The notes under the pieces were generated by a model. The model was not told the DNA's origin. It was given only the letters and a program-made list of their open reading frames with translations, and did no database searches. Below are positions 1 to 64,000 of a stretch of DNA of 64,000 bases, piece by piece. A program made the translations under genes and the position numbers. Position 1 is the first letter of the stretch, and the number at the start of each line of letters is the position of its first letter. Origin of the DNA: an uncultured delta proteobacterium (GTDB lineage Bacteria > Desulfobacterota > Binatia > DP-6); the NCBI GenBank assembly GCA_963815115.1, contig CAWFFN010000005.1, positions 992,001-1,056,000 of the forward strand. Direction: 5' to 3'.

Positions 1-998
<998 letters not shown>

Positions 999-1007
999 CG
1001 CGTGTCC

Positions 1008-1568
1008 TCAGTCGGTGCCCGACTCGAGCTCCTCGAGCACGAGCTGGTCGTTGGTGTAGACACAGATGGAGGCCGCGATGCGCAGGGCCTCCTCCACCAC
1101 CTGTCGGGCGTCGAGCGGCGAGTGGCGCACGAGCGCGCGCGCCGCGGCCATCGCGAAGTTTCCGCCCGAGCCAATGGCGCACACGCCGTCCTCGGGCTCG
1201 ATGACGTCGCCGGTCCCGGACACGATCAACGAGGACTCGCGATCGGCGACCACCAGCAGCGCCTCGAGCCGCCGCAGCAACCGGTCGGTGCGCCAGTCCC
1301 TCGACAGCTCGACGGCCGCCCGCCGCAGATTGCCGCTGACCGCTTGCAGCTTCACCTCGAAGCGCTCGAAGAGCGTGAGCGCGTCGGCGCCCGCGCCCGC
1401 GAAGCCGGCGAGGACCCGATCGTGGTGGAGGCGACGCACCTTGCGGGCGTTGTGCTTCAGCACCGTCTGCCCGAGGGTGACCTGGCCGTCGCCTCCCAGC
1501 ACCACGCGGTTCCGGTGACGCACCGACAGGATGGTCGTGCCGTGCAGCTCAGGCTCTCGGGTGCGCAC
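1008..1568 (-). CDS. hslV: ATP-dependent protease peptidase subunit HslV
   Basis: HGTTILSVR (catalytic Thr after propeptide), [24 protein letters not shown] motifs. Confidence 0.97.
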
Positions 1569-2445
1569 GATCGTAGGCGTCCATGAGGTGTCGCAGGTCG
1601 ACGTGGGTGTAGCGCTGGGTCGTCGACAAGCTGGCGTGTCCGAGCAGCTCCTGGATGGCGCGCAGGTCGGCGCCCGCGCCGAGGAGATGCGTCGCGAAGG
1701 TATGGCGGAGCGCGTGCGGCGTGGCGCGCGCCGGCGTCCCGGACGCGGCGACGTAGCGCGCCATCAGCCGGTCGACGCTGCGTGACGTCAACCGACCACC
1801 CGCTCGATTGCGGAAGACGGGACCGCCCGTGGCGTCGAGGCCGGCGGCGGCGCACCCCGTCCGGTAGCGCGCGAGCGCGCGCAAGGCCGGCCGACCGACC
1901 GGCACCACGCGCTCCTTGCGACCCTTGCCGAGGACGCGCACCGAGCCGCTCTCCGCGTCGAGGTGCGGCCAGTCGAGACCGGTGAGCTCGGAGACGCGGA
2001 GGCCCGAGGAGTAGAGCAGCTCGAGGATGGCGGCGTCGCGCAGTCCGGACAGCGTGTCGGCGGACGGCACGGCCAGGAGGCGATCGACGTCGTCGAGGGT
2101 CAGGTGGGTGGGCAGCGAACGCCGCACCTTCGGGGTGGCGATGCCTGCCGTCGGGTCACGGGCGAGCCGTCCGGTCCGCGTGCAGAAATGGAAGAAGCCG
2201 CGCACGGCGGCCAGCTTCCGGGCGATCGACGTGCGCTCTGCCTTGCCGTCCAGGCCCCGCAGCCAGTGTCTGACCGCGTCGGGGCCGATCGAGGCGAGGG
2301 TGGACCCCGGCGCGGCGTCGAGAAAGCCGCGCACGTCGGCGAGGTAGGCTCGCGTGGTGTGCGGGGAGGCGTGTCGTTCGGCACGCAGATGGGTGGCGAA
2401 GGCGGCGACGGCGTCCGCAGTGCCCTGCGCCGTCCTTGTCGGCAT
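1549..2445 (-). CDS. xerC: Tyrosine recombinase XerC
   Basis: [47 protein letters not shown]; conserved xerC-hslV-hslU order; start taken at ATG 2445 (298 aa). Confidence 0.9.
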
Positions 2446-2455
2446 ACGCGACGCG

Positions 2456-2914
2456 ATGCTATCAACCGGGTCCGGACGGAACAAGGTGACGGTGTCGACG
2501 ACGCGCGCGGCGAGTCTCCGCGTCTGGCTCAGCGGCGCGGCGATGTTGCTGGCCGTCGCCTGCCACCCCGATCCGGCCACGCCTCGCGGCACCGCGGAAG
2601 GATTTCTCGACGCGCACTACGTCCACATCGATCTTCCGTCGGCGCTTCCGTTCACCAGCGGGGTGGCCCGCCACAAGGTCGAGTCGGAGATCGAGCTGGT
2701 GAAAGGGATCACGATCGACGACGCAACCCGCAAGCCGACGGTGCACTACTCGCTGCTGGAGGAGCGTCCGGACGGCGCGGAGGCGGTGAGCTACGTCTAC
2801 CGGGGCAGCGTCGCCGTCGAGGGGGCCGACTCCTTCGAGCGGCGCTGGCTGGTCACCGTGCGCCGGGAGCCCGAGGGCTGGCGCGTCACCAACTACCAGG
2901 AGTTCGAGCAATGA
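2456..2914 (+). CDS. Hypothetical lipoprotein (start uncertain)
   Basis: Lipobox-like LLAVAC, then a small domain ending GWRVTNY; ATGA overlap with next gene. Confidence 0.6.
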   Translation: MLSTGSGRNKVTVSTTRAASLRVWLSGAAMLLAVACHPDPATPRGTAEGFLDAHYVHIDLPSALPFTSGVARHKVESEIELVKGITIDDATRKPTVHYSLLEERPDGAEAVSYVYRGSVAVEGADSFERRWLVTVRREPEGWRVTNYQEFEQ

Positions 2915-3705
2915 GTCGTCATCTCTCGATCGGGCTGCTCGTGGGTCTCGTCCTCGTCGGCGGTCCAGTGGCGGCCATGACCGGGCGCGAGGTCATCGAC
3001 ACGGCGCAGCAGCGCAACGGCTTCTCCACCTGGCACGACCGCACCGCCGCCGCGACCATGGAGACGTGGGACAAGGGAACCCTCGCCCGCACCCGCGAGA
3101 TCGACGTCACCGAGCAGACCGACCCGCGCGGCGAGCATCGGACCTTCCTCCGCTTCACGTCGCCGGCTGACGTCCAGAACACGCGGTTCCTCCACCTCTC
3201 GCCGCGCGACGACAAGGATCAGCAGTGGCTGTGGGCGCCCACCACGCGACGGGTACGACGCCTGGGCGACGCCCAGCGCGACGAGAACTTCTTCGGTACC
3301 GATCTGAGCTACCGGGACCTCGAGCTCCTGGTGCGGATCCAGCAGTGGAACGACGCCGAGGCCACCGCCACGCTGGTCGGAGAGGAGACGGTCGAAGGAC
3401 ACCCGTCCCGCATCGTGGAGCTGGTGCCCAAGAACAAGGAGTTTCCGTACTCCAAGTACCGGCTCTGGTTCGGCACCGACGATTTCCTGCTCTGGCGCGT
3501 CGACTTCTACGAGGACGACACGACCGTCCTGAAGCGCGTCACCCCGAAGCGTTACGAGAAGGTCGGCGCCTACCAGACCGCCGTCGAGTCGGACATTGCC
3601 AACCTCCCCGCGAACACCCGCACGAACTTCACGCTGCGCAACGTGCGCTACGACAACGGCGTGCCCGAGGGCATCTTCACGGTCTCCAACCTCGACAAGG
3701 GGTGA
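2911..3705 (+). CDS. Outer-membrane lipoprotein-sorting (LolA-like) protein
   Basis: Signal peptide MSRHLSIGLLVGLVLVGGPVAA; FTSPADV..TRFL, QWLWAP..RRVRR, FFGTDLSYRDL signature. Confidence 0.8.
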   Translation: MSRHLSIGLLVGLVLVGGPVAAMTGREVIDTAQQRNGFSTWHDRTAAATMETWDKGTLARTREIDVTEQTDPRGEHRTFLRFTSPADVQNTRFLHLSPRDDKDQQWLWAPTTRRVRRLGDAQRDENFFGTDLSYRDLELLVRIQQWNDAEATATLVGEETVEGHPSRIVELVPKNKEFPYSKYRLWFGTDDFLLWRVDFYEDDTTVLKRVTPKRYEKVGAYQTAVESDIANLPANTRTNFTLRNVRYDNGVPEGIFTVSNLDKG

Positions 3706-3809
3706 GGCCTCTCGCTCGACTCCCGCGACGTCCGCCCTTTCCCTCGTGACGGACGCCCGACGAGTGCGATAGAGTCGCTGGACATGCGCGGGAGAGCCTT
3801 CAGGTAGCA

Positions 3810-5225
3810 ATGAGCAAGCACGTCGTGATCCTGGGCGCAGGCCTCGCCGGCCTGGCATGTGCGTACGAGCTTGCCAAGGCCGGCCAGCGCGTCACCGTGC
3901 TCGAGCGCGAGGAGCACGTCGGCGGCATGGCGTCGTCCTTCGTCGAGGAGGGATCGGAGCACTGGTCCTACGACTTCGGGCCGCACCGCTTCCACACCCA
4001 CGACGAGGATCTCAAGGCACACGTCAAGGAGGTCCTGAACGGGAACTGCCGCGAGGCGAAGCGGCTGTCGCGCATCGTGCTGTTCAACCGCTTCTTCGAC
4101 TACCCTCTCAAGGCCGGAAACGTGCTGCGGAACCTCCCGACCCGTCTGCTCGTGCGGGCGTTCCTCGACTACGCGTGGGTGCGATTCAAGGACGTGACCC
4201 GCCTCGAGCGCTTCCAGGACGACAACTTCGAGACCTGGGTCACCCGCCGCTTCGGCCGCACGCTCTACCGGCTCTTCTTCGGTCAGTACACCGAGAAGGC
4301 CTGGGGCATGCCGCCGAACCGCATCTCGGCCGACTGGGCGAGCCAGCGGATCTCGCTCCTGAGTCTCGCCGACACGGTGAAGAAGACGCTCTTCCGGCCG
4401 CGTGACGTGCCGCGCACGCTGGTGACCGATTTCATCTACCCGGACCAGGGCGGGATCGGCGAGCTGGCGCGCGGGTACACGCGGGCGATCCGGGACCTCG
4501 GCGGCACGGTGCTCGTGGACATGCCCGCCGTGCGCGTGCATCGCGACGGCTCGTGGATCACGCGGATCGAATACGGCCTGAGGGAGCGGAAGTTCGTCGA
4601 GGGCGATGCCTACGTGTCGACGATTCCCATCACGGCGCTGGCCCGCGCGCTCGTTCCTCCGGCACCGCCGGAGGTTCGCAAGGCCATCGCCTCGCTGGGC
4701 TACATCTCGATCGTCTTCATCTACCTCAAGGTCGACAAGCCGCAGGTGTCGCCCGACAACTGGCTCTACCTGCCGGAGAAGCACCTCACCGTGCACCGCA
4801 TCTCGGAGTTCAAGAACTTCAGCCCGCATTGCGCCCCGTCCGACAAGACGATGGTCTGCGCCGAGATCACCTGCCGTGGCGGCGACGAGATCTGGCGCGC
4901 GAGCGTCGAGGAGCTGCGGGACATCGCCGTGCGCGACCTCGAGAGCGTCGGCCTTCTGCATCGCTCCGAGGTGCTCGGTGCGTTCGTGAAGAAGATCCCC
5001 TATGCCTATCCGGTCTACGACGTGGAGTACCGCACGCACCTGACGCCGATCCTGGAGTACGTCCACACCCTCCGCAACATCCGCACCGGGGGACGCCAGG
5101 GGCTGTTCCGCTACAACAACATGGATCAGTCGGTCGAGATGGGCCGCCGCATGGCGTGGTCGATCCTGCAGGACGCCGACGCCGGCCACGAGGCGGTCGC
5201 CACCGGGGAGGGCTACTTCGGTTGA
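3810..5225 (+). CDS. FAD-dependent oxidoreductase (UDP-galactopyranose mutase/protoporphyrinogen oxidase-like superfamily)
   Basis: GAGLAG dinucleotide motif, DFGPHRF, GRQGLFRYNNMDQS C-terminal motif typical of glycan-cluster flavoproteins. Confidence 0.8.
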   Translation: MSKHVVILGAGLAGLACAYELAKAGQRVTVLEREEHVGGMASSFVEEGSEHWSYDFGPHRFHTHDEDLKAHVKEVLNGNCREAKRLSRIVLFNRFFDYPLKAGNVLRNLPTRLLVRAFLDYAWVRFKDVTRLERFQDDNFETWVTRRFGRTLYRLFFGQYTEKAWGMPPNRISADWASQRISLLSLADTVKKTLFRPRDVPRTLVTDFIYPDQGGIGELARGYTRAIRDLGGTVLVDMPAVRVHRDGSWITRIEYGLRERKFVEGDAYVSTIPITALARALVPPAPPEVRKAIASLGYISIVFIYLKVDKPQVSPDNWLYLPEKHLTVHRISEFKNFSPHCAPSDKTMVCAEITCRGGDEIWRASVEELRDIAVRDLESVGLLHRSEVLGAFVKKIPYAYPVYDVEYRTHLTPILEYVHTLRNIRTGGRQGLFRYNNMDQSVEMGRRMAWSILQDADAGHEAVATGEGYFG

Positions 5226-6193
5226 CGCCCGCCCTCGAGGCCGGCGCCCCGCTGACGCCGGCGCCGCCGGAGAGCGCCCCCGGGCGCATCGCGGTCCCGC
5301 GCTGCCTGCTCTGCGGCAGCGAGCGCGCCGATGCCCTGTTCGTCGAGCCGCCCCACACGGTCGTGCGCTGCGTCTCGTGCGGTCTCGTCTGGGTGACGCC
5401 GCGCTTCACGGAACGGTCACTCGCTGCGGTGTACGACGCGAGCTACTGGCGGTCGGTCGCGCCGCGGGCGCGCGGCTACGCCGATTACCGGCGCGACCAG
5501 CCCCTGTACTTGAAGACGTTTCGCAAGCGGCTCGCGGTCGTGCGGCGCCACGTCTCCCGTGCGGGTACGCTGCTCGACGTCGGCTGCGCCGCCGGCTTCT
5601 TCATGCAGGTGATGCGCGACGAAGGCTGGACGGTGTACGGCGTCGAGCCCTCGGCGGGGATCGTCGCCCATGCGCGCGAGCACCTCGGGCTCGGCACCAT
5701 CCACGTCGGGACGCTCGACGGCGCGCCGCACGCCCCGGGCACGTTCGACCTCGTCACGTTGTGGGACGTCATCGAGCACGTGCCCGATCCGATCGCCTTG
5801 CTGCGGCGTGCGCGCGAGCTGCTCCACCCGGACGGCACCCTCATCCTGGAGACCCAGGACGTCGACAGCCTGGTGGCCCGCCTGCTCGGCAGGCGGTGGC
5901 ATCACTTCAAGCACGACGAGCACCTCTATCACTTCGGCCGTTCCACGGTCCGCGCGCTGCTCGCCCGCGCCGGCCTGCACGTCGTCGAGATGGCCCACGG
6001 CTCGGCGGGGAAGTACGTCTCGCTGGGCTTCGTCGCGGAGCGCGCGGCCCGGATCCACCCCGCGCTGTCGCGCCTGCTGCGGCCGCTCGCCCGCGCGGAG
6101 AAGGCCAACCTCTACGTCAACCTGGGCGACGAGATGATCGTCGTCGCCCGCCCGGACCGCGCTTCGACCGAGCGCGGCCGCGGCGAAACGTGA
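5222..6193 (+). CDS. Class I SAM-dependent methyltransferase with N-terminal CxxC..CxxC Zn ribbon
   Basis: CLLC...CVSC, LLDVGCAAG, WDVIEH, EHLYHF; TTG start overlapping upstream stop. Confidence 0.8.
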   Translation: MTPALEAGAPLTPAPPESAPGRIAVPRCLLCGSERADALFVEPPHTVVRCVSCGLVWVTPRFTERSLAAVYDASYWRSVAPRARGYADYRRDQPLYLKTFRKRLAVVRRHVSRAGTLLDVGCAAGFFMQVMRDEGWTVYGVEPSAGIVAHAREHLGLGTIHVGTLDGAPHAPGTFDLVTLWDVIEHVPDPIALLRRARELLHPDGTLILETQDVDSLVARLLGRRWHHFKHDEHLYHFGRSTVRALLARAGLHVVEMAHGSAGKYVSLGFVAERAARIHPALSRLLRPLARAEKANLYVNLGDEMIVVARPDRASTERGRGET

Positions 6194-6200
6194 GACGCGG

Positions 6201-6941
6201 ATGGACGCGACCGCCTACCGGCAGTTCGCAGAACTGGAGGACAGCCATTTCTGGTTCCTCGCCCGGCGCCGGATATTCTTCCATCTGCTCGATCGGCTGC
6301 TCGAGGGACGCCAGGGACTTCGCATCCTCGAGATCGGGTGCGGGAGCGGCGGCATGCTCCGGACGCTGTCACGCTACGGCGAGGTCATGGGACTCGACAT
6401 CTCGCTCGACGTTCTTCGCTTCGCGCGCTCCCGGGGTGGGGAGGGGCTGTGTGTCGCATCGGGCCACGCGCTGCCGGTCCAGCCGCATTCGCTCGATCTG
6501 ATCACGCTGTTCGACGCCATCGAGCACATCCCGGACGACGTCCAGGTCCTCCAGGAGTGTCATCGTGCGCTCAAGCCGGGGGGCCTCGTCTTCCTGTCGG
6601 TCCCCGCGTACCAGTTCCTGTACGCGAACAACGACCGGGTCGCGCACCACTTGCGTCGCTACACGCGACGCCAGCTCCGGCATCGACTGTCGGCCGCCGG
6701 CCTGGCCCCGGTCAAGGTCACCTACTTCAACACGCTCCTCTTCCCGCTGATCCTCCCCACCGTGCTCATGAAGAAGCTCCAGGAATCGTTCCGGCCGGTC
6801 GGGGATCGGACCAATCTGTCGCACCACGTGCCGGCGCCGCTCAACCGGCTGCTCGCCGACGTCATCGGCAGCGAGCGACATCTGCTCTCCGGCATGAACT
6901 TCCCCTTCGGGCACTCGATCATCGGCGTCGGGCGCGCCTGA
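6201..6941 (+). CDS. Class I SAM-dependent methyltransferase
   Basis: HFWF..RR, ILEIGCGSG, DAIEHI, VPAYQFL...D..AHHLRRY. Confidence 0.85.
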   Translation: MDATAYRQFAELEDSHFWFLARRRIFFHLLDRLLEGRQGLRILEIGCGSGGMLRTLSRYGEVMGLDISLDVLRFARSRGGEGLCVASGHALPVQPHSLDLITLFDAIEHIPDDVQVLQECHRALKPGGLVFLSVPAYQFLYANNDRVAHHLRRYTRRQLRHRLSAAGLAPVKVTYFNTLLFPLILPTVLMKKLQESFRPVGDRTNLSHHVPAPLNRLLADVIGSERHLLSGMNFPFGHSIIGVGRA

Positions 6942-9243
6942 CGCCCGGCCGTCGGAGCGAGGCCAGCGAGACGGCGAGGATCGCCGCCAGGGCGAGGCTG
7001 CTGATGGTGGCGCCGGTCCGGAAGGTCGCCGGGCGGTAGGCGAACTCGACGCGATGGTCACCCGCGGGGACGGGAACGCCCCGGAACAGGTAATCGGCGC
7101 GCAGGATCGGCGCGGGCTCTCCGTCGACCGTCGCCTGCCAGCCCGGATAGTACTGGTCGGTCAGCACGAGCAGCCCTGGTGGACCGCTCGTCTCGACCAC
7201 GACACGTCCCGGACGATACTCGCTGATGCGAGCCTGCGAAGGGCCCGCCGTGCCGCCCGCGGCGGGCGGCACGGCGACCGGTTGCTCGACGAGAGCCACC
7301 TGGAGCGGGTCGATCGCGCTCAGTCGATCGAGCAGCCGATCCGGCTCCTCGATGGTGACGATGCTCGGTGCCACGAAGGCACGCGGCACGGCGTGCGGGT
7401 CCTCGTAGAGAGACACGCCGGCCTCTCGCCGGACGAGTCGCCACGCGCGCTCCACGTCCAGGGAGGGATCGAGGTAGCGCTCCTTGTCGCTGTCCTGGAT
7501 GAGGAAGAAGCGGATGCCGAGAAGGGACGCGAGCCGGACGTTGCTCGGGGCGAGATGGAGGGGAACGTAGCCGAAGGGATCGATCGGCCATCCCTCGAGG
7601 AAGGCGCCCGGGGCCTGAAAGCGCAGGTAGCGCTCGATGCGGGCGCTGGCGAGCCCCTCGTAGTCCGTCGGCAGCCAGAGGCCGTGCACCTGGCCCGCCT
7701 TGGCGACGTCGGAGAAGAAGTAGAGCGGGTCGTCGGGCCGGAAGGAGGCCCAGATGTACGTGCGCTCGAGCCCCTGCGCACCGAGGACCTCGCGGACGAA
7801 TGGATCGAGGCGCGCGAAGTAGGTGCCGAGCTGGGAGGGCAGCGCGCCGTGCACCGGGGTGCCGCGCCAGAGATCGACCAGCACGAGCGCGGCGATCGCG
7901 AGTGCCAGGGCGGACCGGGCACGGTGGCCCCGCAGTGCGCGCGCCGGCCAGCCGACGAGCGCCGCCGCGACGGCACAATAGAGCACTGCCAGCCAGGCGC
8001 CCGTACCGCGGGCCGCCGCGAGTGCGCCGATGGCGACGATGGCGAGTGCGCCGAGCGCGGGCCGCCACGCGCTGGATCGCCGTCCGATCTCGTCCAGCCC
8101 CGCGCCGCACAGGACGGCGACCGCGAAGCCGAATACCACCAGGGCGCGGTCCGGTCCGCGGAACCAGCTGCCGCCGGGCAGGTGATAGAGGATCGGATAC
8201 ACGAAGGCGTGCGGCCCGAAGGCGTAGAGCACGGAGCCGGCGCCGATGCCGGCGATTGCCAGGGCCATGCCTCTCGCCCGCCACAGCACCACGCCGGCCA
8301 GCGCGAGGGCGAGCGGGACGATCCCGACGTAACCCTCGCGGAGCACGCCGGGGTAGGCGAGCCCGAGCTGCGGGTGCGGGCTCGGCTCCGCGCTGACGAG
8401 ATTGCGCAGGAAGATGCTCGGGTCCGCGGACATGCTCGCACTGACCTCGATCGGCAGGCTTCCCGGCGGTCGCCAGCTCTCCCGGGCGAGCTCGGCCGCG
8501 GGGACCAGCCGCACCGCGGCGAGCGCCACTCCGAGCCCGAACGCGCACGCCAGCACCGCGGTCGCGCGGAGCGCAACGCGTGCGCCGGCGTGGCGCCAGC
8601 GCCGGACGACGCCGTAGGCGACCAGCGGCACCAGGGTCCAGGCGGTGAAGTAGGCGAACTGGAGTCCGTGACCACCGAGCAGGCTCACCCCGAAGGTGGC
8701 CGCCAGCAGAGCGCAGCGGCGCGGGGTGGGGCGCTCGAGGATGCGGTGCGTGAGCAGGAAGATCGCGGGCATCCAGGCGACGGACGCGAGATAGCTCGGA
8801 TAGTGCAGCTTGATCATCATGCCGCCCTGGAAGGCGAACACGATCCCCGCGACGAGCGCGGCGGGGGCGCGCATCCCGAGGGCCCGGCAGAGCAGGTGCA
8901 TCGTGACGCCAGCGATCGCGAGGTGCAGCACGATGTCCACGGTGATGGCGGTCGCCGGCGGCAGGAAGAGAAACGTCACGTACAGCGGATAGAGGAAGCC
9001 GACGATGGGCGAGGCGAGCAGCGGCACGCCGGCCAGCTGGTGGGGGTTCCACAGGGGGAGTGCTCCGGCGCGCATCTGGTCGAAGCCGTAGCGCAGCATC
9101 GGGTAGTAGTAGGCGACGAGATCGCTGACCGACGGCCCCGTCGGGCTCTGGGCGACGCTCAGCACCTTCACCTCGAGGAAGACGGCGCCCAGCACGAGGT
9201 AGAGCGCCGCCGCTCGGAGGAGCGTCATCGGGACGCGAACCAT
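6919..9243 (-). CDS. YfhO-family membrane protein (GT-C-like glycosyltransferase); start may be 9228
   Basis: YYP...LPLWNP...GVPLLA...LYP N-terminus, many TM helices, C-terminal LVLTDQYYPGWQATVDG...GDHRVEFAYRP. Confidence 0.8.
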   Translation of the reverse strand: MVRVPMTLLRAAALYLVLGAVFLEVKVLSVAQSPTGPSVSDLVAYYYPMLRYGFDQMRAGALPLWNPHQLAGVPLLASPIVGFLYPLYVTFLFLPPATAITVDIVLHLAIAGVTMHLLCRALGMRAPAALVAGIVFAFQGGMMIKLHYPSYLASVAWMPAIFLLTHRILERPTPRRCALLAATFGVSLLGGHGLQFAYFTAWTLVPLVAYGVVRRWRHAGARVALRATAVLACAFGLGVALAAVRLVPAAELARESWRPPGSLPIEVSASMSADPSIFLRNLVSAEPSPHPQLGLAYPGVLREGYVGIVPLALALAGVVLWRARGMALAIAGIGAGSVLYAFGPHAFVYPILYHLPGGSWFRGPDRALVVFGFAVAVLCGAGLDEIGRRSSAWRPALGALAIVAIGALAAARGTGAWLAVLYCAVAAALVGWPARALRGHRARSALALAIAALVLVDLWRGTPVHGALPSQLGTYFARLDPFVREVLGAQGLERTYIWASFRPDDPLYFFSDVAKAGQVHGLWLPTDYEGLASARIERYLRFQAPGAFLEGWPIDPFGYVPLHLAPSNVRLASLLGIRFFLIQDSDKERYLDPSLDVERAWRLVRREAGVSLYEDPHAVPRAFVAPSIVTIEEPDRLLDRLSAIDPLQVALVEQPVAVPPAAGGTAGPSQARISEYRPGRVVVETSGPPGLLVLTDQYYPGWQATVDGEPAPILRADYLFRGVPVPAGDHRVEFAYRPATFRTGATISSLALAAILAVSLASLRRPGVRRARRR

Positions 9244-9289
9244 ATCCGGCGGTCGAACCGGGCGACAAGGGAGCGCGCGCGGACCGACT

Positions 9290-11851
9290 TCACTCGTCCC
9301 GCAAGGCGTCGAGGACCGGCAGCCGCGCGATCCGGCGGGCCGGCAGCAGGCCGGCGGGCACGCTCACCAGCGCGGCCGCGAGCGCCGCGAGCGGCACGCT
9401 GCCGAGCGAGAGGTGGAGATCGAGGTCCCAGCCCAGCTGGTAGGCGAAGTTCACCCGCACCCAGAGCACGGAGAGCAGGCAGCCCATGGCGAGACCGCCG
9501 ACGAAGCCGAGCACGCCGACGCCCGCCGCCTCGGCGACGACGCTGCGAGCGACCTGGCTCCGGGTCGTGCCCGCGGCGCGCAGCAGCGCGAGCTCGTGGC
9601 GCCGGTCGAGCGCGACCGCGAGGAGTGCCTCCGCCAGTCCGAGCGCGGCGACCACCAGGGGCAGGACCTCGAGCGCATGCGTGAAGCGGAAGGAGCGGCG
9701 CACGACGTCCTGGTGATAGGCGTAGAGCTCGCGCTGCGTCAGCACCTTCAGGCCCTCCTCGCGGCCGATGTCGGCGGCGATGGCGCGGCGCACGTTCTCC
9801 ACGGTGGCGTCCGGCGCCAGCGAGACGTGGAACCGGGTCACGGTCGGGTCTCCCCACCATCGCGTCCATGCGTCGCGGGTCATGATGATGCTGCCGCGCG
9901 GCGACACGTAGTCGACGACGATGCCCGCCACGGTCGGCTCGAAGCGTCCGCCGGGCGTGTCGAGGGCGAGGTGATCGCCGACGCGGACGCCGAAGAGGCG
10001 CGCGAAGTTGCTCGACACGAGGACCGCATCGCCCGCCCGCACCGCTGCCAGGGCGGCGGTCGGATCGCCCGCGGAGAAGACGAAGTCGTCACGCCGCTCG
10101 GACGCGAAGGCGCCGGTCTCGAGCGAGTCGACGCCGACGCGCTGGCCACGAAAGTCGTACTCCGCGAGACGCACGCGCTCGACCCGGACCACGCCGGGCA
10201 GCGCGGCGAGCCGGTCGCCGATCGATTCGGGAAGCGGCGACTCGATCCAGCCCGTCGCGGCCGTGGACGCGACCACCAGGTCGGCCCGCACCTGGTGGCG
10301 GATGAAGTCGAGGACGGACGCCTCGAAGCTGCGCGCCAGCGTTCCGGCCATCAGCATCAGCCCGAGCCCGAGGGCGAGCACCGCCCCCGCCAGCGCGAGT
10401 TGGTCCGGGATGCGAACCAGCCGATCCACGGCGAGCCGCGCCGCGAACCCGACGCGGGTTCGCAACGGACCCAGCACCACCGCGCTGAGCCCGCCGGCCA
10501 TCCGCATGAACAGGCAGACCAGGGCCACGTCCGTGGCGATCGCGGCGATGTTGCCCGCCCAGGCAGAATCGAGGCGAATCTGGGCCGCGAATCCCGCCAG
10601 CGCGACGAGGATCGCGCCGGGCACCACGCCCGGCGCGGGCCAGCGCCGTCCGACCGGCGTGCTGCCGGCCGTCCGGACGGCCGCGAGCGGCGAGATGGCG
10701 GTCGCGGTGCGGGCGGGGAGCAGCGCCGCCACCAGCGTGGCCCCGAGGCCCGCCGCCGCCCCGAGGGCGATGGCACGCGGCGACACGTCGAGGGCGGATC
10801 GGAACAACCGGAGCGAGAAGACCAGCTCGGCGGATTCGGTGACGGTGTCGAGCAGCAGGCGCGCCAGGACGACGCCCAGCAGGACGCCGAGCGCGGTGCC
10901 CACCACGCCGAGGAGCGCGGCCTCGCCAAGCACCAGACGGAGCACGTGGCGGCGCGCGGCCCCGATGCAGCGAAGCAGGCCGATCTGCTGCCGGCGTGCC
11001 GCGACGCTGGTGGAGACCGCGCTCGCCACCACGAAGATCGCGGCCAGCAGCGCGAGGCCCGAGATCCCCGAGAGCAGCGTGCGGTAGGAGCGCAGGATGC
11101 GCTCGATCTGCTCGCCGCGCCGGGCCGGGCGCAGTACCTCGGTGCCGGGCGGCAGCACGGCCCGCGCGGCGCGCTCGGCGGCGTCGACGTCCACGTCGGG
11201 CGCGAGGGCGATGTCGACCTGATCGATCAGACCCTCGCGACCGAGGACGGCCTGCGCCCCGACGACGTCCATCAGGAGCAGGTTGCCGCCGAACGCGCGT
11301 CCGACGCCCCCCGGGGGCAGGATGCCGCGCACGGTGAACGTGCGGACGCCGACCGGCGTGCGCAGCCGGAGCGTGGTGCCGACGCGGGCATCGATCCGGC
11401 GAGCGAAGACGTCGGTCAGGATGATGCTGGCCGGGTCGACCAGGAAGGACAGCGGATCGTCGACCACGTGGTCGCCCGAGCGCACGAGGCGGAGGGTCTT
11501 GATGGCATGGCCGTCGGTGACGTCGGCCGCGAAGACCGAGAGCGCCTCGCCGGCCGCGGCACCGTCGACGACGAAGAAGGTGTCGGTGAGGATCGGGACG
11601 GCGTGCTCCACGCCGGGCAGATCGCGCAGCCCGTCCGCGACCGCTTCGGGGAACGGGCCGTGGCCGCGCACCTGCAGGGCGGCGGTGCCGGCCAGATCCT
11701 CGATCGCGTCCGTGAAGGCGCCGAGGGTGCTCGCGTTGATGACCTCGATGGCCACCACGAGGGCGACGCCGCAGGCAATGCCCGCCGCGGTGAGGGCAGC
11801 GCGCGCCCCGTGACTGCGCAGCTGGCGGCGCATGAGGAGGAGGAGGGGCAT
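9290..11851 (-). CDS. ABC transporter permease, duplicated MacB-PCD/FtsX domains
   Basis: Two repeats of a periplasmic domain plus RRxxIGLLRxIGA / RRHELALLRAAG FtsX TM segments. Confidence 0.85.
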   Translation of the reverse strand: MPLLLLMRRQLRSHGARAALTAAGIACGVALVVAIEVINASTLGAFTDAIEDLAGTAALQVRGHGPFPEAVADGLRDLPGVEHAVPILTDTFFVVDGAAAGEALSVFAADVTDGHAIKTLRLVRSGDHVVDDPLSFLVDPASIILTDVFARRIDARVGTTLRLRTPVGVRTFTVRGILPPGGVGRAFGGNLLLMDVVGAQAVLGREGLIDQVDIALAPDVDVDAAERAARAVLPPGTEVLRPARRGEQIERILRSYRTLLSGISGLALLAAIFVVASAVSTSVAARRQQIGLLRCIGAARRHVLRLVLGEAALLGVVGTALGVLLGVVLARLLLDTVTESAELVFSLRLFRSALDVSPRAIALGAAAGLGATLVAALLPARTATAISPLAAVRTAGSTPVGRRWPAPGVVPGAILVALAGFAAQIRLDSAWAGNIAAIATDVALVCLFMRMAGGLSAVVLGPLRTRVGFAARLAVDRLVRIPDQLALAGAVLALGLGLMLMAGTLARSFEASVLDFIRHQVRADLVVASTAATGWIESPLPESIGDRLAALPGVVRVERVRLAEYDFRGQRVGVDSLETGAFASERRDDFVFSAGDPTAALAAVRAGDAVLVSSNFARLFGVRVGDHLALDTPGGRFEPTVAGIVVDYVSPRGSIIMTRDAWTRWWGDPTVTRFHVSLAPDATVENVRRAIAADIGREEGLKVLTQRELYAYHQDVVRRSFRFTHALEVLPLVVAALGLAEALLAVALDRRHELALLRAAGTTRSQVARSVVAEAAGVGVLGFVGGLAMGCLLSVLWVRVNFAYQLGWDLDLHLSLGSVPLAALAAALVSVPAGLLPARRIARLPVLDALRDE

Positions 11852-11959
11852 CGGCCACTCCGAAGTCGCACGAGTCCGGCTCTCGCCTCAAGTCCGGCGT
11901 GTCGAGCGGACCCATCGACCTGACTTGCGCGGAGCCCGGCCCCTTGCTACCCGACCTTC

Positions 11960-12160
11960 GTGGCAGTCGCGCGGGTGACGGAGATCATCGCCTCCTCCCC
12001 GGACGGGTTCCGGGAGGCGGTCGAGGAGGGCATCACGCGCGCCACGCGCACGCTGCGCAACATCACGGGACTCGAGATCACGGGCAAGCGCGTCAAGGTG
12101 GCGCGCGGACAGATCGTCGAGTACCGGGTGGACATGAAGATCGTGTTCCTACTCGAGTGA
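11960..12160 (+). CDS. Dodecin-family protein (copy 1)
   Basis: 66 aa, VARVTEIIASSPDGFREAVEEGITRATRTLRN...IVEYRVDMKIVFLLE. Confidence 0.85.
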   Translation: MAVARVTEIIASSPDGFREAVEEGITRATRTLRNITGLEITGKRVKVARGQIVEYRVDMKIVFLLE

Positions 12161-12184
12161 GCCGCCGGGTCGGAAGGGAGGACC

Positions 12185-12391
12185 ATGGCCGTCGCGCGCA
12201 TCACGCAGGTGATCGGGGCGTCTCCGCACAGCTGGGAGGATGCGGTGCGCAATGCGCTCGAGCGCGCCAACCGGACGCTGCGCGGCATCACCGGCATCGA
12301 GGTGCTCAAGGAGAATGCCGCCGTGGAGGACGGCAAGATCGCCGAGTACCGTGCCACGGTACAGGTCACCTTCGTTCTCGAGGGCACCTGA
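12185..12391 (+). CDS. Dodecin-family protein (copy 2)
   Basis: 68 aa, GASPHSWEDAVRNALERANRTLRG...IAEYRATVQVTFVLE; GGAGGA RBS. Confidence 0.87.
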   Translation: MAVARITQVIGASPHSWEDAVRNALERANRTLRGITGIEVLKENAAVEDGKIAEYRATVQVTFVLEGT

Positions 12392-12400
12392 GAGGGTCCC

Positions 12401-13855
12401 ATGGGCGACCGCATGACCGCGCTGGACGCGGCGTTCTACCATCTCGAGCGCACCGGCCAGCTGCTGCACGTCGGCGGCATCTACACCGTCGCCGGCGCGC
12501 TCGACTACGAGCGCACGCTGGCCGACCTCTCGGCTCGCATGCACCTCATCCCGCGCTACACGCAGCGCGTGGTGCCGGTGCCGCTGAACCTGGGCCATCC
12601 CACCTGGGAGCCCGCCCGCGGGTTCGACATTCGCCTGCACGTCGTCCGGCACGCGCTGCGGCGCCCGGGCGACGACGAGCAGCTCCGGAGCCTCGCGAGC
12701 CGGCTCTTCGCCGAGCCGCTGGTTCGCTCGCGGCCGCTGTGGGAGCTGCACCAGATCGACGGCTATCGCGGCGATCGCAGCGCCATCCTGGCCAAGGTGC
12801 ACCACTGCATGATCGACGGCGTGAGCGGCGTGCAGCTCCTCGGCGTGATGTTCGATCCTTCGCCCAGCCCGGCGCCGCCGCCGCCGGCGCCCGAGGCGAC
12901 CCCGGTACCACCGCTGCCGACGCGATCGGCGCAGGCCTGGCGCGCGCTGGCCGACGGTGCGGCAACCTCCGTCGAGGGCCTGCGCGGGCTCGGCGGGCTG
13001 CTCCGCCATCCCGCCGAGGGGTGGGAGGAGGTGCGCACGACCCTGACCGGGATCGGCGAGCTCGTGCGCCTCGCGCTCGCGCCGATCCCGCACACGCCCT
13101 TCAACGGCTTCGTCGGGACGCTGCGGCGGATCGAATGGGCCACCTTCGATCTCAACCAGGTGAAGGCGATCAAGAACCGGCTCGGCGGCACGGTGAACGA
13201 CGTCATCCTGGCCACGATCAGCGGGGCGCTGCGGCGCTACCTGGAAGGCCGCGGCGTGAATCCCGATCGTGTCGAGCTGCGCGCCATGTGCCCGGTGAAC
13301 CTGCGCACCGCCGCCGAGCACCTGAAGCTCGGCAACCGCGTCTCCGCCCTGATGGCGCCGCTGCCCGTCGGCATCTTCGATCCGCTGGAGCGCCTGCGCC
13401 AGGTGCGGGCCGCCATGGAGCAGCTCAAGCGCTCCGGCGAGTCGCTTCGCATGAGCCGGATGATGGACCTGCTCAGCTACGTCCCGGTGCCGTTGCAACA
13501 CCAGCTCGGCTGGGTGCAGAGCGCGCCGCCGGTCAACACCATCTGCACGAACGTCCCCGGGCCGCCGGTGTCGCTCTACTTCCAGGGTCGACGCCTCGAT
13601 ACGATGGTGCCGATCGTGCCCCTCGCCCAGGGTGTCGGACTCGCCTTCGCCATCCTGAGCTATGCCGACACCATCACCATCGGGGCGAATCTCGACCCCG
13701 GCCTGATCAGCGATGGCGAGCGCATCAGCGCCGCGCTGCGTGCCTGCCTCGACGAGCTGCGTGCGCTGGCGGGCGTCGAGCCGATCGCTCGCCGGGATCC
13801 GGTCCGTTCCGAACGGCAGCGCCGCGCCGACGCGGTCCCGAGCCAGGTGGCGTGA
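12401..13855 (+). CDS. Wax ester synthase/diacylglycerol acyltransferase (WS/DGAT)
   Basis: MTALDAAF, RPLWE, catalytic HHCMIDG, TVNDV, GNRVS, TNVPGP. Confidence 0.92.
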   Translation: MGDRMTALDAAFYHLERTGQLLHVGGIYTVAGALDYERTLADLSARMHLIPRYTQRVVPVPLNLGHPTWEPARGFDIRLHVVRHALRRPGDDEQLRSLASRLFAEPLVRSRPLWELHQIDGYRGDRSAILAKVHHCMIDGVSGVQLLGVMFDPSPSPAPPPPAPEATPVPPLPTRSAQAWRALADGAATSVEGLRGLGGLLRHPAEGWEEVRTTLTGIGELVRLALAPIPHTPFNGFVGTLRRIEWATFDLNQVKAIKNRLGGTVNDVILATISGALRRYLEGRGVNPDRVELRAMCPVNLRTAAEHLKLGNRVSALMAPLPVGIFDPLERLRQVRAAMEQLKRSGESLRMSRMMDLLSYVPVPLQHQLGWVQSAPPVNTICTNVPGPPVSLYFQGRRLDTMVPIVPLAQGVGLAFAILSYADTITIGANLDPGLISDGERISAALRACLDELRALAGVEPIARRDPVRSERQRRADAVPSQVA

Positions 13856-14631
13856 GCGAGTTCGACGTCGTCGCCTTCGCGGCCCTGGGCTGGGAGGCAC
13901 GCGCGGTGCTCGCCGGGCTGCGCGACGTCCGCCCGGCGGATGGGCCACGGCGCTGGTGCGGGGGGCTCCCCGACGGCGGGACCTGCCTGGTGGTGCAGAC
14001 CGGGATGGGATCGGCTCGGGCCGCGGCGGCGGCGCGTGCCGTCCCGTCGGCGGACGCCTTCCTGTCGCTCGGCTGTGGCGGCGGCCTGGTGCCGTGGCTG
14101 CGCACGGGCGACGTGGTCGTTGCCACCGAGGTGGTCCAGCTCGATGGGTGGTGTCGCCCCGAGGCACGGGCGGCGGCGGTCGTGCCGCGCATCGACCTGG
14201 GAGCGCACGAGGGTGCGGTGGCGTCGAGTCCCGGCGTGCTGCTGACCATCGCCGAGAAGACGGCAGCGGCCGGGTGCGGCGCGCTCCTGGTCGACATGGA
14301 GAGCTGGACGTTCGCCGACGAGGCGGAGCGTCGCGGGGTTCCCTTCGCCGCCGTGCGCGTGGTGCTCGACGGCGTCACCGACGAGCTGCCGGCGCTCTCC
14401 GACGCGATCGACGCCGCCACCGGCGACATCGATCTCTGGCGGGTGGCACGCGCCCTCGTGCCGAGGCCGTGGAGCTGGCCCGCGGTTCTGCACATCGCGC
14501 GCCAGCAATGGGAGGCCGAGCGGCGGCTGAAGGAAGCCGTCACGGTGCTGCTGAGCTGCCACCCTTCCAGGTGGAGCGCCGAGGACGCCGGGGGTCACCG
14601 CCATCCCGTGGTACGAGGCCGACCGGGGTGA
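13852..14631 (+). CDS. Nucleoside phosphorylase-fold protein (MTA/SAH nucleosidase or HpnG-like)
   Basis: GTG start overlapping upstream TGA; AALGWEA, QTGMG, SLGCGGGL..GDVVV, VDMES, AVRVVLD motifs. Confidence 0.7.
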   Translation: MSEFDVVAFAALGWEARAVLAGLRDVRPADGPRRWCGGLPDGGTCLVVQTGMGSARAAAAARAVPSADAFLSLGCGGGLVPWLRTGDVVVATEVVQLDGWCRPEARAAAVVPRIDLGAHEGAVASSPGVLLTIAEKTAAAGCGALLVDMESWTFADEAERRGVPFAAVRVVLDGVTDELPALSDAIDAATGDIDLWRVARALVPRPWSWPAVLHIARQQWEAERRLKEAVTVLLSCHPSRWSAEDAGGHRHPVVRGRPG

Positions 14632-14674
14632 AGGCGCTGCACCCGCGCGGCACGAGCCTCGGCAGGAGGACCCC

Positions 14675-15240
14675 ATGGCCGACGACGACGGACACATGCA
14701 CTTCCGGCGCATGGACCAGGGCACCGACGCGGACTTCGCCGTGCTGGCACGGGTGCACGGGACCAACATCCGCAAGCTACCTGATCTGCTCATGGGACTG
14801 CTGACGAATCTGCGAGCCGACGAAGCCTTTCCGGTGGATAGGCTGCAGCACAGCCTGCAGGCTGCCACGCGCGCGCTGCGCGACAAACGGGACGAGGAAT
14901 ACGTCGTCTGCGCGCTCCTGCACGACATCGGCGAGTCACTCGGGCCGTTCAATCACGGCGAGGTCGTGGCGGCGGTCCTCAAGCCCTTCGTCTCCGAGGC
15001 GAACCACTGGATGCTCGAGCACCATCCGGTCTTCCAGGTGTACTTCTACGGCAGCCATCTCGGGGTCGATCCCAACGCGCGCGAGCGCTATCGAGACGAC
15101 CCGCACTTCGAACGCGCAGCCGAGTTCTGCGCGCTCTACGACGAGATCCGTTCGACCCCGCCTATCGGTCCGAGCCGATGTCGACGTTCGAGCCGATGGT
15201 GCGCCGTGTGCTGCACCGCGACTGGACGCCCCCGCAGTAG
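14675..15240 (+). CDS. HD-domain phosphohydrolase, with a one-base frameshift near 15149
   Basis: HSLQAATRA..DEEYVVCALLHDIG..NH; after YDEI the shifted frame gives FDPAYRSEPMSTFEPMVRRVL...TAG 15240, the expected family C-terminus. Confidence 0.8.
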
Positions 15241-15290
15241 GTGATCATCGTCCCCGGGATCCTCGTCGCCATCGAGGCGAGTCGGCGCGC

Positions 15291-15659
15291 CTAGGCGTGC
15301 GGCCCTCTCGGGGCCACGAGTGCGACCACGATGCCCGCCACGAGCATGGTGAAGGCGAAGAGGTGGAACTCGGCGTGCATCCACCACTCGGCGGCGAACA
15401 CGGCGGCTCCCGCGGCCGCGAGCGTGAGGGCCAGCGCGACGACGGGGAGCCGGAGCACGCCGAGCGTCGCCGCGGCGAGCGCGATGCCCGCCGCCACGAG
15501 ACCGAGACCGGCCGCGTGCCAGCCGGCCAGTCCGCCGAAGAACTTCGGACCGTACGGGTAGAGCCGCACGCCGACGACCTCGTGGACGACGCCGATGTAG
15601 GCGAGGAGAGTCGAGCCCGCGAAGGCGAGCGCCTGGCGGCGGGAAACCATGACGCTCAT
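15291..15659 (-). CDS. Hypothetical 4-TM membrane protein
   Basis: Hydrophobic helices containing His residues (GVVHEV, GWHAAG, EFHLF); downstream of the regulator on the same strand. Confidence 0.6.
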   Translation of the reverse strand: MSVMVSRRQALAFAGSTLLAYIGVVHEVVGVRLYPYGPKFFGGLAGWHAAGLGLVAAGIALAAATLGVLRLPVVALALTLAAAGAAVFAAEWWMHAEFHLFAFTMLVAGIVVALVAPRGPHA

Positions 15660-15699
15660 CGCCGTGCTGGCACCGTTGCGAGCAGGCGCCCGACCATGA

Positions 15700-16239
15700 C
15701 TAGGCCCTCCGCCCGGCGCGGGCGACCGGCATCGGCAGCACGTTCTGCAGGGTCGCGGGGCTGAACGGCTGCCCCTGGTTGATGGCGCTGATGGCGGCGT
15801 CGAGCACGGAGAAGAAGGTGAGCAGGGTGTCGAGCCGCGCGCCGAGGAAGGTACGCCCGGCCTTGCTGCCACCGGAGGCGGCGCCGAGCGCGCGTTTGGT
15901 CTCGGTCGCCGTGGCCATCACCTGGCGAACGTTCCAGCGGAAGCGGCGCTCCATGACCTCCTGCATCACGCGCCAGAGATTGCTCGCAGCCTCGTAGTGA
16001 TCCTTGCGCGAGCCGGGGACCCGGACCCGACGGACGAGGTGCCAGTCGACGAGCCCGCGGATGTTGACGGAGATGTTGCTCTTGCTCTGCCCGAGCGCGC
16101 TGGCGATCTCCTCGAGAGCCAGGGGTTCCTCGTGAAGATAGAGGAGGGCGAAGATCCTCCCCTCGAGCTGGGTGAGGATGCCCGAGGTGGCGGCTGCCGC
16201 CCCCATGCCGTCGACGAAGATCGCAACCGCGTGCTCCAT
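15700..16239 (-). CDS. GbsR/MarR-family transcriptional regulator
   Basis: GRIFALLYL..EPLALEEIASALGQSKSNISVNIRGLVDWHLV...GSRKDHYEA. Confidence 0.85.
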   Translation of the reverse strand: MEHAVAIFVDGMGAAAATSGILTQLEGRIFALLYLHEEPLALEEIASALGQSKSNISVNIRGLVDWHLVRRVRVPGSRKDHYEAASNLWRVMQEVMERRFRWNVRQVMATATETKRALGAASGGSKAGRTFLGARLDTLLTFFSVLDAAISAINQGQPFSPATLQNVLPMPVARAGRRA

Positions 16240-16254
16240 GACCAACCGTTGCGA

Positions 16255-16276
16255 ACGTTTAGATACTTCTGAACGT
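16255..16276. promoter_or_regulatory. Candidate operator (imperfect palindrome) in the divergent GbsR/kinase intergenic region
   Basis: ACGTTTAGA-TACT-TCTGAACGT (8/9 arm match) in an AT-rich patch beside minus-strand TTGAC boxes. Confidence 0.55.
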
Positions 16277-16364
16277 CAAGTCAATCTCGGGCGCCCGGCA
16301 GCCGCACGGCGGACCCGCGCCGGCCTTTGCACGTGGGGGCGCACCCGGGTACGACGCGGGACGG

Positions 16365-19151
16365 ATGAGAGAGCGTGCGCTGCTGGCGCTGTCGTCGCGG
16401 CAGACGCAGTGGGTCGGTCTCGAAGCCGTCGCGATCGCGGCCGACCTCGGCGACGAGCTGCTGCGCGAACTCGCGCTCGAGGTCGTGACCATCACGCTGG
16501 CGGCGCCGGACGTCCAGGTCACGCGCGGCCAGATCCGGGACGCCACGAACTCACCGGTCGAGTACCGCGTCTCGCTGGGCCGCGACGGCCAGCTCGGTAC
16601 GCTCGCAGCCGCGGCGTGCCGCGCGAGCTTCCCGGACGCGGAGGAGCGGCTGGTGCTGGAGGTCGCCGCCCGCCAGCTGGCGGCCGCTCTCCTGTTCGCG
16701 CGCGAGGCGAGCCAGCGGCAGCAGGCCGAGCGCCGGCTCGCGACCCAGGACGCCGTCACCCGCGCGCTGGCCGAGTCGCGTACCCTGCGCGAGGCGGCGC
16801 CGCGCATCCTCGAGGCCGTGTGCGAGCACCTGGGCTGGGAGCTCGGCGGTCTGTGGCAGATGGACCACCAGGGCGGCGAGCTCCGCTGTGCCGACGTGTG
16901 GCGCCGGCCGTCACTCCGCGTGACCGCCTTCGAGGAGATGAGCCGGCGGCTCACCTTCCGCTCGGGCGTCGGTCTCCCGGGACGCGTCTGGTTCGCCCGG
17001 GGCCCCGCGTGGATACCCGACGTCGCCATCGATTCCAATTTCCCGCGTGCACTTGCCGCGCGGGAGGGCGGCCTGCACGGCGCGCTGGGCTTCCCGATTC
17101 TGCTCAACGGCGAGGTGCTCGGTGTGCTCGAATTCTTCAGCCGCGAGATCCGCCAGCCGGACGAGGACCTGCTCGAGATGCTGACCGCGATCGGCAGCCA
17201 GATCGGGCAATTCCTGGAGCGCACGCGGGCCGAGGAGGCGTCGATCGCGAGCGAGCAGCGCTTCTCGCGCTTTGCCCACCATCTGCCCGGCCTGGTCTGG
17301 ATCAAGGACCTGGAAGGGCGCTATCGCTATGCCAACGACGCCGCGCTGCTGGCCTTTCGCACCACGCGCGAGGCGCTCTACGGCTGCCGAGACGGCGACA
17401 TCTTCCCGCCCGAAACCGCCGCGCAGTTCCGGGAGAACGACGAGCTGGCGCTCGCCGGCGGAACGGGCGTGCAGACCATCGAACGGCTCGAGCACGACGA
17501 CGGCCTCGTCCATCACTCGATCGTGGCGAAGTTTCCGATCAAGAGCGGGGCCGGCGCGCCGATGCTCGTCGGCGGCATCGCCATCGACGTCACCGATCGG
17601 CTGCGCGCCGAGGAGGCGCTGCGCCGGAGCCAGGAACGGCTCGAGCTGGCCCAGCGCGCGGGGCGCATCGGGACGTTCGAATGGACCATCCCGACCGGCG
17701 AGGTGACGTGGACCGAAGCCGAGGAGGCGCTCTACGGACTCACCCCCGGCGCCTTCGGCGGCCGCTACGAGAACTGGCTGCAGGCGGTGCATCCGGACGA
17801 CCGGAACCGGGCCCAGGGTGACGTGACCCGGGCCGTCGAGGAGCGTGCGCCGTTCGACACCGAGTTCCGCGTCATCTGGCCGGACGGCACCATCCGCCGG
17901 ATCGCCGCGAAGGGAACGGTCTTCTACGACGACGCGGGGCAGCCGCTCCGGATGCTCGGCATCAACATGGACGTGACCGAGCGCAAGGAAGCGGAGGAGG
18001 CGTTGCGGGAAGCCGATCGCCGCAAGGACGAGTTCCTCGCGATGCTGGCGCACGAGCTTCGCAACCCGCTCGCGCCCATTCGCGCCGGCCTTCACCTGCT
18101 CGGCGTCGTCGAGCAGGACGATCCCCGGTCCGCGCGGGTGCGCGAGATGCTCGACCGCCAGGTGCAGCACCTGGTCCGCCTCGTGGACGATCTGCTCGAG
18201 CTCTCCCGCATCTCCCGGGGCGACATCGAGCTGCGCCGCGAGCCCGTCGGGCTCGAGTCGGCGATCGCCGGCGCGATCGAGACCAGCCGTCCGCTGATCG
18301 ACGAGCGCGGCCACCGCCTCGTGGTCACGCTGCCCTCCGAGCCGCTGGTGCTGGACGCGGACCCGGTACGCCTTTCGCAGATCGTGGCGAACCTGCTGAA
18401 CAACGCTGCCCGCTACACCGATCCCGGCGGCCACATCACGCTCTCCGCCGAACGGCACGACGACGGGGTCTCCATCCACGTCGCCGACGACGGCGTCGGC
18501 ATCCCGCCGGAGATGCGATCGCGGGTCTTCGAACCCTTCACCCGGGTCGATCGTTCGTCGTCGCGTTCGCACAGCGGCCTCGGCATCGGTCTCGCGCTGG
18601 TGAAGACCCTGGTCGGGATGCACGGAGGGAGCGTGTCGGTGTACAGCGCCGGTTCGGGGAAGGGCAGCGAGTTCACCGTCCGGCTGCCGCTGGCGCGATC
18701 GGATGGAGCCGTCGGAGCGGCGCGCGACGGCGAGCCGCCCCGCGCGAGTGCCGGCCGCCGCATCCTCGTGGTCGACGACAACCGGGATGCCGCCGAGACC
18801 CTCGCCCTGCTGCTCGAGACCATGGGGCACGAGGTACGCGTCGCTCATGCCGGCGAGGACTGCCTCGTCGTGATGCGCGCATTCGCGCCGGTGGTCGTCC
18901 TGCTCGACATCGGCATGCCCGACATGGACGGCTACGAGGTCGCGCGGCGGATCCGCGACGAGGAAGGCTCCGGGCGTGCCGTCCTGGTCGCGATCACCGG
19001 CTGGGGGCAGGATGACGATCGCCGGCGGGCCAGGGAAGCGGGCTTCGACCATCATCTGACCAAGCCCGTCGATCCCGCCCAGTTGCAGAGGCTGCTGGCG
19101 GCCGGGGAGCCGACGGACTTCCGCGACGCGGAGCGCCCCGTCTCGCGCTGA
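16365..19151 (+). CDS. Hybrid sensor histidine kinase (GAF-PAS-PAS-HisKA-HATPase-REC)
   Basis: GLPGRVW GAF, PAS motifs (WIKDLEGRY, VHPDDR), LAHELRNPL, NLLNNAARY, GLGIGL, VVDDN/LDIGMP/TKP receiver. Confidence 0.93.
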   Translation: MRERALLALSSRQTQWVGLEAVAIAADLGDELLRELALEVVTITLAAPDVQVTRGQIRDATNSPVEYRVSLGRDGQLGTLAAAACRASFPDAEERLVLEVAARQLAAALLFAREASQRQQAERRLATQDAVTRALAESRTLREAAPRILEAVCEHLGWELGGLWQMDHQGGELRCADVWRRPSLRVTAFEEMSRRLTFRSGVGLPGRVWFARGPAWIPDVAIDSNFPRALAAREGGLHGALGFPILLNGEVLGVLEFFSREIRQPDEDLLEMLTAIGSQIGQFLERTRAEEASIASEQRFSRFAHHLPGLVWIKDLEGRYRYANDAALLAFRTTREALYGCRDGDIFPPETAAQFRENDELALAGGTGVQTIERLEHDDGLVHHSIVAKFPIKSGAGAPMLVGGIAIDVTDRLRAEEALRRSQERLELAQRAGRIGTFEWTIPTGEVTWTEAEEALYGLTPGAFGGRYENWLQAVHPDDRNRAQGDVTRAVEERAPFDTEFRVIWPDGTIRRIAAKGTVFYDDAGQPLRMLGINMDVTERKEAEEALREADRRKDEFLAMLAHELRNPLAPIRAGLHLLGVVEQDDPRSARVREMLDRQVQHLVRLVDDLLELSRISRGDIELRREPVGLESAIAGAIETSRPLIDERGHRLVVTLPSEPLVLDADPVRLSQIVANLLNNAARYTDPGGHITLSAERHDDGVSIHVADDGVGIPPEMRSRVFEPFTRVDRSSSRSHSGLGIGLALVKTLVGMHGGSVSVYSAGSGKGSEFTVRLPLARSDGAVGAARDGEPPRASAGRRILVVDDNRDAAETLALLLETMGHEVRVAHAGEDCLVVMRAFAPVVVLLDIGMPDMDGYEVARRIRDEEGSGRAVLVAITGWGQDDDRRRAREAGFDHHLTKPVDPAQLQRLLAAGEPTDFRDAERPVSR

Positions 19152-19160
19152 CGCGCGGGC

Positions 19161-19937
19161 TCAGGTCGCGCCCTGCCGCCGGAACGGCAGCACCAGCGCG
19201 CGTTGCAGGGGGACCGTCTCGAGGCCGGGCAGGCCGGTCTGGATCTCGGCCGCCGAGTCGCTGTGGAGATAGGTTCCGAACAGCCGATCCCACGCGGAGA
19301 AGACGGTCCCGAAGTTCGAGTTGCGGGCCGGCCCGACCCGGGCGTGATGCCGGCGGTGCAGCGCCGGCGTCACCAGCAGTCGCCCGAGCATCCGTTCGAC
19401 GCCACGGGGCGCGTCGATGTCGCCATGCTCGATGAGGTTGGCGAAGCCGAAGACGACCTCGAAGAGCAGCACCGCCTGGGCCGAGGCGCCGACGAGGGCG
19501 ACCGCGGCGACCCGCACCGGAAGGGAGAGGAGAAGCTCGCCGGGATGGAAGCGTACCCCCGTGGAGACGGTGAAGGTCGGGTCGGAGTGGTGCACCTGGT
19601 GAAACAGCCAGAGCAGCGGTACGCGATGATTCGCCATGTGCCAGCCGTAGGAGACGAGATCGAGGAGCAGGAGCGAAGCGGGGATCGTTGCCCAGACGGG
19701 TAGCGCGACCCCGTTCAGGAGACCGAACCCCGCTCCCTTCGCCCAGCGGGCCGCGGTGAAGCTGCATGCCCCGCACACCATGCCGACCACGACCAGGGCG
19801 AGGAGCCACACCGCTCCGTTGACCTGCCAGCTTCCGCGCACGCGGGCATGCGGCGAGACGCGTTGCAGCAGGGCCGCCACCAGCATGGCCACGACGAACG
19901 CCGCGCCGCGCACCGCCTGGAGCTGCCCGTCCGACAC
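19161..19937 (-). CDS. Sterol desaturase/fatty acid hydroxylase family protein
   Basis: His boxes YGWHMANH, FHQVHHSD, RFHPGE, HRRHH, NSNFG..WDRLFGT; start estimated at GTG 19937. Confidence 0.85.
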   Translation of the reverse strand: MSDGQLQAVRGAAFVVAMLVAALLQRVSPHARVRGSWQVNGAVWLLALVVVGMVCGACSFTAARWAKGAGFGLLNGVALPVWATIPASLLLLDLVSYGWHMANHRVPLLWLFHQVHHSDPTFTVSTGVRFHPGELLLSLPVRVAAVALVGASAQAVLLFEVVFGFANLIEHGDIDAPRGVERMLGRLLVTPALHRRHHARVGPARNSNFGTVFSAWDRLFGTYLHSDSAAEIQTGLPGLETVPLQRALVLPFRRQGAT

Positions 19938-20101
19938 CGGGGCGAACGTAGCGTGCGGCGAGCGACCGTGCCAGCCGATCCCGTCACCGTTCCGGCTCGC
20001 GCACGGGGAAGGCGTGCCGGTGCATTTTCTGGCTTGTCTTCCATCGATGGCTGCTACAGAGTCGCAGCCATTCAACGTCCTTCGGTGGAGGGAGGCTTCC
20101 G

Positions 20102-21580
20102 ATGGCGCCGATCAGGGTCCGTGACCACGGTCTGATTGCCCTCTTGCCGCTGCTCTCCGTTCTGGGGATGTCCGCGCCGGTCGCCGCAGCCTCGCGACCG
20201 AACATCGTGTTCATCCTTGCCGACGACCAGCGCTGGGACACCATCGACAAGACGCACTCCGTCGACGGCAAGACGCCGGTGATGCAGAACGTGACGACGC
20301 TGCTCGTCAAGAAGGGCGTGCTCTTCCAGAACCACTTCGTCACCACCGCGCTGTGCGCCCCGAGCCGCTCGAGCATCCTCGCGGGCAAGTACGCTCACAC
20401 CACGGGCGTCCACTCGAACGGCGGGAGCGACGGCGGCGTGCAGGCGTTCGACGACTCGTCCACCGTGGCGGTCTGGCTGAAGGCCGCCGGCTATCGCACC
20501 GGTCTCTTCGGGAAGTACCTCAACGGCTACAACAAGATCGCGCCGTACCAGCCACCGGGGTGGGACGAGTGGCACGCCTTCAAGGCGCCCGGCTACTTCG
20601 GCTACCACCTCATCGAGAACGGCGTCGACGTACCGTACGGATCGGCCGAGACCGACTATTCCGCCGACGTGCTGCGCGACAAGGTCGTCGACTTCATCAC
20701 CACGGCGCGACAGCCGTTCTTCGTCGAGTTCACGCCCTACAATCCCCATGGGCCCGCGACGCCGGCGCCGCGCCACGTCGGCTCGTTCTCGGGCGTCCCG
20801 CCGTGGCGCCCGCCGAACTACGCGGAGCCCGACGCAACCGACAAGCCTGCATGGGTGCAGGCGATCACGTGGACGCAGCAGGACCAGCAGAGCACCGACA
20901 CCTTCCGCCAGAAGCAGCTCGAGTGCCTGCAGTCGGTGGACGAGGCGGTCGCGGCCATCGTGCAAGCGCTGGCGGCGCGCGGCGTGCTGGACAACACCCT
21001 CATCGTCTACTCGGCCGACAACGGCTACTCCTGGGGCTCGCATCGCTGGAAACCCAAGCAGTGCGAGTACGAGGAATGCATGCGCGACCCGCTGATCATC
21101 CGCTACGCACCGCTGGTGACGAAGGCGCGCAAGGAGAAGCGGATCACGCTCAACATCGACTTCGCCCAGACGTTCGCCGAGCTCGCCGGCGCGACGCCCG
21201 ATCCCGGGGTCGAGGGAGCGAGTCTCGTCCCCCTCCTCCGGAACAATGCGACCACCTGGCGCAGCGATCTTCTGAACGAGCACTGGGACGGGAACATCCC
21301 CGACTACGCCCAGGTGCGCGGCCTGTTCGCGAAGCCCGGGAAACCGGCCCACACCTGGAAGTACGCCGAGCTGGCGAGCGACGAGAAGGAGCTCTACAAC
21401 GAGGACACGGACTCCTTCGAGCTCGGCAACGTCGCCGGCAACTCGGGAAACGCCGCGTTGATCGCCATCATGGCGGCGCGCCTGCGCGCGCTCGATCCGG
21501 GCTGGCCGGAGACGGCGGTCTCGCGCGCGGACAACCCGGTCGGTGGCGGATCCGACCCCGACGATGGCGAGTTCGAGTAG
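20102..21580 (+). CDS. Secreted formylglycine-dependent sulfatase
   Basis: Signal peptide, PNIVFILADD, CAPSRSSILAG, GYRTGLFGKYLN, ADNG. Confidence 0.92.
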   Translation: MAPIRVRDHGLIALLPLLSVLGMSAPVAAASRPNIVFILADDQRWDTIDKTHSVDGKTPVMQNVTTLLVKKGVLFQNHFVTTALCAPSRSSILAGKYAHTTGVHSNGGSDGGVQAFDDSSTVAVWLKAAGYRTGLFGKYLNGYNKIAPYQPPGWDEWHAFKAPGYFGYHLIENGVDVPYGSAETDYSADVLRDKVVDFITTARQPFFVEFTPYNPHGPATPAPRHVGSFSGVPPWRPPNYAEPDATDKPAWVQAITWTQQDQQSTDTFRQKQLECLQSVDEAVAAIVQALAARGVLDNTLIVYSADNGYSWGSHRWKPKQCEYEECMRDPLIIRYAPLVTKARKEKRITLNIDFAQTFAELAGATPDPGVEGASLVPLLRNNATTWRSDLLNEHWDGNIPDYAQVRGLFAKPGKPAHTWKYAELASDEKELYNEDTDSFELGNVAGNSGNAALIAIMAARLRALDPGWPETAVSRADNPVGGGSDPDDGEFE

Positions 21581-21613
21581 CGCCGTCCCGTCGTCGCGAC
21601 CGGGGAGGATCGA

Positions 21614-22378
21614 TTGAGGAAGCGCACCCCGCGGGTGCTGCTCTACTACTGGCCCACGATCCAGGGGCGCGGCGAGTTCGTTCGCCTGCTTCTGGAGGAG
21701 GCGGGCGCGGACTACGTCGACGTCGCCCGCCGGAAGGGCGGCATGGCGGCGATGTCTCGCTTGATGGAGGGCGAGGAACGCGGCGCCCTGCCGTACGCGC
21801 CGCCGTTCGTGCGCGTGGGCGACGTGGTGGTCTCGCAGACCGCCAACATCGTCGCCTTCCTCGCGCCGCGCTTCGGCCTCGTTCCCCGCGACGAGGCGCT
21901 GCGCGCCGAGGCGAGCCAGATCCAGCTCACCATCGCCGACCTGGTCGCGGAGGCGCACGACACCCACCACCCGATCTCCGGCGCGCTGTACTACGAGGAC
22001 CAGAAGCGCGAGGCGAAGCGTCGGGCGAAGGACTTCGTCGAGGAGCGCATCCCGAGATATCTCGGCTGGCTCGAGCGGGTTCTCGCACGCAACCAGCAGA
22101 GCGCCGGGCGCTGGCTGGTGGGCAGGAATCGTACGTACGTCGACCTGTCGGCGTTTCAGATCGTGGAGGGGCTGCGCTACGCGTTTCCGAACGCCATGGT
22201 CCGCCACGAGGCCGAGATCCCGCGCCTCGTCGCCCTGCGCGATCGAGTGGCGGCGCGGCCGCGGATCGCGGCATACCTGCGCTCGAAGCGGCGCATCCCG
22301 TTCAACCAGCAGGGCATCTTCCGGCGCTATCCCGAGCTGGACGAGCCCGCCCCGAGGCGGGCCGGGCGGCGGCGGTAG
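21614..22378 (+). CDS. Glutathione S-transferase
   Basis: LYYWPTIQGRGEFVRL, APPF, SQTANI, TYVDLS, GIFRRYPELD. Confidence 0.88.
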   Translation: MRKRTPRVLLYYWPTIQGRGEFVRLLLEEAGADYVDVARRKGGMAAMSRLMEGEERGALPYAPPFVRVGDVVVSQTANIVAFLAPRFGLVPRDEALRAEASQIQLTIADLVAEAHDTHHPISGALYYEDQKREAKRRAKDFVEERIPRYLGWLERVLARNQQSAGRWLVGRNRTYVDLSAFQIVEGLRYAFPNAMVRHEAEIPRLVALRDRVAARPRIAAYLRSKRRIPFNQQGIFRRYPELDEPAPRRAGRRR

Positions 22379-22477
22379 AACCGGCGGAGACTCCCCGGCG
22401 CGGACACGCCCGCACGTTCGCCTTGTCGCGGCGGACTGCTAAGATGTCGCGGCTCGACGAGGTGGAAGGGGAGGACG

Positions 22478-24763
<2,286 letters not shown>

Positions 24764-24766
24764 GGG

Positions 24767-26677
24767 ATGGCGGCAAGCTACACCGCGAAGGACATCCTGG
24801 TGCTCGAGGGCCTCGAGCCCGTGCGGCGCCGTCCGGGCATGTACATCGGCGGCGTCGATGGGTCGGGATTGCACCATCTCCTGTGGGAGATCGTCGACAA
24901 CTCGGTCGACGAGGCCATGAACGGCCACGCCGATCGCATCACGGTGGTGCTCCACAAGGACGGCGCGTCGGCCACCGTCACCGACAACGGCCGCGGCATC
25001 CCGGTCGACCGCCACACCCAGTACAAGAAGCCCGCGCTCGAGCTGATCCTCACCACGCTGCACGCGGGTGGCAAGTTCGAAGCCAAGAGCTACTACCACT
25101 CCGGCGGGCTGCACGGCGTGGGGGCGTCGGTGGTGAACGCGCTCAGCGAGAAGCTGGTGGCGCACGTGAAGCGCGACGGTGCGGAGTGGGAGCAGGCGTT
25201 CGTCCGCGGCAAGCCGGCCGGTCCGCTCAAGAAGGTCGGCGCCGCGCGCGGGAGCGGCACCAGCATCTTCTTCAAGCCCGACGGACAGATCTTTCCGAGC
25301 ACCCGCTTCGACCCGACGCTGATCCGGGAGCGCCTCGAGGCCAAGGCCTACCTGCACGGAGGTCTCACCATCGAGCTGCGCGACGACGCCGCCGGTACCT
25401 CGGCTTCGTTTCACTACGAGGACGGGCTGCGGGCGTATCTCGAGAAGCTGGTTCGTGAGTCGGGTGGTGCGCCGCTGGCAGGGGAACTCGTCACCATCCA
25501 GAAGGAGCAGGACGGCCTCCATCTCGAGTGCGCCCTGGCCTGGACGGAGGACACGAGCGAGCGGGTGCAGTCCTTCGTGAACGGCATCCCCACCACCGCC
25601 GGCGGCGCGCACGAGAACGGCCTGCGCGCCGGGCTCGTGAAGGCCGTCCGGAACTACCTGACCACCCACAACCTCGTCCCGCGCGGGCTCACGATCGCGG
25701 CCGAGGACGCCCGCGAGGGGCTGGTGGCGCTGCTGTCGATCAAGATCGCGCAGCCGCAGTTCCAGGGCCAGACCAAGGAGCGCCTGAACAACGCCGAGGT
25801 CACGCCGCTCATCGACGGCATCGTGCGCACCGCGCTCGAGAACGCCCTCAACGCCAACCGGACGGTGGGCGATACCATCGCCGGCCGCGTGATCCTGGCG
25901 GCGAAGGCCCGCAGCGCATCGCGCGCGGCGGCCCAGCAGGTGCAGCGCAAGAGCGCCGTGTCCCACCGCCTGAACCTGCCCGGCAAGCTGGCCGATTGCA
26001 GCTCGACCGACCCCGCCGAATGCGAGCTCTTCCTGGTGGAGGGCGACTCGGCAGGCGGCTCGGCGAAGCAAGGCCGCGACCGTGCCTTCCAGGCCATCCT
26101 GCCGCTGCGCGGGAAGGTGCTCAACACCGAGCAGGCGTCGACGGCCAAGGTGCTCGGCAACAAGGAGCTGTCCGACCTCGTCTCGGCGCTGGGATGCAGC
26201 GCGGGCAAGGACTTCGACGCCGGCAAGCTGCGCTACCACAAGATCTGCCTGCTCATGGACGCCGACTCCGACGGCAACCACATCTGCACGCTGCTCCTCA
26301 CCTTCTTCTATCGCCACCTGCCCGACCTGATCCGCCAGGGGTACGTCTACATCGCGCAGCCCCCGCTCTATCGCATCGACGCCGGCAAGCAGGTTCTGTG
26401 GGCGCGCGACGACGCGGAGCGGGACCGGCTGCTCGCGGGTTTGAATGGACGGCGGGATCGGGTACAGGTGCAGCGCTTCAAGGGACTCGGCGAGATGAAC
26501 CCCTCCACGCTGAAGGAGACCACGCTCGACCCCGCGCGCCGTGCGTTGCTTCGCGTGCGCATCGCCGATCCCGCGGCCACCGAGCAGGCCATCCAGACGC
26601 TCATGGGGCGTGACGTGGCGCCGCGTTTCGAGTTCATCATGGAGCGTGCGCCGCGCGTGGACGAGGTCGACGTGTGA
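24767..26677 (+). CDS. parE: Type IIA topoisomerase B subunit, Topo IV (ParE)-like
   Basis: LEPVRRRPGMYIG, EIVDNSVDE, GGLHGVG, VEGDSAGGSAKQ, PLRGK, DADSDG, RFKGLGEMN; 636 aa. Confidence 0.8.
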   Translation: MAASYTAKDILVLEGLEPVRRRPGMYIGGVDGSGLHHLLWEIVDNSVDEAMNGHADRITVVLHKDGASATVTDNGRGIPVDRHTQYKKPALELILTTLHAGGKFEAKSYYHSGGLHGVGASVVNALSEKLVAHVKRDGAEWEQAFVRGKPAGPLKKVGAARGSGTSIFFKPDGQIFPSTRFDPTLIRERLEAKAYLHGGLTIELRDDAAGTSASFHYEDGLRAYLEKLVRESGGAPLAGELVTIQKEQDGLHLECALAWTEDTSERVQSFVNGIPTTAGGAHENGLRAGLVKAVRNYLTTHNLVPRGLTIAAEDAREGLVALLSIKIAQPQFQGQTKERLNNAEVTPLIDGIVRTALENALNANRTVGDTIAGRVILAAKARSASRAAAQQVQRKSAVSHRLNLPGKLADCSSTDPAECELFLVEGDSAGGSAKQGRDRAFQAILPLRGKVLNTEQASTAKVLGNKELSDLVSALGCSAGKDFDAGKLRYHKICLLMDADSDGNHICTLLLTFFYRHLPDLIRQGYVYIAQPPLYRIDAGKQVLWARDDAERDRLLAGLNGRRDRVQVQRFKGLGEMNPSTLKETTLDPARRALLRVRIADPAATEQAIQTLMGRDVAPRFEFIMERAPRVDEVDV

Positions 26678-27912
26678 AGAGAGCCGTGATCACGGGGTTG
26701 GGCGGTGTCACGCCGATCGGCATCGGGGTGGACGCCATCTGGGACAGCGCCGCCGCGGGTCGCTCGGGCATCGGCCCGATCACGCTCTTCGACGTCTCGC
26801 GCCAGAAGTGCCGCATCGGGGGCGAGGTGCGCGGGTTCGACCCGGCGCGCTGGATGCCGGCCAAGCACCTGAAGCGCATGGACGATTTCGCTCGCTACGC
26901 CGTGGCGGCGGCCGTGATGGCGGTCGACGATGCGAAGCTGCCGATCGGCGTCGAGAACAGCCAGCGCATCGGGGTCATGCTCGGCAACAACAACGGCGGC
27001 GCGCGCACCATCTTCAAGACCGTCACGCAGTTCAACGCGGAGGGGCCCGATGCGGTGTCGCCGTTCTACATCACGGCCATCACGACGAGCCTCGGAGCGG
27101 GGCAGGTGGCGATCCGGCTCGGCGTCCGCGGCCCGAACTTCACCATCGGCAACGCCTGCGCGTCGGGCCTCAACGGCGTCGGCGAGGCCTGGCGCCTGGT
27201 GCGCGAGGGCAGCTGCGACGCCGTGCTCGCCGGCGGCACCGATGCGCTCATCGATCCCACCGAGATCGCCGGCTTCTCGAACTCGCGTGCGGTCTCCCTG
27301 CGCAACGACGAGCCCGCGCGGGCGAGTCGGCCATTCGACCGCGATCGGGACGGCTTCGTCCTGTCGGACGGCTCCGCGATGCTGGTCGTGGAAGAGCTCG
27401 AGCACGCGCGCGCGCGCGGCGCCCGCATCTACGCGGAGATCCTCGGCTACGCGACGGGCAGCGAGGCGTTTCACATCGCCGCGCCCCTGCCGGACGGGAT
27501 CGGCGCGGCGGCGACGATGCAGGGGGCCATGGCGAGCGCCGGCGTGCGGCCGGAGGAGATCGACTACGTGAACGCGCACGCGACGTCGACGCCGCTCGGC
27601 GACGTCAACGAGACCCAGGGCATCAAGCTGGCCCTCGGCGATCATGCCAGACGGGTGCCCGTGAGCGCCACGAAGTCGATGACCGGTCACCTGATCGGCG
27701 CCTCGGGAGCCCTGGAGGCGCTCATCGTCGCCAAGACGCTCGCGACCGGCATCGTCACGCCGACGATCAACCTGGACCACCCCGACCCGGAGTGCGACCT
27801 CGACTACGTGCCGCACGAGGCACGGCGCGCCGATGTCCGTACCGCGATCACCAACTCCTTCGGGTTCGGTGGGGCGAACGCGTCGCTGATCATGCGACGC
27901 TGGGAAGGCTGA
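26674..27912 (+). CDS. fabF: Beta-ketoacyl-ACP synthase II-like (divergent)
   Basis: NACASG, NAHATST, KSMTGHLIGA, NSFGFGG; Cys-His-His triad present. Confidence 0.8.
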   Translation: MKRAVITGLGGVTPIGIGVDAIWDSAAAGRSGIGPITLFDVSRQKCRIGGEVRGFDPARWMPAKHLKRMDDFARYAVAAAVMAVDDAKLPIGVENSQRIGVMLGNNNGGARTIFKTVTQFNAEGPDAVSPFYITAITTSLGAGQVAIRLGVRGPNFTIGNACASGLNGVGEAWRLVREGSCDAVLAGGTDALIDPTEIAGFSNSRAVSLRNDEPARASRPFDRDRDGFVLSDGSAMLVVEELEHARARGARIYAEILGYATGSEAFHIAAPLPDGIGAAATMQGAMASAGVRPEEIDYVNAHATSTPLGDVNETQGIKLALGDHARRVPVSATKSMTGHLIGASGALEALIVAKTLATGIVTPTINLDHPDPECDLDYVPHEARRADVRTAITNSFGFGGANASLIMRRWEG

Positions 27913-27957
27913 GCCGCCGGCGCCCCGCGCCGCGTCCCGCTCCTTCGACCGGACCTC

Positions 27958-29130
27958 GTGGACCGCCGCCTTCTCGTCATCGTCCTCACGCTCGTCGTCA
28001 ACCTGATCGGGTTCGGGATCATGATCCCGCTCCTGCCGCTGTACGTGAAGTCGTTCGGCGCGTCGGAGCAGGTGATCGGGCTGGTGATCGCGACCTTCTC
28101 GCTGTGTCAGCTGATCGCCTCCCCGGCGCTCGGGGCGCTGTCGGATCGCTGGGGCCGGCGGCCGATCCTCGTGCTCAGCCTGGTCGGAACGGTCGCGAGC
28201 TTCGTCATGCTGGCGCTGGCGCGCAGCGTCCCGATGCTGTTCGCGGCGCGCCTCGTCGACGGACTGTCGGGCGGGAACATCTCGACCGCGCGCGCCTACA
28301 TCGCCGACATCACGACCGAGGACGAGCGCGCGAAGGCCTACGGGCTGATCGGGGCGGCGTTCGGGGTGGGGTTCGTGCTCGGGCCGGCGCTGGGGGGTGC
28401 GCTCGGACACGTGAGCTACACGGCGCCGATCTGGGCCGCGGCGGCTCTGACGCTGGTGGCGACCGTGCTCGCCTGGGCATGGCTGCCCGAGACGGTCCAC
28501 CGTGGTGCAGCGAATCCGAGCCCGCTGCTCGCCGGGCTGCGCGCCGCGTTCGGCCGTCGTACCCTGCGGCCGCTCCTGATCGTCGATCTCGCGTACTGGA
28601 CCGCGACGGCCGTGTTCCAGGGCACGTTCGCGCTCGTCTCGGCGCATCGCTTCGGCTTCGGCGTATCGCACGTGGGATACGTCCTGGCAGTGTTCGGGGT
28701 CCTGGGCGTCGTCGTGCAGGTGGGACTGGTGGGCCGCGTGGTCGCCGCACTCGGCGAGCGCCGGACGTTCGCGCTGGGTCTGCTGGCCTCGGTGGTGGGC
28801 CTCGGAGGCGCCGCCGCCTCGTCCGGGCTGATGCCCTTCCTCGTCCTCCTCGTCCCCCTCGCCGTGGGCTCGGCGCTGTGCACGCCTGCCCTCTCGGCCC
28901 TGATCAGCCGTCGGGCCGGAGCGGAGGAGCAAGGGACGGTGCAGGGGGCCGCCTCGGCGCTGGAGAGCCTGGGGCGCACGGTCGGGCCGATCTGGGGAAC
29001 CGCGGTGATGCAACGCCTCGGCGACGGGGCGGCATTCGGCCTGGGCGCGTTCCTGCTCGCGGGCACCACGCTCCTGGTCGTCGCCGGCACGAGCGACGCC
29101 GGCACGGAAACGCCGCGCGCCGCGGCCTGA
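27958..29130 (+). CDS. MFS transporter, TetA/DHA1-like
   Basis: GALSDRWGRRP motif A, GFVLGPALGG motif C, about 12 TM. Confidence 0.88.
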   Translation: MDRRLLVIVLTLVVNLIGFGIMIPLLPLYVKSFGASEQVIGLVIATFSLCQLIASPALGALSDRWGRRPILVLSLVGTVASFVMLALARSVPMLFAARLVDGLSGGNISTARAYIADITTEDERAKAYGLIGAAFGVGFVLGPALGGALGHVSYTAPIWAAAALTLVATVLAWAWLPETVHRGAANPSPLLAGLRAAFGRRTLRPLLIVDLAYWTATAVFQGTFALVSAHRFGFGVSHVGYVLAVFGVLGVVVQVGLVGRVVAALGERRTFALGLLASVVGLGGAAASSGLMPFLVLLVPLAVGSALCTPALSALISRRAGAEEQGTVQGAASALESLGRTVGPIWGTAVMQRLGDGAAFGLGAFLLAGTTLLVVAGTSDAGTETPRAAA

Positions 29131-29395
29131 GCGGCCGGCCCTTTTTCCTGCCGCGGCGGCTTCGCCGCCGGTGCGAGGGGGCGAGCGCCCGGCGAGAAGC
29201 CCGCCGGCTCGACATCAACGGTCAAGCTTGTGTCCGTGGATGCTGACCTGACATCCAGCGTCACCCCTAGCGGCATCGGCAACAAAGCCCTAGCAAAAAT
29301 TGATTGACAGACACGCTTCCCATCAGGTACGGCGCACGCACACATCGACATGCCGACAGATGCGGTCGCCGGGGGCGCCGCGAAAGGGAGGGACC

Positions 29396-32008
29396 ATGAG
29401 GGAGCGACGAGATGCGTGCACACGCCCGGGCGGGCTGCACGTGCCAGGGCGCCTTGCCGTAGCCGTCCTCGCGGCAGCGCTGGTCTTCACCGGACCGGCC
29501 CGCCGGGCCTTTGCCGGGACCGGCTGCCTGATCAACGAGAATCCGCCGGCGCACGGCGCCACGGCCACGGGCAGCATCGTGCCGATGGTGGGCTTCACGT
29601 GCCCGCCGGCCGGGCCGGTGGACGGCGGCGGTCACTTCTACGCCGGCACGTTCAACATCACCGTCGACGGCGATCCCACCCTGGGCTACTGCATCGACAT
29701 CACGCACCCCATCAGCAACGGGCAGTGCGAGCCGCAGGCGCAGTTTCCCGATCTTCCCTGCGAAGCGGTGTGGATCCTGAACAACTACTACCCCAAGGTC
29801 GCCAGCCCGCCGGGAGCCCTGGCGAGCCCGGGGGACGAGGCCGCCGCGACCCAGATCGCGATCTGGCACTTCACCGATTGCTTCACCGCCGAGCCGGACA
29901 CCGACTCGGACATCCTCGACCGCGCCGACCAGATCATCGCCGACGCGGCCAACCATCACAGCTGCGTGGCGCCGACGGCGCCCCAGAACATCACCATCAC
30001 GCCGCCGAGCGCGACCAACGTCCTGCCGCAGGACCCGCAGCACTGCGCCACCGCCCACGTCGCGGACACGAACGGCGACCCCGTCGCCGGGATCGAAGTG
30101 GTCGTCACGGTCGCCAACGGTCCCTCGGGCTCGGTCGGGCCGATCACCGGGACGACGGACCAGAACGGCGACTTCCCCTTCTGCTACAGCAACGCGAACC
30201 TGCTTGCCGGCGGCCCGGACCACATCACGGCGACCGCGCACTACACCGTGTCGACGGGCATCGCGTTCAAGCAGCAGGGCATCCAGGGCATCGTGATCGC
30301 CGGGCAGGACGCCGACGCGGCCGCCACCGGCACGGCGGTCAAGAACTGGGTCACCAACCAGTGCGGCGACGGCAGCGTCAACCAGGTGACCGAGCAGTGT
30401 GACGACGGCAACCAGGTCAACGGGGACGGGTGCGACAACAACTGTACCCCCTCCACGTGCGGCAACGGCATCGTCGCCGGGAACGAGCAGTGTGACGACG
30501 GCAACACGATCGACGGCGACGGCTGCGATTCGAACTGCACGCCGACCGCATGCGGCAACGGCGTCGTCACCGGCATCGAGCAGTGCGACGACGGCAACCA
30601 GGTCGACGGCGACGGCTGCGACCACAACTGCCAGCCGACCGGGTGCGGCAACGGCGTCGTGACGCCCCCCGAGCAGTGCGACGACGGCAACGCCGTCGAG
30701 GGCGACGGCTGCGACACCAACTGCACCACCTCGGGCTGCGGGAACGGCATCGTCGCCGGGAACGAGCAGTGTGACGACGGCAACCAGATCAACGACGACG
30801 GGTGCGACAACGACTGCCGGCCGCCGCGCTGCGGCAACGGCATCGTCGACGCTTCGCACGGCGAGACCTGCGACGACGGGAACGCCGTCAACGGCGACGG
30901 CTGCGACTCGAACTGCACGCCGACGGGCTGTGGCAACGGCATCCCGACGCCGCCCGAGCAGTGTGACGACGGCAACCAGGTCAACAACGACGGCTGCGAC
31001 ACCAACTGCACCTTCCCGGGCTGCGGAAACCACATCGTGAACCCGCCGCTCGAGCAATGTGACGACGGTAATCACAACAACGACGATGGCTGCGAGAACG
31101 ACTGTACGCTGCCGAAGTGTGGCAACGGCATCGTCGATGCGTCGCACGGCGAGCAGTGCGACGACGGCAACCAGGTCAACGGCGACGGGTGCGACGACAA
31201 TTGCACCACGAGCGTCTGCGGCAACGGCATCGTCGCCGGCAGCGAGGAGTGCGACGACGGCAACCAGACCAACGGCGATGGCTGCGACACCAACTGCAAG
31301 ACCACCCGGTGCGGCAACGGCGTGGTCAGCGGGACCGAGCAGTGCGACGACGGCAACAACGCGAATGCGGATGGCTGCGAGGCCGACTGCACGCTGCCGC
31401 GGTGCGGCAACGGCGTCGTCGATCAGGCGCAGGGCGAGCAGTGCGACGACGGCAACACCGCCGACGGCGACGGCTGCTCACACGACTGCAAGCTCCAGGA
31501 GATCTGCACCGACCTGATCGACAACGACGGCGACGGGCTGGTCGACTGCGACGACGTGCTCGATTGTCACTGCCAGGTCTTCGGCAAGGACCCGGCATCG
31601 ATCGTGTTCGTCCCGAACAAGCCCGGTCTGGACAAGTTCAAGGTCCACGGGCGCATGACGCTGGCAAACGCCAGCGCGATGTTCTCTTCGAAGTTCGGCG
31701 TCCTGCTGACCAACGCCAACGGGACCATCTTCCGCGGCGTGCTCGACGCCGGACAGCTGGTGAAGAAGGGCAGCGGCGCGCTCTTCAAGAACAAGACCGC
31801 CAACCACACCGGCGGCCTCTACAAGGTCCAGATCAAGAGCAAGCTGGGCTACGTGAGGATCCAGATCCAGTCCTACTCCGATCTCGGCCTGGCGACGGTG
31901 CCGCTCATGGGCGTGCAGGTGCTCCTCGCCGGAGAGGAGGCCTACTACAAGGCCTCGTGGCAGAAGCGGCCGAACGGCTGGAGGCTCCAGCTCCCGCCGA
32001 ATTCCTAG
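29396..32008 (+). CDS. Secreted protein: thioester (TED/TQXA) domain, 12 Myxococcus-type Cys-rich repeats, basic C-terminal domain
   Basis: RBS GGGAGGG, signal peptide, YCID and TQIAIW motifs, CGNG..EQCDDGN..DGC..C repeats, DNDGDGLVDC motif. Confidence 0.82.
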   Translation: MRERRDACTRPGGLHVPGRLAVAVLAAALVFTGPARRAFAGTGCLINENPPAHGATATGSIVPMVGFTCPPAGPVDGGGHFYAGTFNITVDGDPTLGYCIDITHPISNGQCEPQAQFPDLPCEAVWILNNYYPKVASPPGALASPGDEAAATQIAIWHFTDCFTAEPDTDSDILDRADQIIADAANHHSCVAPTAPQNITITPPSATNVLPQDPQHCATAHVADTNGDPVAGIEVVVTVANGPSGSVGPITGTTDQNGDFPFCYSNANLLAGGPDHITATAHYTVSTGIAFKQQGIQGIVIAGQDADAAATGTAVKNWVTNQCGDGSVNQVTEQCDDGNQVNGDGCDNNCTPSTCGNGIVAGNEQCDDGNTIDGDGCDSNCTPTACGNGVVTGIEQCDDGNQVDGDGCDHNCQPTGCGNGVVTPPEQCDDGNAVEGDGCDTNCTTSGCGNGIVAGNEQCDDGNQINDDGCDNDCRPPRCGNGIVDASHGETCDDGNAVNGDGCDSNCTPTGCGNGIPTPPEQCDDGNQVNNDGCDTNCTFPGCGNHIVNPPLEQCDDGNHNNDDGCENDCTLPKCGNGIVDASHGEQCDDGNQVNGDGCDDNCTTSVCGNGIVAGSEECDDGNQTNGDGCDTNCKTTRCGNGVVSGTEQCDDGNNANADGCEADCTLPRCGNGVVDQAQGEQCDDGNTADGDGCSHDCKLQEICTDLIDNDGDGLVDCDDVLDCHCQVFGKDPASIVFVPNKPGLDKFKVHGRMTLANASAMFSSKFGVLLTNANGTIFRGVLDAGQLVKKGSGALFKNKTANHTGGLYKVQIKSKLGYVRIQIQSYSDLGLATVPLMGVQVLLAGEEAYYKASWQKRPNGWRLQLPPNS
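30362..31497 (+). repeat. 12 tandem Cys-rich repeats of about 31-33 aa (about 93-99 bp), DUF4215-like
   Basis: Counted from the translation; DNA unit tgcggcaacggc...gagcagtgcgacgacggcaac. Confidence 0.92.
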
Positions 32009-32016
32009 CCTGACGA

Positions 32017-32093
32017 CGGGTGGGGCGGCGCATGCGCTGCCCCACCCGGAGTGTACCCTCGGGGCGGGGCGGCGACGGTCGTCCCGCCCCGAG
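32017..32093. terminator. Two adjacent GC-rich hairpins between convergent genes
   Basis: CGGGTGGGGC/GCCCCACCCG (32017-32048) and CTCGGGGCGGG/CCCGCCCCGAG (32058-32093); no U tracts. Confidence 0.55.
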
Positions 32094-32124
32094 CACGTTC
32101 GATCGCCGCGCCGCCCGCGAGCAG

Positions 32125-32520
32125 TCAGTCCTGCCGGCCGCGCAGCTCGATGAGCTCGATCTTGTAGCCGTTCGGATCTTCGATGAAGGCGATCGTCGAG
32201 CCGCCATGCTTCATCGGCCCGGGCTCACGCGTCACCTTCGCCCCGCGCGAGCGCAAGCCGTCGACCATCTCGTGGATGCCTTCCACGCCGAGGGCCACGT
32301 GGCCGTACGCGGTGCCGATCTCGTAGTGCTGCGTGTCCCAGTTGTGGGTGAACTCCAGGACGGTCTGCTCGCTCTCGGGGCCGTAGCCGACGAAGGCGAG
32401 GGTGAACCGCCCGGTCGGGTAGTCCTTCTTCCGGAGCAGCTTCATGCCGAGCACGTCGCAGTAGAAGCGCAGGGACTCGTCGAGGTCGTTCACGCGCAGC
32501 ATGGTGTGGAGCAGCCGCAT
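32125..32520 (-). CDS. gloA: Lactoylglutathione lyase (glyoxalase I)
   Basis: [43 protein letters not shown]. Confidence 0.95.
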
Positions 32521-32543
32521 GGAGGTCGGATATAGGCCGATCG

Positions 32544-33437
32544 ATGCCGAGGGTCGAGTCCCCGCGCGGCCCTGCACGGGCGGCGAGTCCGCGGGTCAGG
32601 CGGCGTCGGCCCGCGATCGCGGGCATCGCCCTGATCGCCCTGGCGATCGTGGGCGCCGCCTGCGAGCGTGCCGCCTCGGAACGGCGCGACGCGGGCGTCG
32701 CCGCGAGCGCGGGCTGCCGCGCGGGGAGCCTGCCGGCAGCGAACGGCGCGCGGCAGGATCTGGAGGGTCGCACCTACCTCGTCGACGCGCCGGCTGCGCC
32801 GGCCGACGATCCCCTGCCGCTGGTGCTTGCGTTCCACGGCTTCCGGAGCAGCCCCGACGATCTGCGCGCAGGAACCGGGCTGTCGCAGCTGGCCCGGACG
32901 GAACGCTTCATTGCCGTGTACCCCGAGGGCCACGACGGTGTGTCACTCCTGGGCACCACCGGGCGCGGCTGGGATTTGCGGCCCGAGCAGACGCTCGACC
33001 GGGACTTCGTTCGCGCGCTGCTCGATCGGCTGCAGGGCGAGCGCTGCATCGACCGGCGCCGCATCTTCGCCACCGGCATGTCGAACGGCGGATTCTTCTC
33101 GAGCCTGCTCGGCTGTCAGCTCGCCGACCGGCTCGCGGCCGTGGCGCCGGTGGCGGGGGCCCTGGACCTCGGTACCTGCCGCGCCGCGCGGCCGGTGCCG
33201 ATCCTCCTGCTGTACGGGAGCCGCGATCCCATCGTGGCGCCCGACATGGTCGCGGGCGCGGTCACCTGGTGGGCCGAGCACAACGCCTGCCGCTCATCGG
33301 CGCCGAGCGACGGTTGCACGCGCTGGAGCGGCTGCGCCGCGGACGTCGTCGCCTGCGAGGGCACGCAGGGACACGCCTGGCCCTACGACGCCAGCGAGCG
33401 CATCTGGCGGTTCTTCGCCTCGCAGGCGCGTCCCTGA
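32544..33437 (+). CDS. Lipoprotein alpha/beta hydrolase (PHB depolymerase/LpqC-like esterase)
   Basis: VGAAC lipobox, [19 protein letters not shown] nucleophile, D-P-I-V, GHAWP. Confidence 0.8.
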
Positions 33438-33485
33438 GCCATTTTCGATTGACAGGCGAGGGAGGGAGCACGTAGCTCGCTCTTC

Positions 33486-35105
33486 ATGAGGCTGCGCTAC
33501 GCTCGGCTCGTTCTCGCAATCGGCCTGCTCGCCGGCGCCTCCGTGGCGTCCGCCCGCGTGGTGCAGCCCTTCCCCTCCCACTTCCGGTGGGGGACGGCCA
33601 TCAGCGGCTTCCAGTCGGAGATGGGCGTCGGCGCCCCGGCCGATCCGACGACCGACTGGTGGGTCTGGGTTCACGACGCCGCGAACGTCTCGAGCGGCCG
33701 GGTGAGCGGCGAGCTGCCCGAGTCGGGACCGGGCTTCTACGATCTCTTCGCGCGCGACGCGGTGCTCGCCCGCAAGGGCCTCGGCAACGACACGCTTCGC
33801 CTCGGTATCGAGTGGAGCCGCATCTTCCCGACGTCGACCGCCGGGATCGATGCGTCGGGTGGCTTCACGCCGGCGGTGCTGGCCGCCCTCGACGCGATCG
33901 CCGACCCGATCGAGGTGGAACACTACCGCGAGGTGTTCGCGGCCCTGCGCCGGCGCGGGCTCGAGCCCATGGTGACCCTGAACCATTTCAGCCTGCCGCT
34001 CTGGCTGCATGACCCGATCGCCGTCCGCGACGCGTTCGCCGGAGTGAATCCGCTCACCGGCGGCGTCCCGCCCGGTCTCGAGCGGGCGGGCTGGCTCGAC
34101 CCCGCCATCGTCGGCGAGTTCGCGAAGTTCGCGGCGTACGCCGGCTGGAAGTTCGGCGATCTGGTCGACCTGTGGTGCACGATCAACGAGCCCGTCGTCA
34201 TCCTGGTGAGCGGGATGGTGAACGCGCCGGGGGTCGGAGGGAACTTCCCGCCCGGCATCTTCAATTTCGCGGCCGTGCTGCAGGCGATCCCGCAGCTCGT
34301 GACGGCCCACGCGCGTGCCTACGATGCGCTGCACGCCACGGACGACCTCGACGCGGACGGCGACGGAGTCGCGGTGGCGGCCGGGGTGGTGCACAACATG
34401 GTCGCCTTCGCCCCCAAGGACCCCGGGAATGCCCTGGACGTCGCCGGGGCGGCGCACGCCGACTATCTCTTCAACCGGGTCTACCCGACGGCGATCACCT
34501 CGGGCGCGTTCGACGCCAACCTCGACGGTGACACGAGCGATCCGGGCGAGCAGCGGCCCGACCTCGCCGGCCGCAGCGATTTCCTGGGCGTCAACTACTA
34601 CCTGCGCGCGACGGCGACGGGACTCGGGTTCTCGGTGACGCCGCTCGTGCCGCTCTTCGATTTCCTCCCGACACAGTCCTACCAGACGCCGCAGAACCCG
34701 AGCGCGCCGCCGTGCCCCACAGTCTGTACGGACTTCGGCTGGGAGATCTATCCGCCCGGGCTGCGCGAGGTGCTCACGTTCGCGGGCTCGCTCGGCGTGC
34801 CCCTCTACGTCACCGAGAACGGCATCGCCGACGCGGCCGACGCAAAGCGCGCGCAGTACATCTTCGACCACCTCTCGACGTTGCAGGAGGTGATCGCAGA
34901 CGGCACCGCCGACGTCCGCGGCTACTTCCACTGGTCGCTCACCGACAACTTCGAGTGGTCGAGTGGCTACTTCCCGAAGTTCGGGCTGTACGCCTACGAC
35001 CCGGCCACCGGGAAGCGGCACCGCCGAGCCAGCGCGAAGGTGTTTCGGGCCATCGCCCGGCACCACGGCATCACCTCGAATCTGGCCAGGAAGTACGGCT
35101 CCTGA
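33486..35105 (+). CDS. Secreted glycoside hydrolase family 1
   Basis: Signal peptide; GFQSEMG, IEWSRIFP, TLNHF, INEP (acid/base), VTENG (nucleophile), WSLTDNFEW. Confidence 0.92.
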   Translation: MRLRYARLVLAIGLLAGASVASARVVQPFPSHFRWGTAISGFQSEMGVGAPADPTTDWWVWVHDAANVSSGRVSGELPESGPGFYDLFARDAVLARKGLGNDTLRLGIEWSRIFPTSTAGIDASGGFTPAVLAALDAIADPIEVEHYREVFAALRRRGLEPMVTLNHFSLPLWLHDPIAVRDAFAGVNPLTGGVPPGLERAGWLDPAIVGEFAKFAAYAGWKFGDLVDLWCTINEPVVILVSGMVNAPGVGGNFPPGIFNFAAVLQAIPQLVTAHARAYDALHATDDLDADGDGVAVAAGVVHNMVAFAPKDPGNALDVAGAAHADYLFNRVYPTAITSGAFDANLDGDTSDPGEQRPDLAGRSDFLGVNYYLRATATGLGFSVTPLVPLFDFLPTQSYQTPQNPSAPPCPTVCTDFGWEIYPPGLREVLTFAGSLGVPLYVTENGIADAADAKRAQYIFDHLSTLQEVIADGTADVRGYFHWSLTDNFEWSSGYFPKFGLYAYDPATGKRHRRASAKVFRAIARHHGITSNLARKYGS

Positions 35106-35204
35106 GGTCGTGGCCCACCGCGTAGGTCGTTCAATGCGCTGAAACTCTGTGGATATTTACGTTCAGGCTTGACTGTTTGTGTTCGGTCTGCTACGTCTCG
35201 CGGC

Positions 35205-35837
35205 GTGGGTCAGGCGGTAGCCGAGCGGGTGCGGCGCACCCAGGCCGAGCGCAGCGCGGCCACGAGGGCGCGTCTCCTCGATGCCACCCTCCAGTGCGTG
35301 TGCGACCTCGGCTACGCCCGGACCACCACCCCGGAGATCGCGCGCCGTGCCGGCCTGTCGCGCGGCGCCCAGCTTCACCACTATCCCACCAAGGCCGAGC
35401 TGGTCGCGGGCGCCATCGAGCACCTCGTCGAGCGCCGCAACCGCGAGTTCCGCGAAGCGTTCGCCCGGGTGCCGGCGGGTGCGGATCGCTATGCCGCGGG
35501 CATCGACATCCTGTGGTCGATGCTCTGCGGTCCCACGGCCGATGCGTGGCGCGAGCTCGCCCTGGCTTCGCGGACGGATCCCGAGCTGCGGCCACGGGTG
35601 GCGGAGCTGACGACCTACATGCGCGAGGTGGTCGAGCAGACGTTCCGTGACCTGTTCCCGCAGTCCGCCGCGGACAACCCGTTCTTCGCCGTCGCGCCGA
35701 GCTTCGTGCTGGCGCTGCTCGACGGCCTCGCCGTGGGCCGCGTCGCGAGCGGTGACGACGCGCACGCCGCGCAGGTGATCGACGCCCTGAAAGCCCTCGC
35801 CCGCCTCGTGATGCCGCCGGCATCCAGCGCGCCGTGA
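35205..35837 (+). CDS. TetR-family transcriptional regulator
   Basis: RRTQAERSAATRARLLDA..GYARTT..IARRAGLSRGAQLHHYPTK. Confidence 0.92.
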   Translation: MGQAVAERVRRTQAERSAATRARLLDATLQCVCDLGYARTTTPEIARRAGLSRGAQLHHYPTKAELVAGAIEHLVERRNREFREAFARVPAGADRYAAGIDILWSMLCGPTADAWRELALASRTDPELRPRVAELTTYMREVVEQTFRDLFPQSAADNPFFAVAPSFVLALLDGLAVGRVASGDDAHAAQVIDALKALARLVMPPASSAP

Positions 35838-35851
35838 GGAAGGAGACGACC

Positions 35852-36868
35852 ATGCCGACCCCTAGCGGAGCAATGCTCGGCACCGCCTACCTGGTCCCCG
35901 AGGAGGAACGGCGCCACCCCGCGCGGCGGGCCCGCTCGGAGAGCTATCCGGAGCTGGTGGCCCGGCTCAGCCAGCAGTCGGTCGTGAAGCACTTCGACGC
36001 CTACGCCGACATCGCCTGGGACAGCCCCGAGTTCCACATCGACCCCGACGATCCGCGCTGGGAGCTGCCGCCCGACGACGTGCTCGGCGCGACCGAATGG
36101 TACCGGAGCCAGCCGCCGGGAGTTCGCTCCCGTCTCGGCCTCCACATGATGGCCACGTTCATGAAGATCGGTCTCCAGTTCGAGGGAGTGCTCAAGCGGG
36201 GCCTGCTCGAGTTCGCCCTGCGCCTCCCCAACGGCTCGCCCGAGTTCCGCTACGCGTATCACGAGGTCATCGAGGAGGCGCAGCACTCGCTGATGTTCCA
36301 GGAGTTCGTCAATCGCACGGGCTACGACATCGGCGGCCTGGCGTGGTGGCAGCGTGTGGGCGCCCGGCTGGTGATCCGCCTCGGCCGCGTCTTTCCGGAG
36401 CTGTTCTTCGTCTTCGTCCTCGGCGGGGAAGACCCGATCGACCACGTGCAGCGCACGGCCCTGCGCAGCGGCCGGGAGCTGCACCCCCTCCTGCGCCGCA
36501 TCATGCAGATCCACGTCACCGAGGAGGCCAGGCACCTCTGCTTCGCGCGTAACTATCTCCGCGAGCACGGCGAGCATCTCGGTCCCGTCGGGCGATTCGG
36601 TCTGGCCCTGGGGGCGCCGCTCATCCTCGCCCTCATGGCACCGCTGATGATGCGGCCGTCCGAGCACGTCGTCCGCACCTACGGCATCCCCCGAAGCGTG
36701 ATCCGTGAGGCCTATACGCACAACCCGGCTCACCGCTCGCGCGTGCACGAGGCGCTCGGCAAGGTACGCGACCTCTGCCTCGAGCTCGGTCTCGTGACGC
36801 CGGTGTCGCGGCGTCTCTGGCAGGTCCTTGGCCTCTGGGAACCGGTCGGGCTCGGCCTCACCGCCTGA
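35852..36868 (+). CDS. AurF-like diiron oxygenase
   Basis: AAGGAG RBS; QFEGVLK, HEVIEEAQHSLMF, GGEDPID, IHVTEEARH diiron ligand motifs. Confidence 0.85.
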   Translation: MPTPSGAMLGTAYLVPEEERRHPARRARSESYPELVARLSQQSVVKHFDAYADIAWDSPEFHIDPDDPRWELPPDDVLGATEWYRSQPPGVRSRLGLHMMATFMKIGLQFEGVLKRGLLEFALRLPNGSPEFRYAYHEVIEEAQHSLMFQEFVNRTGYDIGGLAWWQRVGARLVIRLGRVFPELFFVFVLGGEDPIDHVQRTALRSGRELHPLLRRIMQIHVTEEARHLCFARNYLREHGEHLGPVGRFGLALGAPLILALMAPLMMRPSEHVVRTYGIPRSVIREAYTHNPAHRSRVHEALGKVRDLCLELGLVTPVSRRLWQVLGLWEPVGLGLTA

Positions 36869-36893
36869 TCGCGCCAGCAGACTCGATTCACCC

Positions 36894-36923
36894 TTGACGG
36901 CCGCGGCCGATGCGGCGTAGCGT
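36894..36923 (+). promoter_or_regulatory. Candidate sigma70 promoter for the radical SAM gene
   Basis: TTGACG-N18-TAGCGT. Confidence 0.5.
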
Positions 36924-37005
36924 CCTCTTCCACGGGGAGCGAGTGCCCAGCGCACGGCCGCTGCTGGTGCGCTCGCCGGCCGCGGCCGGCCCCGGAAGGG
37001 ACGAC

Positions 37006-38604
37006 ATGGCGCGGATCGCGTTCATCAAGGTGTTCACCGGCCTCCAGATGGGGGTGGCGCAGCTCTCCGGAGAGCTGCAGCGGGCCGGCCACCAGAGCTT
37101 GATCATCTATTTCAAGGACTACGTCTTTGCCCCCGATGCCGAGCGCGAGCAGTACTGCCAGAGCGAGCTGGGGGGTGCCTACGTCGCTGCCCGCGGCAAG
37201 CTCGTCAACGGCAACCTGTACAAGGCGTTCAGCGAGGCCGAGTACGACCTGCTGGTCGACACGCTGAAGCGGTTCAAGCCCGATCTGATCGGCTTCAGCC
37301 TCTGCTCGGTACCGCTCCGCGAAGTCGCGCAGGTGACCGAGCGCGTCCGCGCCGCGTTCCCGGGCCTGCCCGTCATCTGGGGAGGCGTCGGACCGACTCT
37401 CGAACCCGATCGCTGCCTCGAATGGACCGACATGGTCTGCGTCGGCGAGGCCGACGAGTCGATCGTCGAGATCGCCGAGCGGTTGGACGCCGGCGCGTCC
37501 CTCGTCGGCGTCCCCAACGTCTGGGTGAAGCAGGCGAACGGAGAGATCGCCAAGGGTTCCAACCGCCCGCTGATCGACGTCGACCGGACCGCCATGCCGG
37601 ACTACGACCGGTCGCGCTCGGTCTGGATCAACGACGACCGCCGCGAGTGGAACGTCTACCCGCACAGCATGGCGCGGCAGTACCACATGATGACCCAGCG
37701 CGGGTGCCCCTACTCGTGCTCGTTCTGCGTCGAGAGCTGGTACCAGGACCAGCACGGCAAGTCGGCGTCGCTCCGCCGCATGTCGGTGGACCGTGCCCTG
37801 GAGGAGCTGCGCATCGCCAAGGAGCGCTACCAGCCGCTCGGGGTCATGTTCTACGACGACGTCTTCACGGTGAACCCGCGCTGGCTGCGCGAGTTCGCCC
37901 CGCGCTACAAGGAGGAGATCGGGCTGCCGTTCTGGTGCTACACGTACCCGCGCTCGACCCGCAAGGAAGACATCGAGCTGCTGCGCGACGCCGGTTGCGT
38001 GTCGATGACCATGGGCGTCCAGTCGGGCAGCGATACCGTGCTTCGCGAGTACAACCGCCCGGTGGATGGAGACATCAGCATCCGGGCGGCGCAGATCATC
38101 GTCGATGCCGGCATCCAGGGGCTCTTCGACCTCATGACGATGAGCGAGTACGAGACCGAAGAGACCTGCCGCGAGACCTTCGAGTTCCTGATGCGCTTCC
38201 CGAAGGGGATGAAGACCGTCGGCTTCTATCCGATGAACCTCTTCCCGAACTACAGCTACACGCTCAAGGTCCAGGCGAGCGATCGCAAGCCCGCCTTGAC
38301 TCCCGAGCAGTACGAGTACTGGCACAAGCTCTACCTGCTGACCCGCACGGAACTGCCGCGCCCGCTGGTCCGCGCCCTCAGCCGCTCCCGGCTCGTGCGA
38401 CGGTTCCCGCGCGTTCTCGAGCCGCTCCTGCCCGACAAGCTGCCGTTCTTCTGGCTCGACAACGGCGCCATGGATCTCGAGAACGCGACCCTCAAGCTGA
38501 CGGACGCGAGCGGGCGGGTGAGCGGTGAAGAGGAGATGAAGGTCCCGGAGTGGTTGCGCGCGTCGGCCAAGGCTCCGACCGTGGAGGCGCGACTCGACGC
38601 CTGA
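37006..38604 (+). CDS. B12-binding domain radical SAM protein (class B-like)
   Basis: PDLIGFS..IWGGVGPT..VGEAD cobalamin-binding region; RGCPYSCSFC; YDDVF; GVQSG. Confidence 0.88.
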   Translation: MARIAFIKVFTGLQMGVAQLSGELQRAGHQSLIIYFKDYVFAPDAEREQYCQSELGGAYVAARGKLVNGNLYKAFSEAEYDLLVDTLKRFKPDLIGFSLCSVPLREVAQVTERVRAAFPGLPVIWGGVGPTLEPDRCLEWTDMVCVGEADESIVEIAERLDAGASLVGVPNVWVKQANGEIAKGSNRPLIDVDRTAMPDYDRSRSVWINDDRREWNVYPHSMARQYHMMTQRGCPYSCSFCVESWYQDQHGKSASLRRMSVDRALEELRIAKERYQPLGVMFYDDVFTVNPRWLREFAPRYKEEIGLPFWCYTYPRSTRKEDIELLRDAGCVSMTMGVQSGSDTVLREYNRPVDGDISIRAAQIIVDAGIQGLFDLMTMSEYETEETCRETFEFLMRFPKGMKTVGFYPMNLFPNYSYTLKVQASDRKPALTPEQYEYWHKLYLLTRTELPRPLVRALSRSRLVRRFPRVLEPLLPDKLPFFWLDNGAMDLENATLKLTDASGRVSGEEEMKVPEWLRASAKAPTVEARLDA

Positions 38605-38623
38605 TCCCCCGCCGGGGGACGGC

Positions 38624-38668
38624 TTGACAGCTCGGAATCCATCGTCCATCCTTATATCAGGATGGACG
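38624..38668 (+). promoter_or_regulatory. Promoter and perfect inverted repeat upstream of the ArsR-methyltransferase gene
   Basis: TTGACA at 38624; CGTCCATCCT-TATATC-AGGATGGACG at 38643-38668. Confidence 0.65.
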
Positions 38669-38669
38669 G

Positions 38670-39608
38670 ATGATGTCCGGCCTGGTTGCGACGACCGAGC
38701 TGCTGCACCTCTTCGGTGACCCCACCCGGGTGCGCCTGCTGGCATTGCTCGCGCAGCACGAGCTGACCGTGGCCGAGCTGACCGGCATTCTGGAGGTTGC
38801 GCAGTCGCGCGTGTCGACCCACCTGGGGCGGCTTCGTGAGGCGGGGTTGCTGCGGGATCGGCGTAACGGCGCCTCCACCGTCTACGCGCTGAACGACGGC
38901 GCGATGCCGCCGGAGGCCCGCGGGCTGTGGTCGCTTCTCGAGCGCCAGATCGACGACGCCGTGCTGGCGACGGACGCACGGCGCTGCGAAGCGCTGCTGC
39001 GCGCGCGCGACGAGGGGACCGGGTGGCCGGACGCGGTCGCCGGGCACATGGAGCGTCACTACTCGCCCGGCAGGACCTGGGAGGCGACGGCACGGGCGTT
39101 TCTCGGCCTCGTTCGCCTCGGAGACGTTCTCGACGGCGGTTCCGGCGACGGGGCAATCGCGCAGCTCGTGGCCCCGCGCGCCCGCAGCGTCACGTGTCTC
39201 GATCGGAGTCCGCGCGTCCTGGGCGCCGCCCGCGAACGGCTGGCCCGGGTGCCCAACGTCCGCTACCTGCTCGGCGACCTCGAGGCGATCCCGGCCGGCG
39301 CCGAGCGCTTCGATCACGTCCTGCTGTTCAACGTCCTCACCATCGCCCGGCAGCCGGCGCGCCTGGTGGCCGAGGCCACGCGGGTCCTGCGTCGCGGAGG
39401 CGGGCTCACCCTGGTCGCGCTCGACGCGCATCAGCACGCGGACGTGACTGGCCGCTACGGCCACGTGCACCCCGGCTTCAAGCCGGCCGTCGTGCGCCGC
39501 CTGCTCGCGCAGGCCGGACTCGCGGTCGACGCCTGCGAGATCACGTCGCGCGAGCGCCGGCAGCCCCACTTCCAGGTGATCACCGCGTTCGCCCGCAAGG
39601 CCGCGTAA
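38670..39608 (+). CDS. ArsR-HTH/SAM-methyltransferase fusion regulator (SahR-like)
   Basis: [26 protein letters not shown]; HYSPGRTWE; LDGGSGDG; directly upstream of metH. Confidence 0.85.
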
Positions 39609-39615
39609 GGAGAGC

Positions 39616-43320
<3,705 letters not shown>

Positions 43321-43325
43321 AAGCG

Positions 43326-43352
43326 TCGACCCGAGACTTCGTCTCGGGTCGA
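43326..43352 (+). terminator. 12-bp perfect hairpin after metH
   Basis: TCGACCCGAGAC-TTC-GTCTCGGGTCGA, 5 bp after the stop codon. Confidence 0.6.
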
Positions 43353-43523
43353 AAGCTGAGGCGAGGGTGGGGCGTTCGGTGCGTCGGGCGAAGGCCGTGC
43401 CGCGGCCGGCAAAGCCGGCGCGGCAGACTCGGCCAGGCCTGCTGCTCGAGCCGACCTCGCCGCCGGCGAGCGGGCCGACGATCCGAGCTTGTTCGATGTG
43501 GGCCCGGAGGCCAACATGCGCCG

Positions 43524-44492
43524 ATGACCCGGAACGCGCCGGTCGAGGCCGCCGAGCCGGTGGGGCTCCGCGACCACGCGGTGGGCACCCGGCGCTGGAC
43601 GGCGCTGCGCCGGGCCGTTCGACGGCCGCGCCGCTTCGTCGGCGGGCTCGCGTCCCACATCGCGACGGATGGCCTCACCACGCTCGCCGCGGCGCTGTCC
43701 TACTACTTCTTCTTCTCGCTCTTCCCGTTCGTGCTCTTCGTGCTCGCGCTGATCACGTTCATGCCGGGCGTCGAGGGCCTGCAGCTCTGGCTGCTGCAGT
43801 GGCTCGCGCAGGTGGTGCCCGGCCAGGCGTACGAGACGCTCGCGGGCGTCATCAACGGACTCCTCTCGCAGCCCCGCGGCGGCATCCTCTCGCTCGGTGC
43901 CGTGCTCGCGCTGTGGAGCGCCTCGAGCGCGTTCGCCGGCCTGATGAGCGCCCTCAACGTGGCCTACGGCGTTCGCGAGCGCCGGCCCTGGTGGAAGGTG
44001 CGGTTGCTCGCCATCGGGCTCACCGTCGCGCTGTCGTTCTTCATGATACTGGCCTTCGTCCTGGCGGTCGGCAGCGGACCGCTGGCCGCTTGGGTGGCGG
44101 AGCAGCTCGGGCCGGTCGGCGGCATTGCCCTGCTCGTGGCAAACTGGCTCGTCGTCCTCGGGGCGATCACGCTGGTGATCGCCAGCGTGTATCACTTCTG
44201 TCCCGACGTCGACTTGCCGTGGCGCTGGTTCTCGCCTGGATCGGTCCTCTTCACCCTCGGTTTCGGCGCGACGACGGTGGCCTTCTCCTACTACGTCGCC
44301 CGCTTCGGCTCCTTCGACAAGACCTACGGCTCGCTCGGCGCGGTGATCATCCTGCTCGTGTGGATGTATTTGCTGGCGCTCTTCATGCTGCTCGGCGGAG
44401 AGGTGAATGCCTACCTCGACCGGGAGATGGACCAGGAGGCGGCCGCCGCGGCCGCGGTGCCGCCTGCCCCGGGACTGGAAGCAGACGCCTAG
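43524..44492 (+). CDS. YihY/BrkB family inner membrane protein
   Basis: AAALSYYFFFSLFP, LWSASS, LNVAYG, TYGSLGAVIILLVWMY..GGEVN. Confidence 0.9.
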   Translation: MTRNAPVEAAEPVGLRDHAVGTRRWTALRRAVRRPRRFVGGLASHIATDGLTTLAAALSYYFFFSLFPFVLFVLALITFMPGVEGLQLWLLQWLAQVVPGQAYETLAGVINGLLSQPRGGILSLGAVLALWSASSAFAGLMSALNVAYGVRERRPWWKVRLLAIGLTVALSFFMILAFVLAVGSGPLAAWVAEQLGPVGGIALLVANWLVVLGAITLVIASVYHFCPDVDLPWRWFSPGSVLFTLGFGATTVAFSYYVARFGSFDKTYGSLGAVIILLVWMYLLALFMLLGGEVNAYLDREMDQEAAAAAAVPPAPGLEADA

Positions 44493-45022
44493 CGCCGCCA
44501 GAGGGCGACGGCCTCGGCGAAGCGCCGGCGTTCCTCCGCGCTCTGGCCCGGGTTCAGGTCGGGATGGTTCTCCTTCAGGAAGCGCCGCCACGCCACCAGG
44601 AACCTGGTGCGCGTCACGTTCTGCGGCAGCCGTAGCAGGCGAAGCAGCTTCTCGGGTTGCTTCGCGAGGGGCTCCCTCGAGCGCGATGCGCGCGCCGCCG
44701 GCTTGCGTGTGCGCGAACGCGGCTCCGACCAGCGCTCGGCGATGTCGAGCCACCAGCGGAAGTCCCGGACCACCTCGGCGTAGGTGGGCTCCTTGCGCCA
44801 CGTCGGCGGGAACCACTCGCGATGGAGGCGGCCGAGAAAGCCCTCGAGGCGGAGAGCGAGCTCGGCGGGCATGCGGCCCTGGTAGCGCGCGAGCGCGAGC
44901 AGCAACGCGTCGGCTTCGCGCTGGTAGAAGGAACGGTGCAGCGTCCAGCGCACGTGGACCGCCTTGCCCAGCCAGGGACGAAGGCGCTGCAAGAGCGCAC
45001 GTGCGGAGGTCGCGAGTGGCAT
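44489..45022 (-). CDS. Hypothetical protein with C-terminal J-domain-like segment
   Basis: AWRRFLKENHPDLNP..EERRRFAEA (HPD motif). Confidence 0.6.
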   Translation of the reverse strand: MPLATSARALLQRLRPWLGKAVHVRWTLHRSFYQREADALLLALARYQGRMPAELALRLEGFLGRLHREWFPPTWRKEPTYAEVVRDFRWWLDIAERWSEPRSRTRKPAARASRSREPLAKQPEKLLRLLRLPQNVTRTRFLVAWRRFLKENHPDLNPGQSAEERRRFAEAVALWRR

Positions 45023-45162
45023 GTGATGCCCGCCCGGACGGAGGCGAGCCTCCCGGTGATGGCGTCCGCCGAGGTCCTTGTCAACGTGACGCCGCCACGG
45101 CTCCGGACGGCGGGCGAGGCAGCGATACCGCCGCGTGACGTGTGACGCGCGGTCCTCGTGGC

Positions 45163-45579
45163 TCAGGGCCCGTCAGCACGAAGCGGGATGAGTGCGCGCA
45201 GCCGGGCGTCGCGAAGGTAGAGCCCGCCCCAGATCAGCGCGCCGATGTAGGTCGGGAACAGGACATGGCTGAGGAGCGGATTCCCGACCCGCACGTGCAT
45301 GGCGACGGCGCCACCGAGATAGCCCGTGAGCAGGATCGCGCCGAGCACCGATGTTCGCGGAAATGCGTAGGCTGCGACGCAAACGAGGAGAAGGATCCCG
45401 ATGCCGGGATTCAGATCCAACGGAAATCCGAGCTGATTTGACGCCTCGACGACGGCCGAGATGCGCGTGAACTTCACCAGGCCATCGAAGAGGAGGAACG
45501 CCAGGGCCAAGCCGGTCATGATGCGGCCGGCCCAGAGGCGCGTGTCCGCGGGGGCGGCTGTTCGAGTGCCAGACTGCAT
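45163..45579 (-). CDS. DoxX-family membrane protein
   Basis: FLLFDG..K, PRTSVLGAILLTGYLGGAVAMHVR, WGGLYLRD. Confidence 0.85.
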   Translation of the reverse strand: MQSGTRTAAPADTRLWAGRIMTGLALAFLLFDGLVKFTRISAVVEASNQLGFPLDLNPGIGILLLVCVAAYAFPRTSVLGAILLTGYLGGAVAMHVRVGNPLLSHVLFPTYIGALIWGGLYLRDARLRALIPLRADGP

Positions 45580-45769
45580 GAGGGTTCTCCTTCCGGCTCG
45601 CTCCGGGCGGCGCCGAGCTCTACCTGATCGACGAACGGGGGAGCGGCAAATCGACCGCACGCGCGCCTGGTCGGGCGGCGCGGGCGAGCTTCGAGCCGAT
45701 TGTCTGCGAAGTGGTCGACTCGCTCACTGCGGATGGATGACGTGACCCGCGCGAGAAAGGTCAAAGCCG

Positions 45770-47290
45770 CTACGGCCTCGGACGGCGATCGAGGCTGCGA
45801 TACTGGATGGCCTCGGCGACGTGCGCCGTGCTCACCTCGGCCTCGCCGGCCAGGTCGGCGATCGTGCGGGCCACGCGCAGGATGCGCGTGTAGGCGCGCG
45901 CGGAGAGGCCGAGCCGCTCGCTCGACAGCTCGAGGAGGCGGCGCCCGGCGGGTCCGAGGCGGCAGATCCGACGCATCTCGCGCCCGCCGAGCCGCGCGTT
46001 GACGCAGCCGCGTCGGTCGATCTGCCTTGCCCGCGCCGCGGTGACGCGCGCCCGCACCGCGGCCGACGGCTCACCGATGAGGCGATCGTCGGCCAGGGCG
46101 CCGACCGGCACCCGTGACACCTCGACGTGCAGATCGATGCGGTCGAGCAGTGGTCCCGAGACGCGCGAGCGGTAACGCTCGAGCAGCGGGGGACTGCACC
46201 GGCAGACGTCGCTCGGGTCGCCGAGCATGCCGCACGGACAGGGGTTCATCGCGGCGACCAGCTGGACGTCGGCGGGGAACATCGCGGCTCCGCTGCCGCG
46301 GGCGACCGTGAGGCGGCGCTCCTCGAGCGGCTGGCGCAGCGGCTCGAGTACGTTGCGCCGGAACTCCGGCAGCTCGTCGAGGAAGAGCACCCCGCGGTGT
46401 GCGAGGGTGAGCTCGCCGGGACGGATGGGATGGCCGCCACCGAGCAGCGCCGCGTCGGAGATCGTGCAGTGGGGCGCCCGCACCGGTCGTGCGGCGATGA
46501 GCGGCCGGCCGTCGAGGAGCCCGGCGACGCTGTGGATCGCGGTCACCTCGATCGCTTCGTCGAGGGTCAGAGGCGGAAGGATCGACGGCAGGCGGCGCGC
46601 GAGCATGGTCTTGCCCGATCCAGGCGGTCCGAGCAGGAGGACGTTGTGGCCGCCGGCCGCGGCCACCTCGAGGGCGCGCTTGGCATGCGGCTGCCCCCGG
46701 ACGTCGGCCAGATCGCCCGCGGCCGCGGGCGCTTCGGCCAGCAGCGCGGCCGCATCGACGGTCGTGCACGGCCGGGGCCGCTCGCCGCGCAGATGAGCCA
46801 CGGCGTCCGCGAGGGTCTCGACCCCGATCACCGGGACGCCGCCGGCCAGGGCGGCCTCGGCCGCGTTGGCGGCCGGCACGACGAGTCCGGACAGCCCGGC
46901 ACGCCGCGCGGCGTCCGAGACGGGGAGGGCGCCACGTACGGCATGCACGCGGCCGTCGAGCCCGAGCTCGCCGAGCACGCACCACCCGCTCAGCTCGGGC
47001 AGCGCCGGCGCCGCCGCCGCGGCCAGCATGCCGAGGGCGATCGGCAGGTCGTAGTGTGGCCCTTCCTTGCGGACGCCGGCGGGGGCAAGGTTGACCGTGA
47101 CGCGCCGCTGCGGGTGCTCGAAGCCCGAGTTGCGTAGCGCCGCGCGGATGCGGTCGGCGGCCTCGCGCACCGCACCGTCGGGAAGACCGACGGTGGTGGT
47201 GTGCGGCAGGCCCGAGGAGACGTCGACCTCGACGTCCACGACGATCGCCTCGATGCCGCGAAGTGCGCCGGAGCGGACGCGCGCCAGCAT
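45770..47290 (-). CDS. comM: ComM/YifB Mg-chelatase-like AAA+ ATPase
   Basis: VGLPDGAVRE, VNLAPA, GELGLDG, GPPGSGKTM, LFLDELPEF, AMNPCPCG, SARAYTRILRVARTIADL. Confidence 0.92.
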   Translation of the reverse strand: MLARVRSGALRGIEAIVVDVEVDVSSGLPHTTTVGLPDGAVREAADRIRAALRNSGFEHPQRRVTVNLAPAGVRKEGPHYDLPIALGMLAAAAAPALPELSGWCVLGELGLDGRVHAVRGALPVSDAARRAGLSGLVVPAANAAEAALAGGVPVIGVETLADAVAHLRGERPRPCTTVDAAALLAEAPAAAGDLADVRGQPHAKRALEVAAAGGHNVLLLGPPGSGKTMLARRLPSILPPLTLDEAIEVTAIHSVAGLLDGRPLIAARPVRAPHCTISDAALLGGGHPIRPGELTLAHRGVLFLDELPEFRRNVLEPLRQPLEERRLTVARGSGAAMFPADVQLVAAMNPCPCGMLGDPSDVCRCSPPLLERYRSRVSGPLLDRIDLHVEVSRVPVGALADDRLIGEPSAAVRARVTAARARQIDRRGCVNARLGGREMRRICRLGPAGRRLLELSSERLGLSARAYTRILRVARTIADLAGEAEVSTAHVAEAIQYRSLDRRPRP

Positions 47291-47550
47291 GATCTCGCAC
47301 GTGCCGGTCACGACGGGCCGGCACAATCGCTGGGTTCGGAATAGCGTCGGTACCTGGTCGCTCGCGCGGACCGCCGTCGCCCTCGGCGCCCCCCGGATCG
47401 ACGATCGGACGTCGGACTCTCGGAGAATCGGTGACCAGCGATTGTGTCGGCATGCGGGATTGACAGGACGGTCGAGGTTGGCGAAATCCGGGCCCGGGCT
47501 CGGGGCCGGACCGTATGCGCGCGCACGGTCCCCAACGTTCGTCACGGGGA

Positions 47551-48849
47551 ATGAAGATGTCGGCTCATGAGCAGGGCAGGGTGGATGTGGTGGTGATCGG
47601 CGGCGGGGTGGCCGGCTTGTCGGCAGCGCTGGCCGCCGAGCGCAACGGGCTGCGTTGCCAGATACTCGAGGCACAGGATCGTCTGGGCGGAAGGCTCTGG
47701 TCGGTGCAGGCCGACTCGACGTGGATCGATCTGGGCGGGCAACTGGTCAACGGAGACATGGCGTCGGTGCTGAAGATCGCGCAGGACGCCGGGCTGCATC
47801 TGGCGCCGGTGCCCAGCAGCGGCGCGATGAAGACGGTGCTGGCGGGTGGTAGGGCCTATCGCGACCTGGACCGCCACAGCGAGAACTGGATGGAGGCGTT
47901 GCTGGCGCCCGATGTGGTGGCGCGGGTGCAAGCCGATGGCGCTTCGCCCTCGCTGGGCCAGGTGCTGGATGCGCTGGCGCTGGACCGGCAGGAAACGCAG
48001 CTGATCCACAGCACCATCGCCGAGATGTTCGGCCAGCCGGCGCATGCGCTGGACGGGCTGGGCGCGATCAAGGAGATGCAGAGCTTCCGTTCCGCACGCA
48101 GCGATGTGGAATTCCAGTTCCGCCGCGGCTTCGGTGGGGTGGTCGAGTATCTGGCCGGGCGACTGCATCACGAGCCGCGCCTCAAAACCCCCGTCCGCAG
48201 CGTCGTGCAGAACGGTGGTCGGGTCTTGGTCCAGGCCGAGGCCGGATCATGGTCGGCAGCGCATGTCGTCATCGCGGTTCCGCCGTCCACTGGAAGGCGC
48301 ATCCACCTGGCGACCGACGATGTCGATGCAGGTCTCGCCAGCGCACTGGACGACTTCATTCCCGGCGATCTGATCAAGTTCATCCTCACCTTTGATCGAC
48401 CGTTTTGGCGCTATGCCGGCCTCAGTGGCCAGGTGGAGTTTTCCGACCCGGCAGGATTGAACGTCGTGGACGCGAGCCTGGACGATGGCAGCCGGCCCAG
48501 GCTGGCGGCCTTCCTGGGCGGGCCGCTGGCCCGGCAGTGGGCCGCGCACGATGCCCGGTTCCGCAAGCAGGCGTTGCTCGACTTGCTCGAGAAGGCGTTC
48601 GGCGAACCGGTGCGCCGCGTGCATGCGTTGCATGAAGGCAACTGGGTCGATCATCCCTGGTGCGGCGGCGGCTACAACTCGCATATCCGCGTCGGCGGAA
48701 TGAGCGATGCCTGCAGCTACCTTGCCGCCTGGGGACGCCGCGTCGTGTTTGCCGGCGCCGAGATTGCCAGCCGCTATCGCGGCTACGTGGAAGGCGCCCT
48801 CATGAGCGGCGAGACGGCACTGCAGCGCACGCTGGCGTTGCGAGGATAG
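47551..48849 (+). CDS. Flavin monoamine oxidase family protein
   Basis: GGGVAGL, LEAQDRLGGR, DLGG, FAGAE..GYVEGALMSG. Confidence 0.85.
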   Translation: MKMSAHEQGRVDVVVIGGGVAGLSAALAAERNGLRCQILEAQDRLGGRLWSVQADSTWIDLGGQLVNGDMASVLKIAQDAGLHLAPVPSSGAMKTVLAGGRAYRDLDRHSENWMEALLAPDVVARVQADGASPSLGQVLDALALDRQETQLIHSTIAEMFGQPAHALDGLGAIKEMQSFRSARSDVEFQFRRGFGGVVEYLAGRLHHEPRLKTPVRSVVQNGGRVLVQAEAGSWSAAHVVIAVPPSTGRRIHLATDDVDAGLASALDDFIPGDLIKFILTFDRPFWRYAGLSGQVEFSDPAGLNVVDASLDDGSRPRLAAFLGGPLARQWAAHDARFRKQALLDLLEKAFGEPVRRVHALHEGNWVDHPWCGGGYNSHIRVGGMSDACSYLAAWGRRVVFAGAEIASRYRGYVEGALMSGETALQRTLALRG

Positions 48850-49033
48850 CGGGACCATGCCGCGCTCAAGCGACGGCGCATCCATCGCGATCGGGCGCAT
48901 GCTCTGCCGTATCGGCGCGGCCCGAAGAGGATGCGACGGGGTGCCGTCGCCGAAATACCGCTCGCCGCTCACCAGAGTCCCTTGAGTGAACGCTACGGAA
49001 GCGTGTAGGGAACTCATTCAGGAGGGCTCAACC

Positions 49034-50185
49034 ATGCTGCATCTCTTGGCCCCAAGGTGCGTATCGGGTGCAATGGTCCTTGCTATCTCGCTCACGACCG
49101 CTCCAATCTACGCCGGCGACCCGGGCGCCGCGTGCGCGGCGGCGAAGCGCAAGGCCGCGGCCAAGAAGGCGGACGGCAAGCTCGGGTGCGTGGCGAAGGC
49201 GGCTTCGAAGGGTGCTGCGGTGGACCCGCTCTGCATCTCCAGGGCCGAGACGAAGTTCGCCTCCGCTTTCACGAAGGCCGAGGCGAAGGGCGGCTGCCTC
49301 ACGAGCAACGACGCGGGGACGATCGAGGCGTCGGTCGACGCTTGCTTCGCGACGCTGCGCGGCGTGCTCGCCGTTCCCGGAACGCCGCCGAAGTCGCTGT
49401 GTACGGCCGGCAAGCTGAAGGCGACCAGCAGGAAGCTCGTCGGGAAACTCAATTGCCACGCGAAGGCGGTCAAGAAGCTCCTGTCGGTGAGCGCCGACTG
49501 TCTCGCTGCGGCGGAGTCGAAGTACGATGCCAGCTTCGCCAAGGCGGAGTTGAAGGGCGACTGCCTCACGATGAACGACGCGGGAGCCGTCGAGACCGCC
49601 GTCGACGACTGCGTGACAGCCCTGGTCAATGCGCTCCCGGGCCCCACCCCGACCACGACGACGACTCCAAACACGACGACCACCTCGACGACGCTGGGTC
49701 CCACCTGTGACACCGAGTCGCCGGCGTTCGCGGGCATTACCGCGCAGCACAACGTCACCCGCGCCACGGCCGTGCCGGCGCCGAGCCCCGCCCTCGATCC
49801 GCTCTGCTGGAGCGACGCCGTGAGCGCGCACGCGCAGGCCTGGGCCGACACCTGCAACTTCAGCCACGATCCGGACCTCGGCGCCCTGTCCGAGGGCCAG
49901 AACATCTACGCAGCCGCGGTCAGCGTCGGCTTCCCGGCCACCGCTGCACAGGACGCGGAGCCTCTCTGGGCCGGCGAGGCCGCGGACTACGACTACGCCA
50001 CGAACGGTTGCTCTGGCGTCTGTGGGCACTACACGCAGATCGTCTGGCGTTCGACCGATTTCCTCGGCTGCGGCATCAAGAACTGCACGGTGAACACGCC
50101 TTTCGGCCCGGGGTTCCCCAACTGGACCTTGGTCGTCTGCAACTACCAGCCGCCGGGGAATTTCGTCGGCCAACGGCCCTATTGA
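49034..50185 (+). CDS. Secreted CAP (SCP/PR-1) domain protein with duplicated N-terminal Cys/Lys-rich helical repeat
   Basis: AGGAGG RBS, signal peptide, Thr linker, HN..R, AQAWA, GQNI, CGHYTQIVW, VCNY.PPGN. Confidence 0.85.
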   Translation: MLHLLAPRCVSGAMVLAISLTTAPIYAGDPGAACAAAKRKAAAKKADGKLGCVAKAASKGAAVDPLCISRAETKFASAFTKAEAKGGCLTSNDAGTIEASVDACFATLRGVLAVPGTPPKSLCTAGKLKATSRKLVGKLNCHAKAVKKLLSVSADCLAAAESKYDASFAKAELKGDCLTMNDAGAVETAVDDCVTALVNALPGPTPTTTTTPNTTTTSTTLGPTCDTESPAFAGITAQHNVTRATAVPAPSPALDPLCWSDAVSAHAQAWADTCNFSHDPDLGALSEGQNIYAAAVSVGFPATAAQDAEPLWAGEAADYDYATNGCSGVCGHYTQIVWRSTDFLGCGIKNCTVNTPFGPGFPNWTLVVCNYQPPGNFVGQRPY

Positions 50186-50232
50186 TCCGCCGGAATCGCG
50201 CCGCGATGGCCCCGCACCCGGAGACAAGGAAC

Positions 50233-50903
50233 GTGCCCCAACGACGACTCATCCTGATCGAAGGCATGATCGGTGCCGGGAAATCGACGATGGCCGAGCG
50301 CCTCGCCGCGAGGCTGAAGGAGGGCGAGGCGACGTCTACGCGTTCAACGAGTTCGCCGACGATCACCCGATCCGGACGAGAAGCGTCGACCTACTACGCA
50401 CCGCCGCTAGGGGGCCGGCCAGCGCCAACTGCGCCGACCAGTGGAACGCACTGGCCGATCGTTGCACCCGCGACGCTCAGATCCTCATCGTCGAGAGCAC
50501 GTTCCTGCAAAACACCGTGATGCCGTACTTCATCGACGGTGCACCAATCGCCGTCGTGAAGGAAGTCTTTGTCGACATCGCCGCGCGCGTTGCCCGCGCG
50601 GCGCCATTGCTCGTGTACCTCCGTCCGAGAAACGTTGTGAACGCGGTCCGGCGCGTGCACGCCGAGCGCGGGGAGCCATGGTCGTCGCAGAACTACGCGT
50701 TCGTGTCGGCGTGTCCGTGGGCGCGCCGGCGCGGGCTCGCTGGAGAGCGAGCGGTGGTCGAGCTCTATCACGCGTGGGAGCAGGTCGTGGACGAGCTGTT
50801 GCCGACGGTCGAGTCGGTGCTCGTGACGGACCCGCAGCGCGACTGGACCGGCGCGCTGGATACGATCTGCGACGCCGTGAGAGTCGAGATGCGCGCGACG
50901 TGA
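50233..50903 (+). pseudogene. P-loop nucleoside/nucleotide kinase-like gene with a frameshift near 50329 (pseudogene or sequencing error)
   Basis: LILIEGMIGAGKST in one frame; DVYAFNEFADDHPIR...IVESTFLQN...LLVYL in the frame ending at 50903. Confidence 0.65.
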
Positions 50904-51096
50904 CGAGATGGCGGCCTTTCTCGAACGCCATCGGACGGCGATCGAGAAAGGCCGCACCGCGCCGGAGCTGGCAAGGGTCGAAGGACCGCGAAGCGGCACC
51001 CGGCCGTGGCGCTCGTTCAAACGCCCGCATCGGAAGTCCAGGCGGCCCTGGAGGTCGACCGGGACGCCGCCGGCCGGCGGCGACCCCGGCTCGTTG

Positions 51097-51861
51097 TCAG
51101 TGCTCTTCTTCGGTTCCTGGCGTGATCGTTGCCTCGACGCAATGCTCGCGTACAGGTTGGAGCGCACCAACGGCATCCCCGAAGAACGTCGCCACTGCGA
51201 CTGGTGGTGGGCGCAGCGCGGGCCGCTCGGGTCGGACCTTGAAACAGAGCCGCGTAGGACTGAGAGGGGCAGGGGGGAATGCCACCCCGTACGCCGGGTA
51301 GTAGAAATACGGATCACCCGGCAACGCGACAGAGGCCGGCACACACAGTGATTCCGGGCGACCGATCACAAGACGCTGCGTGCCGAACGCATCCGTCGTC
51401 TCGACCTCCTTCTCCATGATCGATCCCACTGCCCGACGAATCTGGTAGCAGACCGACACCGGACGCCGTGCACCGGGCGATGGGATCACCAGGGGCGGCT
51501 CGGTATCAACCTGTGCAGGGAACTCCATCCACCGGACACCCCGCGTAGTGACGACCAGGTCCGCGACGGCACTTTCAACCAGCACATTCTCCAGGCCATC
51601 GAGCGCATGGAACGGACCGAGCTCATACGCAACGGTCGTCACGCCGGTCCTGGACGCAACCACGCGACCGATGTGCGTGATATCGACCGGATACGGCTCG
51701 GCCTCGCCTTCCTCCGCGCTGTAGTCCGTCAGCACCATCATGGTGGTGTGGTGCGACGGCGCGGCGCTCATGCCGTAGCGGTTCTCGGCAGCCTGCGCGA
51801 TCTCGGTCGTCATGAGCAGGACGGGCATGATGAGTGCCACGGTCAAGGTCATCGGGCTCAT
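51097..51861 (-). CDS. Secreted hypothetical protein with two C(Y/F)..FG..CV repeats
   Basis: AAGGAGG RBS, signal peptide, SVCYQI..TDAFG..ESLCVP and RLCFKV..TFFG..EHCVE. Confidence 0.6.
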   Translation of the reverse strand: MSPMTLTVALIMPVLLMTTEIAQAAENRYGMSAAPSHHTTMMVLTDYSAEEGEAEPYPVDITHIGRVVASRTGVTTVAYELGPFHALDGLENVLVESAVADLVVTTRGVRWMEFPAQVDTEPPLVIPSPGARRPVSVCYQIRRAVGSIMEKEVETTDAFGTQRLVIGRPESLCVPASVALPGDPYFYYPAYGVAFPPAPLSPTRLCFKVRPERPALRPPPVAVATFFGDAVGALQPVREHCVEATITPGTEEEH

Positions 51862-52139
51862 CCGAACCTCCTTGTCTCGGGAAGCGCGACGAGTGCTGAC
51901 GGCGCGGCCTCTCGCGCCGCGAACGGCGCGGTATCGGGCGGCGGGACGCCGAGGGTGTCCGTCGCGGGGTCGCGGTGCGCGACCATGCCCCGCGCCGCCG
52001 CCGCGGAGCCAGACGTCGCGGCGGCACCCGGTGCGGCGTCGCATGCGCGCGCAGGGCCCGCGGCGCCGGGTCCCGCGAGGAACGCCAGCCAAGCTACGAC
52101 GAACGCCCGCTCGGCCTGTCGAGAACGCACAGCCTCCAT
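51858..52139 (-). CDS. Small exported hypothetical protein
   Basis: Signal-like N-terminus, MVAHRDPAT..LGVPP motif; overlaps the start of the next gene. Confidence 0.4.
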   Translation of the reverse strand: MEAVRSRQAERAFVVAWLAFLAGPGAAGPARACDAAPGAAATSGSAAAARGMVAHRDPATDTLGVPPPDTAPFAAREAAPSALVALPETRRFG

Positions 52140-52477
52140 GACAAACCCCCCTTTCGCGCCACGGGCCGGGGCGCGGTTTTAGATTGCCAGCTTGCGCTCA
52201 CGGTCGCCGCAGTCAAGAGAGAAACTAGTCTGAGGTAATTTTAAGGTGCTCAATTCCAGTCGGCAGTGTGACCACTCCGGAGGGTACGGTCCGATGGCGG
52301 CAAATCGCCTGGGAGTAGTCGCCCTGCGCCCGTCATCCGACGCATCCGCGAACCCGCAACGCGACGCGACGGCCGTGGACGCTCGGACCCGTGCGGAATC
52401 TCCCGGGCATCACCGGAAGGCAGGTGTACGCGTGCCCGCATGGCCCGGGCAGCTGGGCGCCCGCGAAGGGCGCGCTC

Positions 52478-52700
52478 ACTCCAACGATGTGCTCCTCGTG
52501 GGCCTCAGCCTCGACCTCGAGAGACCGCTGCGCATTCCGGGCGCCGAGTTCACCGCGGAGTTCCTGCAATTCAACGGCAGGACACGAATGGCCGGGCTGG
52601 CGCCGTGGCCGGCTGTTACAGCCTGGCCGGTCCGCCGCCGCTCAACCGGACCAGCTCTACGGGCCGCGGAGGCGGCAGTAGCTCTTCGACGACACGGTCG
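52478..52700 (+). pseudogene. Degraded carbohydrate-selective porin (OprB-like) fragment
   Basis: Across frames: LLVGLSLDLE..IPGAEF..EFLQFNG / QDTNGRAGAVAG.YSLAGPPPLNRT / LY..RRQ*LFDD; several frameshifts and a stop. Confidence 0.5.
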
Positions 52701-53548
52701 ACGAGTAGCTCGGCGTCGGGTCCACCGGCTTCGGCCTGATCCCGAGACGACCGACGATCTCGCAATGCCAGCCACGCCCCCCGCAGGGTCTCGGAGGCGC
52801 CGGCCAGACCGAGCGCCACGGCCTCGCGACCGCCGTCGATCCGAGCAGCACGACGGCCGCCACGAGCGGATGCGGGCCGGCGAGTCATGCGTGTCGAAGT
52901 CGCAAGCCTCGGGGATGTCGGCGCGCACCGGAAGTACGGCTGCCCTCGCGCCGCGGGACTTGTTGCGGAGCCGCCAGGCGGCCGCTGGGCCCTCACGGAG
53001 CCGCGACCGCGGCGCGGCGACAGCGGCGCTAGGGTCGCACGCGGAACGCGTGGCCCCCTGGGCTCGATATCCGGGACCCCTGGCAGCACCCGGCGCATCA
53101 CACGGGCCGCGGCAGGCGGTCCCGATTGGCCACTTGGTGGCGCGAAGCGCTGCCGTGGTCGTAGCGGCCATGCCTCAGCGTGCACGGATGCAATTCACCC
53201 CGGGCGACTCGTGCCCGGATTTCGCAGCGTTTTCAGGTCCAGACGAGGATCCCATGGTACGGGAGTTGCTTAGACCTAAGGCTTACTCCGCGTCCAGGAT
53301 TCCACCCCTCGGCGCGGCACGAAGGAGGCACATCAGATGATTGCACTGGGGACCCTCCGGGGTCTCCAACCGTCGTGGCGGCGGCCGCGCGGGCGGCGTG
53401 GGTGATCGCCACCCGCCGCGACGTTGCCGCCGCCGCGGCGCGACCTCCGCCTGTCCATCGTCGCCCCGCCGCCGCCGGGGCGGCGGCCCCATGAGAGTGC
53501 ACCTGCCCCCTGCGGGCACCAACCACACAGAAATAACAGGAGGTTAAG

Positions 53549-54115
53549 ATGAGAATCAGGTTTCTAGCGTACGTCACCACGATCCTGCTGGCCGGGACTG
53601 CGTGGGCCGGGGCCCCCGTGTGTCCAGCTGAGTGCGAGCCGAACGGATGTCCACCGGAGTGCTGCGTACCTCAGCAGGGCGGTCTGCTCGTATATGAGTG
53701 CGCCGCCTCCGGCCAGCCTCACTTCGTCATCAATGACGGTCAGACGACCATCACGCTTACTGAGGTGTCGAATGTGAACGCGTCGTTCTCGGTTGCGGGT
53801 GTGACTGTGCACACGACAATCGGCAATACGACCTTTGATCCCTTCACTATCGGTAGCAGTGAGAGCCGCGTGCGCTTCATTACCAGCAATGGGGGGCAGT
53901 GCGTTCAGGTGAAGAATCTCAGCGGCTTCCACAACCCATCCCCGATCGTCGTCCAGAACCGTGCGCTCACCGTTCAGAGCAAGGCGTTCTACTGCCAGGA
54001 TCCGGGAGGCGATATCATCTGCTTCTCGGTGAAGGGCCAGGTGGGTGCTCCCTTCCCGGACCTTGGAACCTGCAATCCAGATCGCGTCGAATATGCGTGC
54101 GGCATAGTCAGCTAG
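53549..54115 (+). CDS. Secreted Cys-rich hypothetical protein (lower GC)
   Basis: AGGAGG RBS, signal peptide ending AWA, many A/T third codon positions. Confidence 0.7.
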   Translation: MRIRFLAYVTTILLAGTAWAGAPVCPAECEPNGCPPECCVPQQGGLLVYECAASGQPHFVINDGQTTITLTEVSNVNASFSVAGVTVHTTIGNTTFDPFTIGSSESRVRFITSNGGQCVQVKNLSGFHNPSPIVVQNRALTVQSKAFYCQDPGGDIICFSVKGQVGAPFPDLGTCNPDRVEYACGIVS

Positions 54116-54285
54116 AGATAGGTAGCAGCGAGTTTCTTGTCATGTGCAAGCCGGCGGGTGATCCGGGCGTGGTGGTCGTCACGACGATCTTCCAGACGTT
54201 CGAGTGCGATCTCGTCCGAGAGACGTGTCCGCGACGTCATCATCACCGGATAGGCCCCCGGTGACGAGCATCCACGTTTCCCATT

Positions 54286-54560
54286 TGTTCTTGCCCCCCT
54301 ACGGCTGACGACGGTGCGCGGGCAGGTGAGGTTCGCCTTCACCTGCCCGTGCGCGGGCCCGCCGCCCCCTTCTGGGCCGAGTCGCGGCGCAGGCGATGAT
54401 CGATCGCGCTCGGCTCACCGCGCTACACGGCGCCCGATACGCGATGAGTAACGTGGTCCTGGCGCCTTCGGCGCCACCGGCGTGGGGTCCGCCCCGGCCT
54501 GGGACCTGCCACAACGCGTCGCTCACGAAATCCATCGTCCACCGCTCATTGGGCCCGCCT
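54286..54560 (-). mobile_element. IS3-family relic
   Basis: GPNERWTMDFVSDAL (start of the IS3 integrase core); possible terminal TGTTCTTGCCCCCC at 54286. Confidence 0.5.
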
Positions 54561-54748
54561 GGATCGCGGTCTGACGCGCGGCTCCCCTGACCGGGCCCTG
54601 CGATCGAGCGCAAGGATCCCGGCGTCTTCTGGGTCGATGCCAGCCAGGACCGCCAGGCGCGGCCGTCGTGCAGCGGCGGCCGGTGCGGGGTCTCGCGCGA
54701 CGCGAGAGTTCGCGCCGCGTCTCATCGCCGGCCAGCGTCGCGGGGGAC

Positions 54749-54951
54749 AGCTTGAAGCGCACGTGGACGCGAATCGTGCCGCAACCTGTCGAGCGCAGCA
54801 CCTACGTGCTGGCGAGCAGCCTCGCGCTGATCTTCCTTTTCTGGCAGTGGCGGGCCCCTGGGCGGCATCGTGTGGGACGTCCAGGACCCCGTGGCCCGGG
54901 CGGTACTCCTCGCCGGGTTCGCCTTTGGATGGCTACTCGTGCTCGTCACCA
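54749..54951 (+). pseudogene. Internal fragment of methanethiol S-methyltransferase (MddA-like)
   Basis: KRTWTRIVPQPVERSTYVLASSLALIFLFWQWR, frameshift, GGIVWDV..FAFGWLLVLVT; no start and no C-terminus. Confidence 0.7.
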
Positions 54952-54996
54952 GGCCACCGGGGTGCCCGGACGAACCCCGGGTTCGCCGCCCCCACG

Positions 54997-56430
54997 TCAG
55001 CGCCCGACGGCCCGGTACCCCATGCGCTCGAAGAAGCCCTCGTGGAAGCCGCGCTCGAGGTCCGTCATCAGGCGCGTGCCGGCGACCAGGCCCGAGGGCT
55101 CGGCGGGACATCCCGGCGACGTGTCGACGGTCGCCTCGGGGAACTCGACTTCGGGGTCGGGCCGCCTGGGCCGCAGACTCCAGCCGATGTTGTTGGCGTA
55201 GCGGTCGCGGCTCGTGAGCCACCAGTTGCGGTGCGTGCGGCCGGCGCCGTGCGCGGGGGCGCCGAGGAAGCGCCACTCGATGAAGCGCAGGATCGAGGTG
55301 TGATCGTAGAGCTGGTGGTCGACGAAGCCCGGACGCGCGTACGGTGAGATCATGCGCGTCGGCACGCGGAAGCCGGCCTGCCCGAAGTTGTCCTCGTCGA
55401 CGTCGCTGGCGCGATCGTCGCGCATCGTGGGCGGAGGGACGTGCTCGAAGAATCCGCCCCACTCGTCGTAGGTGAGGAACATCACACCGCGGTGCCAGTG
55501 CGGCGACTCGACGAAGGCCTTCACCACCTCGGAGACGAAGCGCTGCCCGGCGCGCACGTCGCCGAGAGGATGCTCGTCGGTCTCGCCGTCGCCGAGGAAG
55601 CCGGGATCGACGAAGGTGACGTTCGGCAGCGTGCCGGCGGCGGCGTCCTCGAAGTAGCTCGCCACCGGAGCGGTGACCCCGACGAGGTGACTGCCCCAGA
55701 AGGCCGTCACCGGGAGGTCGCTGTAGTAGTAGCGGGCGGGCACCATGGCGGCCGTGAGCTTGTCCCAGATCGTCGGCCAGTCGAAACCCGTGGGATAGCC
55801 GGCCTCCGGCGGGAACAGGTTGCTCTTCAAGCCAGCCGACTGCGCGGAGTGCATGTACTCGCGGTTCGGATACGTCGGCCCGAGGACCGAGCAGTGATAG
55901 CGGTCGAAGATCGTGAACCGCCGGGCGAGGGCGGCGTAGAAAGGCAGGTCGTCGGCGGTGTAGTAGCCGAGGGCGAACGCGTCGTTGCCGCTTCCCTCGG
56001 CGAGGAAGCCGCCGTCGCGCTGCGCGCGGCCGGCGTCCCAGCCGTGGCCGGGGTCGCCGAAGGGACAGCCCCGGAACGGGTTCGTCTCCGGGCCGGTCGT
56101 CAGGTGATGGGTGTCGACCTGGGTGCCGTCGGACATGGCGTAGCGCTGCACCGGGTTTGCGTCCACGGTGAAACGACGACCGTACGCGCTCCGTCCGGCT
56201 TCCAGATACGCCTCGTCGGATCCGAGCCAGCCGAGGTAGTGGTCGAAGGAGCGGTTCTCCATCATCACCACGACGACGTGATCGATCGGCGCGTGCGCCG
56301 CCGGCATGTCGAGGATGCTGCCGCCCTTCAGGTGCGGCCGAGCCCTGCCGAGGACGACCGACGCGCTCCCGGGCCACATGCTCGCGGCAGCGCCGACCAT
56401 GGCGCCGCGTAGGAACTCACGACGGTTCAC
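54997..56430 (-). CDS. Tat-exported phospholipase C/phosphoesterase
   Basis: NRREFL twin-arginine motif, IDHVVVVMMENRSFDHYLG, GPTYPNR, DEH, TYDEWGGFFEHV, GFRVP, YDHTS. Confidence 0.9.
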   Translation of the reverse strand: MNRREFLRGAMVGAAASMWPGSASVVLGRARPHLKGGSILDMPAAHAPIDHVVVVMMENRSFDHYLGWLGSDEAYLEAGRSAYGRRFTVDANPVQRYAMSDGTQVDTHHLTTGPETNPFRGCPFGDPGHGWDAGRAQRDGGFLAEGSGNDAFALGYYTADDLPFYAALARRFTIFDRYHCSVLGPTYPNREYMHSAQSAGLKSNLFPPEAGYPTGFDWPTIWDKLTAAMVPARYYYSDLPVTAFWGSHLVGVTAPVASYFEDAAAGTLPNVTFVDPGFLGDGETDEHPLGDVRAGQRFVSEVVKAFVESPHWHRGVMFLTYDEWGGFFEHVPPPTMRDDRASDVDEDNFGQAGFRVPTRMISPYARPGFVDHQLYDHTSILRFIEWRFLGAPAHGAGRTHRNWWLTSRDRYANNIGWSLRPRRPDPEVEFPEATVDTSPGCPAEPSGLVAGTRLMTDLERGFHEGFFERMGYRAVGR

Positions 56431-56959
56431 GAGATATCCCCCTCCACCCGCCACACGGGGAACTCGCGGCGGGTCCCGACAGTCGCCCATTCCGTCCCCG
56501 CGGCGCAAGAGGGAGAACGGACACCGACCGAGCATCAAGAGGATGACATGGGCCGGTCACACGCGGGGGCCAAGCGGGTAGCCTACTCGCTCCGGAGTCA
56601 ATTCTTCGCCACATGCTGGCGATCACCTGATCGGGAGTCCCACGCGGGTCTGCGCGAGGTCCGATCTGGCGCGGCCGCGCGCGGCGGACTTGCTCACGCG
56701 CCGTAAACGGGGTGGCGCGGCCGGACGCCAACTCACGGCGCGACCCGAGCCCGGGACCGCCGTGAGCCGGCGGCGCTCCCGCCTCGGAGCGCGGCTTCGC
56801 ACGTCTTCGCCTTCTTGCCGGAGACGCAGTTCGGCGGTCTTCGCCGTCATGGTCGGCTCGTCGTTCTTCCAGTCGGCCTTGGCGCATGCCTTCCGACCGG
56901 ACTTCTTCACGACCACGACGCGCGCACAGAATTCGGCCTGCGAGCAGCCGGTGACCACG

Positions 56960-57169
56960 CTGTACAATCAGGCGCAGCTGGAGACGCCCTGGGACATCAC
57001 CAACGTCAACGGCGGCGCGGTGCCGCTGGGCCATCCCTACGGGATGTCGGGCATCCGGTATCTCGGCTCCACGCTCCTGGAGCTCGGGCGCCGAGGCGGT
57101 CGGCGCGCGATCGTCGGGGTCTGCACGGCGGGCGGCATGGCCACGGCGGCATACCTCGAGCGGCCTTGA
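56960..57169 (+). pseudogene. C-terminal fragment of a thiolase
   Basis: NVNGGAVPLGHPYGMSG...VCTAGGM; upstream sequence is not thiolase-like. Confidence 0.75.
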
Positions 57170-57282
57170 TCGTCGCGGGGTCGATGCCGTCGGGCGGGAA
57201 CGTCCGCGATTGACTCGGCCTCGAGGAACGCAACACTCGGACGTCGTCTCGTCGAGACGCAGCAGCGCGGATCGGAGGACAC

Positions 57283-58014
57283 ATGGGAAAGCTCGAGGGC
57301 AAGGTCGCGGTCATCACGGCCGCCACGTCCGGCATGGCGCTCGCGACGGCAAAGCTGTTCGCCGAAGAGGGCGCGTACGTTTTCATCACGGGCCGGCGCC
57401 AGAAGCAGCTCGACGACGCGGTGAGAGCGATCGGCCGGAACGTCACCGGCGTCCAGGGCGATGCCGGGAATCTCGCCGACCTGGACCGCCTCTACGACGT
57501 CGTGAAGCGCGAGAAGGGCCGCATCGACGTCCTCTTCGCCAGCGCCGGCGTCGGCGAGTTCGCGCCGATCGGTGAGGTGACGGAGGAGCACTTCGACAAG
57601 ACCTTCGACCTGAACGTGCGCGGAACGCTCTTCACGGTCCAGAAGGCGCTGCCGCTGGTCGTGGACGGCGGGTCCATCATCATGAACGGCTCGATCGCGA
57701 GCGTGAAGGGGTTCCCCGCCTTTGGCGTCTACAATGCCAGCAAAGCCGCCGTCCGATCGTTCGCGCGGACGTGGACCGTCGACCTGAAGGCACGCAAGAT
57801 CCGGGTGAACGTGCTCAGCCCCGGCACGATCGACACCGGGATCTTCGACGGCCTCCCCAAGGAGGCGAAGGCCGCGTTCGTCGCCATGATCCCACGCGGC
57901 ACGATCGGTCGGCCCGAGGAGATCGCGACCGCCGCGCTCTTCCTGGCCTCCAGCGACTCGAGCTTCGTCACCGGCATCGAGCTCTTCGTGGACGGCGGTG
58001 TCGGCCAGATTTGA
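57283..58014 (+). CDS. SDR family oxidoreductase
   Basis: GGAGG RBS, TAATSGMA, YNASK, RVNVLSPG, VDGG. Confidence 0.9.
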   Translation: MGKLEGKVAVITAATSGMALATAKLFAEEGAYVFITGRRQKQLDDAVRAIGRNVTGVQGDAGNLADLDRLYDVVKREKGRIDVLFASAGVGEFAPIGEVTEEHFDKTFDLNVRGTLFTVQKALPLVVDGGSIIMNGSIASVKGFPAFGVYNASKAAVRSFARTWTVDLKARKIRVNVLSPGTIDTGIFDGLPKEAKAAFVAMIPRGTIGRPEEIATAALFLASSDSSFVTGIELFVDGGVGQI

Positions 58015-58063
58015 CGATGGTGGAGATCGCTGATCCGGCCGCTCGCCACCCCGGGGCGCGCCG

Positions 58064-58900
58064 TCAGCGCGGGTTGATGCTCGCCGCCTCGGGTCCGAAG
58101 AACGACTCGACCATCGTCTCGATGCGCGGGCCGCGCCGCAGCGTGTGGCCCCCGTCGATCGCGACGCACTGCCCGGTCACCCACGACGACTCGGGCCCGG
58201 CGAGCCAGCGGACCGCTTCGGCGACGTCGTCGGTGGTGCCGAGCCGCGCCAGCGGCATCTGATCGAGGTAGTCCGCGACCACCACGTCGTCGGTCGCGAG
58301 CGGCGCCGCCAGGTCGGTCGGCACGAGGCCGGGGCGCACCGCGTTGACCCGGATGCCGAGGGCGCCCAGCTCGTCGGCGGCGCAGCGCACGAGCATCTCC
58401 ACGGCCGCCTTGCTCGCGCAGTATCCAGACATGAAGCGGTGCGTGAGCGTACCGGCGATCGACGAGATGGCGACGATCGCGCCGCCGGCGCCGGCCATCG
58501 CGCGACCGGCGTGCTGGACGGTGAGAAACGTGCCGGTGAGGTTGAGCTCTACCGTGTAGCGCCACTCACTGAGCGACATCCGGAGGACCGCCCCGATGGC
58601 GCCGCCGCCGGCGTTTGCGACCGCAATGTCGAGGCGGCCCGACGATGCCGCCGCCTCCACGGCCGCCGCGACCGCCGCCTCGTCGGTGACGTCGCAGATG
58701 GCCACGCGCACCGCGGCGCCCGGGCGGACGTCCGCCTCGAGGGCCGCCGCGGCCTGACGGAGCCTGTCCTCCGACCGGCCGGCGATGGTCACGGTCGCCC
58801 CGTCACGCAGGAGCCGTCGCGCGCAGGCGAGACCGATGCCGCTCCCACCGCCGGTGACGAGAGCGAACTTTCCTTCGAGGGCGAGCGTCGCATTCGGCAT
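58064..58900 (-). CDS. SDR family oxidoreductase
   Basis: TGGGSGIG, ANAG, YCASK, RVNAVRPG, IDGG. Confidence 0.9.
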   Translation of the reverse strand: MPNATLALEGKFALVTGGGSGIGLACARRLLRDGATVTIAGRSEDRLRQAAAALEADVRPGAAVRVAICDVTDEAAVAAAVEAAASSGRLDIAVANAGGGAIGAVLRMSLSEWRYTVELNLTGTFLTVQHAGRAMAGAGGAIVAISSIAGTLTHRFMSGYCASKAAVEMLVRCAADELGALGIRVNAVRPGLVPTDLAAPLATDDVVVADYLDQMPLARLGTTDDVAEAVRWLAGPESSWVTGQCVAIDGGHTLRRGPRIETMVESFFGPEAASINPR

Positions 58901-58951
58901 ACGACGCACCTAGCACTCGGCGGCGGGTGTTCCTATGGAGACCGTGCCCCG

Positions 58952-60976
58952 TCAGGGTCCCTTCGCCTTGAACCTCGTCGGCGTATTCAACTGGGACGCG
59001 CCGAACGTCGTTTGCCAGCAGTGGGTGGTCATGCCGTTGGAGATGGTGAGCTGCATGGTCGCCGGAAGCGTGAGGCCGAGCGGGGGGAGCGCCAGGTTCA
59101 CTCCTTTCCCCTTCACCTGTAGCTTGGCCTTGCCCGCGGTCCCCGCCTGAAGCTTCATGTCGGTGATGCCGTCGGGTGTGGCCGCTTTGTTCCTGTACCT
59201 GTAGCCCTTCGGGTTGAACGTGCCCCCCACGGTCTTCCAGCAAGGCTTCGAGCCGCAGGTCCCACCAGGCGATACGGTTGAGTTTCGGAGCGGCTGCGGA
59301 TTCGCCGAGGCATCGTAGAGGCAAACCCGATAGGAGGGGGAGCCGTTCACCGGGTCCGCGAAGTCACCGATGGCCGTCAGGGCACCCTTGCCCCACTTCC
59401 ACTTGAGCCGGTCCCGATCGTGGTTCGTCATATCCCTGTCGATCTGGAGCGACGACTTGAGCGGCAGGCCGAGACGACATCCAGCCGCCGGCGTCGCACC
59501 GCAGAGCGGTCCAAATGTGGTGGTCGTCGTCGTGCTGGTCGTGGTGGTCGTGGTCGACGTCGTGGTGGGCGACGTTGTCGAGGTCGTGGTCGTGGTGGCG
59601 GAGGTCGAGGTCGTGGTGGTCGTCGGTGTCGTCGAAGTCGTCGTGGTGGTGGTCGTCGGTGATGTGGTGGTGGTGGTCGAGGAGACGGTGGTCGTTGTCG
59701 TGGTCGAGGTCGTCGTGGTGGTCGAGGTCGTCGTGGTCGTGCTGGTCGTCGTCGTCGTGGTGGTCACCGTCGTGGTGGCGCTTGTCTGCGACGCGCTGCC
59801 CGCATCGTTGGTGGCCGTGACACGGCAGGTATACGAGCCCGGCTCCATGGGTGTGAAGGTCTGGCCGGTCGCATCGACGATGTCGACTCCGTCCTTCTGC
59901 CATTGATATGCGTAGGTGCGCGGCGCGCGAGACAGGAATGCCCCCAGCAGGTCGGGCGCCCAGCCCCCCTGGGTGCAGTTGAGCACTGCAGTGCCCGAGA
60001 TGGTCGGGGGCGAAGTTCCCATAGGCGCACGCAGCAACGCCGCGAAGAGCGGAAAGCCTTGGCCGGAGAACAAGTCCTGGGCCATGCCGCCGCCGAGGGG
60101 CCCGACGCGGATCGTCCCGGAACCGCCGTTGTCCCAGTAGATCTTCTGCGCGTCAGGATCGAAGGCCACGCCGCCCGGGGAGCTCTGACCCGTGAAGAGG
60201 TCTGTTGCGGTGCCGGAGACGTCTCCCAGCTCGGCGACCCGGATCGTGCCGGAATCCAGGTTGGCCCAGTAGATCTTGCCGGGAACGGAATCGGGATCAA
60301 CCGCCACCCCGATGGGTTTCGACTGGCTGCCGATCAGCGTCTGGGCGCCCGAGCCGTCCAGGTTCGCGCGGCGGACCGTTCCCTTGGTCGTGTTGGGAAA
60401 CTGATTGGTCCAGTAGATCTTGCCCTCGGTGAGGCTGAGGGCCACCCCGCTCGGGCCGTCCTCGCCGGAGACCAGGGGGGTCGGATTCTCGAGGTCCATC
60501 AGATCCGCAGTCCAGATCTTGCCGCAACCGCAGGATCCCATGTTGCCCACGGGAGGGCACGACGAATCCGGGATGGCGCAGAACTCCGCCCAGTAGATCC
60601 TGCCTGCCGCAGGGTCGATCGCCACCCCGCACGGGCTCTGCTGGCCCTGGATCAGGTTTTGGGGGTCGCTACCGTCCAGGTTGGCGCTCCTGATCTGACC
60701 GCCGTTGAAGTTGGCCCAGTAGATCTTGCCGGCGGCGGCGTCGATGGCCACGCCGCACGGAGCGCTCTCTCCGCCAAGCCCCGGCACCGTGGAAGCCGGG
60801 GGCGTACCGTCCAGGTCGCCGACCCGGATGGCGCCATCCCCCTCGGCACTCCAGTAGATCCGGTCCGCGGCGCTCGCGGGGATGGCGCTCGCGTTCAGGC
60901 CGAGCCCGACGAGCAGCGACGCGAGCAGCGCCATCAGACCACCGGTCCGCGGATGACGATTCTGGTGTTGTTCCAT
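58952..60976 (-). CDS. Secreted protein: six-bladed YWTD-type beta-propeller, Ig-like domain, Thr linker, basic C-terminal domain
   Basis: Signal peptide; six (K/R)IYW repeats with GVA(I/V)D; YAYQWQKDG..YTCRVTATN Ig-like domain. Confidence 0.85.
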   Translation of the reverse strand: MEQHQNRHPRTGGLMALLASLLVGLGLNASAIPASAADRIYWSAEGDGAIRVGDLDGTPPASTVPGLGGESAPCGVAIDAAAGKIYWANFNGGQIRSANLDGSDPQNLIQGQQSPCGVAIDPAAGRIYWAEFCAIPDSSCPPVGNMGSCGCGKIWTADLMDLENPTPLVSGEDGPSGVALSLTEGKIYWTNQFPNTTKGTVRRANLDGSGAQTLIGSQSKPIGVAVDPDSVPGKIYWANLDSGTIRVAELGDVSGTATDLFTGQSSPGGVAFDPDAQKIYWDNGGSGTIRVGPLGGGMAQDLFSGQGFPLFAALLRAPMGTSPPTISGTAVLNCTQGGWAPDLLGAFLSRAPRTYAYQWQKDGVDIVDATGQTFTPMEPGSYTCRVTATNDAGSASQTSATTTVTTTTTTTSTTTTTSTTTTTSTTTTTTVSSTTTTTSPTTTTTTTSTTPTTTTTSTSATTTTTSTTSPTTTSTTTTTTSTTTTTTFGPLCGATPAAGCRLGLPLKSSLQIDRDMTNHDRDRLKWKWGKGALTAIGDFADPVNGSPSYRVCLYDASANPQPLRNSTVSPGGTCGSKPCWKTVGGTFNPKGYRYRNKAATPDGITDMKLQAGTAGKAKLQVKGKGVNLALPPLGLTLPATMQLTISNGMTTHCWQTTFGASQLNTPTRFKAKGP
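59516..59778 (-). repeat. Low-complexity Thr/Ser-coding tract (ACC/ACG runs)
   Basis: About 85-residue poly-Thr linker in the translation. Confidence 0.9.
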
Positions 60977-61137
60977 GGTGATCCCCCTGTCGGTCGACTG
61001 TGATGGCCGCCGGTCCGGGAGCCCAGGCAGATGGGCCAAGGGTGGTCTAGAGACCGGGATCGCGATCGAAGGCTACACGAGCACGCGCCCCCTGGTGCGC
61101 TTCCCGTATGACTCGAAGCTTGAAGAACTAGACAGCC

Positions 61138-61167
61138 AACCTAGCGCCTGAGCGAGGTCGTTGTCAA
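61138..61167 (-). promoter_or_regulatory. Candidate sigma70 promoter for the YWTD protein gene
   Basis: Minus-strand TTGACA-N18-TAGGTT, with an A-tract upstream. Confidence 0.55.
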
Positions 61168-61625
61168 GGCAAAAAAGATGTGATGTTAACCATTGCATCA
61201 GAGAGAGAAACGGCCCGGCATCGTTGCCGGGCGCGAAGCGCCGCACGGGCTGCCGCGGGTCTGGCGCTGTTCCTCTAGACGGTACGGGCCGTCATTCATG
61301 CGACCGTGACGGTGAGATCGGCCCGATCAGGGATCGCCCTACGTCGGGCGACGAGCAGGGTATCCTACCAAAGGTGGACGAGAATGTCGGACTCTCTCCT
61401 TCTGCGGGGACCGCCTCACGCGCCGCCTGGCGGCTCCCGGGGTGGTCGCATGCCTGGGGGAACGGAATGGCTCCCGACCAGCTCGGGGTGAGCGTGCCCG
61501 GCAGCACGCGGTGGCTCCTCCAGCGGTGCGCCCGCCGGAGGCCGCGGTGCCATCCTGCGATGCTGGCGCGGGCAGTGGCTTCCTGATCGCGGCTGACGGT
61601 ACTGTCTCGCCCGGCGGGTAGCCAC

Positions 61626-64000
<2,375 letters not shown>

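Follow-up and report, generated by a model that had tools for sequence, protein, structure and literature searches.

A putative thioester-domain adhesin with a disulfide-rich stalk in an uncultured diderm bacterium

Can a diderm bacterium without a recognisable sortase make a covalent adhesin of the thioester-domain type? The literature that we found treats thioester domains (TEDs) as having been invented by Gram-positives and links them to anchoring by sortase and to the colonisation of hosts. The question is raised by a single gene in the window, i.e., the whole stretch of 64,000 nucleotides analysed here, whose product appears to combine a TED-like head with a cysteine-rich stalk and a basic C-terminal domain.

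The gene and its thioester-domain head

The open reading frame in the program-made list extends from 29300 to 32008 on the forward strand, and the ATG at 29396 is its likely start because a Shine-Dalgarno-like sequence precedes it. The gene and its 5' features are listed below.

29385..29391, forward strand: Shine-Dalgarno-like AGGGAGG, 4 bases ahead of the ATG, read from the sequence
29396..32008, forward strand: whole gene, 870 codons and a stop
29396..29515, forward strand: predicted Sec-type signal peptide, residues 1-40, with an Arg-rich start, a hydrophobic stretch at residues 13-31 and AFA followed by G

The Shine-Dalgarno-like sequence before the start counts in favour of a real gene, as do the strong full-length TED matches detected when 150 other genomes of the class were sampled, 25 of which had one. 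In the 6.89-Mb genome itself, this gene is the sole TED match (n=1). The upstream MFS gene is separated from it by a gap of 265 bases, the promoter scan found no promoter-like sites, and terminator-like sites occurred at chance level. Sampled words of the gene were recovered in eight soil-metagenome DNA runs, each carrying a fraction of 0.06-0.28 of them; no RNA run was among the matches listed.

The signal peptide proposed in the preliminary description of this locus was borne out by the hydropathy scan, in which residues 13-31 formed the sole hydrophobic segment of the 870-residue protein; cleavage would be expected after AFA. The claimed lack of an LPXTG anchor was likewise upheld, since the motif scan revealed no LP.[TSA]G anywhere in the protein. 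Pfam, NCBIfam and the motif and hydropathy scans revealed neither an anchor nor a sorting signal of a known type, and Por_Secre_tail (TIGR04183) gave no match in the protein at E <= 1. A lipoprotein reading of AFAGTGC was rejected, with Gly at position -3 and Cys44 kept in just 15 of 54 relatives.

Downstream of the signal peptide, the following features constitute the predicted head.

29522..30355, forward strand: predicted class II TED, residues ~43-320, by family models and the AF2 model
29687..29698, forward strand: YCID, residues 98-101, with Cys99 as the proposed thioester cysteine (Cys in 54/54 sequences, Tyr in 52/54)
29849..29866, forward strand: TQIAIW, residues 152-157, the TQxx-hydrophobic-W helix motif (Gln153 in 53/54, Trp157 in 54/54)
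29969..30256, forward strand: predicted seven-stranded Ig-like (Big_1-like) beta-sandwich inside the TED, residues ~192-287 (model strands 154-243)
30284..30286, forward strand: Gln297 of IQGIV, which would supply the glutamine of the thioester, kept in 54/54

Two curated models agree with the TED identity claimed earlier: Pfam TED (PF08341) matched residues 98-185 with 46 bits, the cut-off being 22, whereas the 32.5 bits of NCBIfam TQXA_dom (TIGR03934) exceeded its cut-off of 30.4 by only 2 bits. YCID and TQIAIW, as well as a partner Gln in GIQGIV, had been picked out in the preliminary description, and all three were found where it had placed them. The cysteine motif of TEDs is described as [YFL]C-hydrophobic-hydrophilic (PMC4450167); in the model, Cys99 forms the end of strand 51-57 (residues 93-99). 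TQIAIW falls within model helix 103-119. The query alone has Thr at position 152, where 46 of 54 relatives have Val. After Gln297, a hydrophobic residue occupies position +2 in 54/54 sequences and position +3 in 52/54, and position +1 is Gly where the published motif has a hydrophilic residue, which leaves the third motif imperfect. The glutamine motif itself, hydrophobic-Q-hydrophilic-hydrophobic-hydrophobic, is described as weak (PMC4450167).

The conservation analysis relied on an alignment of 54 sequences, in which relatives are 24-55% identical to the query and mean column identity is 17%. The motifs stand out beyond chance: no column is invariant other than those of Cys99, Trp157, Gly288 and Gln297. 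The choice of Gln297 as the partner proved right, being kept in 54/54 sequences against 1/54 for Gln293 and 3/54 for Gln294; outside the TQ motif, the next-best glutamines were Gln114 (37/54) and Gln197 (18/54). The Cys99-Gln297 spacing of 198 lies inside the 171-204 of four class II TEDs, the spacing in class I TEDs being given as 129-153 (PMC4450167). Of the 54 relatives, 45 have an odd number of cysteines in the TED region, which speaks against a disulfide at Cys99, the parity p-value of 7e-7 being overstated in that related sequences were treated as independent. In seven of the 54 sequences the equivalent of Cys99 is the sole cysteine of the TED region. The remaining TED cysteines of the query co-occur in pairs across relatives: 44 with 111 (13 both, two and one alone), 122 with 189/190 (25 versus 17+8) and 217 with 263 (two both, none alone). 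Taken together, invariance, spacing and cysteine parity point indirectly to a putative juxtaposition of Cys99 and Gln297.

The AF2 model of the head (pLDDT 89.4, pTM 0.83) matches solved examples of the TED fold, a beta-barrel with a three-helix subdomain. The best five Foldseek rows corresponded to the three solved class II TEDs 6fwv, 6fwy and 6fx6 (E 1e-9 to 1e-4), with a probability of 1.00 for class II entries and 11-15% sequence identity to solved TEDs. VIA-align yielded Z 13.9 over 242 residues for 6fwv_A and Z 11.9 with an rmsd of 3.4 A over 153 for 6fwy_A, followed by 5a0g (Z 10.6) and by 2xic and 6fx6 (Z 10.2-10.3); class II entries rank above those of class I (Z 10.2-10.6). Superposition of the whole domain on 6fwv and 6fwy is loose (TM 0.33-0.39, rmsd ~10-11 A), which may reflect two differently oriented lobes or long alignments that were stretched. 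Solved structures were also searched by sequence: a single-sequence search returned chance-level matches only, 5dcq (E 1.1) being the sole TED-like one, and the family profile matched TEDs weakly (4c0z, E 0.0073; 5dcq, 0.023; 6fwv, 0.18).

Class II TEDs are defined by a seven-stranded beta-sandwich of ~75 residues between helix 3 and the Gln-bearing hairpin (PMC6194298). In the model, seven strands (model residues 154-243) are inserted after helix 3 (129-143) and before the Gln-bearing segment, forming an insertion of ~95 residues. Because of this insertion, and because the best structural matches are class II TEDs, the head is assigned to class II by its predicted fold, in keeping with the class II domain with an Ig-like insertion before the Gln that had been suggested for it. 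The inserted sandwich superimposes on invasin 1cwv with Z 11.5 and an rmsd of 2.2 A over 94 residues, and both intimin (E 7e-9) and invasin (E 5e-8) were matched by the family profile. On residues 218-263, Pfam Big_1 scored 23.2 bits, under its cut-off of 34.9.

The stalk, the C-terminal domain and the host envelope

The part of the protein beyond the head comprises three features.

30362..31501, forward strand: twelve DUF4215 / myxo_disulf_rpt repeats, residues 323-702, the proposed stalk (Pfam and NCBIfam)
31502..31585, forward strand: acidic Cys-rich linker beginning ICTDLIDNDGDGLVDCDD..., residues 703-730 (pLDDT only ~61)
31586..32005, forward strand: basic, Cys-free C-terminal beta-sandwich in the AF2 model, residues 731-870 (pI 10.2, pLDDT ~96)

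Both model sets recovered exactly the twelve Cys-rich repeats counted in the preliminary description: DUF4215 (Pfam PF13948) with 226 bits and myxo_disulf_rpt (NCBIfam TIGR02232) with 316.7 bits, each in 12 stretches. The repeats start at residues 323, 355, 386, 417, 448, 479, 512, 543, 575, 608, 639 and 670; each has 31-33 residues, four cysteines and an acidic CDDGN..GDGC core, and residues 321-702 carry 48 Cys. Repeats of this family typically span ~31-38 residues. Isopeptide or ester domains (CnaB-type) gave no Pfam or NCBIfam match at E <= 1, which accords with the proposed replacement of such domains by a disulfide-type stalk. In relatives that share the same head and tail, the number of repeats ranges from 0 to 14. 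The genome contains 52 DUF4215-type repeat matches distributed over some twenty open frames, just one of which has a TED. To our knowledge, the DUF4215 repeat has no established function. A diatom adhesive-trail protein is described as carrying twelve repeats of the DUF4215 type (preprint 10.1101/2023.03.06.531300). At the linker, a profile search matched the Cys-rich teneurin-4 piece 7plp at E 0.0054, and relatives match NCBIfam acid_disulf_rpt at this place, under the cut-off.

The C-terminal domain is basic, as had been noted from the sequence, and it belongs to no recognised family: residues 731-870 had no match in Pfam or NCBIfam, and Foldseek returned none at E <= 0.001. In a VIA-align scan of 48,161 chains, the best Z was 8.0 (EBV gp350) and the next 6.5, values within the range common for generic sandwiches. 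ESM Atlas matches comprised unnamed clusters only, the top one being mostly Binatota. A word-based homologue search found four other proteins with this domain, three of them TED proteins, and 19 TED proteins of the same family carry it at their C-terminus.

Regarding the host, the genome (100% complete by marker genes) encodes LpxC (275.5 bits) and has three Omp85 matches over the cut-off, with no match to a sortase. The 'apparent diderm' of the preliminary description is thus supported by LpxC, Omp85 and the missing sortase match, but such a host is less exceptional than was implied there, because the closest TED relatives all occur in diderm-type settings. Relatives of the same family carry the label Candidatus Binatia. 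Source annotations already name relatives 'TQXA domain-containing protein'. None of the six neighbours in the window recurs as a conserved operon partner in 27 related loci, and, if frames that overlap the TED gene are set aside, 6 of these loci are the most in which any one flanking gene cluster occurs.

Proposed mode of action and alternative readings

On balance, we consider it probable that the gene product is a covalent adhesin, exported and independent of sortase, from a diderm that probably belongs to the class Binatia. The covalent chemistry, the surface display and the targets (prey, partner cells or matrix) are inferred. Upon Sec export, the protein would fold in the oxidising periplasm, where the head would acquire ~4 disulfides and the stalk 24. 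Cys99, left unpaired, would attack the side-chain amide of Gln297 with release of ammonia, and the resulting internal thioester would be buried between the helical and barrel subdomains. The folded protein would then exit the cell, possibly via one of two type II secretion systems. The basic tail might hold it on the anionic surface or matrix of the producer, a guess from charge and position, while the stalk would project the head outward. A nucleophile of the target, typically a lysine amine, would finally open the thioester, giving an isopeptide bond to Gln297.

The polarity of the molecule might also be reversed. The head would then react with an amine in the envelope or matrix of the producer itself, be it on peptidoglycan, a lipid, a polysaccharide or a surface protein, and serve as a covalent anchor, no sortase needed, with the C-terminal beta-sandwich as the distal binder. 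This arrangement, which we consider unlikely, is favoured by the lack of LPXTG, lipobox, transmembrane segment and T9SS or other sorting tail in the protein and of a sortase match in the genome; conservation of head and tail with a stalk of variable length fits either polarity. However, the characterised TED proteins are described with a distal head that reacts with foreign targets (PMC4450167, PMC6194298). Furthermore, remote copies of the tail occur at the C-terminus of other exported, Cys-rich proteins in this genome, which have different heads. Such an arrangement is more in line with a generic module for basal attachment or retention than with a specific distal binder, although the matches, at E 3e-6 to 0.01, are weak.

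A second alternative, to which we give a low probability, is that the outward-facing adhesin preferred here is instead a periplasmic protein with a Sec signal only, whose thioester reacts with a periplasmic amine, e.g., that of peptidoglycan stem peptides. Neither Pfam nor NCBIfam recognised an outer-membrane translocation or sorting signal, and a protein with so many disulfides has to fold in the periplasm, both of which agree with this location. Yet twelve repeats, and a stalk that varies between relatives, make little sense in a narrow periplasm. Among the scanned TED relatives, 15 of 77 carry Por_Secre_tail (T9SS sorting), so that these members of the same subfamily are directed to the cell surface, and the two GspD matches over the cut-off in the genome represent secretins that could offer a route for folded proteins. 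A search of the genome for SprA is void, as its control matched 0 of 14 control genomes.

Equally improbable is a TED fold without a working thioester, in which the conserved Cys and Gln would be structural only and the target would be bound non-covalently: the literature found holds no chemical evidence for any diderm TED and the oxidising periplasm could trap a free cysteine, but Cys99 and Gln297 are invariant where nearly all else varies, the unpaired cysteine is maintained, and all twelve TEDs tested are reported to have formed the bond (PMC4450167).

There is a wider reading, to which we lend less than even credence: TEDs would not be confined to Gram-positives but would be a working covalent-attachment module of diderms, and the Binatia family a new class of sortase-independent adhesins with a retention or sorting tail. 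Such proteins would be built of three parts, in which a class II TED is joined by a DUF4215 stalk, adjustable in length, to a new basic beta-sandwich. The latter would act as a hitherto unrecognised surface-retention or sorting module that is also found in other exported proteins rich in Cys. At its boldest, this reading has the thioester itself fix the protein covalently to the envelope of its producer. The novelty is limited in that the TED is recognised by standard models and its relatives already bear the annotation mentioned above. If such a family is conserved in uncultured soil diderms, thioester chemistry would extend to environmental outer-membrane bacteria, and this would raise the questions of how a thioester cysteine survives in the oxidising periplasm beside ~30 disulfides and which non-host targets such harpoons bind. 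The retention of head and tail over a stalk of zero to 14 repeats provides a natural experiment on reach, and the heads could enlarge the toolbox of self-reactive protein ligation modules.

Comparison with known thioester systems

The closest characterised systems are the class II TIE proteins BaTIE (6FWV), EfmTIE86 (6FWY), SaTIE (6FX6) and TIEpLS20. With these the query shares an N-terminal head after the signal peptide, YC(I/V)D, the TQxx-hydrophobic-W helix, a downstream invariant Gln and the predicted seven-stranded beta-sandwich before the Gln strand. Unlike the Gram-positive TIE proteins, it belongs to a diderm host with LPS genes and no sortase match, and it lacks the C-terminal LPXTG sorting signal that they have. 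Its stalk consists of DUF4215 disulfide repeats, whereas that of TIE proteins is made of CnaB-type isopeptide or ester domains, and its tail, in contrast to theirs, is a basic beta-sandwich without an assigned family. The head also differs from class II TIE heads in its ~4 predicted disulfides and in an inserted sandwich that is Big_1 (intimin/invasin)-like by sequence. Judged by these features the query is not a TIE protein, though it is proposed to work like one.

In the literature that we found on thioester domains, Gram-negatives, Bacteroidetes and diderms, no TED in a diderm is described. The databases hold T9SS-tailed TED proteins from MAGs and isolates labelled Ignavibacteria, Melioribacteraceae or Bacteroidota, known as database proteins only, with no literature found on them. 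They belong to the same TED subfamily as the query (30-40% head identity) and have in common with it a diderm host and an N-terminal head, whereas AAAVQxAIW replaces TQxxxW. The TED proteins of these three groups carry Por_Secre_tail, choice-of-anchor A (12 of 77), DUF11 and SdrD-like repeats, without DUF4215 repeats and without the C-terminal domain of the query.

Complement C3 and alpha-2-macroglobulin embody the same chemical idea, a Cys-Gln thioester as a covalent 'harpoon', and their macroglobulin Ig-like domains resemble the inserted sandwich of the query (Z ~10-11). The fold of their thioester domain is unrelated to that of TEDs; an alpha-2-macroglobulin-type thioester was rejected for the query, with no A2M family match at E <= 1. 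TEDs and complement-type thioesters are regarded as independent inventions (PMC4450167).

Gene, domain layout and host

The open reading frame at 29300-32008 (+) contains an ATG at 29396, with AGGGAGG 4 bases 5' of it, and the product from this ATG has 870 residues. The N-terminus, Arg-rich and followed by hydrophobic residues 13-31 (the sole hydrophobic segment in the protein) and AFA + G at residues 38-41, is read as a putative Sec signal peptide. The motif positions reported in the preliminary description proved exact throughout.

Features of the locus
29396-32008 (+), gene of the thioester domain (TED) protein
29687-29698 (+), YCID, residues 98-101
29849 (+), start of TQIAIW
30284-30286 (+), Gln297 codon of GIQGIV
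31502-31585 (+), acidic Cys-rich linker ICTDLIDNDGDGLVDCDD... between stalk and tail
32125-32577 (-), glyoxalase I gene
32544-33437 (+), exported-looking open frame of 297 aa

Domain searches recognised the head by both Pfam TED (PF08341, 46 bits versus a cut-off of 22, residues 98-185) and NCBIfam TQXA_dom (32.5 bits versus 30.4), in agreement with the TED proposed from the sequence alone. Pfam Big_1 reached 23.2 bits at residues 218-263, under its cut-off of 34.9. In the stalk, Pfam DUF4215 (226 bits) and NCBIfam myxo_disulf_rpt (316.7 bits) each marked 12 stretches, repeats of 31-33 residues with 4 Cys, the first starting at residue 323 and the last at residue 670. The pI is 4.2 for the head, 4.05 for the stalk and 10.2 for the last 140 residues, which contain no Cys, and a motif scan of the protein found no LPXTG-like motif. 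The twelve Cys-rich repeats, basic C-terminal domain and missing LPXTG described earlier are thus all borne out.

The gene is separated by 265 bases from the preceding MFS transporter gene, upstream of which lie FabF and topoisomerase IV-like subunits; glyoxalase I, a GH1 glycosidase, a B12-radical SAM enzyme and MetH are found downstream. These surrounding genes are housekeeping genes, and no conserved neighbour was found across 27 related loci. The 297-aa open frame, which shares its first 34 bases with the 5' end of the glyoxalase I gene, has no Pfam match at E <= 1e-5.

The genome (6.89 Mb, 12 contigs, 100% complete by markers) carries LpxC (275.5 bits), three Omp85 matches above cut-off and two GspD secretins above cut-off (520 and 482 bits). 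The host is therefore a diderm that has LPS genes as well as type II secretion, which upholds its earlier designation as an apparent diderm. A profile search of the genome gave no sortase match.

Thioester motifs and fold of the head

In Walden et al. 2015 (PMC4450167) and Miller et al. 2018 (PMC6194298), TEDs are defined by a Cys within a [YFL]C-hydrophobic-hydrophilic motif, a TQxx-hydrophobic-W helix and a Gln in a weak hydrophobic-Q-hydrophilic-hydrophobic-hydrophobic motif. A HMMER search with residues 43-345 against 1.84 billion cluster representatives gave 525 matches at E <= 0.001 (166 at E <= 1e-10), of which 53, picked for head coverage and alignable length, were aligned with the query (24-55% identity to it; mean column identity 17%). 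Only Cys99, Trp157, Gly288 and Gln297 are invariant in the 54 sequences, and Gln153 of the TQ motif is present in 53. The other head glutamines vary (Gln114 highest, 37/54; Gln293 and Gln294, just N-terminal to Gln297, 1/54 and 3/54), so Gln297 is the right glutamine, as had been chosen from the sequence. The residue immediately before it, Ile in the query, is Cys in 13/54 relatives, and Cys also occurs in 14/54 at a second column, near residue 107; a disulfide peculiar to a subfamily may link the two next to the reactive site.

The mature head of the query has nine cysteines. In 45 of the 54 sequences the aligned head contains an odd number of cysteines, for which a binomial p of 7e-7 is too strong because the sequences share ancestry, and the equivalent of Cys99 is the sole head cysteine in seven. 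The other head cysteines are gained and lost pairwise across the family.

Co-occurrence of head cysteines in the 54 sequences
44 and 111: both in 13, alone in 2 and 1
122 and 189 or 190: 25 against 17+8
217 and 263: both in 2, alone in none

Odd counts together with pairwise co-occurrence are the pattern expected if Cys99 stays unpaired, and argue against the disulfide-bound Cys99 that the preliminary description had named as a refuting case. Less probably, the domain keeps the TED fold but forms no functional bond, a reading against which this pattern and the invariance of Cys99 and Gln297 count.

The AlphaFold2 model of the head, built on the 54-sequence alignment (pLDDT 89.4, pTM 0.83; model residue n is query residue n+42), consists of N-terminal strands, three helices, seven strands (model 154-243) and a long hairpin region. 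Cys99 ends model strand 51-57, TQIAIW lies in helix 2 and Gln297 is on the hairpin region. This predicted order is that of class II TEDs, in which a sandwich of seven strands sits after helix 3 and ahead of the Gln-bearing hairpin (PMC6194298), and the insertion before the Gln is where it had been placed. Foldseek against the PDB ranked the three solved class II TEDs at the top (6fwv, E 1e-9; 6fwy, 6e-9; 6fx6, 1e-4), with class I Cpa after them. VIA-align gave Z 13.9 for 6fwv_A (242 residues, rmsd 9.9 A, model 1-278 on chain 4-258), 11.9 for 6fwy_A (153 residues, 3.4 A) and 10.2-10.6 for class I TEDs. Whole-domain TM-scores of 0.33-0.39 against solved TEDs, an rmsd of about 10 A in the long alignments and weak sequence matches to solved TEDs (E 0.007 to 0.18) count against the class II assignment. 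The insert alone resembled invasin (Z 11.5, 94 residues, 2.2 A) and macroglobulin domains (Z about 10-11), and the family profile matched intimin (E 7e-9), invasin (5e-8) and a phage tail Ig-like domain (3e-9), consistent with the Ig-like insertion claimed earlier.

The Cys99-Gln297 spacing is 198; class I TEDs have spacings of 129-153 (PMC4450167).

Thioester bonds of class II TEDs
BaTIE: C71-Q266, spacing 195
SaTIE: C296-Q467, spacing 171
EfmTIE86: C88-Q292, spacing 204
TIEpLS20: C68-Q256, spacing 188

Stalk, tail and relatives

The tail, residues 731-870, is predicted as a beta-sandwich of about ten strands (pLDDT about 96), preceded by the acidic Cys-rich linker (pLDDT about 61). No Pfam or NCBIfam model matched the tail, and comparison with solved structures gave no clear match (best Z 8.0; Foldseek none at E <= 0.001). 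A tail HMM found the domain at the extreme C-terminus of 19 proteins with the TED cysteine motif, query included, many of which are also in the alignment that trained it. Among 43,998 frames of the own genome it found three further weak matches (E 3e-6, 2e-4 and 0.01), on other contigs.

Frames with weak tail copies
L086:2100-3593 (+)
L087:998-2623 (-)
L088:998-2224 (-)

Since each copy lies near its frame's C-terminus, after MopE-like Cys-rich repeats or thrombospondin-type-3-like acidic motifs, the tail may be a generic C-terminal module shared by exported Cys-rich proteins. The same three copies are the sole, weak hint that it could be a base or retention unit. The linker resembles a teneurin-4 Cys-rich piece (7plp, E 0.0054 with the family profile) and, in relatives, NCBIfam acid_disulf_rpt, under that model's cut-off; it looks like a calcium-binding type motif. 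DUF4215 is widely used as a building block in this organism, where 52 repeat matches are spread over some twenty open frames; two large ones lie on the same contig about 60 kb upstream of the window start (C5:957022-961053).

A word-based search added 15 proteins whose head is related to that of the query, 12 of them TED + DUF4215 by precomputed Pfam and some annotated at source as 'TQXA domain-containing protein' or 'cysteine-rich repeat protein'. Between head and tail, relatives carry 0 (P0032), 1, 2, 5, 7-12 or 14 (P0022) repeats, and this variable stalk between constant ends looks like a spacer. NCBIfam scanning of 77 TED relatives out of 164, selected by motif and a length <= 1300 residues, found myxo_disulf_rpt in 22, T9SS Por_Secre_tail in 15, choice-of-anchor A in 12 and the LPXTG model in none. 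A large set (P0073-P0140, loci L027-L080) from genomes labelled Ignavibacteria, Melioribacteraceae or Bacteroidota carries T9SS sorting domains, choice-of-anchor A, DUF11 and SdrD-like repeats; some occur in cultured Melioribacter isolates, which could provide an experimental system. Six mostly short proteins (P0015, P0045, P0047, P0056, P0065 and P0119; 321-461 aa, P0015 761) share an end of a ...P(T/S)AVTLSSF(S/A)A...-like stretch, a hydrophobic segment and basic residues, which looks like a sorting signal and which no NCBIfam model matched. P0048 joins a TED head to a TolB-like beta-propeller (190 bits with the TolB propeller model, under its cut-off) and is a further non-Gram-positive architecture.

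In a one-genome-per-species scan, 472 matches to the pattern included 360 relatives; since the pattern is specific to the query's TED subfamily, these numbers cannot serve as an unbiased census. Of the best 80 relatives (79 loci), the closest 27 are MAGs with 38-51% identity, 12 labelled Candidatus Binatia and the rest delta proteobacterium, Polyangiaceae, Thermodesulfobacteriota or otherwise. Most of the other 52 loci bear the labels Ignavibacteria, Melioribacteraceae, Chlorobiota or Bacteroidetes, and one is labelled Chloroflexota. Distribution across the class is patchy: 41 of 151 sampled genomes match at E <= 0.001, own genome included. A strong match (E <= 1e-36) over most of the head occurs in 25 of the 150 others, whereas in the 15 left the match is confined to the Ig-like or first-repeat end of the query. 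Within the own family 8/17 genomes match at all, 5 strongly; some genomes hold two or three copies.

Proposed action and comparison with TIE adhesins

By analogy with established TED chemistry, Cys99 and Gln297 would form an autocatalytic thioester, and a target amine would be captured as an isopeptide on Gln297. The protein might cross the outer membrane, possibly by type II secretion, and the basic tail might retain it; the target might be prey, partner cells or matrix, as suggested earlier. Less probably, the polarity is reversed, with the thioester as self-anchor, or the protein stays periplasmic.

The domain itself is recognised by standard models, and source pipelines already name relatives. 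PMC4450167 reports PSI-BLAST matches 'exclusively in Gram-positive bacteria', and PMC8092201 and PMC6194298 imply a Gram-positive family; a search of open-access main texts found no paper describing TEDs in Gram-negatives. The case of the query is clean and well supported, its architecture is unusual and its tail has no family match, but no new principle is involved. It would work like the TIE adhesins but lacks both their isopeptide or ester stalk and their LPXTG/sortase anchor, and is therefore a TED protein, not a TIE protein.
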